A stretch of 64,000 nucleotides of DNA from Candidatus Woesearchaeota archaeon B3_Woes (GCA_005222965.1 NJBG01000001.1:208323-272322); one strand, 5' to 3'. Shown: positions 1 through 64,000, counted from the first letter of the stretch. Numbers and translations: made by a program. The notes: generated from the letters alone by a model not told the origin.

Positions 1-250
1 CAACTTTTTCCAATTTTGGTACTAATAATTGTAGTCTAAGCATAGACTGTGTTAAACAATTAATTATATAGTGATTTACAGCAACAATTGTTTGCTGATA
101 TGTAGAAACTACAGCATCTTCTCTTTCTTGTTTCACAGCTTTAGTTATTTCTTCCCTTATATCTTCTGGAAGATTCTCTAAAATTTCTAGAGTGTCATCT
201 GAAATTGAATATAGGCTATCTTTATTTGCATCCTTTTTTGTTCCTGTCAT
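1..250 (-). CDS. Partial ORF running off the window edge; possible HisKA-like (histidine kinase dimerisation) helix
   Basis: Manual translation from ATG 250: MTGTKKDANKDSLYSISDDTLEILENLPEDIREEITKAVKQEREDAVVSTYQQTIVAVNHYIINCLTQSMLRLQLL...; VNHYIINCL resembles an H-box. Confidence 0.5.
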   Translation of the reverse strand, partial: MTGTKKDANKDSLYSISDDTLEILENLPEDIREEITKAVKQEREDAVVSTYQQTIVAVNHYIINCLTQSMLRLQLLVPKLEKV

Positions 251-326
251 TTTTTAAATAATTAATCATACAGAGATTAAAATCTCTCTTTGTTTTGCTT
301 TTTTTCAAAATTAATAATTTTTGTTT

Positions 327-938
327 TTATTTATATCCAAGAAGTTCTTTAATTTCCCTGATATGCCTTTTTTTTCCTTCTTGTCTCAATTCCCTTGCTG
401 ATTGTGTGAAATAATGATGTCGCTCTAAAAAAACAATAAGACCTTCATACCATTCTTTTGGTGTTTTTTGAATACCATGTTTTGCTAACTCCAGTCTTAA
501 TAATTCTGTTTTAATATAGAAATCTTCTCTTCCAAGGTTGTCTAAATCTGCATCGCACATTATTTCTTCTAATTTTGTTTTTGGATTTTGAAGTATTCCT
601 GTTGCCATTATTTCTGTTGCCATTATAATACCAGAAATAACCTCTATGTCTTGCGGACTGTAACCAAAATTTGGCAATGACTTTCTTGCAATCTCTACTC
701 CAATTGGTTCATTATTTTGATATTGTTCCAAAAATCCCATATCATGACATAATCCACCTGTTTTTAGTAAAATAAGTTTTTCCCCTGATACGCCTTCTAA
801 TCTAGCATACCTCTCAATTGCTGGCAATACATCATCTCTGGTATGGGGTAAACCATGAAAAAAGAGATCTGGTGAAAGTTCTCTTTCTAATCTTCCAAAT
901 ACATATTTCTCTGCTGCAGCATAATCTGGTTTTATCAT
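327..938 (-). CDS. HD-domain metal-dependent phosphohydrolase
   Basis: H..HT, LCHDMG and MCDADL motifs. Confidence 0.85.
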   Translation of the reverse strand: MIKPDYAAAEKYVFGRLERELSPDLFFHGLPHTRDDVLPAIERYARLEGVSGEKLILLKTGGLCHDMGFLEQYQNNEPIGVEIARKSLPNFGYSPQDIEVISGIIMATEIMATGILQNPKTKLEEIMCDADLDNLGREDFYIKTELLRLELAKHGIQKTPKEWYEGLIVFLERHHYFTQSARELRQEGKKRHIREIKELLGYK

Positions 939-1145
939 GATATTGTAATTTATAACTACTGATAAATAGTATACTGTATTTAAATCTTACGAAATTATAG
1001 AACTTTCTTTAAATGCTTCTCATTAACACTATAACTCTTATTACTTTCATCTTTACTTTAAGTTTAAATATTCTTAATAATTTTATTGCATCCCTATTTT
1101 AAAATAATAAAAAACGAAAGGTTTAAATAGAACTTGTTATAATAT

Positions 1146-2150
1146 TTGTCATTGATTAATGGTAACAGTATAGAAAAGGAAAGTAAAATGGTTATGGAAA
1201 ATACAGAATACAAATTGCACCAATTAGGGCAACTTGTAGCTCAACCAACACAAAGCGGTATAGAACTTTCAAGCCAAGATTTGGAAGACTTAAATACATT
1301 ACTAGAGGATGGACTAAAACACCCCCTTCTTAGTGTAAATCAGCATGCTTTAGATTTAATAAGTAATGGCATAAAAAATGAAGTATTTGGAGATAGAAGT
1401 AATAGAGATCTATGGGGAAATTTAATAACTAGTCTTGAAGAAATAGCCCAGCATTCTCGTCATCTAAAATTAAGGGAAGATACATTAAGATGCCTAGCAC
1501 TTTTCCCATTAGAAATGCAGCAATACTTAGGCATTGATTTTCCAACTGATTTAAATGGAATGAGTTCTGAAATAATTAATGAAGTTTACAGAAGTAGTTA
1601 TGAGCCTAATATATTCTATACTGAAAGTGGTGAATTTAGGGAAAAAGCAAAAGAACATACTGAAAAAGAAGGAGGGAGTATTCATGACATTAATAGTAGA
1701 GGATGTTTTTATTCAGATGTTTTTAAACAGTGTTTAGTTCATCCTTATATTAACCAATTTTTTAAAGAACAAAGAGATAATACAATATATCCATTTATGA
1801 GATTAAGGTATTTTGAATATATATTACATGAAGTAACCCATGGATTAATTGATTCTGTTCAGAAAGATGAAAAAATTTTGTCCCCGGCTTTGGAAGAACA
1901 TGTCACTTCATTATCTGCACACCAAATAACAGCAGATTATGCATATAAAATAACTAGGGGAAGAATAATCCCAAAATTATATGATGCTTTTGTTAGAAAT
2001 AGTAGAGTAACTTCTTTACTGCCCAGCCAAGAAGCAAGAATGAGGCATATATTTAGTAGTGAAGACATGGGAACTAGTGAAAAAATAGCAAGATATTTTA
2101 TATCTAAATTAAATTCAAGGGAAGGAATGAAAGAGCTAACCTTTTTATAA
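1146..2150 (+). CDS. Hypothetical protein with zincin-like HExxH motif (start may be ATG 1188)
   Basis: ILHEVTHG followed by ALEE; BRE/TATA aaaggtttaaata upstream. Confidence 0.55.
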   Translation: MSLINGNSIEKESKMVMENTEYKLHQLGQLVAQPTQSGIELSSQDLEDLNTLLEDGLKHPLLSVNQHALDLISNGIKNEVFGDRSNRDLWGNLITSLEEIAQHSRHLKLREDTLRCLALFPLEMQQYLGIDFPTDLNGMSSEIINEVYRSSYEPNIFYTESGEFREKAKEHTEKEGGSIHDINSRGCFYSDVFKQCLVHPYINQFFKEQRDNTIYPFMRLRYFEYILHEVTHGLIDSVQKDEKILSPALEEHVTSLSAHQITADYAYKITRGRIIPKLYDAFVRNSRVTSLLPSQEARMRHIFSSEDMGTSEKIARYFISKLNSREGMKELTFL

Positions 2151-2170
2151 TTCACTATTTAGCATGTATG

Positions 2171-2293
2171 TTAAGGTGAAGTTTCTGTTTCTACAGCCTT
2201 TACATATATGGGAGCGTTATAATTGCTAGCTCTTTGGGTTTGTGGAATGCTAATCCAATAATATATTTTTTTATTTATAGTTAATATTTTCAA
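2171..2293 (-). pseudogene. Probable C-terminal remnant of a secreted or surface protein
   Basis: Short frame ...KIYYWISIPQTQRASNYNAPIYVKAVETETSP* with no ATG start. Confidence 0.3.
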
Positions 2294-2354
2294 ATAAAAA
2301 ATTATCTAGTTGACTTAACTACAGAACAATATAAAACATTATTTTAAGTTCATC

Positions 2355-2687
2355 TTATACCATAATATCGATTGTTTTGCCCTTATCTTCAATTTTGATT
2401 TCTTCACCAGTATTCTCACTTGTACTGCATACTACATCAATATTATTACCAAGATTGTTTACATAAGGCAGTGTGCTTTCTGCAAAAATCTGTTCTCTCG
2501 TATAAAAAGGCCTTTGTTCTTTTGTTATATCACTATTAAACTCTGACCAATCTGTTTTCATTACCGGCCGAATTTCTGGTGGTGGTGGAGGTGCTTCTTT
2601 TCTCAATTTTCCCAGTAGATGCTCAAATAAACCAAATGGATAGCCTGCTTCAAAGCATCTTCTTAATTCATCTGTTGAATATATCAT
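2355..2687 (-). CDS. Hypothetical protein
   Basis: 110 aa ORF with TATA-like element upstream. Confidence 0.55.
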   Translation of the reverse strand: MIYSTDELRRCFEAGYPFGLFEHLLGKLRKEAPPPPPEIRPVMKTDWSEFNSDITKEQRPFYTREQIFAESTLPYVNNLGNNIDVVCSTSENTGEEIKIEDKGKTIDIMV

Positions 2688-2807
2688 TTTTCAGCTCATT
2701 AATGTCATAAAGAAGATTAATAAAATATTGTTTATAAATCTTTTGATAATGTTACTACTATAAAATTAATATTTGTCTCTAAAATCCTACTAATATTAAA
2801 TATTTTT

Positions 2808-2987
2808 TCATTTTATATCTCCTTTTATGATTATCTTTCCATCTTTCATACTATGACCTAAGTTAATACAATGTGTTTAGTATTGGTGTTTGTCACTACA
2901 ATTTTCTTCCATTATAATTGTACCACCACTCATTTCTTCGCCAACACCACGAGCATTTCCTTCTATCTTTACTTCACCACCACTCAT
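2808..2987 (-). pseudogene. Fragment of a GXGXG beta-helix protein (FwdC/glutamate synthase C-terminal-like) with in-frame stop
   Basis: MSGGEVKIEGNARGVGEEMSGGTIIMEENCSDKHQY*THCINLGHSMKDGKIIIKGDIK*; TAA at 2877-2879. Confidence 0.7.
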
Positions 2988-3106
2988 ATATAATTTTCTA
3001 ATAAAGACAAAGTATTGCAAAGAGTATTAAAACTTTATTGTTTGATACTACTAATTAAGAGGAACAGAAAAGAAAAGTTTATATATTGGTTATGATTAAC
3101 TAATTT

Positions 3107-3466
3107 ATGGATATCCCTATAATTCATGGAAAAAAAGAAAAAATAGCTGAATTAACAGGTACTGTCCAACGTCTAATCAAAAGATATAATAGAAACAATG
3201 TAGAAACTACAATATTTTTTCTTGGTGGTGATTCTCCTTATACAATACCAGTAGATTTAGAAGATTCTCTGGTTAGGACGCAAATATCAATAACAGAAGA
3301 AAGCCAAAGAGAATTTTTATGGCATATAAAAGAATATAGCATCTTAGGAACCTATTGTGATCAGCATCATACTCAAAGAGAATGGAGAAGGGAATATAAA
3401 CAACAGAGTATAGACAACCCTGCTCCATCTAAAACTCGCTCATCTTCTTCTGGTAACTTCCTTTAA
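3107..3466 (+). CDS. Hypothetical protein
   Basis: 119 aa ORF with aaaagtttatata promoter upstream. Confidence 0.5.
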   Translation: MDIPIIHGKKEKIAELTGTVQRLIKRYNRNNVETTIFFLGGDSPYTIPVDLEDSLVRTQISITEESQREFLWHIKEYSILGTYCDQHHTQREWRREYKQQSIDNPAPSKTRSSSSGNFL

Positions 3467-4079
3467 CAACATTCTTATAAGAAGCCCAAGTCTTTCTGAA
3501 AATATCAGGATATTTATTCCAGTTTTTCTTTAAAAATTCCTGAGTCCTTGGGTCAGAAGGATACCCAGAACCGAAATTAATGTTTATTTTCTTTTTAATC
3601 TTCTCAATTTCACTATCTCTTGTAACCTTTGCTAAAATAGAAGCAGCACCAACAATAACATAATTCAAATCAGCTTTATGCTCTACAATTAATTTAACGT
3701 CTTTCTTTAAAAGATCTTTAACATAATTTGAATAAGCATTAACATTAGTACTAGGACAATCTAGAATTGCTTTATCTGGCTTTAAATTATTCACAATTTC
3801 AGCTGATGTTTTGCCCTCTAATAAATTAAGATTCATGTCCTTTGAATTAAGAACATCATCTACATCTTTAGAACTTAAAACAACTATTTCATAGGATTTG
3901 ACTATTTTCTTAACTTTATCAAAAAGGGAGTTTCTTTCATTAATTGTTAAAAGCTTTGAATCTTTTACACCAATAGACTCTAGTTTAGAAATATCTTTTT
4001 CTTCTATTACAACTCCTGCCATTACTAAAGGGCCTATAACAGGACCTCTTCCAGCTTCATCAATACCGCATAATAACAT
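3429..4079 (-). CDS. rnhB: Ribonuclease HII
   Basis: GIDEAGRGPVIGP, DSK, KAD, AASILAKV, GSGYPSD motifs; C-terminal PIP-like QKKMSEF. Confidence 0.97.
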   Translation of the reverse strand: MLLCGIDEAGRGPVIGPLVMAGVVIEEKDISKLESIGVKDSKLLTINERNSLFDKVKKIVKSYEIVVLSSKDVDDVLNSKDMNLNLLEGKTSAEIVNNLKPDKAILDCPSTNVNAYSNYVKDLLKKDVKLIVEHKADLNYVIVGAASILAKVTRDSEIEKIKKKININFGSGYPSDPRTQEFLKKNWNKYPDIFRKTWASYKNVVKGSYQKKMSEF

Positions 4080-4161
4080 TATTCTTATTAAAAAACATCA
4101 TTAACTTTTAAACTTTGTTAAATCACAAAGTATATAAGTTAGCTTTACTATAATTCCAAAT

Positions 4162-4470
4162 GTGATAAAAAATATTCAATTCATCGGATTGAATAAATTA
4201 GAAGATTTGGAAAAAGACACATTTCAGACACTAACATCTAAATATTACAATAAGATTAAAAGAATACCAAAAGAGATAACTTCTTTAACAATACACATAA
4301 AACAGCACAAAAAAAGCCACCATGTTTCTAGATATTCTTTACATATTAAACTAGTTGTACCTTCAAAGGTTTTTGAAGTCAAAAAAACAGAATGGGGCGT
4401 AACAAAGCTTTTGCATAAATCATTTACAGCATTAGAAAACGAACTTCTAAAATATTATAATATAAAATAG
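4162..4470 (+). CDS. Stand-alone HPF/RaiA-like (ribosome hibernation-type) domain protein
   Basis: beta-alpha-beta-beta-beta-alpha pattern; YSLHIKL...EWGVTKLLHKSFTALENEL resembles archaeal HPF-like domains; GTG start. Confidence 0.5.
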   Translation: MIKNIQFIGLNKLEDLEKDTFQTLTSKYYNKIKRIPKEITSLTIHIKQHKKSHHVSRYSLHIKLVVPSKVFEVKKTEWGVTKLLHKSFTALENELLKYYNIK

Positions 4471-4642
4471 CGGGAGGTGGACTTCCAAAAAAGATATATA
4501 AATATCCTTTTTTTGAACCACCGACCTTTGCCCAAAAAACATAAAATGTTTTTTTCCGGGTGCCTCAGGGAAATCCCTATGAGCCTTCCGCAGTCATGAG
4601 GTCCATGACTTCGACGGGCACTCCTGACTGCCCCATCCCGCT
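4468..4642 (-). tRNA. Initiator tRNA-Met(CAU) with four introns (4586-4611, 4562-4577, 4528-4555, 4482-4511)
   Basis: Removing the four inserts gives the 75-nt AGCGGGATGGGGCAGTCAGGAGTGCCCGTCGGGCTCATAACCCGGAGGTCGGTGGTTCAAATCCACCTCCCGCTA with A1-U72, three G-C anticodon-stem pairs and CAT anticodon; each insert forms a BHB. Confidence 0.92.
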
Positions 4643-4737
4643 ATAGGCCATGTTAATTACAAACTATTTATAAGCTTTTTTATTTAAATAAAAAAATTGG
4701 TAATATTTATAAACTACTTATAGATACTTCAAAATAA

Positions 4738-4897
4738 GCCGCGGTCGCTTAGTCTGGCCATAGCGTCGGATTGCTAGGAACAATATTACCTAGAATCTTA
4801 ATAAAGTTCACAAAAATCCGATGTCCTTCGGGGCACGTGAGTTCAAATTGGTCAAAAGGTTTCAAAGCCTTTTGCTTTGAAAGTCTCACCCGCGGCG
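4738..4897 (+). tRNA. tRNA-Ser(GCU) with two introns (4777-4815 at 37/38; 4848-4883 at 59/60)
   Basis: Acceptor GCCGCGG/CCGCGGC, G73, anticodon stem TCGGA/TCCGA, long variable arm TGTCCTTCGGGGCAC, T stem GTGAG/CTCAC; 85 nt after splicing. Confidence 0.93.
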
Positions 4898-4906
4898 TTT
4901 ATAAAA

Positions 4907-6118
4907 ATGAGAAAAATAAAACTTGAATCGTTTTTTGACGAAAAAACAATGTCAGTTCACCTTAGAGAGGGCTCTTTTCCTTTTGCTAAAAAAGGTTCAC
5001 CTGGAAACTGGGATTTTGTTAAAATAAAGAACAAGGAACTAACTCAGACAGAAATAGAGGAAATAAGCAAGGAAATAATTGAAATAGGAGAAGAAGGTGA
5101 GGAAGGATTTGTAGAAATAAATAGAACAGGTTCTACAATAGCTCAATTAGGGACGTTTAGAATTGTAATAACAAGACCTCCTTTTTCAGACGGATGGGAA
5201 ATTACAGCTGTAAGACCTGTAAAACACCTAAAATTAGAAGAGTATAATCTATCATCAAAACTATTGGAAAGATTAGACAAGCAGGCAGAAGGAATTTTAA
5301 TATCAGGAGCTCCTGGAATGGGAAAATCAACATTTGCTGCTGCTCTAATAGAGCACTATGCAGACAAAGGAAGAATTGTGAAGACAATTGAAGCTCCAAG
5401 GGATTTAGTATTGCCAGAGAGCATAACTCAATACGCCATTTCGCATGGTTCTCCTGAAGAAGTTCATGATATCTTATTATTATCAAGACCAGATTATACA
5501 CTATTTGATGAAATGCGTAATAAAGATGATTTTCATCTATTCTCAGATCTAAGACTATCAGGTATAGGTTTAGCAGGAGTTGTTCATGCAACAAATCCAG
5601 TAGATGCTATACAAAGATTTGTAGGTAAAATAGAGCTAGGAGTAATCCCTCATGTAATAGATACTGTAATTTTCATAAAAGATGGAAAAATAGATAAGGT
5701 TCTGGGCCTACAAATTGAAGTCAAGGTTCCATCAGGAATGACAGAAGCTGATTTAGCAAGACCCATTGTTACTGTAAAAGATTTTGAAACAAACAAGCTT
5801 GAATATGAATTATATTCTTATGGTGAAGAAACTGTTGTAGTGCCTGTTGCAGAACAAACAATAAAAAAAACAGGTGCAAAAAGATTAGCAGCACAAGCAA
5901 TAAAAGATTATTTCTTAAAATACTCAGACATGGTGGAAGTAGATGTTGTTTCTGAAAACAAAGCAGTTGTTAATGTTCCAGAATATGCTATTTCTGGAAT
6001 AATTGGAAAAGCAGGAAAACATATTAATGAGATTGAGAAAAATTTAGGAATTAGCATTGATGTAGGAGAAATACAAGGACATTTTACTAATAAGAATAAA
6101 AAGAAAAAACGAAGATAA
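4907..6118 (+). CDS. PINA-family (PilT/VirB11-like) ATPase with KH domain, lacking the N-terminal PIN domain
   Basis: FFDEKTMSVHLREG, IVITRPPFSDGWEITAVRP, Walker A GAPGMGKST, LLLSRPDYTLFDEMR, KH GxxG IIGKAG; start moved to ATG 4907 because 4877 lies inside the tRNA. Confidence 0.88.
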   Translation: MRKIKLESFFDEKTMSVHLREGSFPFAKKGSPGNWDFVKIKNKELTQTEIEEISKEIIEIGEEGEEGFVEINRTGSTIAQLGTFRIVITRPPFSDGWEITAVRPVKHLKLEEYNLSSKLLERLDKQAEGILISGAPGMGKSTFAAALIEHYADKGRIVKTIEAPRDLVLPESITQYAISHGSPEEVHDILLLSRPDYTLFDEMRNKDDFHLFSDLRLSGIGLAGVVHATNPVDAIQRFVGKIELGVIPHVIDTVIFIKDGKIDKVLGLQIEVKVPSGMTEADLARPIVTVKDFETNKLEYELYSYGEETVVVPVAEQTIKKTGAKRLAAQAIKDYFLKYSDMVEVDVVSENKAVVNVPEYAISGIIGKAGKHINEIEKNLGISIDVGEIQGHFTNKNKKKKRR

Positions 6119-6128
6119 GTGATAATAA

Positions 6129-6968
6129 ATGTTAAAATTGATTATTATAGTGATTATTTTTGCTCTTCTTCAAAAAAAAATAAGATTTTATTTTGTAACA
6201 AAAAAGCACAAAAAAACATATCCTATAATGAAAGGTGCTGAACCCTATTTTATTAAAAAAGGAAAAACAGGTGTTTTGCTTCTGCACGGTTTGACTAGTA
6301 CACCGCAAGAATTAAGATTTCTTGCTAAATATCTTGCTTCAAAAAATTTTTCTGTTTACGCTCCTTTAATAAAAGGACACGGCACTAATGTAATAGACCT
6401 TGCAAGAACAAAAGAAAAAGATTGGGAAAATTCTGCTCTAAAAGGATTTGACAAACTATCTAAATCAACTAATAGAGTTTATGTTATAGGAAGCTCTATG
6501 GGCGGAAATTTATCTTTTAGAATAGCCACTAAAAGAAATGTTGAAGGAATTGTTGTTATGGGTACTGCAATGTTCTTCAAAAGACAACTTTTTAATAAAA
6601 TTCTATTTAAATTTATTAAGTTATTCAAGAATTTTGTAAGAAAGGAGTATCCTGATGAAAAGATAAAAAAGTTGGTAAAGAAGAAAACCCAGTATATGGA
6701 ATTTCCATTAAACTGCATTAGTGATTTAATTAAGCTTATCAGAATATCTGAGAAAGATTTGCCAAAAATAACAGCTCCTTCCTTAATTATGCAGTCTTCA
6801 ACAGATCATATCCTACCAAAAGAAAATGCACAATGGATTTACAAACATATTGGTTCAGTTAAAAAAAGAATTTTTATGGTTCCAAATTCTTATCATGTTT
6901 TCTGTATTGATAAAAACAGAAACATAGCTTTCAAAGAAATATATAGGTTTATTAAAGAAACTAGTTAA
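6129..6968 (+). CDS. Alpha/beta-hydrolase (carboxylesterase/monoacylglycerol lipase-like) with N-terminal membrane anchor
   Basis: LLLHGLTS, GHGT, GSSMGG nucleophile elbow, D and H (SYHV) of the triad. Confidence 0.88.
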   Translation: MLKLIIIVIIFALLQKKIRFYFVTKKHKKTYPIMKGAEPYFIKKGKTGVLLLHGLTSTPQELRFLAKYLASKNFSVYAPLIKGHGTNVIDLARTKEKDWENSALKGFDKLSKSTNRVYVIGSSMGGNLSFRIATKRNVEGIVVMGTAMFFKRQLFNKILFKFIKLFKNFVRKEYPDEKIKKLVKKKTQYMEFPLNCISDLIKLIRISEKDLPKITAPSLIMQSSTDHILPKENAQWIYKHIGSVKKRIFMVPNSYHVFCIDKNRNIAFKEIYRFIKETS

Positions 6969-8032
6969 GCAAAAGCGAGTGCTCTTTCTAATTTTTGGTT
7001 TAACCTATTTCTATTTACAACAGCTAAAGCAGTTACTGTATCTCCAGCACCATAAGAGATTTTTAGATTATAATTTTGAGGTATTGCTCCACAAGGATTT
7101 AGATTATCCTTTTGAGGTATTGCTCCACAAGGAAAAACAACATTATTAACAAGACCTATTTTTTCATAATGTGTTTCTGGTTGAAAAATCGGTCCAAGTC
7201 TAACTATTTCTTTAGAAGGGTCTTCTAAATTCAACAAAGCAACTCCTACCCTATATACATTATCCTTATCAACACCATGATAATACAGCTCCCATCCTTC
7301 TTCTGTTTTTATTGGAGAGAAGCATGCTCCAATCTTCAGTTTTTCCCACCACAATTTTGGTTTCATTATAATTCTATGACCATACCAATTTATTAAATCA
7401 TCAGAATAAGCCATCCATATATTTACCCCATCTCTCCTATGAAGCATAATGTAACTTCCACCTATCTTTTCAGGAAAAAGAGCAGCATCTTTGTTAGAGA
7501 CATCTTCATTATCTCTTAAAATTACACCATATCTTTTAAAGTTTCTAAAATCAGTTGTAGATGCTAAAGACACTCTCGCTTCAACACTCTTTTTTCCTTC
7601 TATCCTTTTAACAGCAGTATATGGTACATAGAACCTATCATCTATAAAAATAACTCTTGGATCTTCAACTCCGTGTTTTTCATCATCTCCTTCTGGCTTG
7701 AATACTGGTTCATCAGATGCTCTTTCAAAATGTAATTCATCTTGACTTGTTGCTAATCCAAAACTTGATGTTCCTTCTCTTCTCCATTTACAAGTCTCAT
7801 CCTCTCCAAAAGCCCTGTAAAGTAAACCAATAGAATCTTCTAATCTAAAAATAGGGCCATTAATAACAGCTTTGCTTTCCCAAGGTCGTCCATTTGGAGC
7901 TAGAACTATACCGTGTCTTGAAACAAGTTCTGGTAAACCCAAACCCATACGTCTTTCTAAATCACCCACAGAATTCTCTTCCCCACTTCCTTCATTACCC
8001 ATTGCTGGTTCTCCTACCAGCCCCCTTTTCAT
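6965..8032 (-). CDS. GH130 family glycoside phosphorylase/glycosidase
   Basis: WE..AVIN, GVEDPRV, NKDAALFPEKIGG, YHGV, NVVFPCG, YGAGD motifs. Confidence 0.9.
   Translation of the reverse strand: MKRGLVGEPAMGNEGSGEENSVGDLERRMGLGLPELVSRHGIVLAPNGRPWESKAVINGPIFRLEDSIGLLYRAFGEDETCKWRREGTSSFGLATSQDELHFERASDEPVFKPEGDDEKHGVEDPRVIFIDDRFYVPYTAVKRIEGKKSVEARVSLASTTDFRNFKRYGVILRDNEDVSNKDAALFPEKIGGSYIMLHRRDGVNIWMAYSDDLINWYGHRIIMKPKLWWEKLKIGACFSPIKTEEGWELYYHGVDKDNVYRVGVALLNLEDPSKEIVRLGPIFQPETHYEKIGLVNNVVFPCGAIPQKDNLNPCGAIPQNYNLKISYGAGDTVTALAVVNRNRLNQKLERALAFA
7062..7133. repeat. 36-nt tandem duplication inside the GH130 gene
   Basis: tttagattatAAttttgaggtattgctccacaagga / tttagattatCCttttgaggtattgctccacaagga (34/36 identical). 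Confidence 0.9.
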
Positions 8033-8124
8033 TATATAGTATTGAATAAATTACTTTATAAACTTTATGATTTTTTTATAAAAACTAGAAACCTTTTTAT
8101 AATAAAGGGCCTTTAAATAATAAA

Positions 8125-9405
8125 ATGCTTGACATCAAATTTATAAGGGAAAATCCTGAAAAAGTAAAAGAAAATATTAAAAAAAAGTTTCAGAATGAAA
8201 AACTGAAAAAAGTAGATGAGTTCTTAGAAAAAGAAAAAAAATACAGAGAACTTTTACAAAAATCTGAAAAACTAAGAGCATCCAGAAACAAAATAACTCA
8301 TGAAATAAATGAATTGAAAAAACAAGGCAAGAATATATCTAAGGTAGTAAAAGAAGCAAAAGAATTACCAGACAAAATAAGAAAAGTAGAAGAAGGTCTT
8401 AATAAAGTAAAAAAAGAGATTGTAGAAATTCTATATGTTATTCCAAACATGGTTCATAAATCAGTTCCTGTTGGCAAAAATGACAAAGATAACGTTGTGA
8501 AAGAAGTTATAGGAAAGCCAAAAAAGTTTGATTTCAATGTAAAAAATCATGTGGAGATTGCTGAAAAACTTGGAATAGCTGATTTTGAGACATCTGCAAA
8601 AACCTCTGGTAATGGTTTTTATTATCTTAAAGGAGATTTGGCTTTGTTAAATATGGCTCTGATTAATTTTTCCCGTGATTATATGATTGGTAAAGGCTAT
8701 GAATATGTAGAACCTCCTCTAATGATAAGGGGGGAAATACTAAAAGGTGTTTTTTCTAATGAAGAAATAGAACAAATGTCTTATAAAGTTGAAGATGAAG
8801 ATTTGTTTTTGATAGCTACTTCAGAACATCCAATGATTGGCATGTTTATCAACAAAATAATAAATAAAGAGGATTTGCCAATAAAACTAACTGGTTTTTC
8901 TCAATGCTTTAGAAAAGAAATCGGAAGCCATGGAATTGATCAAAAAGGATTATTCAGAACACACCAATTCAACAAACAGGAAATGATTGTTATTTGTGAA
9001 CCAGAAGATTCCTATAAATTCTATGATGAAATGCAAAACCATTCTAAAGCTATTTTTAAAAAATTAGGCTTGCCTATTCGTGAATTAGAGATATGTTCAG
9101 GAGATTTAGCTGATCTAAAATCAAAATCAGCTGATTTAGAAGTCTGGTCTCCAAGAAAAAAAGAGTATTTTGAAATTACTTCCTGCACAAATATGGAAGC
9201 TGCCCAAGCTAGAAGACTTAATATAAGAGTTACAGATGGAAAAGAAAAATGGTTTGCTCATACTCTAAATAATACTGTTATTGCTACCTCACGTGCAATT
9301 GTAGCTATCTTAGAAAACTATCAAAATAAAGATGGTTCTATAACAATTCCAAAGGCCTTAGTCCCTTATATGAACAACAAAACAAAGATCTCAGCAAAAG
9401 AATAA
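8125..9405 (+). CDS. serS: Seryl-tRNA synthetase (bacterial-like type)
   Basis: MLDIKFIREN, LIATSEH, CFRKEIG, FRTHQF, EITSCTN, HTLNNT. Confidence 0.97.
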   Translation: MLDIKFIRENPEKVKENIKKKFQNEKLKKVDEFLEKEKKYRELLQKSEKLRASRNKITHEINELKKQGKNISKVVKEAKELPDKIRKVEEGLNKVKKEIVEILYVIPNMVHKSVPVGKNDKDNVVKEVIGKPKKFDFNVKNHVEIAEKLGIADFETSAKTSGNGFYYLKGDLALLNMALINFSRDYMIGKGYEYVEPPLMIRGEILKGVFSNEEIEQMSYKVEDEDLFLIATSEHPMIGMFINKIINKEDLPIKLTGFSQCFRKEIGSHGIDQKGLFRTHQFNKQEMIVICEPEDSYKFYDEMQNHSKAIFKKLGLPIRELEICSGDLADLKSKSADLEVWSPRKKEYFEITSCTNMEAAQARRLNIRVTDGKEKWFAHTLNNTVIATSRAIVAILENYQNKDGSITIPKALVPYMNNKTKISAKE

Positions 9406-10149
9406 TTATTCTGAACAATTATCCCACATAAATTGAAAGAATTTTCTATAACCATCTGCTAATTTTCTGCTTTTCATGACAAACTGGGTTGGTTCTTCAT
9501 AAAGTTCTCCTGGTTTAACACCAACAAATGCAACAACATAATCTCCAAAAATATCAACTGCTGTTGGGCTTGAATAAGCCTTTGGCAAAAACTTATAAGG
9601 TTTTCCAACTAATTTTAAGATTTCTGGTTTTTGCTCTTTAACTTCATAGTCAAATATATGCATAAACTTAATTCCTAGTTCTTTTCTCTCTCTTTGAAAT
9701 CTTGGTAAAAAATGTTGCAATCTTTCATCCAACCAAAAAGCCTTTGCACCAATAAAGTAAACTGTTTCTTTTGTTTCCAGAATATCTTGCAAATAATTTT
9801 TAAAACCTTCAATACCTTTGTAGAAATAAGCTTCTTCTTTTTGTTCAACTGCTCCGTATTTTGCCTGCATCTCTGGCAAAACTTTGTTTACTTTTTCTTC
9901 TTTTTCTTTTATTAAGTCCAATAATCTTCTTGGATTTATAGCTTTGAAATGTTTTTCACCTTTAATAAATACTTCAGAAGCAAGGCCTTTTTCTATTAGT
10001 TTGTTTATAGAATCATAAACATTTCTTCTATGTACTTTTGATTTTAGAGAAATTTCTTGAACAGAAGCCTCTCCTGTTTGCAATAATGCTTCATATACTC
10101 TTGCTTCATTAGGACTTAATCCAATTTCCCTTAATAACTCTTCATACAT
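9406..10149 (-). CDS. TrmB-family transcriptional regulator
   Basis: LREIGLSPNEARVYEALL...HRRNVYDSINKLIEKGL wHTH plus effector domain; start set at ATG 10149, below the TATA at about 10172-10185. Confidence 0.88.
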   Translation of the reverse strand: MYEELLREIGLSPNEARVYEALLQTGEASVQEISLKSKVHRRNVYDSINKLIEKGLASEVFIKGEKHFKAINPRRLLDLIKEKEEKVNKVLPEMQAKYGAVEQKEEAYFYKGIEGFKNYLQDILETKETVYFIGAKAFWLDERLQHFLPRFQRERKELGIKFMHIFDYEVKEQKPEILKLVGKPYKFLPKAYSSPTAVDIFGDYVVAFVGVKPGELYEEPTQFVMKSRKLADGYRKFFQFMWDNCSE

Positions 10150-10192
10150 AATAACTAAATAACGTTTTTTCATATATAAATCTTTCTTATTT

Positions 10193-10210
10193 TGGTGGTA
10201 ATTGCCACCA
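10193..10210. promoter_or_regulatory. Candidate TrmB operator between divergent promoters
   Basis: TGGTGGTAA-TTGCCACCA, 18-bp palindrome with one mismatch, flanked by divergent BRE/TATA elements. Confidence 0.6.
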
Positions 10211-10284
10211 CCAAAGTTTAAATAGTCTCTGTATCTATTAGTAATTACACAACAGTAGTTACAAAAAGAGGGGGGGAAATAAAA

Positions 10285-10641
10285 ATGGAAAATCAAAGTT
10301 TATCGTTGAATGAAATGTTACAAATAGCAGAAAAAGTTCCAGAATGGGAAGGTAATGAGGCTAATCAGTTTGATACAAAATTTAAAGGAGTTATTGGTAG
10401 CGTAAACATTAGATTAAGTAGAGATTCATCAAAACGTGAAAATAGAGATATATATTACATTCAAGCCTACACAAATGAAAATGATTCAATATTAGGAAGA
10501 GAAGAAGGTGGTGAAGAATTAGTTCAATTATATACCAAAGTAAATTCTCACTATCATAATTTTAGTAATCAATTAGGATGGAAAGAAAGTATTCAGAGTG
10601 CAAGAAACTTAATAGATAATTTATATAATGGAGGGAAATAA
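10285..10641 (+). CDS. Hypothetical protein
   Basis: ORF with G-rich RBS. Confidence 0.65.
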   Translation: MENQSLSLNEMLQIAEKVPEWEGNEANQFDTKFKGVIGSVNIRLSRDSSKRENRDIYYIQAYTNENDSILGREEGGEELVQLYTKVNSHYHNFSNQLGWKESIQSARNLIDNLYNGGK

Positions 10642-10642
10642 A

Positions 10643-11032
10643 ATGGAAACACAACAAAAAGAAATAATACCACTTGTACCAATAACAGAAAAAATGTATG
10701 AGGCAAGATTATGTGGGGCTTACGCAAGAGCTAATCCAACTGATAGCCTAATCTCCGATATAAAGATTAGACTTAAAGGAGAAGATCAAGAAGGAGGTTT
10801 AGCATTTCTCGCAAGACACCCTGATGGAGTTGTTAAGGTAGGGGACATCCCTGAATTTACTCAAATAGGTAGTAGATATGGACCAGAAGTTGAAGTAACT
10901 CTTTACAAAGTTAGATATGGTTCACCTGAAATATCCAAACCAGGTTTAGATGTTCCATACGATAAATTCGTAGAAGCGAATATGCCAACAAAAATTCAAG
11001 TAAAAGATACAAGATTAGTTGAATTAATTTAA
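10643..11032 (+). CDS. Hypothetical protein
   Basis: ATG 10643 follows ggagggaaataaa; coupled to the upstream stop. Confidence 0.65.
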   Translation: METQQKEIIPLVPITEKMYEARLCGAYARANPTDSLISDIKIRLKGEDQEGGLAFLARHPDGVVKVGDIPEFTQIGSRYGPEVEVTLYKVRYGSPEISKPGLDVPYDKFVEANMPTKIQVKDTRLVELI

Positions 11033-11103
11033 ACATTAAAAGATTCAGAATATACAAAAAGAGGTTTAATCTCTTTCCTTAAAAAAAGAGAGGGGGAAAT
11101 AAA

Positions 11104-11745
11104 ATGAAAAAAACAATGAAATATATCACAGGAATGTTTGTGGGATTGTCATTACCTGCTTTAGCCTTGGCTCAAGATTTTTATAATGGTTGCAGAGGTC
11201 CAAAAGCTGTTCAGATGGATACATATCTCAATCATTCAGGTGGGCAAACAAGTGGAATGGTTATACCTAAATTATTCACAAAAAATCTAGATACATCTTT
11301 AACAGACATTCTTATAGCTGCACCGTTCAGTGTGTCGGGAAATGGAGAGGTAGAGAATAAAGGAATTAACTTAGGTTATCTAACTGAAAGTAAATATGGA
11401 AATCTTATAGGGGCACTTGGTTTATTTAAAGGTAGTGAAGGAAAGTATAATGTGCTAAATCCTCAAATATATTTTACACACATGAATGGTCCTTTGACAT
11501 TTGATTTAGAAGGCAATTTACCAATTAATCTTAGAAGTCTTGAAACAGAAGGATCAGCTTCAGCAACTTTAGGTTATGGGGTTAATGATAGACTAAGAGT
11601 TGGAGGATCTATTACAAAAGGAAAAGGAAAGGATTTAGACTACAGAGCAAATGCAAGAATAGAATTAACTAAAGATCACAAATATTGGCTTCAAGGTTAT
11701 ATTGGAAAGGCTCATGCTGGAGCTAGATTAGCTATTAATTTTTAA
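11104..11745 (+). CDS. Secreted protein with beta-barrel-like sequence pattern
   Basis: Signal peptide ending ALA-Q, alternating amphipathic strands, C-terminal ARLAINF. Confidence 0.6.
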   Translation: MKKTMKYITGMFVGLSLPALALAQDFYNGCRGPKAVQMDTYLNHSGGQTSGMVIPKLFTKNLDTSLTDILIAAPFSVSGNGEVENKGINLGYLTESKYGNLIGALGLFKGSEGKYNVLNPQIYFTHMNGPLTFDLEGNLPINLRSLETEGSASATLGYGVNDRLRVGGSITKGKGKDLDYRANARIELTKDHKYWLQGYIGKAHAGARLAINF

Positions 11746-11756
11746 TTTTTTTTTTA
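11746..11756 (+). terminator. Poly-T archaeal terminator
   Basis: Run of about 11 T directly after the stop codon. Confidence 0.5.
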
Positions 11757-11807
11757 TAACCCAAAACCTTTTTATATTCTAGTTTTTATCTTATTTTAGG
11801 GGTTTAA

Positions 11808-12881
11808 ATGGCGCTATTCAAAGATATTTTACACTCAGACCAAACTTTATTCAAGAATGATTCTGCTCTAGATACAGAGTTTATTCCTAAGAGATTGCCT
11901 TTTAGAGAATCTCAACAAAATTATATTGTTTCCTGCATCAAACCTTTACTTCAAGGAAGAACAGGAAAAAATCTGCTTGTCTATGGCTCACCAGGAATAG
12001 GTAAAACAGCCACAATTAAGTATATGTTTAGAGAACTAGAAGAAGAATCAGATGATGTTGTTCCAATCTATATTAATTGCTGGCAGAAAAATACAACATT
12101 TAAGATAATTGTCGCAATATGCGAAGAACTAGGTTATAATTTAACACATAATAAAAACACAGAAGAATTATTTGGAATTGTTAAAAACATGGTCAATAAA
12201 AAATCTGCTGTTTTCTGTTTTGACGAAATAGACAAAATAGAGGATTTTGATTTTTTATATTTCTTAATTGAAAGCGTATACAAAAAAACAATTTTATTAG
12301 TTACAAATTACCAGGAATGGTTATCAAAAGTAGACGAAAGAATAAGATCAAGACTAGGTGCAGATAATATTGGTTTTGAGCCATATAATCTAAAAGAGAC
12401 AAAAGAAATTCTAAAGCAAAGAGCAAATTATGCTTTTTTCCCTTCTGTTGTTGATTCTTCTGCATTAGATATTATTTCTAAAAGAACATTTGAAACACAA
12501 GATATTAGAACTGGGTTGCATTTATTAAGAGAAGCCGGTTTGGCAGCTGAAAATGAATCAAACAAAAAGATTTCAGTAGAGCATGCCAATAAAGCTCTTA
12601 AAAAAATAGATGATTTTAGCATTAAAAAAAGCACTGATTTAGAATCTCAAACAAAATTATTACTAGATGTTATTAAAGAGCATCCTGGAAAAAAGTCAGG
12701 TGAAATTTTTGAGTTGTATCATCAAAAAGGTGGTACAGATCCTTATAGAAGTTTTTATCGTAAACTAAAAACCTTAGAAACAGCCAGATTTATTACCATT
12801 AAAAAAATAGAAGGCGGAAAAGAAGGTAAAACATCAATAATTGAATATAATAAACCTTCTAAGAAATTAACTGACTTCTAA
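11808..12881 (+). CDS. cdc6: Cdc6/Orc1 family AAA+ replication initiator
   Basis: FIPKRLPFRE, YGSPGIGKT, YINCW, FDEID, RIRSRL, DIR; C-terminal wHTH; PIP-like KKLTDF. Confidence 0.92.
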   Translation: MALFKDILHSDQTLFKNDSALDTEFIPKRLPFRESQQNYIVSCIKPLLQGRTGKNLLVYGSPGIGKTATIKYMFRELEEESDDVVPIYINCWQKNTTFKIIVAICEELGYNLTHNKNTEELFGIVKNMVNKKSAVFCFDEIDKIEDFDFLYFLIESVYKKTILLVTNYQEWLSKVDERIRSRLGADNIGFEPYNLKETKEILKQRANYAFFPSVVDSSALDIISKRTFETQDIRTGLHLLREAGLAAENESNKKISVEHANKALKKIDDFSIKKSTDLESQTKLLLDVIKEHPGKKSGEIFELYHQKGGTDPYRSFYRKLKTLETARFITIKKIEGGKEGKTSIIEYNKPSKKLTDF

Positions 12882-12915
12882 AAATTTATAAACCAATCTT
12901 CATTCTCATTAATTT

Positions 12916-14208
12916 ATGGGGGATACTATTGATTATCAATATCAAGAAACTGTTTTTGTTTATGGTGACTTGGAAGCATATCTAAAAAGTTTAGAGATGT
13001 ATTTTAGAGAAAGTATAGGTAATATAGATGAGAGTATTAGTAATATAAATAGAAATCTTGAAACTTTAACTAGAGATATTGAATTCCATGAAACAAAAGA
13101 TTGGCCTTTTATGTGGCGTCCTGATATGTTTAGACTTCCTTTTGAGGTAGATGAAAACAATTATCATGAAGCTAAAGAGTGGTTTGAAAAATATATAGAA
13201 TATACATTAGAATTAAGTACATCACAAAAAATCAATAGAGGACGAATTATAGAAATTCTTGATGGTAGAGAAGATATAAATTTGTTGAATCTAACTAATT
13301 ATGGGTATCCTGATCATATAACAAGAATTCAGTTCTCTGATTCAGATAGAGAAATCATAAGAATGAGAATCTTCTTTGATGAAAACGCATGGGATTCTTA
13401 TAATAAAGATCGTACTCATAGCTTTGCTCGAGGTGCTTGTTGTATTAAGGGAGTAGGAGCAGAAGTTGTTGATGAAGAGGGTATTAGTGAAAAAATACCT
13501 CCTCTAGATTTATTTATTGAAAACAACGAAATTAGAAGAAGCAGACTTAGGGTAAAATCTCCTGTTTTTACAGTAACTCAAGAAGGAGATCAAATAAAAT
13601 ATAGTGTTCAGCTTAGTGCTGCAGAAATAGAAATGTTAAGTCATTTTAGTATTGAGAGATATGATGATGGAAGGATATCTACATCTTTCGAACGTACAGA
13701 ATGGTTACATTATGCAAGTCAGACTTGGTCTCCTGGTCAGGCAAAAAAAATTCTTAGAAATCTATTAGGAATAATAGGGGTTGAAGATAGAGCTCGTAGA
13801 CATCAACATTGGTATTCTGGATTTCATATTGATAGTCAAAATTTTGATGCCTATCAAAATGCAATTAATAATGGTGGTGTTTTTGAAAAAACTGTTGATA
13901 GAGAAAGTATTCCAGTTCTACACTCAATTCATAACAGAACAACTGAACTAAAAGAAAGATATGGTAAGGGATTCTATCCTAGATTTAGTGTAGAAGAAGT
14001 TTCTAAAAGAACAGGTTTAAATAAGGAGGAAACAAGAGAGCATATGAATCATCTTACAGGAATTCTAGCTCCGGTTATTGAGCCATATATGCATGTAAGA
14101 GGAGATTATGATCATTTCTATAATGATTTAATACAAAAATGGATTATTCCAAAATCAAGAATAGGTCTAACATACCAAATTTTAGGTTTAAGTGGTATGA
14201 TAAAATAA
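12916..14208 (+). CDS. Hypothetical protein (orphan, possibly inserted)
   Basis: 430 aa ORF with its own TATA; flanked by a duplicated cdc6 3' end. Confidence 0.7.
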   Translation: MGDTIDYQYQETVFVYGDLEAYLKSLEMYFRESIGNIDESISNINRNLETLTRDIEFHETKDWPFMWRPDMFRLPFEVDENNYHEAKEWFEKYIEYTLELSTSQKINRGRIIEILDGREDINLLNLTNYGYPDHITRIQFSDSDREIIRMRIFFDENAWDSYNKDRTHSFARGACCIKGVGAEVVDEEGISEKIPPLDLFIENNEIRRSRLRVKSPVFTVTQEGDQIKYSVQLSAAEIEMLSHFSIERYDDGRISTSFERTEWLHYASQTWSPGQAKKILRNLLGIIGVEDRARRHQHWYSGFHIDSQNFDAYQNAINNGGVFEKTVDRESIPVLHSIHNRTTELKERYGKGFYPRFSVEEVSKRTGLNKEETREHMNHLTGILAPVIEPYMHVRGDYDHFYNDLIQKWIIPKSRIGLTYQILGLSGMIK

Positions 14209-14210
14209 AT

Positions 14211-14235
14211 TTCTAAGAAATTAACAGATTTTTGA
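14211..14235 (+). repeat. Duplicate of the cdc6 3' end (copy of 12857-12881)
   Basis: TTCTAAGAAATTAAC identical; both copies read SKKLTDF-stop. Confidence 0.8.
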
Positions 14236-14328
14236 AACTTTCTTTTTAGGTCTAGACCTAGGCCTTCTTCTTTTAGCTACTTTCTTTGCTTTATCTCTTT
14301 CCCTTTTTGAATATAATCTACTACTCAT
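14221..14328 (-). CDS. Small highly basic protein (35 aa)
   Basis: MSSRLYSKRERDKAKKVAKRRRPRSRPKKKVSKIC; BRE/TATA ccaaaattttataaa about 25 nt upstream. Confidence 0.5.
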   Translation of the reverse strand: MSSRLYSKRERDKAKKVAKRRRPRSRPKKKVSKIC

Positions 14329-14365
14329 GATTATTAGTGTTTATAATCCCTTTATAAAATTTTGG

Positions 14366-14743
14366 TTATTGTGATTTTTTTAGTTTATAAACTCCAATAA
14401 ATAAGAATACAAACCCCACTACAATATTTAGATAGGTTACAGGTGTTTTGCCAATCATAAATAATTGTAAAACATAAACGATCACCATTAAGCTTCCAAG
14501 TATGATAAAAACATAAGGTATTGTTTTAGATTTTTTTCTTATTTTAGGTTGATGTTTATACCCCATTATTCCACTTACAACCATTATTGGCACCATAATT
14601 GCCAAAGCTATTAACAAAGGTTTTACTGGAATTTTACCATATGCCAAAAACATAAAAATTACAGTAAAAGCAATAGCTCCTACAATCACTTTTAGAACTA
14701 TCTTTGTAGCTTCTTCTTTTGTTACAGGTTGCTGATTATTCAT
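14366..14743 (-). CDS. Small membrane protein (4 TM)
   Basis: Four hydrophobic segments. Confidence 0.7.
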   Translation of the reverse strand: MNNQQPVTKEEATKIVLKVIVGAIAFTVIFMFLAYGKIPVKPLLIALAIMVPIMVVSGIMGYKHQPKIRKKSKTIPYVFIILGSLMVIVYVLQLFMIGKTPVTYLNIVVGFVFLFIGVYKLKKSQ

Positions 14744-14804
14744 AAGATATATTTGATTGTCTGTCTTTATAAAATTTTGGTTGTTGATAAAAATTTCATA
14801 TGTT

Positions 14805-15572
14805 TTAGTGGGTTAACCATCCACCATCCACAACCAAGGTATGCCCTGTTACAAAATTTGAATCACCTGAAGCCAAAAAGACTGCTGCTTTGCCTATTTC
14901 TTCTGGTTGACCAACTCTGCCTAGAGGAGTATTTGCTAACAAACTCTCTTTTGTTTTTTTATCCTTTAACATATCCTCAGTCATCTTTGTAGCAATTATA
15001 CCAGGAGCTATTGCATTAACATTAATATTGTAAGGAGATAGTTCAATTGCAAGCTCTCTTGTTAAATTTATGATTCCTGCCTTGGAAGCACAATAAGCAG
15101 ATATATTCATAAATCCTACTTCTCCTGCTATAGAAGCTATTGAGATTATTTTACCACTTTTTTGTTTAATCATCTGTTTTGTGACAGAGTTTGTGCACAG
15201 AAATACCCCTTTTAAGTTTATATCCAAAGTAAAATCCCAATCTTTTTCTGTCATTTTGACAAAAGGTTTCATTGAAACAACACCAGCATTATTAACAAGA
15301 ATATCTATTCTTTTAAATTTTTGTATAGTCTTTCTTATCATAGCGTCTACATCTCTTTTTTTAGAAACATCACATTTTACAGCAATTGCATCTGAACCAA
15401 TCTTCCTTATTTCCTCACAAACATTTTGACATTCTTTTAAAGCAATATCAGAAATAACTACTTTGGCCCCTTCTTTTGCCAGCTCAAGTGCTATAGCTTT
15501 ACCAATACCTCTTCTTGAACCTGTAACAATAGCAACCTTGTTTTTTAGTTTCATAATATCACCTCTTCCCAT
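14805..15572 (-). CDS. Short-chain dehydrogenase/reductase (FabG-like)
   Basis: TGSRRGIG, NNAG, YCASK, VDGG motifs. Confidence 0.93.
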   Translation of the reverse strand: MGRGDIMKLKNKVAIVTGSRRGIGKAIALELAKEGAKVVISDIALKECQNVCEEIRKIGSDAIAVKCDVSKKRDVDAMIRKTIQKFKRIDILVNNAGVVSMKPFVKMTEKDWDFTLDINLKGVFLCTNSVTKQMIKQKSGKIISIASIAGEVGFMNISAYCASKAGIINLTRELAIELSPYNINVNAIAPGIIATKMTEDMLKDKKTKESLLANTPLGRVGQPEEIGKAAVFLASGDSNFVTGHTLVVDGGWLTH

Positions 15573-15635
15573 AATTATTTAAATAACTATTTAAATCTAA
15601 TCCTTTTAGAGTAGGTTCATGAATTGAATTCAACA

Positions 15636-15725
15636 TTTATAAAATTTGGTTGTTGATAAAAATTTCATATGTTCTGTTGGGTCAAGCATCAACAAACAAG
15701 ATATGCCTTATTACAATATTTAAAT
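15636..15725. repeat. Decayed copy of 14766-14863 (SDR 3' end plus adjacent promoter)
   Basis: tttataaaattt(t)ggttgttgataaaaatttcatatgtt nearly identical; the remainder aligns with substitutions and a 7-nt deletion. Confidence 0.85.
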
Positions 15726-15737
15726 ATATTTATTATT

Positions 15738-16067
15738 TCAAGGTTGATTCATTCTTTCTTCAAGAGTTTTTGCAATCTCAAAAGATTCTTTAATGTCTTT
15801 TGTGAAAATCTTTCTTTCTTCTTCGTCAAATAAAGAGACTATCTCATACAAACCAGTAGTATTTCCCTTTCCTACATTAGTTTGAAGGATAACACATTTT
15901 CCATATGCATTAAGATCATCATCAACTAACAATATTGGTATTCTTAAAGGATAAATTCTCTCAATTGTTTTTGTAAATTCATAAACTACTCCTAATTGGG
16001 GATCTTTAGGAAGCCCCTGGCCTTCTCTTATCTTCAAAACATAATCCAGTTCTGTTGGATATCTCAT
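15738..16067 (-). CDS. DUF2584-like protein
   Basis: YEFTKTIERIYPLRIPILL...TTGLYEIV pattern. Confidence 0.55.
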   Translation of the reverse strand: MRYPTELDYVLKIREGQGLPKDPQLGVVYEFTKTIERIYPLRIPILLVDDDLNAYGKCVILQTNVGKGNTTGLYEIVSLFDEEERKIFTKDIKESFEIAKTLEERMNQP

Positions 16068-17161
16068 TTTATTGCCTCCGCTATTTTATTCATATCTATT
16101 TTGGGAAAATTATTAAAATTTACCTGATTATTTTTAATTTTAGGTCTTTCCACAAAATCATTTTCTTTAGATACATTATTCCAATAAATAACTTCATTCA
16201 ATTTAGATGTTACTGCTTCATGATTTGCTAAAAGACATGAATAGTATGAAGCTATTAAATAGCCAGCATGTGATCCTATCATCACAGGAAGATCAATTTT
16301 TTTGCAGTAATCTAAAATCTTTAATCCTTCGCTTATTCCTGTCCTTGGAACTTTTATATTTACCATTGATATAGTTGTTAAATCAACTTGTTTCTTAAGG
16401 TCTTCAAAAGTTTTACAACTATCATCTCCAACAATTTCTATATAAAGCTGATTTTCTTTAACATACTCCATTAATTTTTGCCTGCCTTTTATATTAGAAA
16501 CATCAATTGGTTCTTCTAAATATAATATGTTTGGGATGGAAGATACATGGTCCACCAACTTGACTGCGTTGTCAAGAGAATACATCTCATTTCCATCTAA
16601 ATAAAACATGCATCCAGTGAATTTATTCAGAATATCAAAAATATGAAAATCTCTTGAAATATCACCTGTAAGTTTTATTTTAAATCCAAAAATTCCTTGT
16701 GCAATTTTATCCTCTAATTGGTCAATATATTCGTTGTCGTTTTCAGGTTTAGGTAAAACATAGCAACTGTCTATTTTATTATTTGGTAAACCTATTAATT
16801 CATTTAAAGAAATTCCTTTAATTTTGGAAAGTAAATCGTAAAGTGCACAATTAACTGCTGCTTTTGCTGCTAAATTTTGATTTTTGGAAAATTCTAAATC
16901 AGAAAAATTATCAATGTTTTCTTCTGTCAAATCAAAAATTAATTTATTTGTTATTTGTTTGCAATAAGTAATTACACTTTCTTGTGTCTCATGTAATATG
17001 GAAGGTCTAGGAACCGCTTCAGCATAACCTACAAAACCCCCTGCTTTTACTTCTACTAACACATGGTCTAAGCTTTGTAATCCTTTTCCTATACCCCATG
17101 TTAGTTTATTCTGTATAGGAAGACTAAATGGATATGTGTTTAATTCATCTAGTTTCATCAT
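16064..17161 (-). CDS. Enolase superfamily protein (MLE/dipeptide epimerase/OSBS subgroup)
   Basis: GYAEAVP, FKIK (KxK), LDGN, LEEP, GDDS, NIKVPRTG. Confidence 0.85.
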   Translation of the reverse strand: MMKLDELNTYPFSLPIQNKLTWGIGKGLQSLDHVLVEVKAGGFVGYAEAVPRPSILHETQESVITYCKQITNKLIFDLTEENIDNFSDLEFSKNQNLAAKAAVNCALYDLLSKIKGISLNELIGLPNNKIDSCYVLPKPENDNEYIDQLEDKIAQGIFGFKIKLTGDISRDFHIFDILNKFTGCMFYLDGNEMYSLDNAVKLVDHVSSIPNILYLEEPIDVSNIKGRQKLMEYVKENQLYIEIVGDDSCKTFEDLKKQVDLTTISMVNIKVPRTGISEGLKILDYCKKIDLPVMIGSHAGYLIASYYSCLLANHEAVTSKLNEVIYWNNVSKENDFVERPKIKNNQVNFNNFPKIDMNKIAEAIK

Positions 17162-17783
17162 TAACTCCTAACCTATGTAAAACAAAATCAAGAGTTATTC
17201 TTAGGCATTCCTCTGGGTATTTGTCTTTTGTATCTATGTAAATAGCTCTGGATTTTAAGAATCTTAGCATCTCAAAAGTTTCCGCTAAATTGTAATTTTT
17301 ACTCTCTTTTTCAATAACTGCTTTTGCTTCTAGATATCTTTCTCTCTGGTTTCCTTTTAAACCATCGTAATCAGAATTTCTCCCAAGAAGTCTTTTGATT
17401 CTAACTTCATCCGGAGCATCAAGAGCAACAAACAAAGAATCAGGGATATTATCTATTGTATATTTTATTTCTAAAGGTCCTCTTAAGTTATCTACTAACA
17501 ACAAATTTCCATTATTAATTGAAAGTTCTCTTTCCACTAACTTTGCCAATCCTGGATTTCCTTGGTTTTTATACCATGCAGTTGAATCAAAACGATGTTC
17601 CCTATCTCTCTTAAATTCAATACCATTATCCTTTAAATATTGCTCATAAGCAGGAAGAACATATTTATCAACTAAGGAGCGTCTATCAACTAAATAAAAA
17701 TCAAAACTTTCTCTTAGTCCTTCAACTAAAGTAGACTTTCCTACACCTGTACCCCCTACAAGTATTATGCTTTGATCATTCAT
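17145..17783 (-). CDS. P-loop kinase (nucleotide/dephospho-CoA kinase-like fold)
   Basis: LVGGTGVGKST, VDNLRG, LDAPDEVRIKRLLGR lid. Confidence 0.8.
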   Translation of the reverse strand: MNDQSIILVGGTGVGKSTLVEGLRESFDFYLVDRRSLVDKYVLPAYEQYLKDNGIEFKRDREHRFDSTAWYKNQGNPGLAKLVERELSINNGNLLLVDNLRGPLEIKYTIDNIPDSLFVALDAPDEVRIKRLLGRNSDYDGLKGNQRERYLEAKAVIEKESKNYNLAETFEMLRFLKSRAIYIDTKDKYPEECLRITLDFVLHRLGVNDETR

Positions 17784-17993
17784 AACAGTAAATAACCCCT
17801 AAATTTTTTTAAAATAATTAGTGATTTGTTTTATTATCTGTAAATGCTGGTGGGTTGTGTTAAATATAAAAATCTTTTGATTTTGTAATAACTTAGCAAA
17901 GGTATGATTAACGAGATTTATGTTTCTTATATATAAAAGTTTGGTTGTTGATAACAGAAAGATTTAAAGATGAGTTATTATATTTATAGGTTT

Positions 17994-18257
17994 ATGAAAA
18001 AACAATTTACAGAAGAAGAAGCAAAAGAAATTGGAGAAAAATTAAGAATTACTTGGGACAAATTTGATGTTGACCAGTTTAGAAGAGGCATGGACATAGA
18101 ATTAGAGCACGGAAGTGTAGATCCAGAAACAAATGTTACAGATGATGATGCACTAATAACTGGAAAGATTGCCTTAGCTCATCTAAACGAATTTCCAGAT
18201 TACTATGACAGACTGGAAAAAATGGAAAAAGAAGCAGAAGAGTTTTGGGAAAAATAG
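17994..18257 (+). CDS. DUF5661-like protein
   Basis: QFRRGMDIELEHG...TGKIALAHLNEFPDYYDRLEKME. Confidence 0.8.
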   Translation: MKKQFTEEEAKEIGEKLRITWDKFDVDQFRRGMDIELEHGSVDPETNVTDDDALITGKIALAHLNEFPDYYDRLEKMEKEAEEFWEK

Positions 18258-18266
18258 TTTAATATC

Positions 18267-18959
18267 TTAATCCAAATTTTTCCATAATAAATCAAACATT
18301 ATTTTTTGTGTTTCATAGAAATTCTTTTCGTTGATTAAGATCCCTATTGGCTCTTTTTCTTCTAAAGAAACCATTGCTATTTTTCCATTATACAACCAAG
18401 TTGCAGTTTTAATTTTCTCTTTAATTAGTTTGTATGGTGCTTTTTTATCAACTGGTTGTGTTTCACTGATTATTCTTACTTTGATTCCTTTCTTTTTTCT
18501 TCTCTCTACAAAATGAGGCATGTAATATTGGAATAGTTTTAACAACTGATTCTTGGATGCTATGCAGGAAAAAGATTTTGCTTCAGCAAGAATGTTTTCA
18601 AATATTGATTTTAACCCATTTTTGCCAGTATACACTTCAACATTCGGTCTTTTGTCAACACTCTCTGTCAAAAAATTTAACTCAGGAAGTATCTTTTTCA
18701 CCAACTCTTCTCTTTCTTTTAACATATCAAGGAGTTTGTTTGGTTTTGTTGCCTGATAGAATTTCTTTCCTGACTGTATAGTATAACTAACAAATCCTTT
18801 TTTTTCAAGAGATTTTAATAAATCATAAGCAGAAGTTCTGTTTAATTCTGCAAAGTTTGCTATTTCCTGAACTAGATTACTGCCTAACTGAAGATTTGCT
18901 AAATAAATTTTAATTTCTTTATCGCTTAATCCTAAGGACTTGAGTATTTCTTCTTTCAT
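18267..18959 (-). CDS. TrmB-family transcriptional regulator
   Basis: LKSLGLSDKEIKIYL...NRTSAYDLLKSLEKKG; VEVYTGKNG. Confidence 0.88.
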   Translation of the reverse strand: MKEEILKSLGLSDKEIKIYLANLQLGSNLVQEIANFAELNRTSAYDLLKSLEKKGFVSYTIQSGKKFYQATKPNKLLDMLKEREELVKKILPELNFLTESVDKRPNVEVYTGKNGLKSIFENILAEAKSFSCIASKNQLLKLFQYYMPHFVERRKKKGIKVRIISETQPVDKKAPYKLIKEKIKTATWLYNGKIAMVSLEEKEPIGILINEKNFYETQKIMFDLLWKNLD

Positions 18960-19047
18960 ACACTATAAAAATATGATGGAATATTTAAATCTGTCGTTTA
19001 TTTTCCACAACATAATTTCATATAACTAATAGTAACTACTCTATAGT

Positions 19048-20040
19048 ATGGAAAAAGAACTTCAATTGTTTAAAGGATATGATTATTCTATGAGTGTTTA
19101 TATGGATAATCACCAAAGAGGGGGTTTTACTCAGTTATCCTTAGATTTATCTTCACGATGTAACTATTCTTGTGATTGGTGTTTCAATAAAGACTTAATT
19201 GGAAAAGATAACCAAGACTTGCTTAGTCTAGTTGAAAAGAAAGACCTATTAGATGAATCTATAGAAATGGGTGCTAAAACTTTGGTTATACCTGGAACAG
19301 GCGAACCAACTTTAGATCCTGATTTTTATCCACTTATCGAACATGCACATAGGTTGGGTTTGACAACAGTTATATACTCAAATTTAACTGGAAATCTTGA
19401 TAAAGAGAAAATTGACTATTTATTTTCAAGAGATGTTTCAATAGGTATTAAATTGGATGCATTATATTCAGGATATTTTACAAAAAGATATCATGCAAAT
19501 GAAAATATGTTTAAAAAGTTCTCAGAGAATTTAGGATTAGTTATTTCAACATATAAAGGATCTGAAGAATCTACACATCAAGGAGTAGTTCATAGAATAA
19601 TAGCAAACATGGTTTTAACACATGATAATAGAGATGAACTTCCAGATATTGCAAGACTCTGCAAAAATAGAGATATACCTTTATTTGTTCGCCCTGTTAA
19701 ACCAGTAACCTGGGCAGGAAATAATCCAGAACTATGGAAACAAATTGGAAATAGAACAGGAGAATATGTTTTTGATAGTGAATTAGTTAAATTATCTCAG
19801 GGATATAATACTTTATTTTCCCCATCTAGTACTTTGGAAAATCACTGTGCACTTTATGCTTTTGGATTAACTATCAAAAATAATGGAGATATTCAATTCT
19901 GTCCTGATCACCATGCATCAAGAGGAAATTGGGGTAACATAAGGGATGTTAATTTAAGGGATGTTATGGAAAGATTAAATTCAATAAGAACAATAAAACC
20001 TGGTTTTTGTGTGATGTCACCAGAAGTTGAACATGATTAA
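19048..20040 (+). CDS. Radical SAM protein with SPASM/twitch-like C-terminus
   Basis: CNYSCDWC, GTGEPTL, C-x-GDIQFC and GNI. Confidence 0.88.
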   Translation: MEKELQLFKGYDYSMSVYMDNHQRGGFTQLSLDLSSRCNYSCDWCFNKDLIGKDNQDLLSLVEKKDLLDESIEMGAKTLVIPGTGEPTLDPDFYPLIEHAHRLGLTTVIYSNLTGNLDKEKIDYLFSRDVSIGIKLDALYSGYFTKRYHANENMFKKFSENLGLVISTYKGSEESTHQGVVHRIIANMVLTHDNRDELPDIARLCKNRDIPLFVRPVKPVTWAGNNPELWKQIGNRTGEYVFDSELVKLSQGYNTLFSPSSTLENHCALYAFGLTIKNNGDIQFCPDHHASRGNWGNIRDVNLRDVMERLNSIRTIKPGFCVMSPEVEHD

Positions 20041-20046
20041 CTAAGT

Positions 20047-20274
20047 TTATTCAGTAATTTTATCTACAATTTTCTTAACAAATGGCATAAGTACTAAAGC
20101 TATTGGAAAACCTATTGGGAAGCTTATAATAAAAGCTCTCGCCCACATTTGAAAAAAATTATTTACAAATCCTAAATTAAGATATGTAACAACTAATGAC
20201 ATAAAAAAACTCATAAATAAACCTGTTATTGCTCCCATCAAAATCCCGCTATACTTTTTAGATATCTTTTTCAT
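20047..20274 (-). CDS. DUF2798-like membrane protein
   Basis: FMSFFMSLVVT..NLGF..FFQMWARAF..FP. Confidence 0.75.
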   Translation of the reverse strand: MKKISKKYSGILMGAITGLFMSFFMSLVVTYLNLGFVNNFFQMWARAFIISFPIGFPIALVLMPFVKKIVDKITE

Positions 20275-20776
20275 AATTACCTTTTCTTGTTTTTTCTAAT
20301 TTTTTTAGAAATAATAAATCTCTTTTTTGAATAAAAGAACCCTCGTAATTTTCAGGTTTATCATTTTCAACTTTGGAAATTGCATCTTTAAGAGATAGCC
20401 ATACAATTTTGAAACCTTGACTTAATTCCTTTTCTGTAAAATCAGGTTCTCCCTTGGAAATAATTTTTCCATAATAACAATAGGATATTTGTTTTAAATT
20501 CAATTTTGATCTAAATTCAATGATTTTACCAACTTCACCACCAACTTCAATTTCACTACCTACTTCCTCTAGGCATTCTCTAACTAAAGCTTTTTCTTTA
20601 TCTTCTCCTTCATCAATACCACCACCAGGAAGTTTATGGTAATTAAATTTTGAAACAAATAGTAAAGGTATCAATTCATTTTCGTCAAAAAGAATAGCTC
20701 TTGATGCTTCTCTAATTCTCAAAGTTGATTCATCATCTGGAAATTCCTTGTCTTTTATTTCTTTTAATATTTCCAT
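20258..20776 (-). CDS. NUDIX hydrolase
   Basis: PGGGIDEGEDKEKALVRECLEEVG Nudix box. Confidence 0.92.
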   Translation of the reverse strand: MEILKEIKDKEFPDDESTLRIREASRAILFDENELIPLLFVSKFNYHKLPGGGIDEGEDKEKALVRECLEEVGSEIEVGGEVGKIIEFRSKLNLKQISYCYYGKIISKGEPDFTEKELSQGFKIVWLSLKDAISKVENDKPENYEGSFIQKRDLLFLKKLEKTRKGNYEKDI

Positions 20777-20808
20777 AGATTATAGATGTTTTTGGTTTTA
20801 TATAAAGT

Positions 20809-21093
20809 TTACTCACTTTTTCTATCTTCAAGAATTTCAATATCTGAAAGAGCAACTAATTTATGATGAGTTTTTTCTGGAATTTCAATTTTAACTGGTG
20901 CTTCTACAGTTTTAGTTTCATCACCTATTGTTAATTCTGCTTCTCCTTTAACTAAATAAAGAATTTCAGGGACATTATGAGAATGATCAGCATTAGTAGT
21001 TCCTTTTTTTCTTGAAATAAAATTTAGTTTATCACAATCATACATAAAGCCTCTTTCATCAGATTTTATTATTCTAAGTTTTTCAATATTCAT
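20809..21093 (-). CDS. Cupin domain protein
   Basis: HSH..PE.LYLVKG...IP..THH. Confidence 0.8.
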   Translation of the reverse strand: MNIEKLRIIKSDERGFMYDCDKLNFISRKKGTTNADHSHNVPEILYLVKGEAELTIGDETKTVEAPVKIEIPEKTHHKLVALSDIEILEDRKSE

Positions 21094-21101
21094 ATTATCT
21101 A

Positions 21102-21623
21102 TTACTCCATAAACAATTTTAAGTAATTAAATCTTTTTAAATTTTCTTCAATATCTTCATATGATTTTCCGCAAATCATTCCGCCTGCAATAAAAAGCTC
21201 TTGTGTTATTTCTTTTAGACAAAAATCAGGCATTTCAAAAGAATCTTTTTCCTCTTTTGAATCAAACTCAAAATCAGCTAGAATTAAACCTTTTAAAGGT
21301 CCTTGAAAAACATCAATTTCAGCTTGTCTTCCATTATGATTGTAGTAGTATCTTCTCTTATGTACTTTTTTTCCATCAAAATTCATAAAAGCATCAAATT
21401 CAGATTTGCTTAGGATAATTGTTTGTTCTTTTTGTATTGAAGAATCTCCTAAATCTACAGGCTCTTTTTTAGTCATCTCTAGTTTATCTCCGTTTTTTCT
21501 AACTCTTAGAGTTGGATGTTCACTAGTTTTAGGAATATAGATGTCTATAACCTCTTTAGATTTGCATTCTTTTAGGCCAGAAGGAATTTCCTTCAAAAGA
21601 TATGTTTTTTCTAATTCTATCAT
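21102..21623 (-). CDS. CYTH (triphosphate tunnel metalloenzyme) domain protein
   Basis: ELEKTYL (ExExK), LRVR, K.R, EID.F, ADFEF. Confidence 0.85.
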   Translation of the reverse strand: MIELEKTYLLKEIPSGLKECKSKEVIDIYIPKTSEHPTLRVRKNGDKLEMTKKEPVDLGDSSIQKEQTIILSKSEFDAFMNFDGKKVHKRRYYYNHNGRQAEIDVFQGPLKGLILADFEFDSKEEKDSFEMPDFCLKEITQELFIAGGMICGKSYEDIEENLKRFNYLKLFME

Positions 21624-21719
21624 AATAAGAAAAGAATTGTGGGAAGTTTATAAATTTTGTTGTGTAATAAATATAAGCAAAAAATATTTTAAGAACTAAA
21701 ATTAATAGGACATATTTAG

Positions 21720-22517
21720 TTAAATTACATATTCTCCATTATGTAGTTTCTTAGATTCGCCTGAAGTAGCAGTGAATACGTTTGTACCTTTTCTTAATAA
21801 AACCTTACCAGAGAAATGATAAACGTCATTTTTATCCCAAGGAGGGACTACGATGAGTAAAATATCTTGACCCATAACTTTTTTTGGTATTAATTTTATT
21901 ATAGGTGAAGGGTCAATATTATCTTTAACACAATTTTGAAGTGGTTGATCCATCTGTTGACTTGTTTTATCAGTCCCTGATATTGCTCCATCATCATCCA
22001 CACCATATAATATAATCCCCCCCATTTTAGTATTAAGCATAGCAGCAATTTCTTTTGTAAGTTTTTTAACTTCAGTTCCAGCAGCCTTAAATTCATAGAG
22101 TTGGTTTTCTCCTGATTTACATATATCAAGAATACCAGTCTCAAAAGGAACACTTATTGTAGTTATTCTTTTATTTTCTTTTGTAATTTTTTTCTTGAGA
22201 TGTTGTTTCAACTGTTTTTGTTTTTTAATAGGATTTTCAAAATATGAAATTGAAATTTGTTTAGCTAAAGGTATTTTTTCATAAATAATTGAATTATTCT
22301 TCTGCAACTGCTTACCTCCTACATCTTTCTTCGGTTTGATAAGCCCTATATCTTTTATCTTCTGTAAATCATTAAGTGTTGGAACCAAAGGCTTCCCTAC
22401 TTTTTTTGCAATATCTTTTGCACTCTGTCGTCCATTAATTTGTTTGTATACTTCAAGTCTTTTGGGTGCATTATTGAAAATAAATCTTCCTCTTACAATA
22501 ATCTCTTGGAGTTCCAT
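21720..22517 (-). CDS. wHTH plus Schlafen/AlbA_2 domain protein
   Basis: N-terminal HTH; GENQLYEFK, IAAMLNTKMGGIILYGVDDDG. Confidence 0.85.
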   Translation of the reverse strand: MELQEIIVRGRFIFNNAPKRLEVYKQINGRQSAKDIAKKVGKPLVPTLNDLQKIKDIGLIKPKKDVGGKQLQKNNSIIYEKIPLAKQISISYFENPIKKQKQLKQHLKKKITKENKRITTISVPFETGILDICKSGENQLYEFKAAGTEVKKLTKEIAAMLNTKMGGIILYGVDDDGAISGTDKTSQQMDQPLQNCVKDNIDPSPIIKLIPKKVMGQDILLIVVPPWDKNDVYHFSGKVLLRKGTNVFTATSGESKKLHNGEYVI

Positions 22518-22518
22518 T

Positions 22519-22686
22519 TTATTTAGTTTCTTTCTTTTTGGCCTTATGGTCCCAAGTTTTTAATGTACCTTTAGCAATTCCAGTTAATTCGCTTATTTCT
22601 CTATATGTAAAACCAAGAGATTTGAGAATTTTAGCTTGAACTTTATCTTCTTCTCCATTGATATGCTGTATTTCTTTTTTTAACAT
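22519..22686 (-). CDS. Small sigma-70 region 4-like HTH protein or 5'-truncated remnant (55 aa)
   Basis: ...EDKVQAKILKSLGFTYREISELTGIAKGTLKTWDHKAKKKETK*; overlaps the methyltransferase 3' end in another frame. Confidence 0.5.
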   Translation of the reverse strand: MLKKEIQHINGEEDKVQAKILKSLGFTYREISELTGIAKGTLKTWDHKAKKKETK

Positions 22687-23320
22687 CTTGTTTTAATCTA
22701 TCATAAAGAGGTTTACCCTTATAATAATACTTTTCATCAACCTTAATTTTTAAAAGATCTTTAATTTTTTTAGTTAATTTTATTTCTTTTGGAAATGAGA
22801 ATTTATCAGCGACTTCTTCGTCTAAAAAACCAACAATCAAAATTCTTTCACGATTTTGTGGCAAATCACCATGAATCATGCTATTAACTATTTTTGACTT
22901 CACAAAATAACCTGCTTCTTTAAGGGTTTCTTTAATAATTTTGAAAGTTTTTCCATTATCATGGGTCTTAAGATTTTTAACATTTTCTAAAAAAATTACT
23001 TTGGGTCTTTTTTGTTCTATAATTTCTACAATACGAAAGAACAAATTACCTCTTCCTTTAGAATCTTTAAAACCTTGTCTATGACCTGCAATACTAAAAG
23101 GTTGGCATGGAAATCCCGCTAATAGAATATCAAAATCAGGAATAGAATCAATATCAACTTTGTTAATATCTTCAATTATTAAAGGTGAATTATCAAAGTT
23201 TAAATCAAATGTTTCTTTACAAGCAGGCTCAAAATCATTAGAAAATACAGTATTAAATCCAGCATTTTCAAATCCTAATCTTATTCCTCCAATTCCCGCA
23301 AATAAATCTATACACCTCAT
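22643..23320 (-). pseudogene. dcm: C-terminally truncated C5 DNA cytosine methyltransferase
   Basis: Motifs I (FAGIGG), IV (FPCQ), VI (ENV) and VIII (QNRER) present; stops in the TRD; motifs IX and X missing. Confidence 0.8.
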
Positions 23321-23374
23321 GATATTACTTAATATAATTAATTCATATATAAATCTTACGAGAGAGCATGTCTA

Positions 23375-23512
23375 ATGGCAAGTGGCTAAAAATCTCCCTA
23401 AATAAATATCAAACAAAAAAGGAATAATAACTGTTGGCAAATGCCAAACCCGTTCTAACAACCCATTTCTAACATTTCAGGCATTCTAACTATCCCATTT
23501 GCCACTTGCCAT
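23375..23512. repeat. 138-bp element bounded by a 12-bp perfect inverted repeat
   Basis: atggcaagtggc (23375-23386) ... gccacttgccat (23501-23512). Confidence 0.7.
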
Positions 23513-23832
23513 CCTCGCGTGAGATATATAAACAACCTAGTCCATCTAATATTGTTGGTTATAAACCCCAACAAATTAAAGAAAGCAGTTTTTTTGCTTT
23601 CAATAAACGAGGTGATTAAAATCGACTTAAGCAATAAAACAATTAAAAATTTATTTTACAATCAAATTAAAGGATTAACTATAAGATCTATAGAAGATTC
23701 ATTTGATTTACAGTTTTCTGGCACCAACCCTTTGTAAAACACCTCCCCCTTCTGAATAAGAAGGGGTGCTCTTTCTATATTATATTCTAAACAACATAAA
23801 GTTTTTTAAACAAAAAAAACATACATATAGGT

Positions 23833-24405
23833 ATGGAGATAATAAATAGAGATGAATACAACCTAAAAAAGGACCAATTTTTAGAAAGAATAGAACAAGG
23901 CGCTGTATTTATCTATCCAACAGACACGATCTATGGTATAGGATCAAGTGCCCTAAACCAAGAAGCAGTAAGAACAATAAGAAAAGCAAAAAACAGAAGG
24001 AAAATGCCTTTCTCTATTATTGCGCCTTCTAAAAAATGGATAAGAAAAAACTGTGAAGTAAGTGAAGAAGCAGAAAAATGGATAAGAAAACTCCCAGGAC
24101 AATTTACATTAATCCTAAAACTAAAAACACCAAATGCAGTTGATAAAGCAGTAAACAAAAGATTAAACACATTGGGTGTTAGAATACCAAAACACTGGAC
24201 AAGTGAGATTGCAAAAGACTTAGACATACCAATTGTAACAACATCTGCAAATGTCGCAGGAAGAGAATTTATGACATCTATAGATGATTTAGATAATAGA
24301 ATAAAATCTAAAACAGATTTTATGATTAATGTTGGAGAAATCAAAGGAAAACCTTCTAAACTAATAGACCTGACAAAAAAAGGTTTTGAAATAAAAGAAA
24401 GATAA
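23833..24405 (+). CDS. tsaC: Threonylcarbamoyl-AMP synthase (TsaC/Sua5, single domain)
   Basis: YPTDTIYG, K.R..P, LGVRIP, TTSAN. Confidence 0.93.
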   Translation: MEIINRDEYNLKKDQFLERIEQGAVFIYPTDTIYGIGSSALNQEAVRTIRKAKNRRKMPFSIIAPSKKWIRKNCEVSEEAEKWIRKLPGQFTLILKLKTPNAVDKAVNKRLNTLGVRIPKHWTSEIAKDLDIPIVTTSANVAGREFMTSIDDLDNRIKSKTDFMINVGEIKGKPSKLIDLTKKGFEIKER

Positions 24406-24409
24406 TTCT

Positions 24410-25333
24410 CTATCCATAAACACTTGAAGAGAATAAAGGTTCTCTTAACCTTCTAAATTCTGCACGGCTCATAATCATAAAATGACCTTCAATATCTGAA
24501 AAACGGCTATGTCTTGCAGGACCATCTTCTAAATGACCTTCTTTAAAAGGATGGAATTTCATCTTATGTTTAAGAGGAGGCATTTCTGTTGTTGCACATC
24601 TTAAACTTCCTCCCCTTCTATTATGTTCTTCTAATGGAACCGGTGTAGGAAGAATTTTATATCCAATTTGTTCTAATATTCCCATGGTTTGTTCTGCTCT
24701 GCAGTCAACAACCATATGATCTCCAAGTTCTATAAAACCAATAGCAGCATATTTTGCTTCATCCATAGGAAGAGTTATTAATTCATAACCAAATTCTTTA
24801 GCCAATTCTGTACCTATAGGAACTAGTAAAGAAGTATCCCATGTAAACAAAGTTCTTTTAAAATTACCAAGATTATAATAAGGATCTATATGATTAGAAT
24901 ATGAAGCATAATATTCACTATATCCACTTACAGGAATCTCTCCGAATTCCCTAATCCCTGCAAGTATATTTATATATATTGCTCTTTCAACACCCAACAC
25001 CCGCTGGGTTTCTTTTCTTGCAGAAGGAATCCCATTGTCATCACCAATCATAAATCCATCTCCTATTAAATAAGCCCCTCCATGCCATGCATAATTAGTA
25101 CAATCTCTCTCTTGTCTAGGGTCTCTACGATTAATTTCAGTAAATGTTTCATCATCATGAAAAAATAACCTGTCTCTTGCCCAAGGTACTTGAGTTAAGA
25201 TTGTATTTACTCCATTTTCCTGTATCATCTTTGCAAGAGGATAACTTTCTCTTGCCAATCCTGGAGTTGTAAATCCATGAGAAAGGACTAATTCATGATT
25301 ACAATATTGTATTTTTGATTCTATGTTATCCAT
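24410..25333 (-). CDS. Pentein/amidinotransferase superfamily protein (DDAH/arginine deiminase-like)
   Basis: WARD, HGG, NHID and GGSLRCAT catalytic Cys motif. Confidence 0.75.
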   Translation of the reverse strand: MDNIESKIQYCNHELVLSHGFTTPGLARESYPLAKMIQENGVNTILTQVPWARDRLFFHDDETFTEINRRDPRQERDCTNYAWHGGAYLIGDGFMIGDDNGIPSARKETQRVLGVERAIYINILAGIREFGEIPVSGYSEYYASYSNHIDPYYNLGNFKRTLFTWDTSLLVPIGTELAKEFGYELITLPMDEAKYAAIGFIELGDHMVVDCRAEQTMGILEQIGYKILPTPVPLEEHNRRGGSLRCATTEMPPLKHKMKFHPFKEGHLEDGPARHSRFSDIEGHFMIMSRAEFRRLREPLFSSSVYG

Positions 25334-25468
25334 TTTAATTTTCTCTCAGAATAAGATTCTGAGGTATCAACACCTCTAAAATTAAGATTTATTAAGAATA
25401 TTTAAAGTTTTTTATATTATCTTTTAAAGAAAGATAATTTTTTAAACAAGAGCGTCTTTTTCTCTATT

Positions 25469-26086
25469 ATGCCTGAAAAGAAACTAAGGATTTTAGCAGC
25501 AGGAGACATTCATGGAGATGTTGACCTAGCTGAAAAACTAGCAAAAAAAGCAAAAAAAGAACATGTTGATTTAGTTGTTTTATGTGGAGATATAACCTAT
25601 GCAGATCAATCAACAGCTAATTTGATTAAACCTTTCAAAAAACTGCATGAAAAAGTTCTACTAATACCAGGAAATCACGAGCCTGTTGCAACAGCAGATT
25701 TCCTAGCTGAATTTTATGAAATAAAAAACATTCATGGCTATTCTGTTAAGTATAAAGACGTAGGAATATTTGGAGCAGGGGGAGCAAACATAGGTTTATT
25801 CCAACTAAAAGAAAAAGAAATTTACGATTTACTAAAAAAAGGATTTGACAAGATAAAATATCTAAAAAAGAATATAATGGTAACTCATGTCCATCCTTCT
25901 GGAACAAAGATGGAAAAATTTACAAAGATATTTCCAGGATCAGAAGGTGTAAAAAGAGCAGTAGAAAAACTAAAACCAGATATATTACTCTGCAGTCATG
26001 TGCATGAAGCAGAAGGCATAGAAGAAAAAATAGGCAAGACAAAAGTTATTAATGTTGGTAGAAGAGGAAAAATAATAGAAATCTAA
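25469..26086 (+). CDS. Calcineurin-like metallophosphoesterase
   Basis: GDIHG, CGD, PGNHE, THVHP, SHVHE. Confidence 0.9.
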   Translation: MPEKKLRILAAGDIHGDVDLAEKLAKKAKKEHVDLVVLCGDITYADQSTANLIKPFKKLHEKVLLIPGNHEPVATADFLAEFYEIKNIHGYSVKYKDVGIFGAGGANIGLFQLKEKEIYDLLKKGFDKIKYLKKNIMVTHVHPSGTKMEKFTKIFPGSEGVKRAVEKLKPDILLCSHVHEAEGIEEKIGKTKVINVGRRGKIIEI

Positions 26087-27483
26087 CCTTTACAAACACC
26101 CATAGGCTCTAATCTAACAACTTTAGGAGAAATTCCAGACTTATCAACACTTTCTATAACATCTGAAACATTTTTATAAGCTTCAGGGGCTTCTTCAGAT
26201 AAAATTTTAGGATGAGTTGATTTTGCAATTATACCACGAGAAGCTAATCCTTTACGAATATCTTCTCCATCAAACTTTCTTATTGCGGCATGCCTTGACA
26301 TAGAACGTCCAGCACCATGACAAGTACTTCCAAATGTCTTTTCCATAGCTTTAGAACTTCCTTTACAAATAAAAGAAGCAGTTCCCATTGAGCCTGCAAC
26401 TAAAACAGGATTTCCAGGAAAAGCTCTTGTAGCGCCTTTTCTATGAACATAAACCTCTTTTTCAACACCATCAACTAAATGCTTCTCTAATTTAACAACA
26501 TTATGACATAATCCATAGATAGTATGCATATCCATCTCCTGCCAAGTTCTACCAAATACCTTTTCAAAAGTTTCCCTTATCCATTGCGTCATAACAAGGC
26601 GATTTGTAAAAGAATAATTAACAGCGCACTTCATTGCTTTAAAATAATCCTGACCTTCTGAAGAATTTACAGGAGCACAAGCCAATTGTCTATCAGCTAA
26701 TTTAATCTTATACTTTTGAACAGCTTTTTCCTGAATTCTCAAATAATCTGTAGCAACCTGGTGACCTAAACCTCTAGAACCGCAATGAAGCATAATAACT
26801 ACTTGATTTTTATCTGTTATTCCTAACTTAGAAGCAAATTCTTTATCATAAATATCACTTACTTTTTGTATTTCCAAGAAATGATTACCAGCACCTAAAG
26901 TCCCAAGCTGTGGTTTTCCTCTTTTTTTTGCTAAATCACTGACTTTAGAAGGATCAGCACCAGACATACATCCATTTTCTTCTAATGATGCTAAATCTTC
27001 TTTAACACCATAACCATTCTCAACAGCCCATTTACATCCTTTAACCAAAACTTCATCTAATTCAGAATCACTAAGCCTAAGCTTTCCTTTAGAACCAACT
27101 CCACAAGGAATAGTTTTGAATAATTCAGTAATAAGTTCTTCCATCTTAGAATTAACTTCATCATAAGTTAAATTCGTACGAATAGAATTTATCCCGCAGT
27201 TAATATCAAAACCACATAAGCCAGCGCTTATAACACCGTCGACAGCATCAAAAGCAGCAACACTTCCCATAGGCAATCCATAACCAAAATGAGCATCAGA
27301 AAGTGCTACAACAGGATCAATCACACCAGGCATCTGAGTTACATTCATAATCTGTCCAACAGTTCCATCTTCTAATTCATCGATTATAGCTTTATTTCCT
27401 ATAACTAGCCCATTTACATTCATAGAGCCTTCTCTAGGTAACTGCCATTCAAATTCATTTAATTTTTTTAATTTTTCTTTCAT
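26083..27483 (-). CDS. rtcB: RtcB RNA-splicing ligase
   Basis: DAHFGYG, GFDINCG, GTLGAGNHFLE, HCGSRGLG, HN, HRKGAT, HGAGR, EEAPEAYK. Confidence 0.97.
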   Translation of the reverse strand: MKEKLKKLNEFEWQLPREGSMNVNGLVIGNKAIIDELEDGTVGQIMNVTQMPGVIDPVVALSDAHFGYGLPMGSVAAFDAVDGVISAGLCGFDINCGINSIRTNLTYDEVNSKMEELITELFKTIPCGVGSKGKLRLSDSELDEVLVKGCKWAVENGYGVKEDLASLEENGCMSGADPSKVSDLAKKRGKPQLGTLGAGNHFLEIQKVSDIYDKEFASKLGITDKNQVVIMLHCGSRGLGHQVATDYLRIQEKAVQKYKIKLADRQLACAPVNSSEGQDYFKAMKCAVNYSFTNRLVMTQWIRETFEKVFGRTWQEMDMHTIYGLCHNVVKLEKHLVDGVEKEVYVHRKGATRAFPGNPVLVAGSMGTASFICKGSSKAMEKTFGSTCHGAGRSMSRHAAIRKFDGEDIRKGLASRGIIAKSTHPKILSEEAPEAYKNVSDVIESVDKSGISPKVVRLEPMGVCKG

Positions 27484-27582
27484 TATAATCTCCTCGTTGT
27501 ATTATTGTACAAAAATATATTTATTTATATACTTTTCCACTTGCCTTTTTTTCATCTAGATCAAAATCTGTAGATAACAACT

Positions 27583-27996
27583 TTAACCAACAATTAAGAA
27601 AGGTGTTAGGTAATAGCCCATTGTCATACTTATAACTCCAAATAATACTCCTTTAACTATTTCCTTACTTTTAACTTTCAAATAGAATAAGGAGAATATC
27701 ATAAAAAGCCATAGTAAAGATGCAAAAATCGTGAACAGTATATCTTTGTAAAACAATGAAGTAAAAAAAACCAAAATAAGACCTCGCGCAATATGCTGAT
27801 TAGAATTTTTGAATATTAAAGATAAAATAACTAAAACAACCAAAGTAATCACTAACTGATAAACAAAAGGAGAATATTTGCCAATTATGGCTCTTATTAA
27901 AACAATAAAATAAAATGGAATTCCTCCTAAAGCTAAAAGATCTCTTGCAATTTCTTTTTTCCAGTTTTTAATCATTTCATTTAGTATACGATCCAA
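27583..27996 (-). CDS. Membrane protein (PAP2-like, uncertain)
   Basis: Four to five TM helices; ARDLLALGG, HIAR. Confidence 0.6.
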   Translation of the reverse strand: MDRILNEMIKNWKKEIARDLLALGGIPFYFIVLIRAIIGKYSPFVYQLVITLVVLVILSLIFKNSNQHIARGLILVFFTSLFYKDILFTIFASLLWLFMIFSLFYLKVKSKEIVKGVLFGVISMTMGYYLTPFLIVG

Positions 27997-28513
27997 CTAG
28001 GTTTGTTTCAGCAAGTATATGTCCTTTCATTGCAGTTTCTACATCTATTTTTTTAGCACTTGCATCTAAATTTAAAGTTATGCCAAGTGCATATAACTTA
28101 AACATATATCTGTGTGTCCCTTGTGGTGGACAAGGTCCTCCATATGAATTCCTTCCAAAATCATTTACACCTTGGACAGCTCCTTCTGGTACACTGTTCT
28201 CTTCAATCCTTGAAACGGGTTTTATATTAAAAACTATCCAATGATCCCAGTTTCCCATTGGTGCATCAGGGTCATCTATAATCAAAACCAAACTTCTTGT
28301 ATACTCTGGAATACCTATAATATCAAAAGGAGGATTTATATCCTCTCCCATACAAGTGTACTTGTCAGGAATATCCCCTTCATTCTCAAAAGCATTACTT
28401 CTCAATTTTAATTCACTCATTGGTATCACCTCATCTTGTTTTTCAACACAACCAATAAAAAAAATAACAATAAACAAACTATATATCAAGACTAACTGTA
28501 ACTTTATAATCAT
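27977..28513 (-). CDS. YbhB/YbcL PEBP-family lipoprotein
   Basis: DDPDAP, DHW, YGGPCPP, HRY; lipobox-like IGC. Confidence 0.92.
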   Translation of the reverse strand: MIIKLQLVLIYSLFIVIFFIGCVEKQDEVIPMSELKLRSNAFENEGDIPDKYTCMGEDINPPFDIIGIPEYTRSLVLIIDDPDAPMGNWDHWIVFNIKPVSRIEENSVPEGAVQGVNDFGRNSYGGPCPPQGTHRYMFKLYALGITLNLDASAKKIDVETAMKGHILAETNLVGSYTK

Positions 28514-28892
28514 TTTTATTTTTTTCTATTTTATACTTGTGCATTGTAAGTGATTTTACAACTGTTTCACCAATTTCTGGTCTAATTGATTCACCAGAAA
28601 GCTTTGCTTTAACATGAGTTTCGTCAACTTCAATAATTTCAAACTTTGAAAAAAACATCTGTTCTGTATCAACAATCGCAATCAAGCCAGATAACCAATT
28701 CCATAATGTATCTTCTAACTCGGTTCCTTTTATCTCAAACTCTTCTGTTTTGGAAGCTTTAACCTTGTCAATTTGGCAAATAACTGAAAACAAAGCTTCA
28801 GCAGCATTACTAAATAGTTCTTTCAAATCTTTTCCATACGCTTCAAAAAGAACATCTGAAGTCAAAGCATCTATAAACTTATATTTTGCCAT
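28479..28892 (-). CDS. Archease (RtcB activator)
   Basis: YKFID..TSD..FEAYG..L.ELF.NAA; VKSLT.H; C-terminal DI. Confidence 0.92.
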   Translation of the reverse strand: MAKYKFIDALTSDVLFEAYGKDLKELFSNAAEALFSVICQIDKVKASKTEEFEIKGTELEDTLWNWLSGLIAIVDTEQMFFSKFEIIEVDETHVKAKLSGESIRPEIGETVVKSLTMHKYKIEKNKNDYKVTVSLDI

Positions 28893-28927
28893 AAGGGGCA
28901 ATAAAGAAAGAAAATATATAAAACTTC

Positions 28928-29221
28928 CTAATATGGTATAATCTCAGATTCCTGCATATCTTTAAAGCTCTTAGGCTTTTCCTCTTCTATTTCTTCATTA
29001 GAAGGAACATCAGGCAAAGGAGGACTATCATCACCAAACATTGCACTAAAAGCATTAGTTCCCTCATCACTACTATCACTTGAATCTAAACTAGGAGGAT
29101 CATCATTAAATAGGCTTCCTTGATTAGAAAAAGCACTATCACCAACAAAATTCTGCAGCATTTTTATAATTTTTCGAATATCTTCGTGACTATCCTCTTT
29201 TGTATCAACAGATATCTTCAT
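28928..29221 (-). CDS. Acidic hypothetical protein
   Basis: MKISVDTKEDSHEDIRK; low-complexity acidic tail. Confidence 0.65.
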   Translation of the reverse strand: MKISVDTKEDSHEDIRKIIKMLQNFVGDSAFSNQGSLFNDDPPSLDSSDSSDEGTNAFSAMFGDDSPPLPDVPSNEEIEEEKPKSFKDMQESEIIPY

Positions 29222-29350
29222 AAAAATATTATAAACGTAAGAGAATATAAATTTTACTATTTTTATATTGAAATATTGTTACTGAAAAATAGGAAATTTT
29301 TTAAAGAAAAACAACATTCCCTTTGTTTTTGGATATATAAATTATATAAA

Positions 29351-30334
29351 ATGACAGAAGCTTTAATTGATACAGCAAAGAGTGTAGCAGAAGAGATAGC
29401 AGGGAAACAGGAAATTGGAGTATATCTAAGTATATTAGACAATGCGGGGGGAACACTGGAAGATTTTGTTTTAGGCACTTGTAAGTTTTGTGTTGAGAAG
29501 AGCCCTGTTAAGAACGGACATCAAAAAAAAGTTGATGATAGTGCAAGAGATAGATGTCGTGATTTAGTAGAAAGTGTAATTGATTACGGCACAAACTTGG
29601 TTTTTGGATATGATAATCATAATCGTTTTGAGTTATTCTCCACAACATTAAAAGCTTTAGAACCTTTAGATTGTAATGATAAACAAAAATATATTAACCA
29701 ATTTAATGGATTTATTGAAATAGAAAAACAGATCAATACCCCGCCTATACTGCATCTTATTATTCAGAGAGTATTAGGAGGATTAGTAGGAAAATATCAA
29801 CCAAAATTTGAAAATTTAGAAGGACACAATATTAAGAGGGATAATTCTTTATATCAGACATTAGTAGAACAATTAAAAACAGACCTGGGAATTTTTGTTC
29901 AATATACTTTAGATAAACTTCAACAAAATGCACAATTTAACAATAATGTAGATGGCATAGGATATTGTCATTGCTTCCCAACTCAGGAAGAGTGTGATAA
30001 ATTAACTCCTGATTATGTTCATGCGTTAATAGAACAAGATGAAAAACCAGAACAATTAATTAGGCCATTAATAGGAGAGGTTGGAGTTCCTCTTGGAATG
30101 GGTATGAGAGGTAATAGAAAAACAGACCCAACAACAATAATTATTTACTATGGTCTTCCTGCTAGTCCTCAAAATGTAAGATTAGAGCACTCAAATGGAT
30201 TAAGTAACACAGACGCAGAATTTTATCTAGCTTTATCATGTCAAATAACTAAGCCTCTTCTCCAATTTAATGAAGAAACAAAAAAAGTTAGAAATTCTTT
30301 ATCACGTATGTTAGGTTATAGAAAAACCTGCTGA
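29351..30334 (+). CDS. Hypothetical protein
   Basis: Start set at ATG 29351; the upstream extension overlaps an opposite-strand gene and promoter. Confidence 0.6.
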   Translation: MTEALIDTAKSVAEEIAGKQEIGVYLSILDNAGGTLEDFVLGTCKFCVEKSPVKNGHQKKVDDSARDRCRDLVESVIDYGTNLVFGYDNHNRFELFSTTLKALEPLDCNDKQKYINQFNGFIEIEKQINTPPILHLIIQRVLGGLVGKYQPKFENLEGHNIKRDNSLYQTLVEQLKTDLGIFVQYTLDKLQQNAQFNNNVDGIGYCHCFPTQEECDKLTPDYVHALIEQDEKPEQLIRPLIGEVGVPLGMGMRGNRKTDPTTIIIYYGLPASPQNVRLEHSNGLSNTDAEFYLALSCQITKPLLQFNEETKKVRNSLSRMLGYRKTC

Positions 30335-31077
30335 TAGTTCATCCAGATGTTTTTCTCAACATCCTCTTTTGTCATATTTTTGATTTCAGCAATCTTTTTA
30401 ATGGTTTCAACAACAAAAGCTGGTTCATTTTTCTTATCTTTATATGGACTCAAAAAAGGAGCATCTGTCTCAGTCAGTAAATGGTTTATATCAACTAAAC
30501 TAACCATATCTTGAAATTGCTGTAATCTAACAATATTTGTAGGAACAGAAAAATAATAACCAAGATCATAAGCTCTTTTTACTAAATGTTTTCTTCCACA
30601 AAAACAATGCATAACAACCTTTTTCATTGAACAAGATTCAAGAACATCGAGTGCTTCTGATTCGGCTTTACGAGAATGTATTAAAACTGTTTTGTCTAGT
30701 TTTTTGGCCATTTCTAAAATCTTAACAAAAGCTTTTTTCTGTGCTTCTAAATCTTTACCACTATGCAAATCAAGACCAATTTCCCCGACACAAACAAATT
30801 TATCTTTATTCTGCTCTAAAAACTTAAGCTGTTCATCAATATCTATTTTCTCTTTAAGTAACCCTTCCCTTTCTAAAGCATCTATTGGGTAAATTCCAAA
30901 AGAAGGGTGTACAATATCATATTTAGAAGCAAATTCTAAAGCCAATTTGTTAGTCTTAGGATCAACACCAGATGTAATAATAGCCTTAACACCTGCTTTA
31001 CGAGCATTCTCAATAACAGAATCTAATCTTTCAACTAATCCTGGAAAATCCAAATGACAATGTACATCTACTAACAT
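30316..31077 (-). CDS. tatD: TatD family deoxyribonuclease
   Basis: DVHCHLD, VGEIGLD, IHSR, MHCF, ETDAP. Confidence 0.95.
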   Translation of the reverse strand: MLVDVHCHLDFPGLVERLDSVIENARKAGVKAIITSGVDPKTNKLALEFASKYDIVHPSFGIYPIDALEREGLLKEKIDIDEQLKFLEQNKDKFVCVGEIGLDLHSGKDLEAQKKAFVKILEMAKKLDKTVLIHSRKAESEALDVLESCSMKKVVMHCFCGRKHLVKRAYDLGYYFSVPTNIVRLQQFQDMVSLVDINHLLTETDAPFLSPYKDKKNEPAFVVETIKKIAEIKNMTKEDVEKNIWMNYQQVFL

Positions 31078-31193
31078 TCTAGAAATAAAAACAATAATCT
31101 TTATAAAGCTTATTCTATTCTAAAACAATATGAACTCAGTTAGAAAATTTGGTTCTTAAGTATTCTTTCTAGTTAGATTGTTATTAAAGTAAA

Positions 31194-32195
31194 ATGTATA
31201 TTAAAGATTTTATATGGAAAAAAGGAATGCGTGTCAAAGAGTTGGTTAGTGAATACCAGCATCTAGGCTACCAAAGTATTGAACTAAAAAAAGCTTCTGA
31301 TATTTTTGTAAAGATGAAAAAAAACAATGCAAAAATTTTCCTGACTTTCACATCAAATATGGTTACTTCTGGTTTAAGAGGATTTTTCGCCCAAATAATA
31401 AAAAATGGAATGGCAGATATAATAGTAACAACAGTAGGGGGATTAGAAGAAGATATTATGAAAGCATCTGGAGAAAAGTTTAGTATTGGAAATTTTGCAG
31501 CAGATGATGTAGAGCTTCATGAAAAAGGAATAAACAGGATAGGGAATATTCTGATAAATAATGAAAGTTATATGCATTTTGAAGATATGATATTAGAAAT
31601 CCTGGATAAACTATACAAAAAACAAAAAAGATGGGCTGTTTCAGATTTATTAAGAGAGATTGGATTAATGATTAAGGATGAATCATCAATACTCTATCAA
31701 GCAGCAAAAAACAATGTGCCAATTTTCTGCCCAGCAATTACAGATGGTGCTTTTGGATTTCACTTATACCTTTTCCAGCAAAAACACAATGATTTTATCG
31801 TAGATGTTGTAAAAGATTTTGGAAATATTTTATTTTCAACAAGTCATGATGAAAAAAAAGGGATTATTGCATTAGGTGGAAGCATTTCAAAACACCACGC
31901 AATATTAAGCACACTACTAAACGGCGGAGCAGATTATGCTGTCTACATGACCACTGCACATAAAACCTCTGGTTCAATGAGTGGAGCAACAACAGAAGAA
32001 GCAAAATCATGGGGAAAAGTAAAAGATGAGTCAGATGTTGCAACGGTTATAGGAGATGTAACAATAACATTCCCATTAGCAATGATAAACGCAATGGAAC
32101 AACTAGATGATGAAGGATTACTAAAACCAAAAGAACATGAAAAGAATGAAGAGAAAGAAATAACAAAACAAATGAAAAAAGATGCAAAAAGCTAG
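31194..32195 (+). CDS. dys: Deoxyhypusine synthase
   Basis: FTSNMVTSGLR, GGLEED, NRIGN, PAITDG, GGSISKHH, SGATTEEAKSWGK. Confidence 0.93.
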   Translation: MYIKDFIWKKGMRVKELVSEYQHLGYQSIELKKASDIFVKMKKNNAKIFLTFTSNMVTSGLRGFFAQIIKNGMADIIVTTVGGLEEDIMKASGEKFSIGNFAADDVELHEKGINRIGNILINNESYMHFEDMILEILDKLYKKQKRWAVSDLLREIGLMIKDESSILYQAAKNNVPIFCPAITDGAFGFHLYLFQQKHNDFIVDVVKDFGNILFSTSHDEKKGIIALGGSISKHHAILSTLLNGGADYAVYMTTAHKTSGSMSGATTEEAKSWGKVKDESDVATVIGDVTITFPLAMINAMEQLDDEGLLKPKEHEKNEEKEITKQMKKDAKS

Positions 32196-33207
32196 ATTTA
32201 TTCTATCCAAAAGCAAAGCACTAGAACAATACAATAAAGTAAACCAATTAGCAGATAAAGTTTCTTATAGTTCTAAAACAAATCAAGAAGTAACTAAAAT
32301 TTTAGAAAAAGAAACAGATTGTTGGTTTAGTGTTCACCTGATCAACGAACTAAAACATATAAAAGACGTGTCAAGAGTTTTATTTCTTGCACAAGCATGG
32401 GATCAAAAATTTATAAAAGAACTTATTGACTTAAAAATAAACTCTTTTGTTGTTGATAACGAATCTGATTTAGATGAACTAATAAAATTTCTAAATAATA
32501 ATGAAGTTAAAATAAACCTTTTCCTAAGGATTAAATTAAAAGAGAACACAATCAAAACAGAAAAGTTTTTTGTGTTTGGTATGAAATCAGACATAGTGAA
32601 TAAAAGAATAAAAGAACTAAAAAACAATAAAAATATAAAATTAGGAATCCATTTTCACAGAAAAACACAAAATATGTCTGAATGGAATCTTAAATATGAA
32701 ATATCAAGTATTCTTACTGAAGAAACACTAAACACAATTGAATATATCAATATAGGAGGAGGAATCCCTTCTGATTATGCCAACACAAACAAAGATGTTA
32801 TTCAATCTATATTCGATAAAATAAAAGAATTCAAAGATTTCCTTAATAAAAGAAATATTAAAATGATTGTTGAGCCAGGAAGATTCTTAGCAGCTCCAGC
32901 AGTAAAATTAGAAACAAAGATCATAGGAATCTATGAAAATAATATAATTGTTAACGCTTCTATTTACAATTCAGACATGGACGCTTTGGTTGTGCCTGTA
33001 AAACTTTTAGTAGAAGGAGAACAAGAAAAAGGAAAGCCGTATGTAATCAAAGGAGTAACGCCATGTTCAATGGATCTATTTAGATACAGGGTTTATTTAG
33101 AAAACCCAAAAGTTGGAGACAAACTAACATTTCTAAACGCAGGAGCATACAACTTTACTTCAGATTTTTGTGATTTAGAAAAGCTTGAAACAGAGGTGAT
33201 TAAATGA
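32182..33207 (+). CDS. Fold-type III PLP-dependent ornithine/arginine/lysine-type decarboxylase
   Basis: YSSKTN (PLP Lys), HFH, NIGGG, EPGR, GVTPCSMD, AGAY. Confidence 0.85.
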   Translation: MQKARFILSKSKALEQYNKVNQLADKVSYSSKTNQEVTKILEKETDCWFSVHLINELKHIKDVSRVLFLAQAWDQKFIKELIDLKINSFVVDNESDLDELIKFLNNNEVKINLFLRIKLKENTIKTEKFFVFGMKSDIVNKRIKELKNNKNIKLGIHFHRKTQNMSEWNLKYEISSILTEETLNTIEYINIGGGIPSDYANTNKDVIQSIFDKIKEFKDFLNKRNIKMIVEPGRFLAAPAVKLETKIIGIYENNIIVNASIYNSDMDALVVPVKLLVEGEQEKGKPYVIKGVTPCSMDLFRYRVYLENPKVGDKLTFLNAGAYNFTSDFCDLEKLETEVIK

Positions 33208-33761
33208 GATTTTTTATTATTCATGGTGCACATGGACACTCAAAAGAGAATTGGTTTCCATGGTTAAAAGAAAAATTAATTCAATTAGGACACGAAGTTA
33301 TAATTCCAGATTTTCCTACACCAGAAAATCAAACATTAGGAAATTGGATAAATGTATTTAAAGAAAATTTTAATAAAATTGATTCAGATACAGTGTTAAT
33401 AGGACATAGCCTTGGTGTTGCATTCATTCTTTCAGTACTTGAAAAAATTAATGTAAAAATAAAAGCTTGTTTTTTGGTTGCTGGATTCATTGGAAGTCTT
33501 GAAGAACGTTCAGAACTTAATGAAATAAACAAGACCTTCGCACAAAAAGAGTTTAATTTTAATAAAATAAAAGAAAACTGTGATAAATTTTTTCTATTCC
33601 ATTCTTTGAACGACCCTTATGTTAAAATAGGAAAAGGAGAAGAGCTCAAAGAAAAACTACATAGTGAACTAATCATAATTGAAGATGCAGGCCATTTTGG
33701 CACAAAAGCAGGATATAGTGAATTTCCACAGCTATTTGAAAAAATAAAAGAATTAAAATGA
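33204..33761 (+). CDS. RBBP9/YdeN family alpha/beta hydrolase
   Basis: IIHG...NWFPWL, GHSLG, NDPYV, GHF. Confidence 0.9.
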   Translation: MRFFIIHGAHGHSKENWFPWLKEKLIQLGHEVIIPDFPTPENQTLGNWINVFKENFNKIDSDTVLIGHSLGVAFILSVLEKINVKIKACFLVAGFIGSLEERSELNEINKTFAQKEFNFNKIKENCDKFFLFHSLNDPYVKIGKGEELKEKLHSELIIIEDAGHFGTKAGYSEFPQLFEKIKELK

Positions 33762-34555
33762 ATTTCATGAATCTACCAGAGAAATATAGAAAGAACGCAT
33801 TTTTTCAAATATTGCCAATTGAATATGAAAATAACCCAACATATGGTAAGGGAGCTAAAAAAGGCCCAAAAGAAATAATAAAAGCTTCTAAACATCTAGA
33901 ATACTATGATGAACAATTTGATAATGAACCATTTGCAAAAGGAATCAAAACTATAAAAAATAAAAAAGAAGTAAATAGTAAATTCACAATAAGTTTAGGT
34001 GGAGACCATTCAATAACAATTGGGGTTGTAAAAGATTTAGAAAAAAAATATAAAGATTTCTCTGTAATTATCCTAGACGCCCATCCTGATATGTTCCACT
34101 CATGGAACAATTCTCAATACAACCATAGATGTGTTTCACAAAGAATCTCTGAAAACCATAATATTTTACAAATTGGAATAAGATCTATGGATATTGATGA
34201 AAAAGAGATAATAGATTCTAAAAAAAACATAAACATAATAAAAGCTTATGATTTCAACAAAGAAAAACTAAAACAAGAACTAAAAAAACTAAAAAATAAA
34301 GTTTACATTTCAATTGATGTTGATGTTTTTGATATAAGTTTCATAAGAAACACAGGAACACCAGAACCAGGGGGATTTTCCTGGAATCAAGTTATAGAAA
34401 TTCTAGAAGAAATATTCAAAAACAAAGAAGTTATCGGAGCAGACATAAATGAATTTGCACCAAGGTATAATTTCAAAGCAGAAGCATTCTCCCTAGCCAA
34501 ACTAGCATATAAAATAATGGCTTTAAAGATATTAAACAAAAACCTTATAAAATAG
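33758..34555 (+). CDS. speB: Agmatinase (arginase family)
   Basis: GGDHS, DAHPD, SIDVDVFD, TGTPEPGG. Confidence 0.9.
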   Translation: MNFMNLPEKYRKNAFFQILPIEYENNPTYGKGAKKGPKEIIKASKHLEYYDEQFDNEPFAKGIKTIKNKKEVNSKFTISLGGDHSITIGVVKDLEKKYKDFSVIILDAHPDMFHSWNNSQYNHRCVSQRISENHNILQIGIRSMDIDEKEIIDSKKNINIIKAYDFNKEKLKQELKKLKNKVYISIDVDVFDISFIRNTGTPEPGGFSWNQVIEILEEIFKNKEVIGADINEFAPRYNFKAEAFSLAKLAYKIMALKILNKNLIK

Positions 34556-34572
34556 CTAAATATTTATTTTCT

Positions 34573-36996
34573 ATGGACATGCCAAAGCATTATGATTCAA
34601 AAAAATCAGAAGAAAAATGGAGAAAGTTTTGGGAAAAAAACAAAACATATCATTTTGACTCAAACTCATCTAAAAATATTTATTCTATAGATACTCCTCC
34701 GCCAACTGTTTCTGGAAAAATGCATATGGGACATGCGTTTGGCAATAGCCAGCAGGATTTTATTGCAAGATTCAAAAGAATGCAGGGATTCAATGTACTA
34801 CAGCCATTTGGAACAGATGACAATGGCCTGCCAACTCAAACACTAATTCAAAAATTAAAAAATGTTAGAGCCAGTCAAATGGATAGAAAAGAGTTCAGAA
34901 AATTATGCCTAGAAACTCTAGAAAAAGAATTAAAACCAAGATATAGTCAGGATTGGAAAAATCTGGGAATAAGCTGTGATTTTGATGTTACATATTCTAC
35001 AATTGATAAACACTGTCAAAAAATATCACAAAAATCATTTTTAGATTTATATAAACAAGGAAGAGAATACAGAAAAAAATCACCTGCAATGTTCTGTCCA
35101 AAATGTCAGACAGCCATCTCACAAGTTGAATGTGAAGATAAAGACATTCCTTCATTTTTCAATGATGTTGTTTTCAAAGTAAGGGATAAGGAATTAATAA
35201 TAGCAACAACAAGACCAGAGCTATTACCTTCCTGTGTTGCTGTTTTCTACCATCCAGATGATAAACGCTATCAAAAGCTTAAAGGAAAAACAGCAAAAGT
35301 TCCTATATTTGATTTTGAAGTTCCAATTCTGGAAGATGATAGAGCAGACCCGGAAAAAGGAACAGGAATTGTAATGTGCTGCACCTTTGGTGATTCAACA
35401 GACGCAGAATGGCAAAAAGCACATAATCTGCCAATCAAAGAATCCATTGGAAAAGATGGTAAGATGACTAAAATTACAGGAAAGTATAAAGGGTTAAAAA
35501 TAGAAGATGCAAGAAAACAGATAATTAAAGATATGCAAGAAAAGAAATTACTAAAATCCCAAAAACCAATAACTCATCCTATAAATGTTCATGAAAGATG
35601 TGGAACTCCTATTGAATTTATTAATTCTAAACAATGGTTTATAAAATATCTTGACCTAAAAGAAGACATGCTTAAATGGGGAAACGAACTAAATTGGTTT
35701 CCTAAACATATGAAAAACAGATACGACAATTGGGTTAAAGGTTTGCAATGGGATTGGTGTATCTCAAGACAAATCTATTTTGGAATCCCATTCCCGGTCT
35801 GGTATTGTGAAGATTGTGATGAGATTATCCTAGCAAATGAAAAAGATTTACCAGTTGACCCAGTTGAAGACAAACCACCAGTAAAAGAATGCCCAAAATG
35901 TAAAAGCAAGAAAATTATAGGAGAAAAAGATATTATAAACACATGGGCAACTTCTTCCTTAACCCCAACACTTGTAAAAGAATTGTTCAAAGGAAAACCC
36001 GTTTACAATACTCTAATCAAAAATCCTATAAGTTTAAGGCCTCAAGGCCACGACATAATTTCTTTCTGGTTATTCAATACAGTTGTAAAAAGCAAATTGC
36101 ATTTCAATATGAAACCATGGAATGACTGTTTCATAAATGGCTGGATGCTTGACCCAAAAGGGAAAAAGATGTCCAAATCAAAAGGAAATATTATTGAACC
36201 AGGAGATATGATTGAAAAATATTCAGTAGACGCCCTAAGATTCATGGCTGGAAGCACAAAGCTTGGTGATGATTTATCTTTCCCTGAAAAAGAATTAGTA
36301 ACAGGACAAAAATTCATAACAAAATTCTGGAATGCCTCTAAATTTGCAATAATGCACTTAGAAGATTATGATCTAAAAAAACCTAAACAACTAGAAGGAT
36401 TTGACAGATGGATTCTAAGCAAATTAAACAATTTAATCAAAACTTCTACAGAAACCTTTGAAAAATATGAGTTTTCAAAAACAAAAGCAGAAACAGAAAA
36501 ATTCTTTTGGCAGCTTTTATGCGACAATTACTTAGAAATCGCAAAAGACAGATTATACAACCCAGATACAAGAGGAAAAGAACAAAGAAAATCAGCACAA
36601 TACTCATTATACACATCAGTACTAGCATGCCTGAAATTAATAGCACCAATAACACCTTTTTTCACAGAAGAAATACATCATCTATACTTTGCAGACAAAG
36701 AAAAAACAAAATCTATTCACATTTCTAAATGGCCTGAATACAATAAAAAACTAGAAGATAAAAAAGCAGAAAAAGCAGGAGATGTTGCAATTGAAATCAT
36801 TGCTGCTGTACGCCAGCATAAAACACAAAAACAAAAATCACTAAAAGAACCTGTAAAAGTTTTAACAATCCAGACAAAAGAAAAACTAGATGATTTTGTA
36901 GATGACATAAGAGCAACAATAAAAGCAGAAAAAATAGAATTTGGCAAAGGTAATATAAAAATTGATGAAGATTTAAGTATAAAAATTGAATTTTAG
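34573..36996 (+). CDS. valS: Valyl-tRNA synthetase (archaeal type)
   Basis: DTPPPTVSG, HMGH, ATTRPE, DWCISRQ, KMSKS. Confidence 0.97.
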   Translation: MDMPKHYDSKKSEEKWRKFWEKNKTYHFDSNSSKNIYSIDTPPPTVSGKMHMGHAFGNSQQDFIARFKRMQGFNVLQPFGTDDNGLPTQTLIQKLKNVRASQMDRKEFRKLCLETLEKELKPRYSQDWKNLGISCDFDVTYSTIDKHCQKISQKSFLDLYKQGREYRKKSPAMFCPKCQTAISQVECEDKDIPSFFNDVVFKVRDKELIIATTRPELLPSCVAVFYHPDDKRYQKLKGKTAKVPIFDFEVPILEDDRADPEKGTGIVMCCTFGDSTDAEWQKAHNLPIKESIGKDGKMTKITGKYKGLKIEDARKQIIKDMQEKKLLKSQKPITHPINVHERCGTPIEFINSKQWFIKYLDLKEDMLKWGNELNWFPKHMKNRYDNWVKGLQWDWCISRQIYFGIPFPVWYCEDCDEIILANEKDLPVDPVEDKPPVKECPKCKSKKIIGEKDIINTWATSSLTPTLVKELFKGKPVYNTLIKNPISLRPQGHDIISFWLFNTVVKSKLHFNMKPWNDCFINGWMLDPKGKKMSKSKGNIIEPGDMIEKYSVDALRFMAGSTKLGDDLSFPEKELVTGQKFITKFWNASKFAIMHLEDYDLKKPKQLEGFDRWILSKLNNLIKTSTETFEKYEFSKTKAETEKFFWQLLCDNYLEIAKDRLYNPDTRGKEQRKSAQYSLYTSVLACLKLIAPITPFFTEEIHHLYFADKEKTKSIHISKWPEYNKKLEDKKAEKAGDVAIEIIAAVRQHKTQKQKSLKEPVKVLTIQTKEKLDDFVDDIRATIKAEKIEFGKGNIKIDEDLSIKIEF

Positions 36997-38051
36997 ATTG
37001 ATTTAATGGTATTTCCTTCTACTTTAAATTTTTTCCCAAGAAATTGTTCTACAACATAGATATTTGTTAGAGTATGGTTAGTTATTTTAGAAGTTTTTAT
37101 TTCACTTCCAGGAATTAAACCCATAAATGGAATTAGATTATCTGCTAAATGCTGATCAACTGGTGCTTTAGAATTTATTTCATCTATTAATTTTTGAGCA
37201 GCCTCTTTTCCAACATCTCCAGAAGGTTTTCCTTTTTCTCCAAGAGCATCAGAACCAATTTTAATTGGGTTCAAATAACCTAGTTCTTCTTCTTCCTTTG
37301 AAAAAACAGCCCACAAGGTTATTCCAGAGCCAGTTGATAATGTATCTGAATATTGTGCATCAATTGTTATAGGAACTTTTAATTGACTTAAATTTATTTT
37401 AGCTGATTTTAATTGTCTTTCTGCTACTTCTATCTCCTGTAAATCATGTGAAGCATGACTTATTCCTTTTATCTGAATTAGGCCTCCTTGTTCTGTTAAA
37501 TCTATTTTAGGAGAATCTTCAAGATTTTCTAAGTTGTATTTTGGCCTTATTGTCAATATTATTTTTCCTCCTCCTTTTGGATAATAACCCCTTTTCTCTA
37601 ATTTTAATTCTATTTTTTCTGCATATTTATTTAGCTGAGGTAGAATTATTTCCTTAAGATAATCTATTTGGGGACTATACTTAACATCTGTTCCGCCAAC
37701 TATTTCTATTTTTTTTGCTTTTTGTGAGAATAAACAAGGCAAAAGCAAAGACTGCAATAATAAAGTTATAGAACCTGCTGTTTCTATATCCACTTTTATT
37801 TTTGTAGAACTAATTTTATTTGGAAAATATCTTAATTTTTCAGAACCAAGTTCATCTCCACCAACCTTAGCATTGCATAATTGCTGTAAAGCCTTAATAC
37901 AATACAAATGCTGATTTTTCAAGCCTGGCTTAGGTCTTCCTTTTCTTATATTTATTATTTCAAATGGTTTTTGAAACAAAGTAGAATAAGCCAAAGCAGT
38001 ACGTAATATCTGTCCTCCGCCTTCGTTGTAAGATCCATCTATTTGTAGCAT
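36993..38051 (-). CDS. rtcA: RNA 3'-terminal phosphate cyclase
   Basis: IDGSYNEGGGQILRTAL, RPKPGL..QH, GYYPKGGG, DQHLADNL, HTLTN. Confidence 0.96.
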   Translation of the reverse strand: MLQIDGSYNEGGGQILRTALAYSTLFQKPFEIINIRKGRPKPGLKNQHLYCIKALQQLCNAKVGGDELGSEKLRYFPNKISSTKIKVDIETAGSITLLLQSLLLPCLFSQKAKKIEIVGGTDVKYSPQIDYLKEIILPQLNKYAEKIELKLEKRGYYPKGGGKIILTIRPKYNLENLEDSPKIDLTEQGGLIQIKGISHASHDLQEIEVAERQLKSAKINLSQLKVPITIDAQYSDTLSTGSGITLWAVFSKEEEELGYLNPIKIGSDALGEKGKPSGDVGKEAAQKLIDEINSKAPVDQHLADNLIPFMGLIPGSEIKTSKITNHTLTNIYVVEQFLGKKFKVEGNTIKSI

Positions 38052-38107
38052 AATTAATGAAAAAAACAGTAGTTTATATATTTAGCTCAAAATACCCGAA
38101 ATCTTTA

Positions 38108-38145
38108 TATACTAGTAATAAGTGTGTATAATATATACTAGTATA
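38108..38145. promoter_or_regulatory. Two TATACTAGTA(TA) palindromes upstream of a small wHTH gene
   Basis: 38108-38117 and perfect 12-bp palindrome at 38134-38145. Confidence 0.45.
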
Positions 38146-38150
38146 AAGGA

Positions 38151-38357
38151 ATGGCAAAGCTAGAAAGAGTTATTGCGGAAACAAAAGAAATTCTTAGAAA
38201 AGATACTAGAGGATTGACTATTAGAGAGATTTCTGAAAAAACTAAAGTTTCTAGGATAACTGCTGCAATGGCTTTAATGAAACTAGAAGGAGCTGAATTA
38301 ATTGATGTAAGAGTTATTGGAAATTGTAAATTACATTATTTGAAATATGGTAAATAA
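38151..38357 (+). CDS. Small winged-helix DNA-binding protein
   Basis: GLTIREISEKTKVSRITA...LEG..I..R.IG..KLH. Confidence 0.8.
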   Translation: MAKLERVIAETKEILRKDTRGLTIREISEKTKVSRITAAMALMKLEGAELIDVRVIGNCKLHYLKYGK

Positions 38358-38358
38358 A

Positions 38359-40539
38359 TTACAAAGAAGCTATTTTAAGATCTGTTTCTAATTCTATCAA
38401 ATCATAATTTATTCCTTTCTTCTCTTTATCTCCAGCTCTAATTTTTCTCTGCATTGATTGTATTTGTTTTATCAAAGAAGTTGCTTCAGCTATCTGATTA
38501 GAATTTATTAATTTCCTAGCTTCCTCTATAGATGAATGGATATCTTCATATTTGGTTTTATCTTCTGCTTTTTTAGGAGTTTTAGGAACAGCATCTTTTA
38601 ATTGTTCAACAAATTCTTTTTCTTCAATTTTAGCTAATTTCTCTTCAATAATTCCTTCTTTGTCCCATAATTTTCTTTCTCTTGATTCAACACCTTTTAT
38701 TTTATCTTCAGTACGAATCATATCTAATTCTTTCATCACACTTTTTTCTTCTATTGCTTTTAACTCTTCTAAATCCTGTCTCTTTTGTTCACTCAAAAGA
38801 TTCTCCTCATCATCTAACTCTCTTAAGAATCTGTTTTTATCTTCAATCTTTCTGTTTAATGAATTATAAACATCAGTTAAGATAGCTATCCTGCGGTTTA
38901 AATCTTCTGCTTTATCTACTAGCTCTTTAGATCTCCTTATTTTTGCTTCCCTCTCTGATACTATTTTTTCCCTTTTATCAAGATTAGAAACATGACTTTT
39001 AACATATTTTTCTTTTTTACTTATTGAATCTTTAGATTTCTCAATCTTTTCTAAAGTTTTATTATATTTATCAGCATTTTTCAAAGAATTATCTAATTCT
39101 TTTTTACTATCAATAAATACTTTCTTGCTGTCCTCTAATAAGCCTTCTATAGTATCCCATTCTTCTTTTAAACCGTCTACTTTATTTTCTTTTTCAGCTA
39201 ATTTAAAATCTATTTCATCTTTTATTTTAAATATAATAGAAGCATTTGCTCTTAACACATCTTTCTTCTTTTTTAACTCTTTTAATCTGGCTGTTACTTG
39301 ATCTTCTTCATTAAGCAGTAAAGCTCTGTTATCTTCAACTTCTTTTAATTTAGCATTAACATCTTTTTCTCTTTGTGATAAATCCTTTTGTTGATCTTCT
39401 AATCCTTTAGTTTTACTCATATTTTGATTTTGTAAAGAACTTATCTCTTTTTTTGCCATTTCTAATTCTTTATTTTTACTAAAATGCTCCTTGCCTAAAA
39501 CATCAAGTTCCAATTTTTTCTTTTTTATTTCTTCTTCAATTGGTTTTTTACTATCTTTTAATTTTTTTACCTCTTTTTCCCATTTCACCCTGTCTTTAAT
39601 AATGTTAGAAGCTTGTTTTTCGAGGTCTTTTTGTTTATTTTTCATTAAACTTTCCTGAACACTTACTAACCTCTCTCTTTCAGAAATCTTTTTCAAAACA
39701 TCTTCACGTTTCTTCATAAGTTCAAGTTTTCTATTAATTTCATCTTCTTTTTTTACAAGGCGAAGTTTTTCAAGAGCTCCTTCTTTGCTTTTACGAACAA
39801 ATTCATTTCTAATATTCTGAAGTTCTTTTTTCATTCCTAATAAATTTGATTCAATAGATTTTTTCTCGTTTGATAATATTGTTACCTCTTTTCCCAGTTG
39901 TAATTTTTTCTTCAAACTCTTGTTTAATGATTCCTCTATTTTCCTCTCTCTATTTTTCATTAAATCTTCTCTGGAATTAATCAATATCTCTCTATCAGAA
40001 ACCTTTCTTTCTCTTAGATTAATTTCATTTGCCGCTTCTTTTAATTTTTCAAATTCTTTTAAACCAGCTAAAATCTCTTTTTCTTTCTCCAACAATATTT
40101 TTTTATCGTCGTTTGTTATTTTTTGTCTTTTTCTAAATTCTTGTTCAACTAATTTTAATTTTTTTCCCTTTTCGGTTAATTGATTGTCAAGTAATCTGTC
40201 TTTTTTAGTAAATTCTTTTTCTAAATAATCTTTCTTTCTATTAAGCAAGAATATCTTCCTTTCAAGATATGCTTTATCTTTTTTCCATTTGTGTTGATCA
40301 CGGCTTAGTTGTTTATGCCCTGCCATAATTTCCATTTCTTGTTCATTAAGTTGTGTTGATTTAACACTAGCATATTTCTCAACTTCAAGCTTTTTTTGTT
40401 CAAGTTCTTTTTTTAACCTATTGATTTTGGTAACTTTCCTACTCTTCACTTTTTTCTTAGAAACAGGTTTTGGAGGAGAGGGAGCCTTATCTAACACTTT
40501 ATTTTTATCCTTCTTGCCAAATCCCAACCCCATACCCAA
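38359..40539 (-). CDS. Long coiled-coil protein
   Basis: 726 aa K/E/L-rich heptads; no ATPase motifs. Confidence 0.75.
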   Translation of the reverse strand: MGMGLGFGKKDKNKVLDKAPSPPKPVSKKKVKSRKVTKINRLKKELEQKKLEVEKYASVKSTQLNEQEMEIMAGHKQLSRDQHKWKKDKAYLERKIFLLNRKKDYLEKEFTKKDRLLDNQLTEKGKKLKLVEQEFRKRQKITNDDKKILLEKEKEILAGLKEFEKLKEAANEINLRERKVSDREILINSREDLMKNRERKIEESLNKSLKKKLQLGKEVTILSNEKKSIESNLLGMKKELQNIRNEFVRKSKEGALEKLRLVKKEDEINRKLELMKKREDVLKKISERERLVSVQESLMKNKQKDLEKQASNIIKDRVKWEKEVKKLKDSKKPIEEEIKKKKLELDVLGKEHFSKNKELEMAKKEISSLQNQNMSKTKGLEDQQKDLSQREKDVNAKLKEVEDNRALLLNEEDQVTARLKELKKKKDVLRANASIIFKIKDEIDFKLAEKENKVDGLKEEWDTIEGLLEDSKKVFIDSKKELDNSLKNADKYNKTLEKIEKSKDSISKKEKYVKSHVSNLDKREKIVSEREAKIRRSKELVDKAEDLNRRIAILTDVYNSLNRKIEDKNRFLRELDDEENLLSEQKRQDLEELKAIEEKSVMKELDMIRTEDKIKGVESRERKLWDKEGIIEEKLAKIEEKEFVEQLKDAVPKTPKKAEDKTKYEDIHSSIEEARKLINSNQIAEATSLIKQIQSMQRKIRAGDKEKKGINYDLIELETDLKIASL

Positions 40540-40638
40540 AAAACGTCACTAGTCCTTTATTAATCTTTATTACCCTTTTGGAATGGTATAAAGAGCTGCA
40601 ATCGTAATATTTATAAAGGCATCTTTAATCCATAGGTC

Positions 40639-40815
40639 ATGGAAGACCAAAAATTAATATGTTCATCTTGTAAAAAAAGAATAACAAACAAACAAGGAGT
40701 AGTTAGATTTATGTGTCCTAACTGCGAAAAACAAGAGATAGTTAGATGTAAATCATGCAGACAAAACGCTGCAAAATACAAATGTCAATCCTGTGATTTT
40801 GCTGGTCCTAATTGA
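40639..40815 (+). CDS. Zn-ribbon protein (DUF1610/HVO_2753-like), not in the ORF track
   Basis: MEDQKLICSSCKKRIT...FMCPNC...IVRCKSCR...YKCQSCDFAGPN; four CxxC; usual position before EF-1beta. Confidence 0.92.
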   Translation: MEDQKLICSSCKKRITNKQGVVRFMCPNCEKQEIVRCKSCRQNAAKYKCQSCDFAGPN

Positions 40816-40816
40816 A

Positions 40817-41095
40817 ATGACAAACGTAATTATTACACTAAAGATAATGCCTGAATCTCCTGAAGTAGATTTAACTAAACTTAAAGAAGAAACACTAAAA
40901 CTAATAAAAGAGTTTGCAGGAGAAGGTGAAACAAAAACAGAGGAAAAACCAATTGCATTTGGTTTAAAATCACTGGATATAATCTTTATTATGGATGAAT
41001 CACAAGGTTCAACAGATTCATTAGAAGAAAGCATAAAATCAATTTCTGGAGTTCAATCAGTAGAAGTTATTGATGTTAGAAGAGCTATTGGTTAA
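40817..41095 (+). CDS. ef1b: Translation elongation factor 1-beta
   Basis: KIMPESPEVDL, PIAFGLKSL, V.SVEV. Confidence 0.95.
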   Translation: MTNVIITLKIMPESPEVDLTKLKEETLKLIKEFAGEGETKTEEKPIAFGLKSLDIIFIMDESQGSTDSLEESIKSISGVQSVEVIDVRRAIG

Positions 41096-41138
41096 TTATT
41101 ATCTAAAAAATAATTAACACACAAAAAATTGTGAAGTT

Positions 41139-41597
41139 CTAAACTGGGTATTGCCTATCTTGAATTGGATTAGTATGTTGCGTTGAATGACCTAAATTTG
41201 ATTCTAAACCTTGAGAATGCTGTAATGCATCTTCAACTACACTTAATAGTTGTGTTAATTCAAATGGTTTATCTAAAACAGCAACAGGATTTAATTCATT
41301 TATTCTATCCTTTTGACTATCATCCATTCCACCACTCATAAATATAATAGAAGAGCCATTTATTCCTTCTTCTTCAATTTGTTTATAAAATCCAGGACCG
41401 TCTAAATTAGGCATGCAAACATCACTAATATAAAGATCAAAAGGGGTTTCTTCTTCATATGCTTCTCTTACAGCATCCACTCCTTTTAACCCATCTTCTA
41501 CGGTAACAACATTATAGCCTTTTCCTTGTAGTATCATTAAACAGAAATCTCTACATTGTTTAGTATCATCTAAAACTAAAATTTTTTCTCCAGCCAT
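41139..41597 (-). CDS. Stand-alone response regulator receiver (CheY-like)
   Basis: ILVLDD, SDVCMPNLDG (phospho-Asp), FMSG, KPF. Confidence 0.9.
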   Translation of the reverse strand: MAGEKILVLDDTKQCRDFCLMILQGKGYNVVTVEDGLKGVDAVREAYEEETPFDLYISDVCMPNLDGPGFYKQIEEEGINGSSIIFMSGGMDDSQKDRINELNPVAVLDKPFELTQLLSVVEDALQHSQGLESNLGHSTQHTNPIQDRQYPV

Positions 41598-41661
41598 TTT
41601 TTATAATACCTATATTTATTTACTACTTAAAAATAATAACATATATTTAAAACTTTGCATT

Positions 41662-43119
41662 TTAAACATTAATATCTTCAATTGCTTTTTCTGCTTCTTT
41701 TCCTGATTTCATATTTTTGATTTTTATTTTTCCTTTTTTTAATTCATCAGGACCAATTACAATTACATTTTTTGCTTTAATTTTGTTTGCATAATCAAAT
41801 TGATTGCCTAAATTTCTCTGCATTAGATCAATATCTACTCTATATTTTTTTCTTAGATTAAAAGCAATTTCAAAAGCTTTTTCTTTAACATCTTTATTTA
41901 CAATTGCAATATAATAATCAACACCAATATCTTCTTTTGGTAATAGTCCCTTTTCTTTTAATAATAATCTTAAGGTAGAATATCCCATCCCAAAACCAGT
42001 AGAAGGTGTTTTATCCCCTTTAAATAATTCAATCATGTTGTCATATCTCCCACCACCAGCAATGCTTCTAAATTTTTCTTTTGTGTCGGATATTTCAAAA
42101 ACAGTTCCTGTATAATATGCTAAACCCCTAACAACACTAAAATCAACTTTTATAAATTTTTTATCTACTAATTTTAAGATTTCTTTTAGTTCTTTTAGGC
42201 CTTGTTTTGCTAATTCGTTTTTTGGATTTAGATTATTTATTTTAGAATCAAGAAAAATTTTTATTTTTTTTATCTGATCAAGAGTTATATCTATTTTTTC
42301 AAGCTCAGAATTAAATTCATCTTCACTAATCTTTTTTCTTTTGTCAATAATCCTCATCACATCTTCTAATTGTTTTTCTTCAACAATTTCTGATAGCAAC
42401 CCCTGTATAAGTTTACGATTATTTATTTTAACAAAAAAATCTTTTTCATTTAAACCAAGAGATTTTAATGATTCTATTGATAAATTAATTATTTCTGCAT
42501 CTGCTTCAGGTTTAGAGCAGCCATAGATTTCAACATTAAACTGAAAAAATTCTCTTTGGCGTCCTGCTTGCGGTTTTTCATATCTAAAAACCCTGTTAAT
42601 ACAAAACCATTTAACTGGTTTTGGTATTGCTTTTTGTTTTGCAATAAACATTCTGGCCAAAGAAGGGGTAAATTCAGCTCTTAAAGCAAGTTCTTCGTCT
42701 CCTTTTTTTTCAGTAATAAATATTTGTTTTATGATTTCATCTCCTTGTTTCGCCTTTAATAAATCTAGATCTTCAATTACAGGACTATCTACCTCTAGAA
42801 AACCAAATTTTAAAGCATTTTTTCTTAGTACATCAAATACTTTATTTCTAATAGACATCTCTTCAGGGTAATAATCTTCAGTGCCTTTTGGATTTTGAAA
42901 TTGTTCTTTTACTTCTTTTTGAATTTTTTCCTGTATTGTTTTTATTTCTTCTTCTCTTGCAGGAGGTATCCCCTTAGGGGTTTCTTTAGAAGTAACCAAC
43001 ATTCTGACAGAATCCCTAACAGCCTCAGAAACATTAGGATATATTCCTAAGTCTACTAAAATCTTTATTTCATTGATTAATCCATTAGTTAGCCTTATTT
43101 GCATAGTTTGCATTACCAT
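41662..43119 (-). CDS. hisS: Histidyl-tRNA synthetase with N-terminal ribbon-helix-helix domain
   Basis: PKGTED, LRAEFT, FRYEKPQAGRQREF.Q, RGLAYYTG, GGGRYD; N-terminal QIRL...G.YPNVSEAVRD. Confidence 0.95.
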   Translation of the reverse strand: MVMQTMQIRLTNGLINEIKILVDLGIYPNVSEAVRDSVRMLVTSKETPKGIPPAREEEIKTIQEKIQKEVKEQFQNPKGTEDYYPEEMSIRNKVFDVLRKNALKFGFLEVDSPVIEDLDLLKAKQGDEIIKQIFITEKKGDEELALRAEFTPSLARMFIAKQKAIPKPVKWFCINRVFRYEKPQAGRQREFFQFNVEIYGCSKPEADAEIINLSIESLKSLGLNEKDFFVKINNRKLIQGLLSEIVEEKQLEDVMRIIDKRKKISEDEFNSELEKIDITLDQIKKIKIFLDSKINNLNPKNELAKQGLKELKEILKLVDKKFIKVDFSVVRGLAYYTGTVFEISDTKEKFRSIAGGGRYDNMIELFKGDKTPSTGFGMGYSTLRLLLKEKGLLPKEDIGVDYYIAIVNKDVKEKAFEIAFNLRKKYRVDIDLMQRNLGNQFDYANKIKAKNVIVIGPDELKKGKIKIKNMKSGKEAEKAIEDINV

Positions 43120-43138
43120 AGTGATGTATTCGTAATGC
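43110..43138. promoter_or_regulatory. Candidate operator overlapping the hisS start
   Basis: GCATTAC-N15-GTAATGC inverted repeat. Confidence 0.45.
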
Positions 43139-43270
43139 TTTTTACTATATAAATCTTGCTATTTTGAGCTAAAATATCTTAAAAATAAAGAAAAGAGCAA
43201 TTAAATACATTATAAACAGGAAATTATTTAAATCATTATTTTCCATAAATTAATATTAAGGAGGTAAAAG

Positions 43271-43552
43271 ATGAAAACAATAAAAAAATTAGGGGTTTTG
43301 TCTGTTGCAAAGATACAAGGAGTCATAATGGCTTTTATAGGATTGTTATACGGAATAGTCTACACTATATTTGGTAACCTATCAGATGTCCTTGCAGAAG
43401 CAGGTGCAGTTGGTGTTGGTCTAGGTTATGCTGGGATTATCATTCTACCATTTTTTTACGGGATATTTGGATTTATAGGGGGAGCTTTTGTAGCTTTCTT
43501 ATACAATAACGTTGCTGATAGAGTTGGAGGAATCCAGATAGAATTAAAATAA
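43271..43552 (+). CDS. Small membrane protein (DUF3566-like)
   Basis: IKKLGVLSVAK...LYN.VA..VGGI.IEL. Confidence 0.75.
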   Translation: MKTIKKLGVLSVAKIQGVIMAFIGLLYGIVYTIFGNLSDVLAEAGAVGVGLGYAGIIILPFFYGIFGFIGGAFVAFLYNNVADRVGGIQIELK

Positions 43553-43554
43553 AC

Positions 43555-44433
43555 TTATATTTTAGTTAAACAAACAACTTTATCATCAATTAAAAAAGAA
43601 TTTTCAGCTTGACTAACTAATCCTCCTTGTTTCTCAACCAAAGGGGGATACTCATGTAATATTTTCAATAGCTTTAATTGATTTAAAGAATATCTTACTT
43701 GAGCTTCTGAAAATTTGTTTGTCAGCCATCTTGTTGTAAAAGGCAAACCATTTAATTTTTCAATCTCTTTTTGTATATTTCTGACAAATCCTACTCTAAC
43801 AGATTTTTTTCCTGTTAAACCAAAAACAGATGGATCTCCTTTTTCTTCTATCAAACCAATTCCATTTGTTGCAAATGGTTCGATTGCAATTGTCATTCCT
43901 TTTGTTAATGTGGTTTCATCTTTATTATCAAAATTAGGAATTGTTGGAATATCATGTATATTCCATTGAGACAATCCATGTCCAGATAGATTTCTTACAG
44001 GCTTAAAACCAAAACTCTCAATAGTTTGTTGAATTGTTTTTCCAATATCCTTTAATTTTGTTCCAATCTGTAATATTTTTGTTGCTTCTTTTAGTGCTTC
44101 TTCGCTTGCCTTAACTAACTCAGAATTTTGACCAGACAAATCAACAGAACATGCACAATCTCCTATAAACCCATTAATATGAACTCCAATATCTAAACAA
44201 ACTAATTGATTTTCTAAAACTATTTTATCATCTTTTTCAGGACAGAAATGTGCTGCAATATCATCACAACTTATTTGAGGCGGAAATGCAAAATCACCAC
44301 CAGAACTTTTAATTTTTTCTTCTACTTTCTCAATAACATCCAATAGATATGAACCTTTTTTTATTAATGATTTTCCATATTCTCTGGCTTCTGCTGCTAA
44401 TCTTCCTGCTTTAATATAATCTTCTCGTAACAT
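43555..44433 (-). CDS. map: Methionine aminopeptidase type II
   Basis: AFP, AAHF, DIGVHING.IGD, LSGH, AIEPFAT. Confidence 0.95.
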   Translation of the reverse strand: MLREDYIKAGRLAAEAREYGKSLIKKGSYLLDVIEKVEEKIKSSGGDFAFPPQISCDDIAAHFCPEKDDKIVLENQLVCLDIGVHINGFIGDCACSVDLSGQNSELVKASEEALKEATKILQIGTKLKDIGKTIQQTIESFGFKPVRNLSGHGLSQWNIHDIPTIPNFDNKDETTLTKGMTIAIEPFATNGIGLIEEKGDPSVFGLTGKKSVRVGFVRNIQKEIEKLNGLPFTTRWLTNKFSEAQVRYSLNQLKLLKILHEYPPLVEKQGGLVSQAENSFLIDDKVVCLTKI

Positions 44434-44466
44434 AATACAAAATAAAAGAACTTGTTTATTTAAATC

Positions 44467-44952
44467 TTAGTATATTATAGCAACAACAACTCTTTTTATA
44501 TTCTCAAACCTTATCTTATATGGGTCTGTTTTTTTTAAATTATCTCCTTTTGTTATCGCATACCATCCTTCTTCATCAAAACCAACTTCAACAACCCTAT
44601 GTATAATTGTACCATCTACTTCATCAATTTCATAAGAAATAATATCGCCTGGGTTAATCATTCTATAATTTTTTGGTATGATTTCTATTGTATTAGTATC
44701 TTTATCTAATATAGGATCCATTGAATTAGTATCTGTAAATTTGGCCCATTCAGCTCCTTCAATTTCAATTATAACTTTATTCCCATAAACCTTAATTTGG
44801 CTTTCCTTTATCCAGTTTGAAGGAGATAATTTGTCTGTAACAGCATTATTCAATAAAGAAGGCTGTTCAATATTATAATCATAGCTATAGCTGGAAAAAA
44901 CCATTACAAAAAAAACTAAGACTAATAATAATTTTTTAATTTTAACCCCCAA
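44467..44952 (-). CDS. Signal peptidase I (S26/Sec11)-like protein
   Basis: TNSMDP, GDII, IIHRVV, TKGDN..DP. Confidence 0.8.
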   Translation of the reverse strand: MGVKIKKLLLVLVFFVMVFSSYSYDYNIEQPSLLNNAVTDKLSPSNWIKESQIKVYGNKVIIEIEGAEWAKFTDTNSMDPILDKDTNTIEIIPKNYRMINPGDIISYEIDEVDGTIIHRVVEVGFDEEGWYAITKGDNLKKTDPYKIRFENIKRVVVAIIY

Positions 44953-45046
44953 AATAAAAAAAGAATGAATCCTTTATAAATTTTAGTATTTTAAAGTAGT
45001 TACAAAAGAAAAGTTTATAAACAGATGGCACATCCATTAACACAAA

Positions 45047-46456
45047 ATGTATAATGGTAAAGTGTGTAAATTCGGAGGCAGTTCACTTGCTGATGCAGAT
45101 AAAATTAAGCAGGCAGCAGGTATTATTCTAGGAGATGATGACAGGCGAATTGTTGTTGTATCTGCATTTGGAGGGGTAACAAACCAATTAATAGAATTAG
45201 TAGAAACACAACATAGGAACCATAGGGTTGATTTCCAGCCCATGCAACATTTAGAGAAAAAATTACTCTCTATTTCTCAGGGATTAGGAATTGATGATAA
45301 TACAAATAGATTTATGCATGATTTAGATACTAGATTAAGAGAAGAATATTCAAATCCAAAACAACATTCTGACAATGTAAAAGCATGGGGTGAATATGCA
45401 ACTGGTCTTTTTATGACTGAATATCTTAATAAGATGGGGGCTAATGCAAAATTTATTGATTCTAAAGAAATGATAGTTGTATCTGATGATTTTGGCAATG
45501 CAATAATCTTGCCTGAATCTGATGAAAAAATAATAGCTGAATTAGGGAATTTAGAAGAAATCGCAGTTACTTCAGGGTTTTATGGATCTACAAAAAATGG
45601 AGTAATCGCAGCACTCCCTAGGGGTGGTTCAGACACAGTAGGTGGCAAAATAGCAGGAGTTTTAAGAGCTGAAATATATGAAAATTTTACAGATGTTGAC
45701 AACATTAGGAGAGTAAGCTGTATAGAAGATGCTCTTCCAATAGATGTTATGACATATGATGAAGCAATGGGGCTTTCATATCTTGGATTTAGTGTTTTAA
45801 AAGTTGATGCAATTAAGCCCTGCCTGGAAGCAGATGTTCCAATCCATGTCAGAAACACATTTAATCCGGATAAAGAGGGCACATGGATTGTAAAGCACAG
45901 GAAAAGTGATGATCATGCGATTACTGGAATTGCATTCAAGCCAGGTTATTGCAGTTTGAACATAAGAAAGGTATTGTTTTCAAGAGATCCAAATCATATT
46001 TTGGCAACCTACCTCCTTCATACTGAAGTAGGAGTTACTAGTTTTGGTGAATTTCCAATAGAACATGCGCCAACAGATGTCTCAAATATTTCCTTTATAA
46101 TTCCCCAAGAATATTTTACAAATATGACTGTTAACAGAGTAACCCGTCATCTTGCGGATTATTTTAAAATTCCGAGTGATGATATAACACCAGATTATAA
46201 TCCAATTTCATTAATATCGGTAGTTGGTCAGGGCATGAAAGAAAAACCAGGTGTCTCAGCAAGAATTGCAGGAGCAATTGCATTAGAAGGAGTTAATATA
46301 AAGTTTATAACACAAGGAGCTTCAGAGCTAAGTATCATCTATGGGGTTAATGAAACAAATAATGAGCCAGTAAATGCCAGAAAAGCTGTTGAAGCAATTT
46401 ATAATGAGTTTTTTGTTGAACCAAAAATAGGTAGGGCATTGAACTTGGTTAAATAA
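45047..46456 (+). CDS. lysC: Aspartate kinase with ACT domains
   Basis: KFGGSS, VVVSA, RGGSD, FTDVD, NTFNP, SVVGQGM, QGASE. Confidence 0.92.
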   Translation: MYNGKVCKFGGSSLADADKIKQAAGIILGDDDRRIVVVSAFGGVTNQLIELVETQHRNHRVDFQPMQHLEKKLLSISQGLGIDDNTNRFMHDLDTRLREEYSNPKQHSDNVKAWGEYATGLFMTEYLNKMGANAKFIDSKEMIVVSDDFGNAIILPESDEKIIAELGNLEEIAVTSGFYGSTKNGVIAALPRGGSDTVGGKIAGVLRAEIYENFTDVDNIRRVSCIEDALPIDVMTYDEAMGLSYLGFSVLKVDAIKPCLEADVPIHVRNTFNPDKEGTWIVKHRKSDDHAITGIAFKPGYCSLNIRKVLFSRDPNHILATYLLHTEVGVTSFGEFPIEHAPTDVSNISFIIPQEYFTNMTVNRVTRHLADYFKIPSDDITPDYNPISLISVVGQGMKEKPGVSARIAGAIALEGVNIKFITQGASELSIIYGVNETNNEPVNARKAVEAIYNEFFVEPKIGRALNLVK

Positions 46457-46476
46457 ATTATATGGGTGAAGATTAA

Positions 46477-46764
46477 ATGAACAAACAAGCAATGATACAA
46501 GAACTCACAGACAAAGTAAATATAGAGTTTGATGACACTAGGCAACCAATAGTAACTGAAGTAGTTCTTGACAGAGTTGCAGCCTTTCTCTTTGAACAGA
46601 TTGAAAAAGTGCATAAGGCAAAACAAAGATTACCTAACTATTCATTTCTTTATGATGTTATATCTGCGGTTGTTGGCCGGGAACACTTCTCAGAATGCAT
46701 CCACTACATGAGACAAACTTATCCAGATGAGCTGAAAGAAATGGGATTCCCTGATATGACCTAA
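46477..46764 (+). CDS. Hypothetical protein
   Basis: 95 aa ORF with ggtga RBS, downstream of lysC. Confidence 0.55.
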   Translation: MNKQAMIQELTDKVNIEFDDTRQPIVTEVVLDRVAAFLFEQIEKVHKAKQRLPNYSFLYDVISAVVGREHFSECIHYMRQTYPDELKEMGFPDMT

Positions 46765-46818
46765 AAGAAATGGGATGCAAAGCTTTCGATGATTAATGGG
46801 TTTTATTTCTTATGAATA

Positions 46819-48714
46819 TTATTTCAGCCTTAAAGCATCAAGATTTCTGGGTGCAACAGTCTCTACCCTGTTTTGTTTATGTATAGAAGAAGCCAAATCC
46901 AAGCACTTTGAACTCTCGCCATGATTTATAATTACTTTTTTAGGTTTAGGGTCACATTTATGAACAAAATTCATTAATTGTTTCCTGCCAGAATGACCTG
47001 TCAATCCTTCTATTGTATGAACTTCCATCTTAATAGGGTTTAATTCTTGTTTTTGGCCAAAAATTGTAATAAATTCTGTTGCTCCTCTTTGTATTTTTCT
47101 ACCTAAAGAACCCTCTCCCTGATAACATACAAACACCAAGCTGTTATTAGGATTATCAGATAAATGTTTCAAGTATTCAACAGAAGGTCCTCCAACTAAC
47201 ATACCAGATGTTGCCAAAATAACACAAGGACCTTTATCCTCAATAACCTCTTTTCTTTCTTTTTGGCTTCCTATCCTCTTAAAATAAGGAGCCAAGAAAG
47301 GATTATTATCCTTATGAAAAATTAATTTTTTTATAAAATTGTTGAGGAATTCTGGATATGCTGTGTGTATGGCTGTTATATCCCACACCATTCCATCAAT
47401 ATAAACAGGAACATCTTTTAATTTATTGTTTCTTATAGCATCCTCAATAATCAATAAAACCTCCTGAGCACGACCAGAACCAAGTACAGGAACTAAAACC
47501 TTTCCTTTTCTTTCGATTGTTTTCTTTATTAAATTTATTAACTCCTCATCACTATCTTTTTTAGGAGGCAGGATGTTTTCTCTTCCACCATATGTACCTT
47601 CCATCATTAAAGTTTCTAATCTTGGGAATGATGTTACAGCAGGCTCTAATAAAGCAGTTTTTCCATATTTCATATCTCCTGTATAAAGAATGTTATGCAG
47701 ACCATTTCCTACATGTAAATGAACCATAGCGCTTCCAATGATATGACCAGCATTGTACAATGTAATCCTTACATCTGGAGTTATATCAGTAACCTCTTCA
47801 AAATCTAAACACACTGTATGCCTAACCATCTCTCTAACATCATCAGATCCAAAAATTGGTTCTTTATCACTATTTGCTTTCATTATTTTAATATAATCTA
47901 ATAACAACAAAGACATAACATCTCTAGTTGGTTCAGTACAATAAACAGGACCCCTGTAACCATACTTAAATAAATAAGGTATAAACCCGCAATGATCAAG
48001 ATGAGAATGTGAAACAATTACAGCATCTAACTGATTTATATCAAATTCAGGCGCTTCTAAGATAGGATATGCTTCATTATTGCTTGCAACATTAACACCA
48101 CAATCAAGCAAAATTTTACTTTCAGGTGTTTGCAACAATATACAACTTCTTCCAACCTGCCTGCCGCTTCCTAAATAACTTATCCTTACCCATTCCTCTT
48201 TTTTCTCACGCACCCATGAATCATATATTCTATGGCCTATTTTATCTAAAAATTTTCTTCTATAATCAGAATGTTGATACAAAACAGATCTTACGTTTTC
48301 TATAAGCTTTGATCTTATTGCAGGAGTTCTCCTTATCAAAGGTACCCAGAATGTTTTTTCTCTTATTTCTTTTAGAATAGCCCCTTGTTTGCCGATAACC
48401 AGCCCTGGTTTTTCAGCTTCAACAACAACAATGCTTCTCTGAGGATCAAATAAGATATTTCCAACAAAAGCTTCTTTTGGCAATAATTTTTTTATTTCTT
48501 TTTCAGCCTTTTCCAAATCCATTGTAACACTTGGATCTGGTCTTAACTCTATTCTTTTCTTTATATTATTGACTATCTCTCTTATTAATCCATTATTATT
48601 AAGAAAAAAATCTTTATTCTTTGTATATAATACAATATTTGCTCCTTCAAAACAAGCATCAGATATTTTTTCTTTAGGTAATTGCTTCAAAACTTCTTCA
48701 ATTATATTCGCCAT
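46819..48714 (-). CDS. fttA: aCPSF1/FttA beta-CASP ribonuclease with KH domains
   Basis: FEGANIV, KPGLVIG, SHSHLDH, AGHIIGS, TSGML.GG, HGE. Confidence 0.96.
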   Translation of the reverse strand: MANIIEEVLKQLPKEKISDACFEGANIVLYTKNKDFFLNNNGLIREIVNNIKKRIELRPDPSVTMDLEKAEKEIKKLLPKEAFVGNILFDPQRSIVVVEAEKPGLVIGKQGAILKEIREKTFWVPLIRRTPAIRSKLIENVRSVLYQHSDYRRKFLDKIGHRIYDSWVREKKEEWVRISYLGSGRQVGRSCILLQTPESKILLDCGVNVASNNEAYPILEAPEFDINQLDAVIVSHSHLDHCGFIPYLFKYGYRGPVYCTEPTRDVMSLLLLDYIKIMKANSDKEPIFGSDDVREMVRHTVCLDFEEVTDITPDVRITLYNAGHIIGSAMVHLHVGNGLHNILYTGDMKYGKTALLEPAVTSFPRLETLMMEGTYGGRENILPPKKDSDEELINLIKKTIERKGKVLVPVLGSGRAQEVLLIIEDAIRNNKLKDVPVYIDGMVWDITAIHTAYPEFLNNFIKKLIFHKDNNPFLAPYFKRIGSQKERKEVIEDKGPCVILATSGMLVGGPSVEYLKHLSDNPNNSLVFVCYQGEGSLGRKIQRGATEFITIFGQKQELNPIKMEVHTIEGLTGHSGRKQLMNFVHKCDPKPKKVIINHGESSKCLDLASSIHKQNRVETVAPRNLDALRLK

Positions 48715-48754
48715 TTTTAATAAAATATCTTAATAAAAAGAACCACCAACAAAT

Positions 48755-49405
48755 TTAAGCACTTATTTGTGTATTAATTTCTTCTTCTAAAACCTTTTTA
48801 AACCCTTTTTCAGTTATTGTTATAACATCATAACCAGAACCAGATGCAGAATCCCTTTGCAATGCAGCATTCAAAGCTTTTACAGCTAATTTAATGCCTT
48901 CTTCAACAGTTATATCTTTTTTGTATAATGTTTCTAAAACACCATAAGCAGTTATTGAACCAGAACCGCTTGAAACATAATCCTGACATTTTGTTATAGA
49001 ACCATCAACAAAGATATCATATAAATGAAAACCTTGTGGGTCTTTTCCACCCATTAAAAACTGAGTAATCCCAGGTATCATTGACATCTGTCTTATATTA
49101 TTATATACAAATCTAGCTGAAAGATTAGCAACTTCTTTAACAAAAATTTCTTTCCTTGTTCTTATATGCTTAAGTCTAATCTCTGATTGAATTAATTTTA
49201 TCAATAATTGTGCATCAGAAACAGTTCCTGCAATTGTCATAGCAAGAGTATCACTAATTTGGTGTATTTTTTGAGCTCTTTTATCAGCTATGATATTCCC
49301 CATAGTCGCTCTTCTATCTGCCGCTAACACAACACCATCTTTACACAACAAACCAATTGTTGTAGTACCTGTTTTCAATACATTGTCTTTAACTTCTGTT
49401 TTCAT
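48755..49405 (-). CDS. psmB: Proteasome subunit beta
   Basis: KTG-TTTIG, AADRRAT, GSGS, RDSASG. Confidence 0.96.
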   Translation of the reverse strand: MKTEVKDNVLKTGTTTIGLLCKDGVVLAADRRATMGNIIADKRAQKIHQISDTLAMTIAGTVSDAQLLIKLIQSEIRLKHIRTRKEIFVKEVANLSARFVYNNIRQMSMIPGITQFLMGGKDPQGFHLYDIFVDGSITKCQDYVSSGSGSITAYGVLETLYKKDITVEEGIKLAVKALNAALQRDSASGSGYDVITITEKGFKKVLEEEINTQISA

Positions 49406-49476
49406 TTTAGAACTAATTCATCCATAAGAATTAATAATTAGAATATGTAGTTTTATATTTAAAGCTTTCGGTTTTA

Positions 49477-50229
49477 CTACTTTAAAGAACTCTTTAGCTC
49501 AATTTCATCATAACTATCGCATAAATCTACTTTGTTATCCCATATATCATAAATATCTTCGTGTTCTAATTTTATTTTAGTAATGTTTTTACATTCTTTT
49601 CTTAATATAGATACAGTTCCTTTTACTTTTTGTACAAAAACATCATCAAAATACAGATTTCCGGGAATATAAAAAGACCCTGTACTATCTAAAAACTTAA
49701 AAACCAAGTAAATAGATGGTTGAACTTGTGTATGGTCTACATAAAAAATAACCTTTTTTGATTTACAATCTATAGGATAAGTCTGCCATTCAAAAGCATC
49801 TTTTTCGGATTCTAATCTAACAAAATGAGTCTCATTACAATATTCAATAGGAAAATCCTTAAATTCTATACCATCTGTATCTCCAACAAGATCTCCATCA
49901 AAATACACATAACCATATATATTCTTCCTGCTTAAGGTATCAATAAAACTTGCAGTAGGAGGAGGGGGTGAATAAATAAAAGCAACCAAATACCCTATAA
50001 GAATTAAAAAAATTAATATTACAATCACACCAATATAATGCTTAAATTTAGATAAAAATTCTTTTGTTTTTCGAGGAAATGCTAAATAAAAAGGTTTTTT
50101 TACACCTTTACGTTTAAGTTCAATAAGTTCTTCTTCTTTATATTTCCTAAAAACTCTGTGTACAAGGTGTTTTTTTGGATCTAATTGTTTTAATTCGTCG
50201 CTTTCCTCATTTTTCTTATCTTCTTCCAT
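49477..50229 (-). CDS. Single-TM protein with repeated extracellular beta domain
   Basis: TM at about aa 65-85; two G.(V/L)YFD units. Confidence 0.6.
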   Translation of the reverse strand: MEEDKKNEESDELKQLDPKKHLVHRVFRKYKEEELIELKRKGVKKPFYLAFPRKTKEFLSKFKHYIGVIVILIFLILIGYLVAFIYSPPPPTASFIDTLSRKNIYGYVYFDGDLVGDTDGIEFKDFPIEYCNETHFVRLESEKDAFEWQTYPIDCKSKKVIFYVDHTQVQPSIYLVFKFLDSTGSFYIPGNLYFDDVFVQKVKGTVSILRKECKNITKIKLEHEDIYDIWDNKVDLCDSYDEIELKSSLK

Positions 50230-50236
50230 CTTTAAA

Positions 50237-51427
50237 TTAACTTACTAAATCCACTATAACTGCTCTTGAATAAAGCTTTATAAAATTAGAAATACTTCCT
50301 TCAGATCTTAAGAAACTCTCTGGAATTAATTGATAACGTGTAGAATAATCTCTAACAAATTGGTAGATATTATCATCCAAAATTATAGAGCCATACGTAA
50401 CTATAAAAATTTCTTTATCACGAATTAATTCTTCATAGTCTCCACCATTATTATCATCTATAAAAATCAAAGGGGTATTTACATAAGATGCTAACAAAGT
50501 ACCAACTAAACCAGCATATTCATTATCATAATCAACTAATATTAAACTAGAGTAGTTTATCCAATAATCAAAATAATCAGAAGTTTTTGTTGATTTAGTT
50601 TCAATAGTATAACCAGAAGGAGAACCTCCACTATAAGTACTATTAAAAAGATAGGTTTTATTTGTTGAATAATTATCCATCAGAAAAACCATGTCACTAG
50701 AATTTATATCTCCATATATATCATTTTTATAAGCTACAGAATAGTTATAAATATAAATGGTTTGATTTTCCTTAAATAAGGTTAGAGAAACTATTTCTAG
50801 TATTTCTCTCCAATTTTTGACATCTCCACTCTCATTTTTTTCTTGTATTAAAAATAAAGGGTTATCACTATATAGACTAAAATCTCTATTATTGGTTGGA
50901 AACATGCTCCAATTAAAATATATTGTTGTACATCCTGCTCTTCCTTCAAACCAAACATCCAATACATTATTTGGTGTTGATAAACACGAATAAAAAGGAT
51001 AATAATCAAAACATACATTTCCTACATATAATTCTTCTACAACATTAAAATCATCAATAAAAAATAAATTTTTATTATTTCCTGCACTTAAACTCTCATT
51101 TATCATAGGATAGTCTCTAACTAAAGTTGTATTGTATATTATAACACTAGACTTATTCAAATCAACAAAACAAGCAGTATCAACCACTTCTGGAAGATAA
51201 AATGTATATTTTTTTATATTTCCATATTTAGATGACAAAAAATCTATACCAGATCTTATATCTGCTTCTAAATCTGCTTTTATTAACTGCCTTGTCTTTT
51301 CCTGAATCATATTTCCTGCTTTAATAACAAACACAACTAATGCGAAAATAAAAATAATAAAGAGTATTGTAATTACAAGCTGTTGTGTTAATTCCACCCC
51401 TTTTTTGTTTTTTATTAAATTAGTCAT
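50237..51427 (-). CDS. Pilin-like protein (class III signal peptide) with CWB2-like C-terminal region
   Basis: KNKKG/VELT followed by a hydrophobic stretch; LPEVVDTACFVD; AGLVGTLLASYVNTPLIF. Confidence 0.6.
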   Translation of the reverse strand: MTNLIKNKKGVELTQQLVITILFIIFIFALVVFVIKAGNMIQEKTRQLIKADLEADIRSGIDFLSSKYGNIKKYTFYLPEVVDTACFVDLNKSSVIIYNTTLVRDYPMINESLSAGNNKNLFFIDDFNVVEELYVGNVCFDYYPFYSCLSTPNNVLDVWFEGRAGCTTIYFNWSMFPTNNRDFSLYSDNPLFLIQEKNESGDVKNWREILEIVSLTLFKENQTIYIYNYSVAYKNDIYGDINSSDMVFLMDNYSTNKTYLFNSTYSGGSPSGYTIETKSTKTSDYFDYWINYSSLILVDYDNEYAGLVGTLLASYVNTPLIFIDDNNGGDYEELIRDKEIFIVTYGSIILDDNIYQFVRDYSTRYQLIPESFLRSEGSISNFIKLYSRAVIVDLVS

Positions 51428-52140
51428 ATTTTTTTTAACTTATCAAAAACCTCTTTTTTATTTGAACTTTTTAATTTATTTTCAGAAGCGTTTCCAAAAA
51501 CGCCATGTATCTTGTTTATATCCTCTTTCTTTGCTTTTTTACCATACAATTGAGTAGATTTTTTCAAAACAGATTGTAATTTTTCATCTTCAGTAATATA
51601 TTTTCTTGAAGAAGTTGGTTTTATCTGTTGTTGATTTGATGGTTGTGGAATCGAAATTTTTTTGTTTTCTTTTGTCCTAGAAAATAATTTTTCAAATTTT
51701 TCTTTAAGTATTATATCTAATTTATATTTTTCAAATAAAAAGATAACAAACACCAAAAAAATAATTAGAACAGGTATGTAAATAAGGGGCCATATAATTC
51801 TATTTTTCTTTAAAGGGTCTGACCCAAGACTGTTTATCTCCTTAAAATCGTTTATGCCGTCTCCATCAGAATCAGCAGAACTAGGGTCTGTTCCTTGCAT
51901 AAATTCCTCAAAGTTTGACAAACCATCTCTATCTTTATCATATTTATTATCTACAACATCAAATCTCAAACCATTTCTTATTTCCCAATCGTCTGGCATT
52001 CCATCATTATCAAAATCATATGGATAAGAATCTTCTTCATCAACTAGTCCATCTCCATCAGAATCCAAAGAAAAAACAATAGGCAACACTAGTGAAAAAA
52101 CAACTAATAATATCACCTCTTTTTTTAAAATATTACTCAT
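51424..52140 (-). CDS. Membrane-anchored protein with DxDxDG calcium-binding (TSP3-like) repeats
   Basis: DSDGDG, DFDNDGMPD.WE, DKDRDGL, GTDP, DSDGDG; signal peptide and TM. Confidence 0.8.
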   Translation of the reverse strand: MSNILKKEVILLVVFSLVLPIVFSLDSDGDGLVDEEDSYPYDFDNDGMPDDWEIRNGLRFDVVDNKYDKDRDGLSNFEEFMQGTDPSSADSDGDGINDFKEINSLGSDPLKKNRIIWPLIYIPVLIIFLVFVIFLFEKYKLDIILKEKFEKLFSRTKENKKISIPQPSNQQQIKPTSSRKYITEDEKLQSVLKKSTQLYGKKAKKEDINKIHGVFGNASENKLKSSNKKEVFDKLKKI

Positions 52141-52654
52141 TTTTTTCTTTAATAATGTCTTTTAATTGTTTTACTCTACTCATCATTTGGTCTATCTCTT
52201 TTTTTTTCTTTAATTCTACATCTTTTTCTTCTAAAATAAGTTTTAAGTTAGGAATCAAACAATAATAAGCTTTAGCTTTTTTATTGTTAGTTTTTCTTTT
52301 TACAATAAATCCAGCATCTTTTAAATTCTCTAAAACTCTTGTTACAGTTCGGTTTGTTGGTACTTTAATTTTATTCTGTCTAGCAAAGCTTGCTTTTATT
52401 TCTAGTGGTTTTTTGTTCTTTGTATTAAGCAAAGATTTTAAATCATCAATTTTCTTTTTCAAAGAAGGGTCTTCATTTATTATTTTATCAATATAATAAT
52501 CATAAACTTGCGTTGCTGTCAAAGCATCATCACTAAATTTTAGAAGATTAAACACCTTTTTTTCTTCTTTAGAAAGCATACTTAAAATAACGTCTATCTG
52601 TTTTTCTTTAAACTCCTCTTTCTTAAAATCAAAAACATCTAAAACATTTCCCAA
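52133..52654 (-). CDS. Winged-helix domain protein
   Basis: PTNRTVTRVLENLKDAGFI; TTG start with gaggtgg RBS. Confidence 0.6.
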   Translation of the reverse strand: MGNVLDVFDFKKEEFKEKQIDVILSMLSKEEKKVFNLLKFSDDALTATQVYDYYIDKIINEDPSLKKKIDDLKSLLNTKNKKPLEIKASFARQNKIKVPTNRTVTRVLENLKDAGFIVKRKTNNKKAKAYYCLIPNLKLILEEKDVELKKKKEIDQMMSRVKQLKDIIKEKNE

Positions 52655-52892
52655 AATTCCACCTCTTCTAATATTTAATAAAACTAATATTTAAATCTTT
52701 TTAATTGTTCTTGGAAATATGAGATTTCCAGAACACCAGAAAATTATTAATCTAGTTTTTTACACGACAAATCTAATTAAAGAACAGTGCATTAAAATCA
52801 AGAATTTTTTGAAGTGAAAACCAATGAAACCATATAACAAGAATTTTTTATAATCAGAAAGGTTTAAATAACGTGAAAACCAATAAAACTAT

Positions 52893-53513
52893 ATGGATCC
52901 GGATTTACATAAACCAATACATGATAAAAAAGAAAGAAAACAAATTCAACCGCATCATCGTCATATAAGCCTGCTTCTAATTATAGTTATTTTTCTTATA
53001 ATTCTTTTATTAATTATGATTAAACCTGCTTTGTTAGGTTATAAAGTATCATCACAATTTGAAGAAATAGAACTAGAAGTAGCTGAATTTATCAAAGAAC
53101 TGGAATTAACTAAATCGAATCTGATTATTACACAAACAAATTTAGATAGCTGCAAAAGCTTAAATCAAGAATATTTAGAAAACCTTGCTGAAGAAAAAAA
53201 CACAGGTTTTCGATGTGGTCAGGAAAAAAACGAATTAGAATCAAAATATAGACAACTTCAAAGCGAATATATATTTAATATAAGTAAAATTAAATCTGAA
53301 TTTGAACAAAAAAAGAATGAAATACAGATTAACCTAACACAATACCAAACTAAATATAATGAACTTGAAACAATTCATAATCAAATTGTGAGTAACGCAG
53401 CTAATAACCTTTGTTGTAAAGCAAAGGTGGATAATAAAGATATTGATTCGTATATCCTATTAAATGGTGTTATTATGTGTTTAGTAGGAGAAGAAAATAA
53501 AATTAATTGTTAA
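52893..53513 (+). CDS. Membrane-anchored coiled-coil protein
   Basis: N-terminal TM, heptads, C-terminal Cys cluster. Confidence 0.7.
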   Translation: MDPDLHKPIHDKKERKQIQPHHRHISLLLIIVIFLIILLLIMIKPALLGYKVSSQFEEIELEVAEFIKELELTKSNLIITQTNLDSCKSLNQEYLENLAEEKNTGFRCGQEKNELESKYRQLQSEYIFNISKIKSEFEQKKNEIQINLTQYQTKYNELETIHNQIVSNAANNLCCKAKVDNKDIDSYILLNGVIMCLVGEENKINC

Positions 53514-54012
53514 GTTTCCTTTTTCTTAGGATTAGTATAAGAACAAAAAGCAAAACTAATCCTATTACACTATAAAACCACAACCATTTATTATATTTCT
53601 CATAGCTCAGAGCTATATGAAGGGTCTGTTCATTTAATATTTCATATCCTCTTGGATTAGAGCATACAATATTACTTGATTCAAGAAAATAAGGAGTTAT
53701 AAAACTAAAATCTGTTTCATTTAAAATTATAACAGCTCCAACTAATTTATGATTATCTATAACATCAGTATACAACTTCATTGGTAATTCAAATCTAAAA
53801 GAATAAATATTATTGTTATTTTTATCAACAAGTCTACAATTATAACCTTCCTTAACTTGGATATTTCTATCAGGATAATAACCTTCTTTGATTAATTGTT
53901 CTTTTAAAATTATTTCACCATTATTATAATTAAAATTAAAAATAGAAACCTTATCTGCATAAACAGAGCTAATTAAAACTAAAAACATTATAAGATAAAT
54001 TCCTTTTCTCAT
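53503..54012 (-). CDS. Secreted, membrane-anchored protein resembling the accessory N-domain of M64 peptidases
   Basis: Signal peptide, GYYPDR..Q..GY...YSFRF.LP...ETDFSFITPYF, C-terminal TM; overlaps the M64 gene stop. Confidence 0.55.
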   Translation of the reverse strand: MRKGIYLIMFLVLISSVYADKVSIFNFNYNNGEIILKEQLIKEGYYPDRNIQVKEGYNCRLVDKNNNNIYSFRFELPMKLYTDVIDNHKLVGAVIILNETDFSFITPYFLESSNIVCSNPRGYEILNEQTLHIALSYEKYNKWLWFYSVIGLVLLFVLILILRKRKLNN

Positions 54013-55163
54013 TTATATTCCTCTAGTCTTTCTTTAATAATTCCTTCATTTAAAATACCATACTCCTCACTTTTATCATAATTTCTCATAATTGAAACAT
54101 CTATTGATCTATAAAATTCATTTGTTGAACATCCCCTAATACAGTCAGTATTATCTACAGAAGACCAGGAAGAACATCCTTCATAATCACAATTAGGATA
54201 ATCTTCTGCATCAAACCAACTTTCATAATAATCATCTGTATATTCATCAGCAAGATTTGCAAAAGAATGTCCAAACTCATGAACTAAAACTAAAGGATTA
54301 TCTCTCGTATTTATTTTTACCATATTTGACAAAGCACTTGACCTAACATTTATATCTAAAAGTCCTCTATCAACTAAAACAAATATGTAATCATTTGGGC
54401 AATTAGAAACCAATTTATTTACACTCAAACTATCGCAAAAAATATAATCAGTTATAGAACAGTCTGGTTCTCCTTTATCTATCATCCATATATTAAATTT
54501 GTTTTTGTTGCCTAAAAAAGGTTCTATCTGTAAAAGAGAATCACTTACATACCATTCAATATCTTGTGTAAAAAAAGTTTTATTTTTATAACCAAACCCT
54601 AAAAAGACTATATCTATTTTTTCATCAGGATTCCCAACCCCACTTCCTGGAACAATAACGCAGTTTTGAATTATATCATTATCATTAATAGCCTCTACCA
54701 AAACTTCATTTGTTAATGTTGTTAATCTTAAATTTAATTTATTATTTGCAACATTCACACATAAAGGATTTTCTGATTCATTTAATTTAACATAATTAAT
54801 TCTAGCAGGACTAAATTTACCAGATGGAAAAAAGAAAAGATTTTTGTCTTTGTAAATTTCTTTATCTTTTGTTAAATCTAAAAAACTATGTGGGCTAAAT
54901 TGCTCATTAGAATCTATAAAACATATCTTATCAACATCAGAAGGCAAAGAGAAAGAAACAGTATCGATACCTCCCCTTCCTTTAGTATTTTGATGTTTCA
55001 AAGTATTTTCAAGTGTTACAACAAAACTTTGTATTTCTGCTTTTTTTTCACTTTGGCGAAAATCCCTCATTCCTCCAAAAGATAAAAGCAAGGTAAACAC
55101 TATTATAATAACGATTAATATATAAATAAATACATTTGAAGTAAACTGTGATTTTTTAAACAT
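54009..55163 (-). CDS. Pilin-like (class III signal peptide) fusion with M64-family metallopeptidase domain
   Basis: KKSQ/F followed by a hydrophobic stretch; IDIVFLG, EPF, HEFGHSFANLADEY, SIMR. Confidence 0.8.
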   Translation of the reverse strand: MFKKSQFTSNVFIYILIVIIIVFTLLLSFGGMRDFRQSEKKAEIQSFVVTLENTLKHQNTKGRGGIDTVSFSLPSDVDKICFIDSNEQFSPHSFLDLTKDKEIYKDKNLFFFPSGKFSPARINYVKLNESENPLCVNVANNKLNLRLTTLTNEVLVEAINDNDIIQNCVIVPGSGVGNPDEKIDIVFLGFGYKNKTFFTQDIEWYVSDSLLQIEPFLGNKNKFNIWMIDKGEPDCSITDYIFCDSLSVNKLVSNCPNDYIFVLVDRGLLDINVRSSALSNMVKINTRDNPLVLVHEFGHSFANLADEYTDDYYESWFDAEDYPNCDYEGCSSWSSVDNTDCIRGCSTNEFYRSIDVSIMRNYDKSEEYGILNEGIIKERLEEYK

Positions 55164-55208
55164 ATAAAATACAAATAGGAGATTTGTATATAAATTTTGT
55201 TGTTAAAT

Positions 55209-55583
55209 CTAACTTAATTTAGAACTCTTATATTTATGAGGTTCATATGCTCTTAATCTTTTTATTGAAATCTCAAATTTTTTCAAATCTTTCAAAGAAG
55301 CTTCTTGATCATAACCCAGGCATATCAAATCTGGTTTGAATTTTCTAATAACATTATATCTATCCTTGATACAACCCAAAACAGTTTTATCAGCATATTT
55401 TCTAACGGTTTCCAGTCTTTTTTTCTCATTATTCATAGGAAGTCTTCCTTTAATTTTTTTAACTGTTTTATCTCTAGCAACAACTAAAATAAGATAATCT
55501 CCATACTTTTTGGCCTGTTCAAAAAAATTTAAATGCCCTTTATGTAAAATATCAAATGTTCCAAAAATCATTACTTTTTTCAT
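55209..55583 (-). CDS. ribL: Archaeal FAD synthetase (cytidylyltransferase-like)
   Basis: FGTFDILHKGH, VARD, PD.I.LGYDQ, KSS; adjacent to rib genes. Confidence 0.85.
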   Translation of the reverse strand: MKKVMIFGTFDILHKGHLNFFEQAKKYGDYLILVVARDKTVKKIKGRLPMNNEKKRLETVRKYADKTVLGCIKDRYNVIRKFKPDLICLGYDQEASLKDLKKFEISIKRLRAYEPHKYKSSKLS

Positions 55584-55631
55584 TTGTTCTTAAACCAAAA
55601 AGTTTTTATCTTATTTAAATATATATTTTAT

Positions 55632-55775
55632 ATGCAGGAAGAATTTGAAGAAATTGAGTTTAAATGCTCTAATTGTGGTAAAAAAATCAAAATGTTAAAA
55701 AGAAAAAATTATTCTATAGAGGGATTACTATGTCAAAGATGTGGTTTAGGAGAAGAAAAGCCTGATCAAGACTAA
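55632..55775 (+). CDS. Small zinc-finger protein (47 aa)
   Basis: CSNC...CQRC; ATG 55632 downstream of a TATA. Confidence 0.6.
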   Translation: MQEEFEEIEFKCSNCGKKIKMLKRKNYSIEGLLCQRCGLGEEKPDQD

Positions 55776-55831
55776 AATTATAGTAAGATTATTATATAAC
55801 AAAGATATTTGCAATATAAAGGGTATAAAAT

Positions 55832-56098
55832 ATGGTTGAAGAAGAAAAACCTGAAGGAAAAGAAATTGGTAAAGTAACACACTATTTTTCGCATATAAGT
55901 GTTGCTGTAATAAAACTAAACAAACCACTAAAAGTAGGAGATACAATACATATAAAAGGAGCGACAACTGACTTTACACAACCAATTGATTCAATGCAAG
56001 TAGAGCATAAAAACATTGAAGAAGCCAAAGCAAAGGACGACGTTGGATTAAAAGTCCAAGATAAAGTCAGAGAACATGATATTGTATACAGAGTTTGA
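55832..56098 (+). CDS. EF-Tu domain II/U32 C-terminal-like beta-barrel protein
   Basis: IGKVTHYF..I.VA....LKVGD.I.IKG.TTDF.Q...SMQ...A....VGLKV. Confidence 0.8.
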   Translation: MVEEEKPEGKEIGKVTHYFSHISVAVIKLNKPLKVGDTIHIKGATTDFTQPIDSMQVEHKNIEEAKAKDDVGLKVQDKVREHDIVYRV

Positions 56099-56216
56099 TT
56101 GTTATTATATCCATTGGAATAACTTTCAGAAATAAAAAAAGTATAACTTACCAATAATAAAATTTAAGTAAAGAAACTTATCTTCAAAAATTTTATTTGC
56201 ATTGTAATTTAAAATT

Positions 56217-56846
56217 CTATAATTTATGATTAAATTTAATTTTCTTGGTTTTCAAATAATTATGGTTATTAATGTTTGATTTTATTTTAACTGGAATTTT
56301 TTGGCTAACTTCTATTCCGTATTTTTTTAGTTGAAATTCTTTATCTGGATTATTTGTTATTAATCTAACTTTGGTAATGCCTAAATCAAACAATATCTTA
56401 GAAGCTGGCCAGTAATCTCTCCCATCTGGATTATGCCCAAGTTTAACATTTGCATCATATGTATCAAAACCATCTTCCTGAAGTTTATATGCTTTAATTT
56501 TTTCTAATAATCCAATTCCTCTTCCTTCTTGAGGTAGATATATGATAATTCCTTCTTTTTCATCTCTAATCATAGACATTGCTTTGTCTAATTGATATCT
56601 ACAATCACATTTTTTTGATAAGAAAGTCTCACCTGTAAAGCATTGAGAGTGAACTCTGACTAAAGATTCATTTTTTGGATTACCTTTAACCAATACACTT
56701 ATCAAACTATTGTCAACAAGATTTGTATATAATAATAATTTAAATTCACCTTTTTGTGTAGGTAATTTTATTGACGTTTCTCTTTTTATCATATTTTTTT
56801 GATAAGGGACATTATATAATTTATTTTTTTCAATAATAGTTTCCAT
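56217..56846 (-). CDS. ribA: GTP cyclohydrolase II (bacterial type)
   Basis: VRVHSQCFTG..S.KCDC, QEGRGIGL, ITNNP.K. Confidence 0.95.
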   Translation of the reverse strand: METIIEKNKLYNVPYQKNMIKRETSIKLPTQKGEFKLLLYTNLVDNSLISVLVKGNPKNESLVRVHSQCFTGETFLSKKCDCRYQLDKAMSMIRDEKEGIIIYLPQEGRGIGLLEKIKAYKLQEDGFDTYDANVKLGHNPDGRDYWPASKILFDLGITKVRLITNNPDKEFQLKKYGIEVSQKIPVKIKSNINNHNYLKTKKIKFNHKL

Positions 56847-56847
56847 T

Positions 56848-57264
56848 TTATTTTAATCCTTCAATTTCTTTAATCATTTTAAATGCTGCTTCAACAGAAC
56901 GTTTAGTATATCCAGAGATGCGTTTGACAGCATCTGCATGGGTCATTTTGGGTCCAGATATACCAAGTGATACTGGTTTATCATATTCAAGGCTCAAATC
57001 GGTAATCTTTCTGGCGGAATTTCCTGCAACAATTATATCATGATCAGTATTTCCTTCAATAACTGCTCCGAGTGTAACTATAGCATCTACATCTGATTTT
57101 AAAATTGTTTTGACTGCTAAAGGCATATCAAACGCACCTGGAACTTTTGCTATCTTTGTAACAGTCCCTCCTAAAAAACTAACATGCTCTTTTGCTATCT
57201 CAAACATTGGCAATGTTATGTCTGAATTAAATTCAGTATATACTATTCCTATTTTATAATTCAT
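56848..57264 (-). CDS. ribH: 6,7-dimethyl-8-ribityllumazine synthase
   Basis: EFN.DIT, VPGAFDMP, LGAVIEG.T.HD, KPVSLGI.GP. Confidence 0.95.
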   Translation of the reverse strand: MNYKIGIVYTEFNSDITLPMFEIAKEHVSFLGGTVTKIAKVPGAFDMPLAVKTILKSDVDAIVTLGAVIEGNTDHDIIVAGNSARKITDLSLEYDKPVSLGISGPKMTHADAVKRISGYTKRSVEAAFKMIKEIEGLK

Positions 57265-57278
57265 TTTTTATCCTCCTA

Positions 57279-57770
<492 letters not shown>

Positions 57771-57785
57771 TTATAAATGTTTTGA

Positions 57786-57801
57786 TACTCAAAAAAGAGT
57801 A
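57786..57801. promoter_or_regulatory. Candidate RbkR operator
   Basis: TACTC-N6-GAGTA palindrome between the divergent TATA boxes of ribC and ribK. Confidence 0.65.
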
Positions 57802-57837
57802 ATATTTAAATATAAGTTGTTAATTTTAATATAATGT

Positions 57838-58608
57838 ATGGATAAAAACACCTTATCAAAAAAACTATACAAGACTGACATTATTATGCTAATGTACATT
57901 GCTTCTAAATCGGAGTTTTATAATGAATTTAAAACATCTACAATGAATATTGCAGAAGATTTAGGGATATCACAGCAAAGCGCATCAAGGAAACTTTCTG
58001 AACTAAAAAGTCAGGATTTATTAGATGTAAAGCCAACTAACAAAGGCTCAATAATTAGGTTAACGCAGGAAGGGGTTTTAATGTTAAAGAATATTAAAAG
58101 TGAGTTTTTTGAAGAGCTCAAGCCTAATGTCATATTTAATGGTTCTTTAGTTAAAGGATTTGGTGAAGGAAAATATTATATGGAACAAAAAGGCTATAAA
58201 CAACAGTTCAACAAAAAATTAAACTATATACCATGGCCAGGTACTTTCAACATTAAATTAAATTCAGGAAAATTAAAAGATATGCTAAGCAATATTAAAC
58301 CAATAACAATTAAAGGATTTAATGAAAAAAACAGAAACTTTGGAAGCATATATTGTTATCCTTGTACAATAATTGACAATAAACTATTAAACAAAAACCT
58401 TTACAATAAGTTAAAACAAAATGGATTCATGGGTTTTGATAATATTCCACCGGATATTGAAAAAGATATTAAGACTAATCTTATAATTCCAAAACGTTCA
58501 GGACATTCAGATGATATAATTGAGATCATTGCTCCTGTTTATTTAAGAAAATCATTAAATGTAAAAGAAAATGATGAAATAATTGTTACATTACAACAAA
58601 ATGATTAA
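57838..58608 (+). CDS. ribK: CTP-dependent riboflavin kinase with HTH (RbkR)
   Basis: LGISQQSASR HTH; G.GEGKYY, PGTFNI, P.RS.H, EIIAP..LR. Confidence 0.93.
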   Translation: MDKNTLSKKLYKTDIIMLMYIASKSEFYNEFKTSTMNIAEDLGISQQSASRKLSELKSQDLLDVKPTNKGSIIRLTQEGVLMLKNIKSEFFEELKPNVIFNGSLVKGFGEGKYYMEQKGYKQQFNKKLNYIPWPGTFNIKLNSGKLKDMLSNIKPITIKGFNEKNRNFGSIYCYPCTIIDNKLLNKNLYNKLKQNGFMGFDNIPPDIEKDIKTNLIIPKRSGHSDDIIEIIAPVYLRKSLNVKENDEIIVTLQQND

Positions 58609-59539
58609 AAAAACAAATAAATGGTGGCCAGCACTTTTAATTATTATTGCTGCAATGATGTGGGGTATAGATGGAAGTGTACTAAGACCAGCACTATACT
58701 CTCTTCAGGCAAAAGTTGTTGTATTTACAGAACACGCTATCGCATTCACTATAATGCTTATTTTAATCATAATAACATTAATCACTAATAAAAAATCTTC
58801 TTGGCTTCAAAAAGATATTAAAAGTATTAAAAAACTCTCTTTCAAAAGATGGCTTTCTGTCGGATGGGTTGCTTTTTTCGGAGGTATGATCGGAACAATA
58901 GCAATAACAAAGGCATTGTTTTATGTTGGATTTGTACCTTTATCAGTCCCTATACTACTACAAAAACTTCAGCCTATTTTCGCAATCTTACTTGCTAGAA
59001 TTGTTTTAAAAGAAAAACCAAAAAAGAAATTTTACTTTTGGGCTTTCTTAGCTTTAATTGGAAGTTATTTTGTAACTTTTGGTTTGAATAAACCATTTAT
59101 AAGTTTTGAAAACAAAACATTAATGGCAGCAATACTTGGATTAATAGCTGCATTTTCATGGGGTTCTTCAACAGTTTTTGGTAAGAATATCTTGAAAAGT
59201 CTAAGTTTTAGAGCAGCAACATTCTTAAGATTTGGAGTAACATCTATTTTGGTTTTTTTGCTGTTAATACTAACCTCTTCTTTGTCAGGACTAAGTAATA
59301 TACAACCAACCCATATTATGATATTAATTATTATAGCACTAACAACAGGGGGATTAGCAATATTCATCTACTATAAAGGATTACAAAAAGTAAAAGCCTC
59401 TTCAGCAACAATCTATGAACTTGCATTTCCCATTACTGTATTAATTTTAGATTACCTACTTCACGGAAAAATATTATCAATACATCAATTTATAGGAGCA
59501 ACACTAATCATAATATCATTTATTAAGATTACTAAATAG
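58601..59539 (+). CDS. EamA/DMT family transporter (candidate riboflavin transporter)
   Basis: About 10 TM, two EamA repeats; coupled to ribK. Confidence 0.85.
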   Translation: MIKKTNKWWPALLIIIAAMMWGIDGSVLRPALYSLQAKVVVFTEHAIAFTIMLILIIITLITNKKSSWLQKDIKSIKKLSFKRWLSVGWVAFFGGMIGTIAITKALFYVGFVPLSVPILLQKLQPIFAILLARIVLKEKPKKKFYFWAFLALIGSYFVTFGLNKPFISFENKTLMAAILGLIAAFSWGSSTVFGKNILKSLSFRAATFLRFGVTSILVFLLLILTSSLSGLSNIQPTHIMILIIIALTTGGLAIFIYYKGLQKVKASSATIYELAFPITVLILDYLLHGKILSIHQFIGATLIIISFIKITK

Positions 59540-59541
59540 AA

Positions 59542-61305
59542 TTATTCTAAAACAGCTTTAATTCTTCTAATACCTGCAGCAGAACTCTCTTCTTTTTTTA
59601 TCTTAAAATGACCTAATTCAGAAATATTTTTTATATGGGGACCCATACAAATCTCTTTTGAATAATCTCCAATAGAATAAACAGTTACTTTCGAAGGATA
59701 CTTTGCGCCAAACTCTGATTGTGCACCTGATTTCAATGCCTTGTCTAATTTCATTTCCTCACTTGTAACTTTTAATTTTTTCTGAATAACTTTATTCACT
59801 TCATCCTCAACAGCTTTCTTCTCTTCTGGTGTTAATTTTCTATCAAAATTAAAATCATATCTAAGTCTTTCAGGAGTTATGTTACTCCCTTTTTGTTTTA
59901 TATTTGGATTTTTCAAAACTTTTCTTAATGCTTCTCCAAGCAAATGCGTTGCAGTATGAAGCTTAGCAGTTATTTCAGATGATTCACTTAAGCCGCCTTT
60001 AAATCTCTTCTCTGCTCCTACCCTCGACAATTCCTGATGTTTCTCAAACTCTTTATCAAAACATTTTACATCAACAGTTTGTTTTCTTTCTTTAGCAAGC
60101 TCTTCAGTCATTTCTATTGGAAACCCATAACTTTGGAATAAAAAGAATGCATCTTTTCCAGAAATCTTTCCTTTACTATTAATTTTTTCAAATTGTCTTA
60201 AACCTTTTTCTAAAGTATCTCTAAATTTCTCCTCTTCTTTTGATAATTCATCCAAAATAAATTTTTTATTTTTATTAAGCTCTGGATAATCAGTTTTATA
60301 CATATCAATTACACTCTTTGCAAGAGGTTCGCATAATCCCTTTTCAATTCCTAAAAGTTTTCCATGTCTAATAGCTCTTCTAATAAACCTTCTAAGAATA
60401 TAACCTTGATCAAGATTACTAGGCACAACTCCCCTCTCATCTCCAAGAATAAATGTTGATGCTTTCACATGATCTGATATAATCATAACACTATTCATTT
60501 GTTCTTTATTGAATTTTTTAATATTAGATAATTTTTTTATTTCATCAATAATAGGAATAAAGATTTCTGTTTCATAAACATTGTTTTTGCCTTGTAACAT
60601 GGCAATTGTTCTTTCAACACCCATTCCAGTATCAACATTTTGTTGTTTTAACTTAACAAATTTATCTTCTCCTACTTTATCATACTCCATAAAAACATCG
60701 TTCCATATTTCAAAATATTTCCCGCAGTTACAACCAGGTTTACAATCTGAACCGCATGATTTTTTCCCAGTATCTATAAACATCTCTGTACAAGGACCAC
60801 AGGGGCCTGTTTTTCCAGCAGGACCCCACCAATTATCTTTCTTAGGCAAAAAAAAGATTCTCTCCTTAGGTATTCCTAATGATTCCCATATTCCAGCAGA
60901 TTCAATATCTTTAGGAGCATCTTTATCTCCTTTAAAACAAGTGATATATAATTTAGAAACATCAAACATTAAAACTTCTGTCAAAAATTCAAAACTCCAT
61001 TCAATTGCATCTTTTTTAAAATAATCTCCAAAACTCCAGTTTCCAAGCATCTCAAAAAAAGTTAAATGAGTAGAATCGCCAACTTCATCTATATCCCCTG
61101 TTCTAATGCACTTCTGAACATCAACTATCCTTTTTCCTAAAGGATGGGGTTGTCCTGTTAAAAAAGGGACTAAAGGATGCATTCCAGCTGTTGTAAACAA
61201 CACAGTCGGATCATGCTCTGGAATAAGAGAAGCAGAATCTATTAGAGCATGGTGTTTGCTCTTAAAAAATTCAATATATTTCTTTTTTAGTTCTAAAGCA
61301 TTCAT
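59542..61305 (-). CDS. alaS: Alanyl-tRNA synthetase, short form without the C-Ala domain
   Basis: LFTTAGM, QKCIRT, HLTFFEMLGNWSFGDYFK, DTGMG.ER, HTATH and CMGPH editing motifs, GIRRI.A end. Confidence 0.96.
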   Translation of the reverse strand: MNALELKKKYIEFFKSKHHALIDSASLIPEHDPTVLFTTAGMHPLVPFLTGQPHPLGKRIVDVQKCIRTGDIDEVGDSTHLTFFEMLGNWSFGDYFKKDAIEWSFEFLTEVLMFDVSKLYITCFKGDKDAPKDIESAGIWESLGIPKERIFFLPKKDNWWGPAGKTGPCGPCTEMFIDTGKKSCGSDCKPGCNCGKYFEIWNDVFMEYDKVGEDKFVKLKQQNVDTGMGVERTIAMLQGKNNVYETEIFIPIIDEIKKLSNIKKFNKEQMNSVMIISDHVKASTFILGDERGVVPSNLDQGYILRRFIRRAIRHGKLLGIEKGLCEPLAKSVIDMYKTDYPELNKNKKFILDELSKEEEKFRDTLEKGLRQFEKINSKGKISGKDAFFLFQSYGFPIEMTEELAKERKQTVDVKCFDKEFEKHQELSRVGAEKRFKGGLSESSEITAKLHTATHLLGEALRKVLKNPNIKQKGSNITPERLRYDFNFDRKLTPEEKKAVEDEVNKVIQKKLKVTSEEMKLDKALKSGAQSEFGAKYPSKVTVYSIGDYSKEICMGPHIKNISELGHFKIKKEESSAAGIRRIKAVLE

Positions 61306-61351
61306 AGAAATAAGAATAAACTTAATTCTTTTAAAGGTTACTATATTATAT

Positions 61352-61798
61352 TTATCCTTTTCTGATGATTATATTTGCTTGTTTATTTTTTATAGAGATG
61401 AGTTCTATATATAATTGTTCATCTCCAAGATATAATGTTTTTGATTTTTGAGGTTGAACACGAATTGGTAAAGGGTTTCCAAAGAAAGATATTGTTCTAA
61501 CATCAAAGTCTAATGCAAAATATTGCTGAAAATAATCTGTATTAGAAGAAAAAGGGTTAGATTTTAGAGAAAACTTGGCTCTTTTTCTATCTTTGGTTAA
61601 ATCATAAAGTGAAAGTATATATGATCCTCCATCTGTTATAATATCAACTTTACCATATTCATCAATAGTAATCTGTTCTGTGTTTAATGTTGCAAACGCA
61701 ACTATTTGATTACTGCTATCAACACTAGGGAAAACTGCTATAAGAGCTATTAATAATACTAAAACAAATCCAAGACTTAATACTTCTTTATTATTCAT
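61352..61798 (-). CDS. Hypothetical protein with N-terminal TM
   Basis: Hydrophobic N-terminus; gaggtga RBS. Confidence 0.65.
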   Translation of the reverse strand: MNNKEVLSLGFVLVLLIALIAVFPSVDSSNQIVAFATLNTEQITIDEYGKVDIITDGGSYILSLYDLTKDRKRAKFSLKSNPFSSNTDYFQQYFALDFDVRTISFFGNPLPIRVQPQKSKTLYLGDEQLYIELISIKNKQANIIIRKG

Positions 61799-61871
61799 AA
61801 TTTCACCTCTAATACCTTATTTATTTTCAAAGTTTAAAAATATTACTATATTAACAAAGATTAGAATAATC

Positions 61872-61917
61872 TTTCTAGAACATAAGAAAAGCTTTTCGCT
61901 TTTCTGGGCTCTAGAAA
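61872..61917. repeat. Intergenic hairpin (REP-like or terminator)
   Basis: tttctagaac..agaaaagc-ttttc-gcttttct..gctctagaaa. Confidence 0.55.
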
Positions 61918-61919
61918 AA

Positions 61920-62666
61920 CTAGAACAGTTTTTCTAGAATATCTAAGGTATACAAAATCATTGCCTGAGTCTGTTGTTCAGAAGGGCTAAATGCTTCTTT
62001 CTTTTTATGCACAGAAAAAACTCTAACCTGATTAACAAGGTGAATCTGATTAGTCAAAGCTGGGTCCAAAGCAACATTTTTTTCTTTTAGTTTTGCAATT
62101 AAATTACCTAATCCAATACCAGGGCTTTTCTCTAAAATGTCTTGGCCAGTAACATCATAATACTTTCTATGTAAAGCAGCCTCTAAAACCCTTCCGCATA
62201 ATATAACAGAACTTCTATAGCATTCATTTTTATAACATTTTTCTAATTCTTTCAAATCCAAAACAACATCCGATCTAATATCAGATGGAATATTCTTTGG
62301 AATCTTAATAAAAGATTCTTTCCTTTCAGAAGGAAAAGTTATATATTTTATCAACAAATCAATCTTTTTAATAAATTTCTGTAATTCCTCAATATTTGTT
62401 GTATCTAATTGAGGCAGAATTTCCATAAGGTGATTAAGTTTTTCCTGTCCAACAGCACTATCCTGTACAATAGTCTGTAATTGTAATGGGGCATTTTTTA
62501 CCTTCTTTATGGCCTTTTGTAATGCTTGTTGATAGTATTTTCTTTGATTTAAATCATAATCCAACATTGCCTTATTAGGGTCTATATGTTTGTCTAACTG
62601 AACATTATGTTTAACAGCAGTTTCTAATGCGAATTTTAATTGTTGAAAATCTTTTTTGAAACTCAT
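61920..62666 (-). CDS. DUF4145 (HEPN-like) domain protein
   Basis: ELEKCY....YRSSVILCGRVLE.AL, LG.LI, RVFSVH (Rx4H). Confidence 0.7.
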   Translation of the reverse strand: MSFKKDFQQLKFALETAVKHNVQLDKHIDPNKAMLDYDLNQRKYYQQALQKAIKKVKNAPLQLQTIVQDSAVGQEKLNHLMEILPQLDTTNIEELQKFIKKIDLLIKYITFPSERKESFIKIPKNIPSDIRSDVVLDLKELEKCYKNECYRSSVILCGRVLEAALHRKYYDVTGQDILEKSPGIGLGNLIAKLKEKNVALDPALTNQIHLVNQVRVFSVHKKKEAFSPSEQQTQAMILYTLDILEKLF

Positions 62667-62778
62667 TTTAATACCTCAAGATTTCAACCTTGAAAACTTT
62701 AATTTTCATTGGTTGAAAATCTTTTTTAAATCCCATATTTATACCTTAAAATTCAAAACTTTTATAGTTTTCTATCAA

Positions 62779-63969
62779 TTAAGCTAAAAAATACTTTAAT
62801 TTTCTTTGTGTTTTCAATTTATTCAATATAACACTATTAGATAAAACCTTGTCTAAATCAAATCTAAAATTTTTTTGGACCATTGTCCGCGCATAATCAA
62901 TCATCTCTTCTTTAGATGAAAATATTATAGGTTTATTTTGCATGGCCTTTCTCGTTGCTTCTCTAACAACCCATACACCTAAAGGAGCATAATACTCATT
63001 TGTTATAAATCTTAAACATAATACAGTTGATTTTCTTTTTATATTCTTTAATTTCTTTAAAATAGGCAACCTAGAAGCGTAATAACCACCAGCAGTTTCT
63101 CCAGCATAAGATTTTCTGCCATAAACATCTTCATAATCCGTTGCATAAAATTTCTTGTGTTTGCTCCAGGGATTTATTTGTAAAGGAACTCCCATCTCAA
63201 ATAACTCAAAATTCCAAACATCTGGAAACATCAAAACCAGATAATAATTTCCTAAATACCCTCCAAAAAAAACCATATAATCTGTTTCAGAATAATACTT
63301 AATCTCATTAATAATTCTTTTACTTAACATATCATCAGTAGCTGTAATGCTCCACTTTGTTGGAACAAGCTTTCTATTATTCTTAATCCCTATATTTCCA
63401 ATAGATAGTAATTTACTTAAAAAATTCTCATCAAATCCTTTATCATATAAATAATTTAAAGCTCCTTCTGCTTTCAAATCATAATCATCAACAACTTTTT
63501 CAACTTTAGAACTAACAAAAGAGTTAGATGTTATTTTTGCCTGTTTAAGCTGTGCTTTAGGACCAGTGGGTGTCATAATTCTATCAGTATAAAGGCCAAA
63601 AACAGGTTTATCCTTAAGATGAATTTCAACATCAACTGGTTTAGAAGCCATACCTACTTCCTGTGCAATTTCTAAAAATTTTGTAGAGTTTTTTACATGA
63701 GTTTTGAATCTAGAATTTATTAACGCGCTTCTATAATCTACAATATCAGGAATCTTAAATTGATTATCAGCCCAGTATCTCGGTGCATCATAAATCCACG
63801 CCTTTTCTTTAACTTCAACAGGGCTCAATAAGCCAACATTAAGATTAGGATATCCTACATGTCCAACAAAAGGAGCAGGAGAACTTCCCTCAAAATCTCT
63901 TTTAGTAAGCTTAGGCTTTACTCTAAACATAGCTTCCTGTGCAATATTACGAGAGAATTTTACATTCAT
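62779..63969 (-). CDS. nreA: Nre family DNA repair protein
   Basis: GSSP..FVG..GYP, RKLVPTKWSITATDD, E..GGYYASRL, Y.APLGVWVVRE; C-terminal PIP QRKLKYF. Confidence 0.9.
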   Translation of the reverse strand: MNVKFSRNIAQEAMFRVKPKLTKRDFEGSSPAPFVGHVGYPNLNVGLLSPVEVKEKAWIYDAPRYWADNQFKIPDIVDYRSALINSRFKTHVKNSTKFLEIAQEVGMASKPVDVEIHLKDKPVFGLYTDRIMTPTGPKAQLKQAKITSNSFVSSKVEKVVDDYDLKAEGALNYLYDKGFDENFLSKLLSIGNIGIKNNRKLVPTKWSITATDDMLSKRIINEIKYYSETDYMVFFGGYLGNYYLVLMFPDVWNFELFEMGVPLQINPWSKHKKFYATDYEDVYGRKSYAGETAGGYYASRLPILKKLKNIKRKSTVLCLRFITNEYYAPLGVWVVREATRKAMQNKPIIFSSKEEMIDYARTMVQKNFRFDLDKVLSNSVILNKLKTQRKLKYFLA

Positions 63970-64000
63970 GTTAAGAGTATGTTTTCCTCATATTTAAATC

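Follow-up and report, generated by a model that had tools for sequence, protein, structure and literature searches.

Archaeal tRNA genes interrupted by several introns form a known class, and the closest described examples are those of the Thermoproteales (Pyrobaculum, Thermofilum and Caldivirga; Sugahara et al. 2007, 2008, as presented in PMC4033280 and PMC8450103), in which several short bulge-helix-bulge (BHB) introns lie in one colinear gene, occupy canonical as well as non-canonical sites, including 59/60 and the anticodon stem, and may be adjacent, with the motif of one depending on the prior removal of its neighbour. ARMAN-2 (Micrarchaeota; Fujishima et al. 2011, PMC3239211) is a DPANN host whose tRNA genes are missed by standard tools and whose T-loop introns, at 53/54 and 59/60, have strict motifs. 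In other DPANN lineages, Kaneta et al. (2018, PMC5829648) tied an alpha4-type EndA, built from a single subunit, to raised tRNA disruption with non-canonical and multiple introns, and predicted undiscovered disrupted tRNA genes in Woesearchaeota/Pacearchaeota-type genomes. A very high intron load has also been described for the Asgard lineages Atabeyarchaeia and Freyarchaeia (PMC11291895, 2024), with 228 introns across three genomes, over half the tRNA genes multiply interrupted, many introns non-canonical and some found only by manual structure drawing. The maximum for one archaeal tRNA gene is given as three introns in PMC3239211 (2011), PMC4033280 (2014) and PMC8450103 (2021), which agrees with the figure given in the preliminary description of the present locus, and tRNA genes of the red alga C. 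merolae also reach three (PMC3728597).

The initiator tRNA-Met (iMet) gene described here lies in a window of 64,000 nucleotides, by which we mean the whole stretch of DNA analysed, from Candidatus Woesearchaeota archaeon B3_Woes (genome G000). It is a member of the multiple-intron class and shares with the Thermoproteales genes all the features listed above, but it has four introns, three of them non-canonical, against a published maximum of three per gene in the Thermoproteales (PMC4033280 and PMC8450103). The ARMAN-2 paper likewise gives a maximum of three per gene, with no four-intron or initiator case described in the accessible text of PMC3239211, and that of PMC5829648 gives no four-intron count for any gene. 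The splicing enzymes differ as well: EndA is a heterotetrameric (alpha-beta)2 enzyme with a Crenarchaea-specific loop in the Thermoproteales and, in ARMAN-2, an epsilon2 enzyme of three units that carries a specificity loop of its own, whereas G000 has one alpha-type subunit with no detectable insertion. The host is a small mesophilic-type DPANN genome with 30% GC, whereas the Thermoproteales are hyperthermophilic crenarchaea, and the Atabeyarchaeia and Freyarchaeia differ from it in phylum and in EndA type. The split and tri-split tRNAs of Nanoarchaeum equitans and Caldivirga maquilingensis are similar in being joined at EndA-cut BHB motifs, with break points that overlap intron sites, but their pieces are separate genes joined in trans, whereas the five exons of the G000 gene are colinear on one strand within 175 nt, so that it is neither a split nor a permuted tRNA. 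What is notable in the gene is its intron number, its apparent status as the sole initiator gene, and a plain alpha-type EndA despite one relaxed motif. We consider it highly probable that the locus is a working initiator tRNA-Met gene, apparently the only one in this 1.02-Mb Woesearchaeota-type archaeon, with four EndA-type introns that would be removed by splicing.

Reading of the sequence and slicing by coordinates divided minus-strand positions 4642-4468 into five exons of 31, 8, 6, 16 and 14 nt, separated by four inserts of 26, 16, 28 and 30 nt, so that 100 of the 175 nt are insert. The exon and insert coordinates and the sites 29/30, 37/38, 43/44 and 59/60 given in the preliminary description were reproduced letter for letter. 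The features, in the order of transcription, are as follows.

Positions 4612 to 4642, minus strand: exon 1, 31 nt, tRNA positions 1-29 (acceptor 5' strand, D-arm and start of the anticodon stem).
Positions 4586 to 4611, minus strand: intron 1 at site 29/30, 26 nt (central helix CCGU/GCGG, inner stem 7-8 bp, outer helix 2 bp).
Positions 4578 to 4585, minus strand: exon 2, 8 nt, tRNA positions 30-37, with the anticodon CAU inside.
Positions 4562 to 4577, minus strand: intron 2 at the canonical site 37/38, 16 nt (central helix CUCA/UGAG, inner stem 2 bp).
Positions 4556 to 4561, minus strand: exon 3, 6 nt, tRNA positions 38-43.
Positions 4528 to 4555, minus strand: intron 3 at site 43/44, 28 nt (central helix ACCC/GGGC, including one A-C mismatch, inner stem 9 bp, outer helix 0-1 bp).
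Positions 4512 to 4527, minus strand: exon 4, 16 nt, tRNA positions 44-59 (variable loop, T-stem 5' strand and most of the T-loop).
Positions 4482 to 4511, minus strand: intron 4 at site 59/60, 30 nt (central helix UUCA/UGGA, in-register inner stem 5 bp, the T-stem serving as a 5-bp outer helix).
Positions 4468 to 4481, minus strand: exon 5, 14 nt, tRNA positions 60-73 (T-stem 3' strand, acceptor 3' strand and discriminator A).

The exons have a G+C content of 64% and inserts 1-4 of 50, 62, 21 and 20%, in a genome of 30%; CCA is not encoded at the 3' end of exon 5. When the exons were joined by coordinates, ARAGORN called a 75-nt tRNA-Met(cat) with all stems paired (score 117.9), and the minimum free energy (MFE) fold of the product was a cloverleaf with the anticodon CAU in a 7-nt loop. 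Archaeal initiator tRNAs are marked by the pair A1-U72 and by three consecutive G-C pairs (29-41, 30-40 and 31-39), and the ARAGORN drawing of the spliced product contains A1-U72 and G29-C41/G30-C40/G31-C39, as had been described beforehand. By anticodon, identity pairs and orthology the product is an archaeal initiator tRNA-Met, predicted to act in initiation.

The four junctions were scored against the standard BHB layout, in which a central helix of 4 bp lies between bulges of 3 nt, the cut follows the second base of a bulge, and an inner stem and an outer helix flank the motif. All four have the 3-4-3 geometry in the exact register, with 4, 4, 3 and 4 of the four central pairs formed, and the scores (central-helix pairs, inner stem, outer helix) were (4,8,2) at 29/30, (4,2,2) at 37/38, (3,9,1) at 43/44 and (4,5,5) at 59/60. 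Shuffling each insert in place matched these scores in 0, 46, 0 and 12 of 20,000 trials, respectively, and random genome segments of the same length did so in 5, 620, 5 and 48 of 200,000. The earlier claim that every insert gives a BHB in the correct cleavage register therefore held far beyond these controls, and the scorer returned each of the four central helices as they had been written, including the A-C mismatch in ACCC/GGGC. Flanking helices are present on both sides at 29/30 (8 and 2 bp), at 37/38 (2 bp inner; outer 2 bp, becoming 5 bp after removal of intron 1) and at 59/60 (5 and 5 bp), and these three motifs are of the strict kind (hBHBh'). The motif at 43/44, with its mismatch and an outer helix of 0-1 bp, is of the relaxed kind.

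Signals for expression and candidates for the splicing enzymes were located as follows.

Positions 4666 to 4680, minus strand: promoter, with a TATA-like ttataaat at -31 to -24 (4673-4666) and a purine-rich BRE-like aaaaagc (4680-4674).
Positions 4464 to 4467, minus strand: T-run TTTT, directly 3' of the discriminator base.
Positions 26086 to 27354, minus strand: RtcB RNA ligase in the same window (PF01139, E 1e-159; 472-aa open frame).
Contig C1 of G000, positions 502306-502890, outside the window: EndA, 194 aa (PF02778 and PF01974).

The same TTTATAAATA-like box precedes most of the genome's other tRNA genes at a matching distance, beginning at -34 to -30, and T-rich sequence similarly lies 3' of the other tRNA genes; the T-run at 4464-4467 is a likely transcription stop. 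The predicted EndA has N-terminal and catalytic domains with the Tyr/His/Lys context, and no second subunit or paralogue was found by Pfam or by phmmer against 4,636 ORF segments of the genome. Its residues 24-194 align almost gaplessly to the alpha4 EndA of M. jannaschii (1A79), an enzyme of the strict kind. Among solved structures its closest relative is the alpha subunit of N. equitans (3IEY_A), but the G000 enzyme is without the 6-residue insertion that precedes the catalytic His of that subunit, an insertion that may be the 'L3' to which PMC5829648 ties raised tRNA disruption.

Based on these features, the gene would be transcribed from its own TATA/BRE promoter into a precursor of about 175 nt, in which exon and intron would pair at each of the four sites to form a BHB (3-nt bulge, 4-bp helix, 3-nt bulge). 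The single alpha-type EndA, presumably a homotetramer, would cut both bulges at each site, and RtcB would join the five exons into the 75-nt tRNA, to which CCA would be added afterwards. The helix at 29/30 borrows the 3' strand of the D-stem and that at 43/44 the 3' strand of the anticodon stem. Because both compete with mature stems, and because the motif at 37/38 lacks part of its outer helix until intron 1 is out, the four motifs would form together only at a cost, and removal is probably stepwise and enzyme-captured, with cleavage at 37/38 favoured once the 29/30 intron is out. Those parts of the model that concern transcription, the cutting and rejoining of the precursor, the sequence of events and the assembly of EndA subunits are inferred from the DNA.

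Folding of the precursor is only partly in line with such a model. The 175-nt precursor has an MFE of -70.2 kcal/mol (z -5.0; 0 of 200 shuffles as good), and its predicted fold retains the acceptor and T stems along with the hairpins of all four introns. Forcing the exact BHB conformers costs 4.7, 3.8, 1.1 and 9.4 kcal/mol at 29/30, 37/38, 43/44 and 59/60, respectively, and forcing all four together gives a structure 19 kcal/mol above the optimum; the central helix at 29/30 has a probability near 0 in the free ensemble. In these calculations the exact conformers are not the thermodynamic optimum, which counts against the proposed pathway without being decisive either way.

The survey of relatives that the preliminary description had suggested was carried out first on 41 genomes including G000. 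Of the 40 relatives, 39 belong to other families and share only the order with G000, and the one member of the same family, G001, had no match. Matches were obtained in 31 of the 41 genomes, and 19 loci were read: nine uninterrupted iMet genes, eight with one intron (seven near 37/38 and one in the T-arm) and two with three introns at sites in common with G000. The spliced G000 product was identical to 15 distinct intron-less orthologues of the order at 64-70 of 75 positions, and the differences lay mostly at paired stem positions. An order-wide search gave matches in 213 of 401 genomes, a tally that includes seven unpublished genomes, none of them read. A 15-base probe, made of the end of intron 1 and exon 2, was also scanned against genome and metagenome collections; among the matches listed, most were chance and bacterial. 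The named records that matched were labelled Woesearchaeota, Nanoarchaeota or 'archaeon', and two of them were identical to loci of the order of G000 (L030 = L267 and L043 = L002), which therefore places the lineage in that order. With six further loci, about 60 iMet loci were read in total, the intron-bearing genes being parsed by a spliced aligner and by eye.

These loci included at least seven complete four-intron iMet genes beyond that of G000, in related Woesearchaeota/Nanoarchaeota assemblies. The four-intron genes are given below; for loci read by eye (wrong-register cases, including those with non-CAU anticodons, and L069/L199) the site numbers may be off by one.

G000: four introns, at 29/30, 37/38, 43/44 and 59/60.
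G080 (L265): four introns, at 29/30, 37/38, 43/44 and 59/60, as in G000.
L229: four introns, at 29/30, 37/38, 43/44 and 59/60, as in G000.
L069 = L199: four inserts, the two middle boundaries not cleanly defined.
G232 (L267 = L030): four introns, at 29/30, 37/38, 46/47 and 59/60.
L051: four introns, at 29/30, 37/38, 43/44 and 53/54.
G154 (L270): four introns, at 29/30, 37/38, 53/54 and 59/60.
G129 (L263): four introns, at 15/16 in the D-loop, 29/30, 37/38 and 43/44.

In addition, L072 has four inserts before the end of its contig, and hence at least four introns. Genes with three introns include those of G003, G036, G196, G143, G344 (which has an intron at 13/14), L044, L056, L158 and L177; no five-intron iMet gene was seen among the loci parsed. 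A script tally over 57 loci gave 15 genes with no intron, 14 with one, eight with two, six with three and eight with four, and six unassigned, but it contains duplicates and one artefact (L272), and the loci were picked by similarity to an intron-bearing query, so that it does not measure prevalence. The third intron assigned to L272 was false and arose when automatic boundary refinement chose a wrong register.

The survey thus yielded, from independent assemblies, iMet genes with 0 to 4 introns at the same and at other sites, with about ten insertion sites in all, and several families of the order have retained this architecture, at 72-85% identity. As read in these candidates, the four-intron state is not unique to the G000 window. 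It exceeds the maximum of three stated in PMC3239211, PMC4033280 and PMC8450103 and recurs in several families of the order. Full-text literature searches, covering main texts, turned up no tRNA gene described with four introns; PMC11291895 gives its per-gene counts in Supplementary Data 4, and the preprint text names no maximum. Alleles of one essential gene with 0, 1, 2, 3 and 4 introns, at shared and unshared sites, provide material on the origin and loss of introns.

Covariation was analysed formally for the 29/30 intron, one of the four, using ten distinct introns of exactly 26 nt each that aligned without gaps. On the hBHBh' structure 89.2% of the cells were paired, against 27.7-50% when the partner was slid, and the covariation score of 0.368 was equalled by 0 of 500 shuffles; kinship among the relatives inflates these figures, and the slid controls retain the same kinship. 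Changes on both sides were found in six of the seven pairs of the inner stem, whereas the central and outer helices were nearly invariant. Taken with the intact exons and the distribution among relatives, the data indicate that the gene is real and conserved and that, so far as its sequence allows function to be predicted, it is very probably functional.

The relaxed motif at 43/44, together with a single alpha-type EndA, is a point against the reading with four spliced introns, since relaxed motifs are described as not being cut by alpha4-type enzymes (PMC3239211 and PMC5829648). It might be that only three inserts are spliced and that the 43/44 insert, left uncut by EndA, stays as an extra arm of the variable region or is removed by another activity. 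Besides the strict-motif requirement described for alpha4-type enzymes in PMC3239211, this reading draws on the low count of pairs (3 of 4 central, 0-1 outer) and on the position of the insert, which lies where class II tRNAs have a long arm. We regard it as very unlikely, however, because in G000, G003, G080, G129, G143, G196, G344, L044, L051 and L229 the insert has a conserved 3' end, GGG(U/C) and then two bases left unpaired, an arrangement that matches exactly what a central helix with ACCC requires; relatives that keep GGGU form all four central pairs. Furthermore, the helix takes up C39-C41 and so cannot coexist with the mature anticodon stem, which leaves processing as the only role in which it makes sense, the intron-less orthologues have a 5-nt variable loop, and the 43/44 score was reached by none of the 20,000 shuffles. 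The plain alpha-type EndA and the relaxed motif of this one host offer a concrete enzyme and substrate with which the accepted connection of EndA architecture to intron diversity can be put to the test.

The preliminary description had also guessed that standard scanners could miss such a gene, and this proved true of ARAGORN, with and without -i, and of the Rfam model RF00005. ARAGORN found no tRNA gene in the whole 64-kb window and Rfam no family match at gathering score; ARAGORN with introns allowed (-i) returned no gene at the unspliced locus, and RF00005 matched neither this locus nor three other four-intron loci, whereas it scored three intron-less iMet orthologues at 59-62 bits. Once the other three introns had been removed, ARAGORN -i called the 16-nt intron at 37/38 itself. 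A further suggestion, that tRNAs apparently missing from DPANN genomes may be hidden in this way, is borne out by the present gene as far as ARAGORN and Rfam are concerned, but the idea itself was already in print (PMC5829648).

We also searched the genome by a blind census, in which BHB-bounded inserts in GC-rich islands were enumerated, combinations of them removed and the products rescanned with ARAGORN. At the iMet locus the A/U-rich inserts create 235 BHB-like candidates, among which the true 16-nt intron ranked 86th; for this reason early settings missed the gene, and automatic tools can be expected to struggle there. The gene was recovered once the intron in the anticodon loop was handed to ARAGORN -i and a larger number of registers was retained; it came out as a four-intron tRNA-Met(cat), its three scores unchanged. 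As a negative control, 1,188 further GC-rich windows, giving 862,484 spliced variants, yielded three known intron-less tRNAs only, with no spurious multi-intron tRNA at an ARAGORN score of 108 or above. Even with all 1,129 GC islands scanned, the census lacked tRNAs for Pro, Trp, probably Ala and further isoacceptors, so that the search was not exhaustive. The larger GC islands left over, read by eye, were not tRNA-like.

The genome comprises 1,021,708 bases in 4 contigs and is 96% complete. ARAGORN called 22 tRNAs, or 32 with introns allowed, none of them for Met, and RF00005 gave 29 matches, none at the iMet locus. A BLAST search with the spliced product returned its own exons only (exon 1 at 100%) and generic T-arm similarity. 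The census detected a second CAU tRNA, with two introns, at C1:84111-84256; because it has G1-C72 and a mixed anticodon stem, it is predicted to be of elongator type. The check proposed in the preliminary description, for an uninterrupted iMet gene elsewhere, thus turned up none in the 1.02 Mb, and the window locus is apparently the only initiator tRNA-Met gene of the genome. The small contig C3 bears intron-less tRNA duplicates and may be foreign, and the neighbouring tRNA-Ser and other genes of the iMet contig are interrupted in the same style as iMet.

That the locus is a decaying pseudogene, an old iMet gene filled with junk inserts while the genome has a working initiator tRNA gene at another place, within the 4% not assembled or in an unrecognised form, appears highly improbable. 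An assembly of this completeness in 4 contigs leaves room for a second iMet gene, and the census missed the Pro, Trp, probably Ala and other tRNAs. However, all exons are intact and every stem pairs, the inserts retain BHB geometry with covariation, the same architecture recurs at 72-85% identity across several of the order's families, the promoter box is undamaged, and no second initiator-like sequence was detected in 1.02 Mb. An assembly or binning artefact, in which reads of several organisms or a mis-join would have produced a chimeric locus, has a negligible probability: the assembly is of metagenome type in 4 contigs, and C3 may be foreign, but the locus is embedded in a 1.0-Mb contig with an ordinary set of genes around it, many independent assemblies have homologous genes with introns, some at the same four sites, and tRNA-Ser and other genes of the contig are similarly interrupted.

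If the locus is, as we favour, a functional four-intron iMet gene, then this 96%-complete genome seems to be without an initiator tRNA and several other tRNAs only through the blindness of ARAGORN and Rfam to genes that are more than half intron, and inferences on the completeness and codon usage of DPANN genomes inherit this blind spot of tRNA finders. A broader reading, which we put forward tentatively and consider rather doubtful as a whole, is that Woesearchaeota-type archaea have the most fragmented colinear tRNA genes documented, with 0 to 4 introns in iMet at about ten sites and at least eight four-intron genes, and that all of these, a relaxed motif at 43/44 included, are processed by one uniform, loop-less alpha-type EndA. 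If this were true, the rule that alpha4 enzymes cut strict motifs only, broad specificity being reserved for enzymes with an inserted loop or a second subunit, would fail, and the order would be a natural series for watching the gain and loss of tRNA introns. Ten EndA sequences were aligned, from G000, five relatives with three or four iMet introns and four with an intron-free iMet (a tenth relative, G308, with a 38% match and an internal stop, was left out). Their identity is 60-66%, and the catalytic domain is free of indels; at the level of this alignment EndA is uniform across the order, the intron load has no visible counterpart in the enzyme, and the number of iMet introns therefore does not track a visible enzyme change.

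A second interrupted tRNA gene adjoins the four-intron initiator tRNA-Met(CAU) gene, from which it is separated by 95 nt in divergent orientation:

Window 4738-4897, + strand: tRNA-Ser(GCU) gene, interrupted

The unspliced gene was matched by neither ARAGORN nor Rfam in scans of the 64-kb window, and ARAGORN scored it 116.5 once two introns had been removed. It has a long variable arm; the first insert lies in the anticodon loop, with provisional boundaries, and the second, of 36 nt, occupies window 4848-4883 at site 59/60.

Outside the window, further multi-intron tRNA genes were recovered in the source genome by a census, in which inserts bounded by bulge-helix-bulge (BHB) motifs in GC-rich islands were enumerated and removed before an ARAGORN rescan (C1 and C3 denote the main contig and a small contig):

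C1:661901-662076, - strand: tRNA-Ser(UGA), three introns, score 111.0
C1:37859-37980: tRNA-Asp(GUC), two introns
C1:277816-277947: tRNA-Arg(UCU), two introns
C1:563814-563979: tRNA-Leu(CAA), two introns
C1:84111-84256, - strand: elongator-type tRNA-Met(CAU), two introns

For tRNA-Ser(UGA), two introns were removed by BHB geometry and one by ARAGORN's own intron mode. When spliced by the best BHB registers, the elongator-type CAU tRNA carries G at position 37, which is unusual beside an anticodon for an A-starting codon, and the explanation is either an intron boundary misplaced by one nucleotide or an atypical loop.

Genes free of introns were found in tandem on C3:

C3:5815-6162: four tRNA genes, Lys(CUU), Glu(UUC), Val(CAC) and Thr(CGU)

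For three of the four isoacceptors, the gene is a duplicate of one that bears introns on the main contig. The contig is 6.3 kb long, with a G+C content of 32.7% compared with 30.2% for the main contig, and may be foreign (viral or plasmid) or mis-binned.

ARAGORN and the census, applied to the whole genome, found no gene for tRNA-Pro, tRNA-Trp or several further isoacceptors, and tRNA-Ala(UGC) was represented only by a doubtful census call (C1:197810-197905). These genes may lie within the missing 4% of the genome, or they may be split, permuted or interrupted to a greater extent than those recovered. Two other GC-rich elements, which resemble copies of each other, were rejected as tRNAs:

C1:106095-106337, - strand: intergenic element, ~120 nt
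C1:691017-691262, + strand: intergenic element, ~120 nt

Among relatives, the initiator genes at loci L002/L043 (identical) and L003 have a 37/38 intron whose 3' end reads GGCGA(A/C). This end fits the anticodon-loop strand poorly (two of four pairs), but the CGUC that closes exon 1 is a possible pairing partner for it, a hint that the two neighbouring introns may share one combined fold.

The splicing endonuclease EndA has a terminal extension that is lacking in its Methanocaldococcus jannaschii counterpart:

C1:502309-502375 (1204-1270 of stretch L021): Lys-rich N-terminal tail, ~22 residues

Tails of a similar kind occur in several relatives, irrespective of the number of introns in their initiator tRNA genes.

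Follow-up and report, generated by a model that had tools for sequence, protein, structure and literature searches.

A two-intron tRNA-Ser(GCU) gene missed by standard finders, and the apparent kinship of its T-loop intron with introns of other tRNA genes in a sister genus

Two questions are raised by positions 4738-4897 of the 64,000-nucleotide stretch of DNA analysed here (hereafter the window, at its full length): can a sequence in which standard tools see nothing be the gene of a tRNA and, if so, how did the introns that interrupt it come to lie there? When the unspliced locus was searched, ARAGORN found no tRNA in the entire 64-kb window and Rfam returned nothing at gathering scores, while a permissive Rfam scan of positions 4300-5100 gave four chance matches, none of them to a tRNA. 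Read directly from the sequence, the plus strand nonetheless holds at 4738-4897 a 160-nt tRNA-Ser(GCU) gene made of three exons and two introns. Specifically, exon 1 (4738-4776, tRNA positions 1-37) comprises the 5' strand of the acceptor stem, the D-arm, the 5' strand of the anticodon stem, the anticodon GCT and A37. It is followed by intron 1 (4777-4815), 39 nt long with 26% GC, which interrupts the tRNA at position 37/38 and is bounded by a relaxed bulge-helix-bulge (BHB) motif. Exon 2 (4816-4847, positions 38-59) supplies the 3' strand of the anticodon stem, the long variable arm, the 5' strand of the T-stem and the T-loop bases TTCAAA; intron 2 (4848-4883), of 36 nt and 36% GC, splits the T-loop at position 59/60, and exon 3 (4884-4897, positions 60-73) brings T60, the 3' strands of the T-stem and the acceptor stem and the discriminator G, the CCA end not being encoded. 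All five segments lie on the plus strand, as does an AT-rich TATA-like box, TTTATAAA, at 4706-4713. The box is located 25-32 nt upstream of the mature 5' end, a spacing usual for archaeal promoters, and on this basis we consider it the putative promoter of the gene.

With both introns removed by coordinates, the sequence was recognised by ARAGORN as an 85-nt tRNA-Ser(gct); its cloverleaf is clean and is drawn with a 7-bp acceptor stem, a 3-bp D-stem, a long variable arm, the T-loop TTCAAAT and G73. The GC content of this spliced product is 61.2%, compared with 30% for the genome. Its class II features recur in the Ser(CGA), Ser(GGA) and Ser(UGA) genes of the same genome, and we take the long variable arm, the 3-bp D-stem, G73 and the serine anticodon to be the identity elements of a tRNA-Ser. 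The same two introns were recovered by an independent BHB-plus-cloverleaf parser. In addition, the unspliced 160-nt precursor folds with -55.8 kcal/mol (z = -4.79, a value equalled by none of 200 shuffles) into a cloverleaf-like structure with extended anticodon and T arms, in which the acceptor, anticodon, variable and T helices are all kept. The gene is the only one with a GCT anticodon found in the 96%-complete genome that holds the window, and AGT and AGC together make up 19.3 per 1000 codons, or 31% of the serine codons, in 619 long ORFs; it follows that this gene presumably must yield a working tRNA. In conclusion, window 4738-4897 is a genuine tRNA-Ser(GCU) gene. The two-intron gene proposed in the preliminary description is present in every coordinate and anatomical detail, with a spliced product that ARAGORN accepts, and it represents a new gene of a known sort, namely a multi-intron, protein-spliced archaeal tRNA.

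The two introns were then compared with the BHB motif. Intron 1 has GAAC/GTTC as its inner helix and TTGC/ACAA, with a single C-A mismatch, as its central one, exactly as had been described for this 39-nt insert at 37/38; the BHB scan scored three of four central pairs, at least three outer and at least three inner pairs, and the central helix is missing from the minimum-energy fold. In intron 2, 36 nt long at 59/60, the central helix TTCA/TGAA is perfect (four of four pairs), the T-stem acts as the outer helix with at least three pairs, and the bulges are of 3 nt. The inner hairpin reported earlier for this intron is likewise there, with 8-9 bp, set back from the bulge by a small internal loop (inner-helix score 0). 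Folded alone to its minimum energy, the T-arm piece forms a 5-bp helix between T-loop and intron, bordered by one 3-nt bulge per strand. Both introns pass the BHB criteria of the scan. Both motifs are relaxed forms, since the central helix of intron 1 is mismatched and absent from the fold and the inner helix of intron 2 is not adjacent to the bulge.

BHB-like motifs taken alone are common: one strand of the contig carrying the locus (C1) has 1.2 million candidates and the other 1.8 million. The parser asks for an acceptor pair and a cloverleaf as well as for inserts bounded by BHB motifs, and its solutions are then put to ARAGORN for confirmation. Applied to the real genome, it returned 23 loci, 15 of them on the plus strand, and every one was a sensible tRNA. 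On the reversed (not complemented) contig the raw material was equal to that of the real one, with 178,569 BHB candidates and 19,643 acceptor pairs; it yielded two cloverleaf solutions and no ARAGORN-confirmed locus, against the 15 of the real plus strand.

How exceptional the gene is within its own genome was assessed by a BHB-aware census of the 1.02-Mb assembly (G000; four contigs, 96% complete, 30% GC). Strict BHB-constrained parsing proved insufficient as a census, as it gave only the 23 loci and missed intron-bearing genes such as those of Tyr, Leu(UAG) and Arg(CCU). Many introns of this genome have relaxed motifs, so T-arm anchoring and hand parsing were combined with BHB-plus-cloverleaf parsing, and each spliced product was checked by ARAGORN. 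On contig C1 we counted 39 tRNA genes, 23 of which carry introns, 39 introns in total as a lower bound. Sixteen genes have no intron, twelve have one, seven have two, three have three (Pro-UGG, Ser-UGA and Ile-UAU) and one, the initiator tRNA-Met (iMet), has four. Position 37/38 is the most frequent site (20 introns), followed by 59/60 with nine (Asp, Val-UAC, Pro-UGG, iMet, Ser-GCU, Ser-UGA, Ala-GGC, Ile-UAU and Ala-UGC), 30/31 with three (Met, Arg-UCU and Leu-CAA) and 29/30 with two (iMet and Ser-UGA). Single introns occupy 3/4 (Pro-UGG), 43/44 (iMet), 53/54 (Asn), the D-arm (Trp) and the D-loop (Ile-UAU); some of the boundaries in this census are ambiguous by one to three bases. The count is a lower bound because six anticodons lack a gene in it: GGG and CGG (Pro), CCC (Gly), CGC (Ala), CCG (Arg) and CAG (Leu). 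The CAC (Val) gene was found only on contig C3. A search for hidden 5' halves by D-arm pattern brought back 20 genes already known and nothing new that was convincing.

The genome-wide intron proliferation suspected from two adjacent genes is thus seen in 23 of the 39 tRNA genes of the contig, with nine of the 39 introns at 59/60; the other tRNA genes are not mostly intronless. By comparison, ARAGORN on the same genome gave 22 tRNA genes without introns and 32 with introns, several of them mis-assigned, and at default settings its count for contig C1, with at least 39 genes, was only 18. Rfam scored 29 tRNAs over its cut-off, none at the Ser(GCU) locus. Standard finders therefore overlook an essential tRNA-Ser(GCU) gene. 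As such genes are missed, published tRNA counts for DPANN archaea would be too low and their decoding gaps artefacts.

The nearest of the other intron-rich genes is that of iMet itself (anticodon CAT), divergently transcribed on the minus strand at 4468-4642. It contains four introns, all on the same strand: 26 nt at 29/30 (4586-4611), 16 nt at 37/38 (4562-4577), 28 nt at 43/44 (4528-4555) and 30 nt at 59/60 (4482-4511). ARAGORN, run on the product spliced by coordinates, recognised a 75-nt tRNA-Met(cat) with an A1-U72 pair and an anticodon stem that has three G-C pairs at its base. With the two of Ser(GCU), these make up the six introns in two adjacent genes that had been proposed. The two genes share the 59/60 site, and their T-loop introns have similar ends, TTGGAAG in iMet and TTGAAAG in Ser(GCU), but different cores, as had also been noticed: their best alignment falls under the identity cut-off of 0.55. 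In all nine T-loop introns of the genome, T-loop positions 54-57 (TTCR) are paired with the four intron bases preceding the last two, and the 3' bulge is formed by the last two intron bases and T60. Since the end strand must pair with the T-loop TTCR and leave a 3-nt bulge, the similar ends of the iMet and Ser introns reflect a constraint of the splicing motif and not common descent.

To follow the two introns through relatives, the entire Ser(GCU) gene was compared by BLAST with 40 genomes, and its exons were found in many of them. Twelve loci of the same order, picked for clear exon matches, were compared in detail. Exons are conserved in all twelve, exon 1 (query bases 1-39) being 79-95% identical, while the inserts vary in presence, length and sequence: nine orthologues have an intron at 37/38, four have one at 59/60 and one (G022) is intronless. 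The spliced reading was confirmed by ARAGORN in ten of the twelve, G033 and G036 lying outside those ten; for G036, ARAGORN made no call after one insert had been removed, and its three-intron reading was made by eye. Introns of about 40 nt at 37/38 in G033, G017, G027 and G016 appear by eye to be homologous to intron 1, and the 37/38 intron of tRNA-Tyr is 88% identical between G000 and the sister-genus genome described below. The 37/38 intron of Ser(GCU) thus looks, by eye, like an old and vertically inherited element within the order. The 59/60 introns of the orthologues in G028, G025, G036 and G017 measure 28, 74, 19 and 44 nt, respectively, and are unlike that of G000.

A different picture emerged for intron 2 when the comparison was extended to other tRNA genes. 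The only other compared member of the same taxonomic family is a sister-genus genome (G001), whose assembly is 78% complete. In a BLAST search, query bases 104-148, which span the T-loop and intron 2, matched four places of G001 at 84-91% identity (E 1e-10), and these four turned out to be the T-loops of Pro(UGG), Tyr(GUA), a duplicated Tyr 3' piece and Ile(GAU). Against a baseline in which shuffled sequences average 0.52 identity, the Ser(GCU) 59/60 intron is 89% identical to that of G001 Pro(UGG) (z 7.3), 83-86% to those of G001 Tyr(GUA) and its 3' piece (z 6.2-7.1), 78% to that of Ile(GAU) (z 5.3) and 72% to that of Trp(CCA) (z 4.1), compared with 69% for Ser(UGA) of its own genome (z 3.7). 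Within G001, the Pro and Tyr introns at this site are 89% identical to each other, and thus constitute a cross-isotype pair inside one genome. An alignment of five of these introns has a mean column identity of 83%, with 30 of 53 columns invariant; the variable columns lie mostly in the inner hairpin, where by eye the changes look paired. A covariance model built from this alignment (R1) and run on 41 genomes scored above 70 bits in G000 and G001 only. It gave 49.8 bits to Ser(UGA) of G001, and the best score in other families was at most 46 bits. One further match to the model, at C1:856197-856247 beside a recombinase gene (16 bits, E 0.27), was discarded as a chance hit, being a tandem 32-nt repeat and not a piece of a tRNA.

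As judged by alignment, the Ser(GCU) 59/60 intron therefore belongs to a family of hairpins of about 35 nt that is also found in the Pro, Tyr, Ile and Trp genes of the sister genus. The counterparts of these genes in G000 differ: Tyr, Ile(GAU) and Trp have no 59/60 intron, and Pro(UGG) carries an unrelated one of 41 nt. No Ser(GCU) gene was found in the 78%-complete assembly of G001. Within G000, no pair of introns from different tRNAs reaches 80% identity, the best values being 0.74, 0.73 and 0.69. A search of G000 for intron copies outside tRNA genes returned, among the matches listed, AT-rich stretches of at most 19 nt with E values of 2e-4 or higher, the best non-self match among them being of 18 nt (E 2e-4).

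The occurrence of one family at the identical T-loop site of unrelated tRNAs implies that introns may have been copied precisely between tRNA genes. Given that G000 has neither a pair at 80% identity or above nor, among the matches listed, significant copies outside tRNA genes, such copying is suggested by the two-genome comparison only. For the transposition between tRNAs that clustering introns by sequence and position was meant to test, there is thus sequence evidence, though not between Ser and iMet: the Ser intron has likenesses of 72-89% in Pro, Tyr, Ile and Trp of G001. We tentatively suggest, with somewhat more doubt than confidence, that the 36-nt intron belongs to a recently mobile family, copied with single-base precision among 59/60 sites in one family of Woesearchaeales, and that this may be the first case of intron transposition outside the Thermoproteales. 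As for the direction and the mechanism of copying, we can only infer; candidate routes would be a reversal of the endonuclease-ligase reaction, recombination with 3' tRNA pieces that small insertions carry, or some other path at the DNA level. A search for reverse transcriptase (PF00078) gave no match in either G000 or G001, which leaves a route through RNA without an evident enzyme.

The enzymes needed for splicing are both encoded in the genome. The gene of an RtcB-type RNA ligase lies inside the window, on the minus strand at 26086-27354 (C1:234408-235676), as an open frame of 472 aa that matches PF01139 with 530 bits (E 1e-159). The gene of the splicing endonuclease EndA maps outside the window, on the plus strand at C1:502309-502893, and encodes 194 aa with a single N-terminal domain (PF02778) and a single catalytic domain (PF01974). 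A six-frame search of the genome for a second EndA subunit gene found none, with one match to PF01974 at E values up to 1 and one to PF02778 at E values up to 10. By gene content, the enzyme is therefore predicted to be of the one-unit, alpha4 type. Its nearest solved structures are the catalytic alpha subunit of N. equitans (3IEY_A, E 5e-36) and the homotetramer of M. jannaschii (1A79, E 8e-33). The alignment with the latter is ungapped across the catalytic domain, and the six extra residues that N. equitans alpha has before the catalytic His are absent; the N-terminal tail of 22 residues is rich in lysine. The nearest relatives of this EndA, 62-75% identical, come from metagenome-assembled genomes (MAGs) titled Candidatus Woesearchaeota, Nanoarchaeota and Candidatus Nanoarchaeia. 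Some near relatives come from MAGs titled 'uncultured Methanosarcinales'.

All together, these data lead us to a joint reading of the locus that we regard as highly probable: the sole Ser(GCU) gene of the genome, spliced by EndA and RtcB, would combine an old intron at 37/38 with a 59/60 intron copied between tRNA genes. In this model, we infer that splicing takes place in vivo, the gene being transcribed as a precursor of about 160 nt. Each exon-intron junction would fold as a BHB whose outer helix is the anticodon stem for intron 1 or the T-stem for intron 2; four exon bases would pair with the four intron bases that precede the last two of the intron, and the 3-nt bulge on each strand would carry the cut site. 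The single 194-aa EndA would excise both introns and RtcB would ligate the three exons, and the addition of CCA after splicing would then give an 85-nt class II tRNA reading AGY codons. The 59/60 intron would have reached the gene by precise copying between tRNA genes, in the way proposed for the Thermoproteales. Points that speak against this model are the relaxed form of both BHB motifs, the plain one-unit EndA and the lack, within G000, of intron pairs at 80% identity.

Other readings of the locus have to be weighed against this one. Least credible, to the point that we hardly consider it, is that the tRNA-like sequence arose by decay or by chance and is not turned by splicing into a functional tRNA. 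The silence of the standard finders would agree with such an origin, but splicing leaves a clean cloverleaf, the only GCT anticodon of a genome that uses AGY codons widely is found here, the exons are conserved across twelve genomes in which the introns vary, and the reversed contig gave no confirmed locus. It is also very improbable that the introns themselves have a function, whether as box C/D guide RNA, as a signal for an intron-dependent modification or in regulating the supply of tRNA. The Haloferax tRNA-Trp intron is known to have such roles, as described in Yoshihisa 2014 (PMC4090602), the 48-nt tRNA-Trp intron of G000 has GATGA motifs, and the members of its family conserve the hairpin seen in intron 2 of Ser(GCU). 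By eye, however, neither Ser(GCU) intron contains a C box (RTGATGA) or a D box (CTGA), orthologous Ser(GCU) genes manage without one or both introns, and the sequence of the 59/60 intron is not conserved among these orthologues; the two introns thus probably lack a function of their own. The likeness of the 59/60 introns could, moreover, be explained by convergence without any copying, as the site demands a complement to the T-loop, a bulge and a hairpin. All nine T-loop introns of G000 do end in the same few constrained bases, which are all that the Ser and iMet introns have in common, and R1 gives 22-36 bits to split T-arms of this genome with different cores (Ser-UGA, Asp and Pro) and 25-46 bits to split T-arms in 21 of the 41 genomes of the order. 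Nevertheless, we consider convergence unlikely. The family agrees through a core that is under no such constraint, with its 30 invariant columns of 53 and hairpin changes that by eye look paired, and identities of 78-89% (z 5-7) stand against a shuffle mean of 0.52; introns under equal constraint, those of iMet, Val and Ala and of the Ser(GCU) genes in G028, G025, G036 and G017, are dissimilar.

The remaining alternative is that selection maintains the T-loop intron for its disruption of the tRNA's 3' half, which integrases use as attB. This idea, to which the preliminary description had inclined, goes back to Randau and Soll and is already published, as accounts in Yoshihisa 2014 (PMC4090602) and Fujishima and Kanai 2014 (PMC4033280) indicate. 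Two fragments of tRNA genes are relevant here. One, in G000 at C1:658604-658643, is 40 nt long and 100% identical to positions 43-82 of the spliced Ser(UGA); it has no intron and lies 3.26 kb downstream of a Ser(UGA) gene that bears a 35-nt intron at 59/60, an arrangement consistent with a gene that had no intron when it took the insertion and gained one later. The piece is probably a fossil of an intron-less Ser(UGA) allele, the intron having arrived after the duplication. It is also the sole tRNA fragment in G000, which indicates that tRNA-flanked insertions are rare there, and two tyrosine recombinase genes are present in the genome. On the other hand, no integrase was detected in the 3.26-kb stretch with Pfam, PHROGs or NCBIfam; its three genes encode a PEP-utilizers mobile domain protein, a histidine phosphatase and a protein without assigned function. 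In G001, by contrast, the Tyr 3' piece, located 0.68 kb downstream of its gene and flanking a ParE toxin cassette, includes the 59/60 intron (97% identical), so that an intron-bearing T-arm was still duplicated as the border of an insertion. Sixteen tRNA genes of G000, furthermore, remain intron-less. The two att-like fragments thus point in opposite ways, one fitting the protective role and one not, and we judge selection against integration to be an improbable explanation of intron 2, about on a par with convergence.

Precise copying of the 59/60 intron remains our preferred reading. Sister genera differ in which of their tRNAs bear the intron, so that, if the family is indeed recently mobile, the mechanism of insertion could be traced. 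The intron gains seen here are few and can be dated, and denser sampling of this taxonomic family could resolve them. No account of intron families in Woesearchaeota appeared among the literature matches listed.

The gene is, in kind, what earlier work would lead one to expect. The passages of Kaneta 2018 (PMC5829648) on DPANN archaea report that one-unit EndAs occur in this group and accompany more disrupted tRNA genes, and that incomplete DPANN tRNA sets point to disrupted genes that escaped detection; a multi-intron Ser(GCU) gene is expected from these points. G000 resembles the DPANN genomes with alpha4-type EndA described there in its single EndA gene, its many non-canonical introns and a tRNA set that software leaves incomplete. 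A single Woesearchaeota genome figures in the sampling given in that paper. The same source links one-unit EndAs without inserts to strict substrates and ties broad specificity to the 'L3' loop, while the catalytic domain of the G000 enzyme is ungapped relative to the EndA of M. jannaschii. A one-unit EndA without recognisable inserts must process introns at no fewer than nine positions, and the genome provides a test of the loop-specificity rule.

A further system for comparison is the anti-integration hypothesis of Randau and Soll 2008, as rendered in PMC4090602 and PMC4033280, to which intron 2 is alike in being an intron of the 3' half that interrupts the stretch often targeted by integrases; the att-like fragments of G000 and G001 are nonetheless split, one without and one with the intron. 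The closest parallel is offered by the multiple-intron tRNA genes of the Thermoproteales (Sugahara 2006-2008, as summarised in PMC4033280). Those genes, too, are missed by standard finders and were uncovered with BHB-aware tools such as SPLITS, according to the same review, and over half the tRNA genes are affected. G000 differs in being a DPANN genome of Woesearchaeota type, AT-rich and of 1 Mb, in its endonuclease gene content (one unit, against alpha plus beta in the Thermoproteales) and in the four introns of its iMet, where the review gives a Thermoproteales maximum of three.

The pattern at 59/60 in G000 and G001 also resembles, as far as alignments can tell, the intron transposition of the Thermoproteales, a phenomenon named by Fujishima et al. 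2010 (cited through PMC4090602, PMC4033280 and 10.64898/2026.10.13.758758): introns are alike across isotypes and unlike among orthologues. In both cases near-identical introns occupy BHB-compatible sites in tRNAs of different isotypes. The family described here, however, is seen at 59/60 alone, across two genera and with five to seven members, and a within-genome family at 80% identity or above is absent in G000 but present in G001 (Pro/Tyr, 0.89). The tRNA introns of Asgard archaea provide the last comparison. Like those of G000, they are hidden from annotators, reach up to five per gene, stem from repeated gains and include T-arm introns at good BHB motifs. According to a preprint (10.64898/2026.10.13.758758), the cross-isotype pattern is almost absent in Asgard archaea, with no general route of arrival; there, almost no intron family extends across tRNA types, whereas in G000 and G001 one does. 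In conclusion, the most useful new element of this analysis is the cross-isotype 59/60 intron family common to G000 and its sister genus. On the question of how archaeal tRNA introns arrive, the family of the Ser(GCU) intron links this genome with the Pro, Tyr, Ile and Trp genes of the sister genus.

Pieces of tRNA 3' ends were found beside intron-bearing genes in both the B3_Woes genome (G000) and the sister-genus genome G001. In B3_Woes, a 40-nt fragment (contig C1:658604-658643, minus strand; locus L030) duplicates the 3' part of tRNA-Ser(UGA) in its spliced form, free of introns. It is located downstream of the gene itself, which has three introns (C1:661902-662075), at a distance of 3.26 kb, and the three genes separating the two show no integrase. 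This fragment looks like an att-like fossil of an intron-less allele. In G001, a duplicated 3' piece of tRNA-Tyr, the copies of which include the 59/60 intron (contig C225:2853-2905 and 3537-3588; loci L015, L016 and L036), borders a 0.6-kb cassette that contains a ParE-family toxin gene and, upstream of it, a small ORF.

A tandem 32-nt repeat (C1:856197-856260, plus strand; locus L041) maps immediately upstream of a tyrosine recombinase gene (227 aa) in B3_Woes. It was matched only weakly (16 bits, E 0.27) by R1, the covariance model of the 59/60 intron family, and its likeness to this family is probably due to chance. In addition, four intron-less tRNA genes (Lys-CUU, Glu-UUC, Val-CAC and Thr-CGU) form a tight cluster (C3:5815-6162) at the end of contig C3, which is 6.3 kb long and has 32.7% GC; three of the four duplicate intron-bearing C1 genes, and the remaining member is the sole Val(CAC) gene found in the genome. 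The DNA carrying this cluster may be foreign, mobile or mis-binned.

Other intron layouts were observed on C1. Three unrelated tRNAs, Met, Arg-UCU and Leu-CAA (84112-84256, 277817-277946 and 563815-563978, respectively), share a 30/31 plus 37/38 two-intron arrangement. The tRNA-Pro(UGG) gene (157096-157255, minus strand) bears introns at 3/4, 37/38 and 59/60, the first of which, 29 nt long and 3% GC, interrupts the acceptor stem and is absent from the G001 orthologue. The tRNA-Trp(CCA) gene (380484-380624, plus strand) is interrupted twice, in the D-arm by an intron of 19 nt and at 37/38 by one of 48 nt. GATGA motifs in the longer intron recall the box C/D guide that the tRNA-Trp intron of Haloferax carries; the G001 Trp intron looks similar. 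Position 55 of tRNAs is normally U. The T-loops of both tRNA-Thr(CGU) and tRNA-Thr(GGU) (312735-312834 and 850564-850648) start with TGC rather than TTC, which places a G at this position.

The initiator tRNA gene (window 4468-4642, minus strand) carries four introns (29/30, 37/38, 43/44 and 59/60), one above the 'maximum of three' stated for Thermoproteales tRNA genes in PMC4033280; in Asgard archaea, up to five introns per gene are reported (2026 preprint, 10.64898/2026.10.13.758758). The only EndA splicing endonuclease of B3_Woes (C1:502309-502893, plus strand; locus L001), which has a Lys-rich N-terminal tail of 22 residues, must serve at least nine intron positions. Despite this range of sites, its catalytic domain shows no insert when compared to that of M. 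jannaschii EndA.
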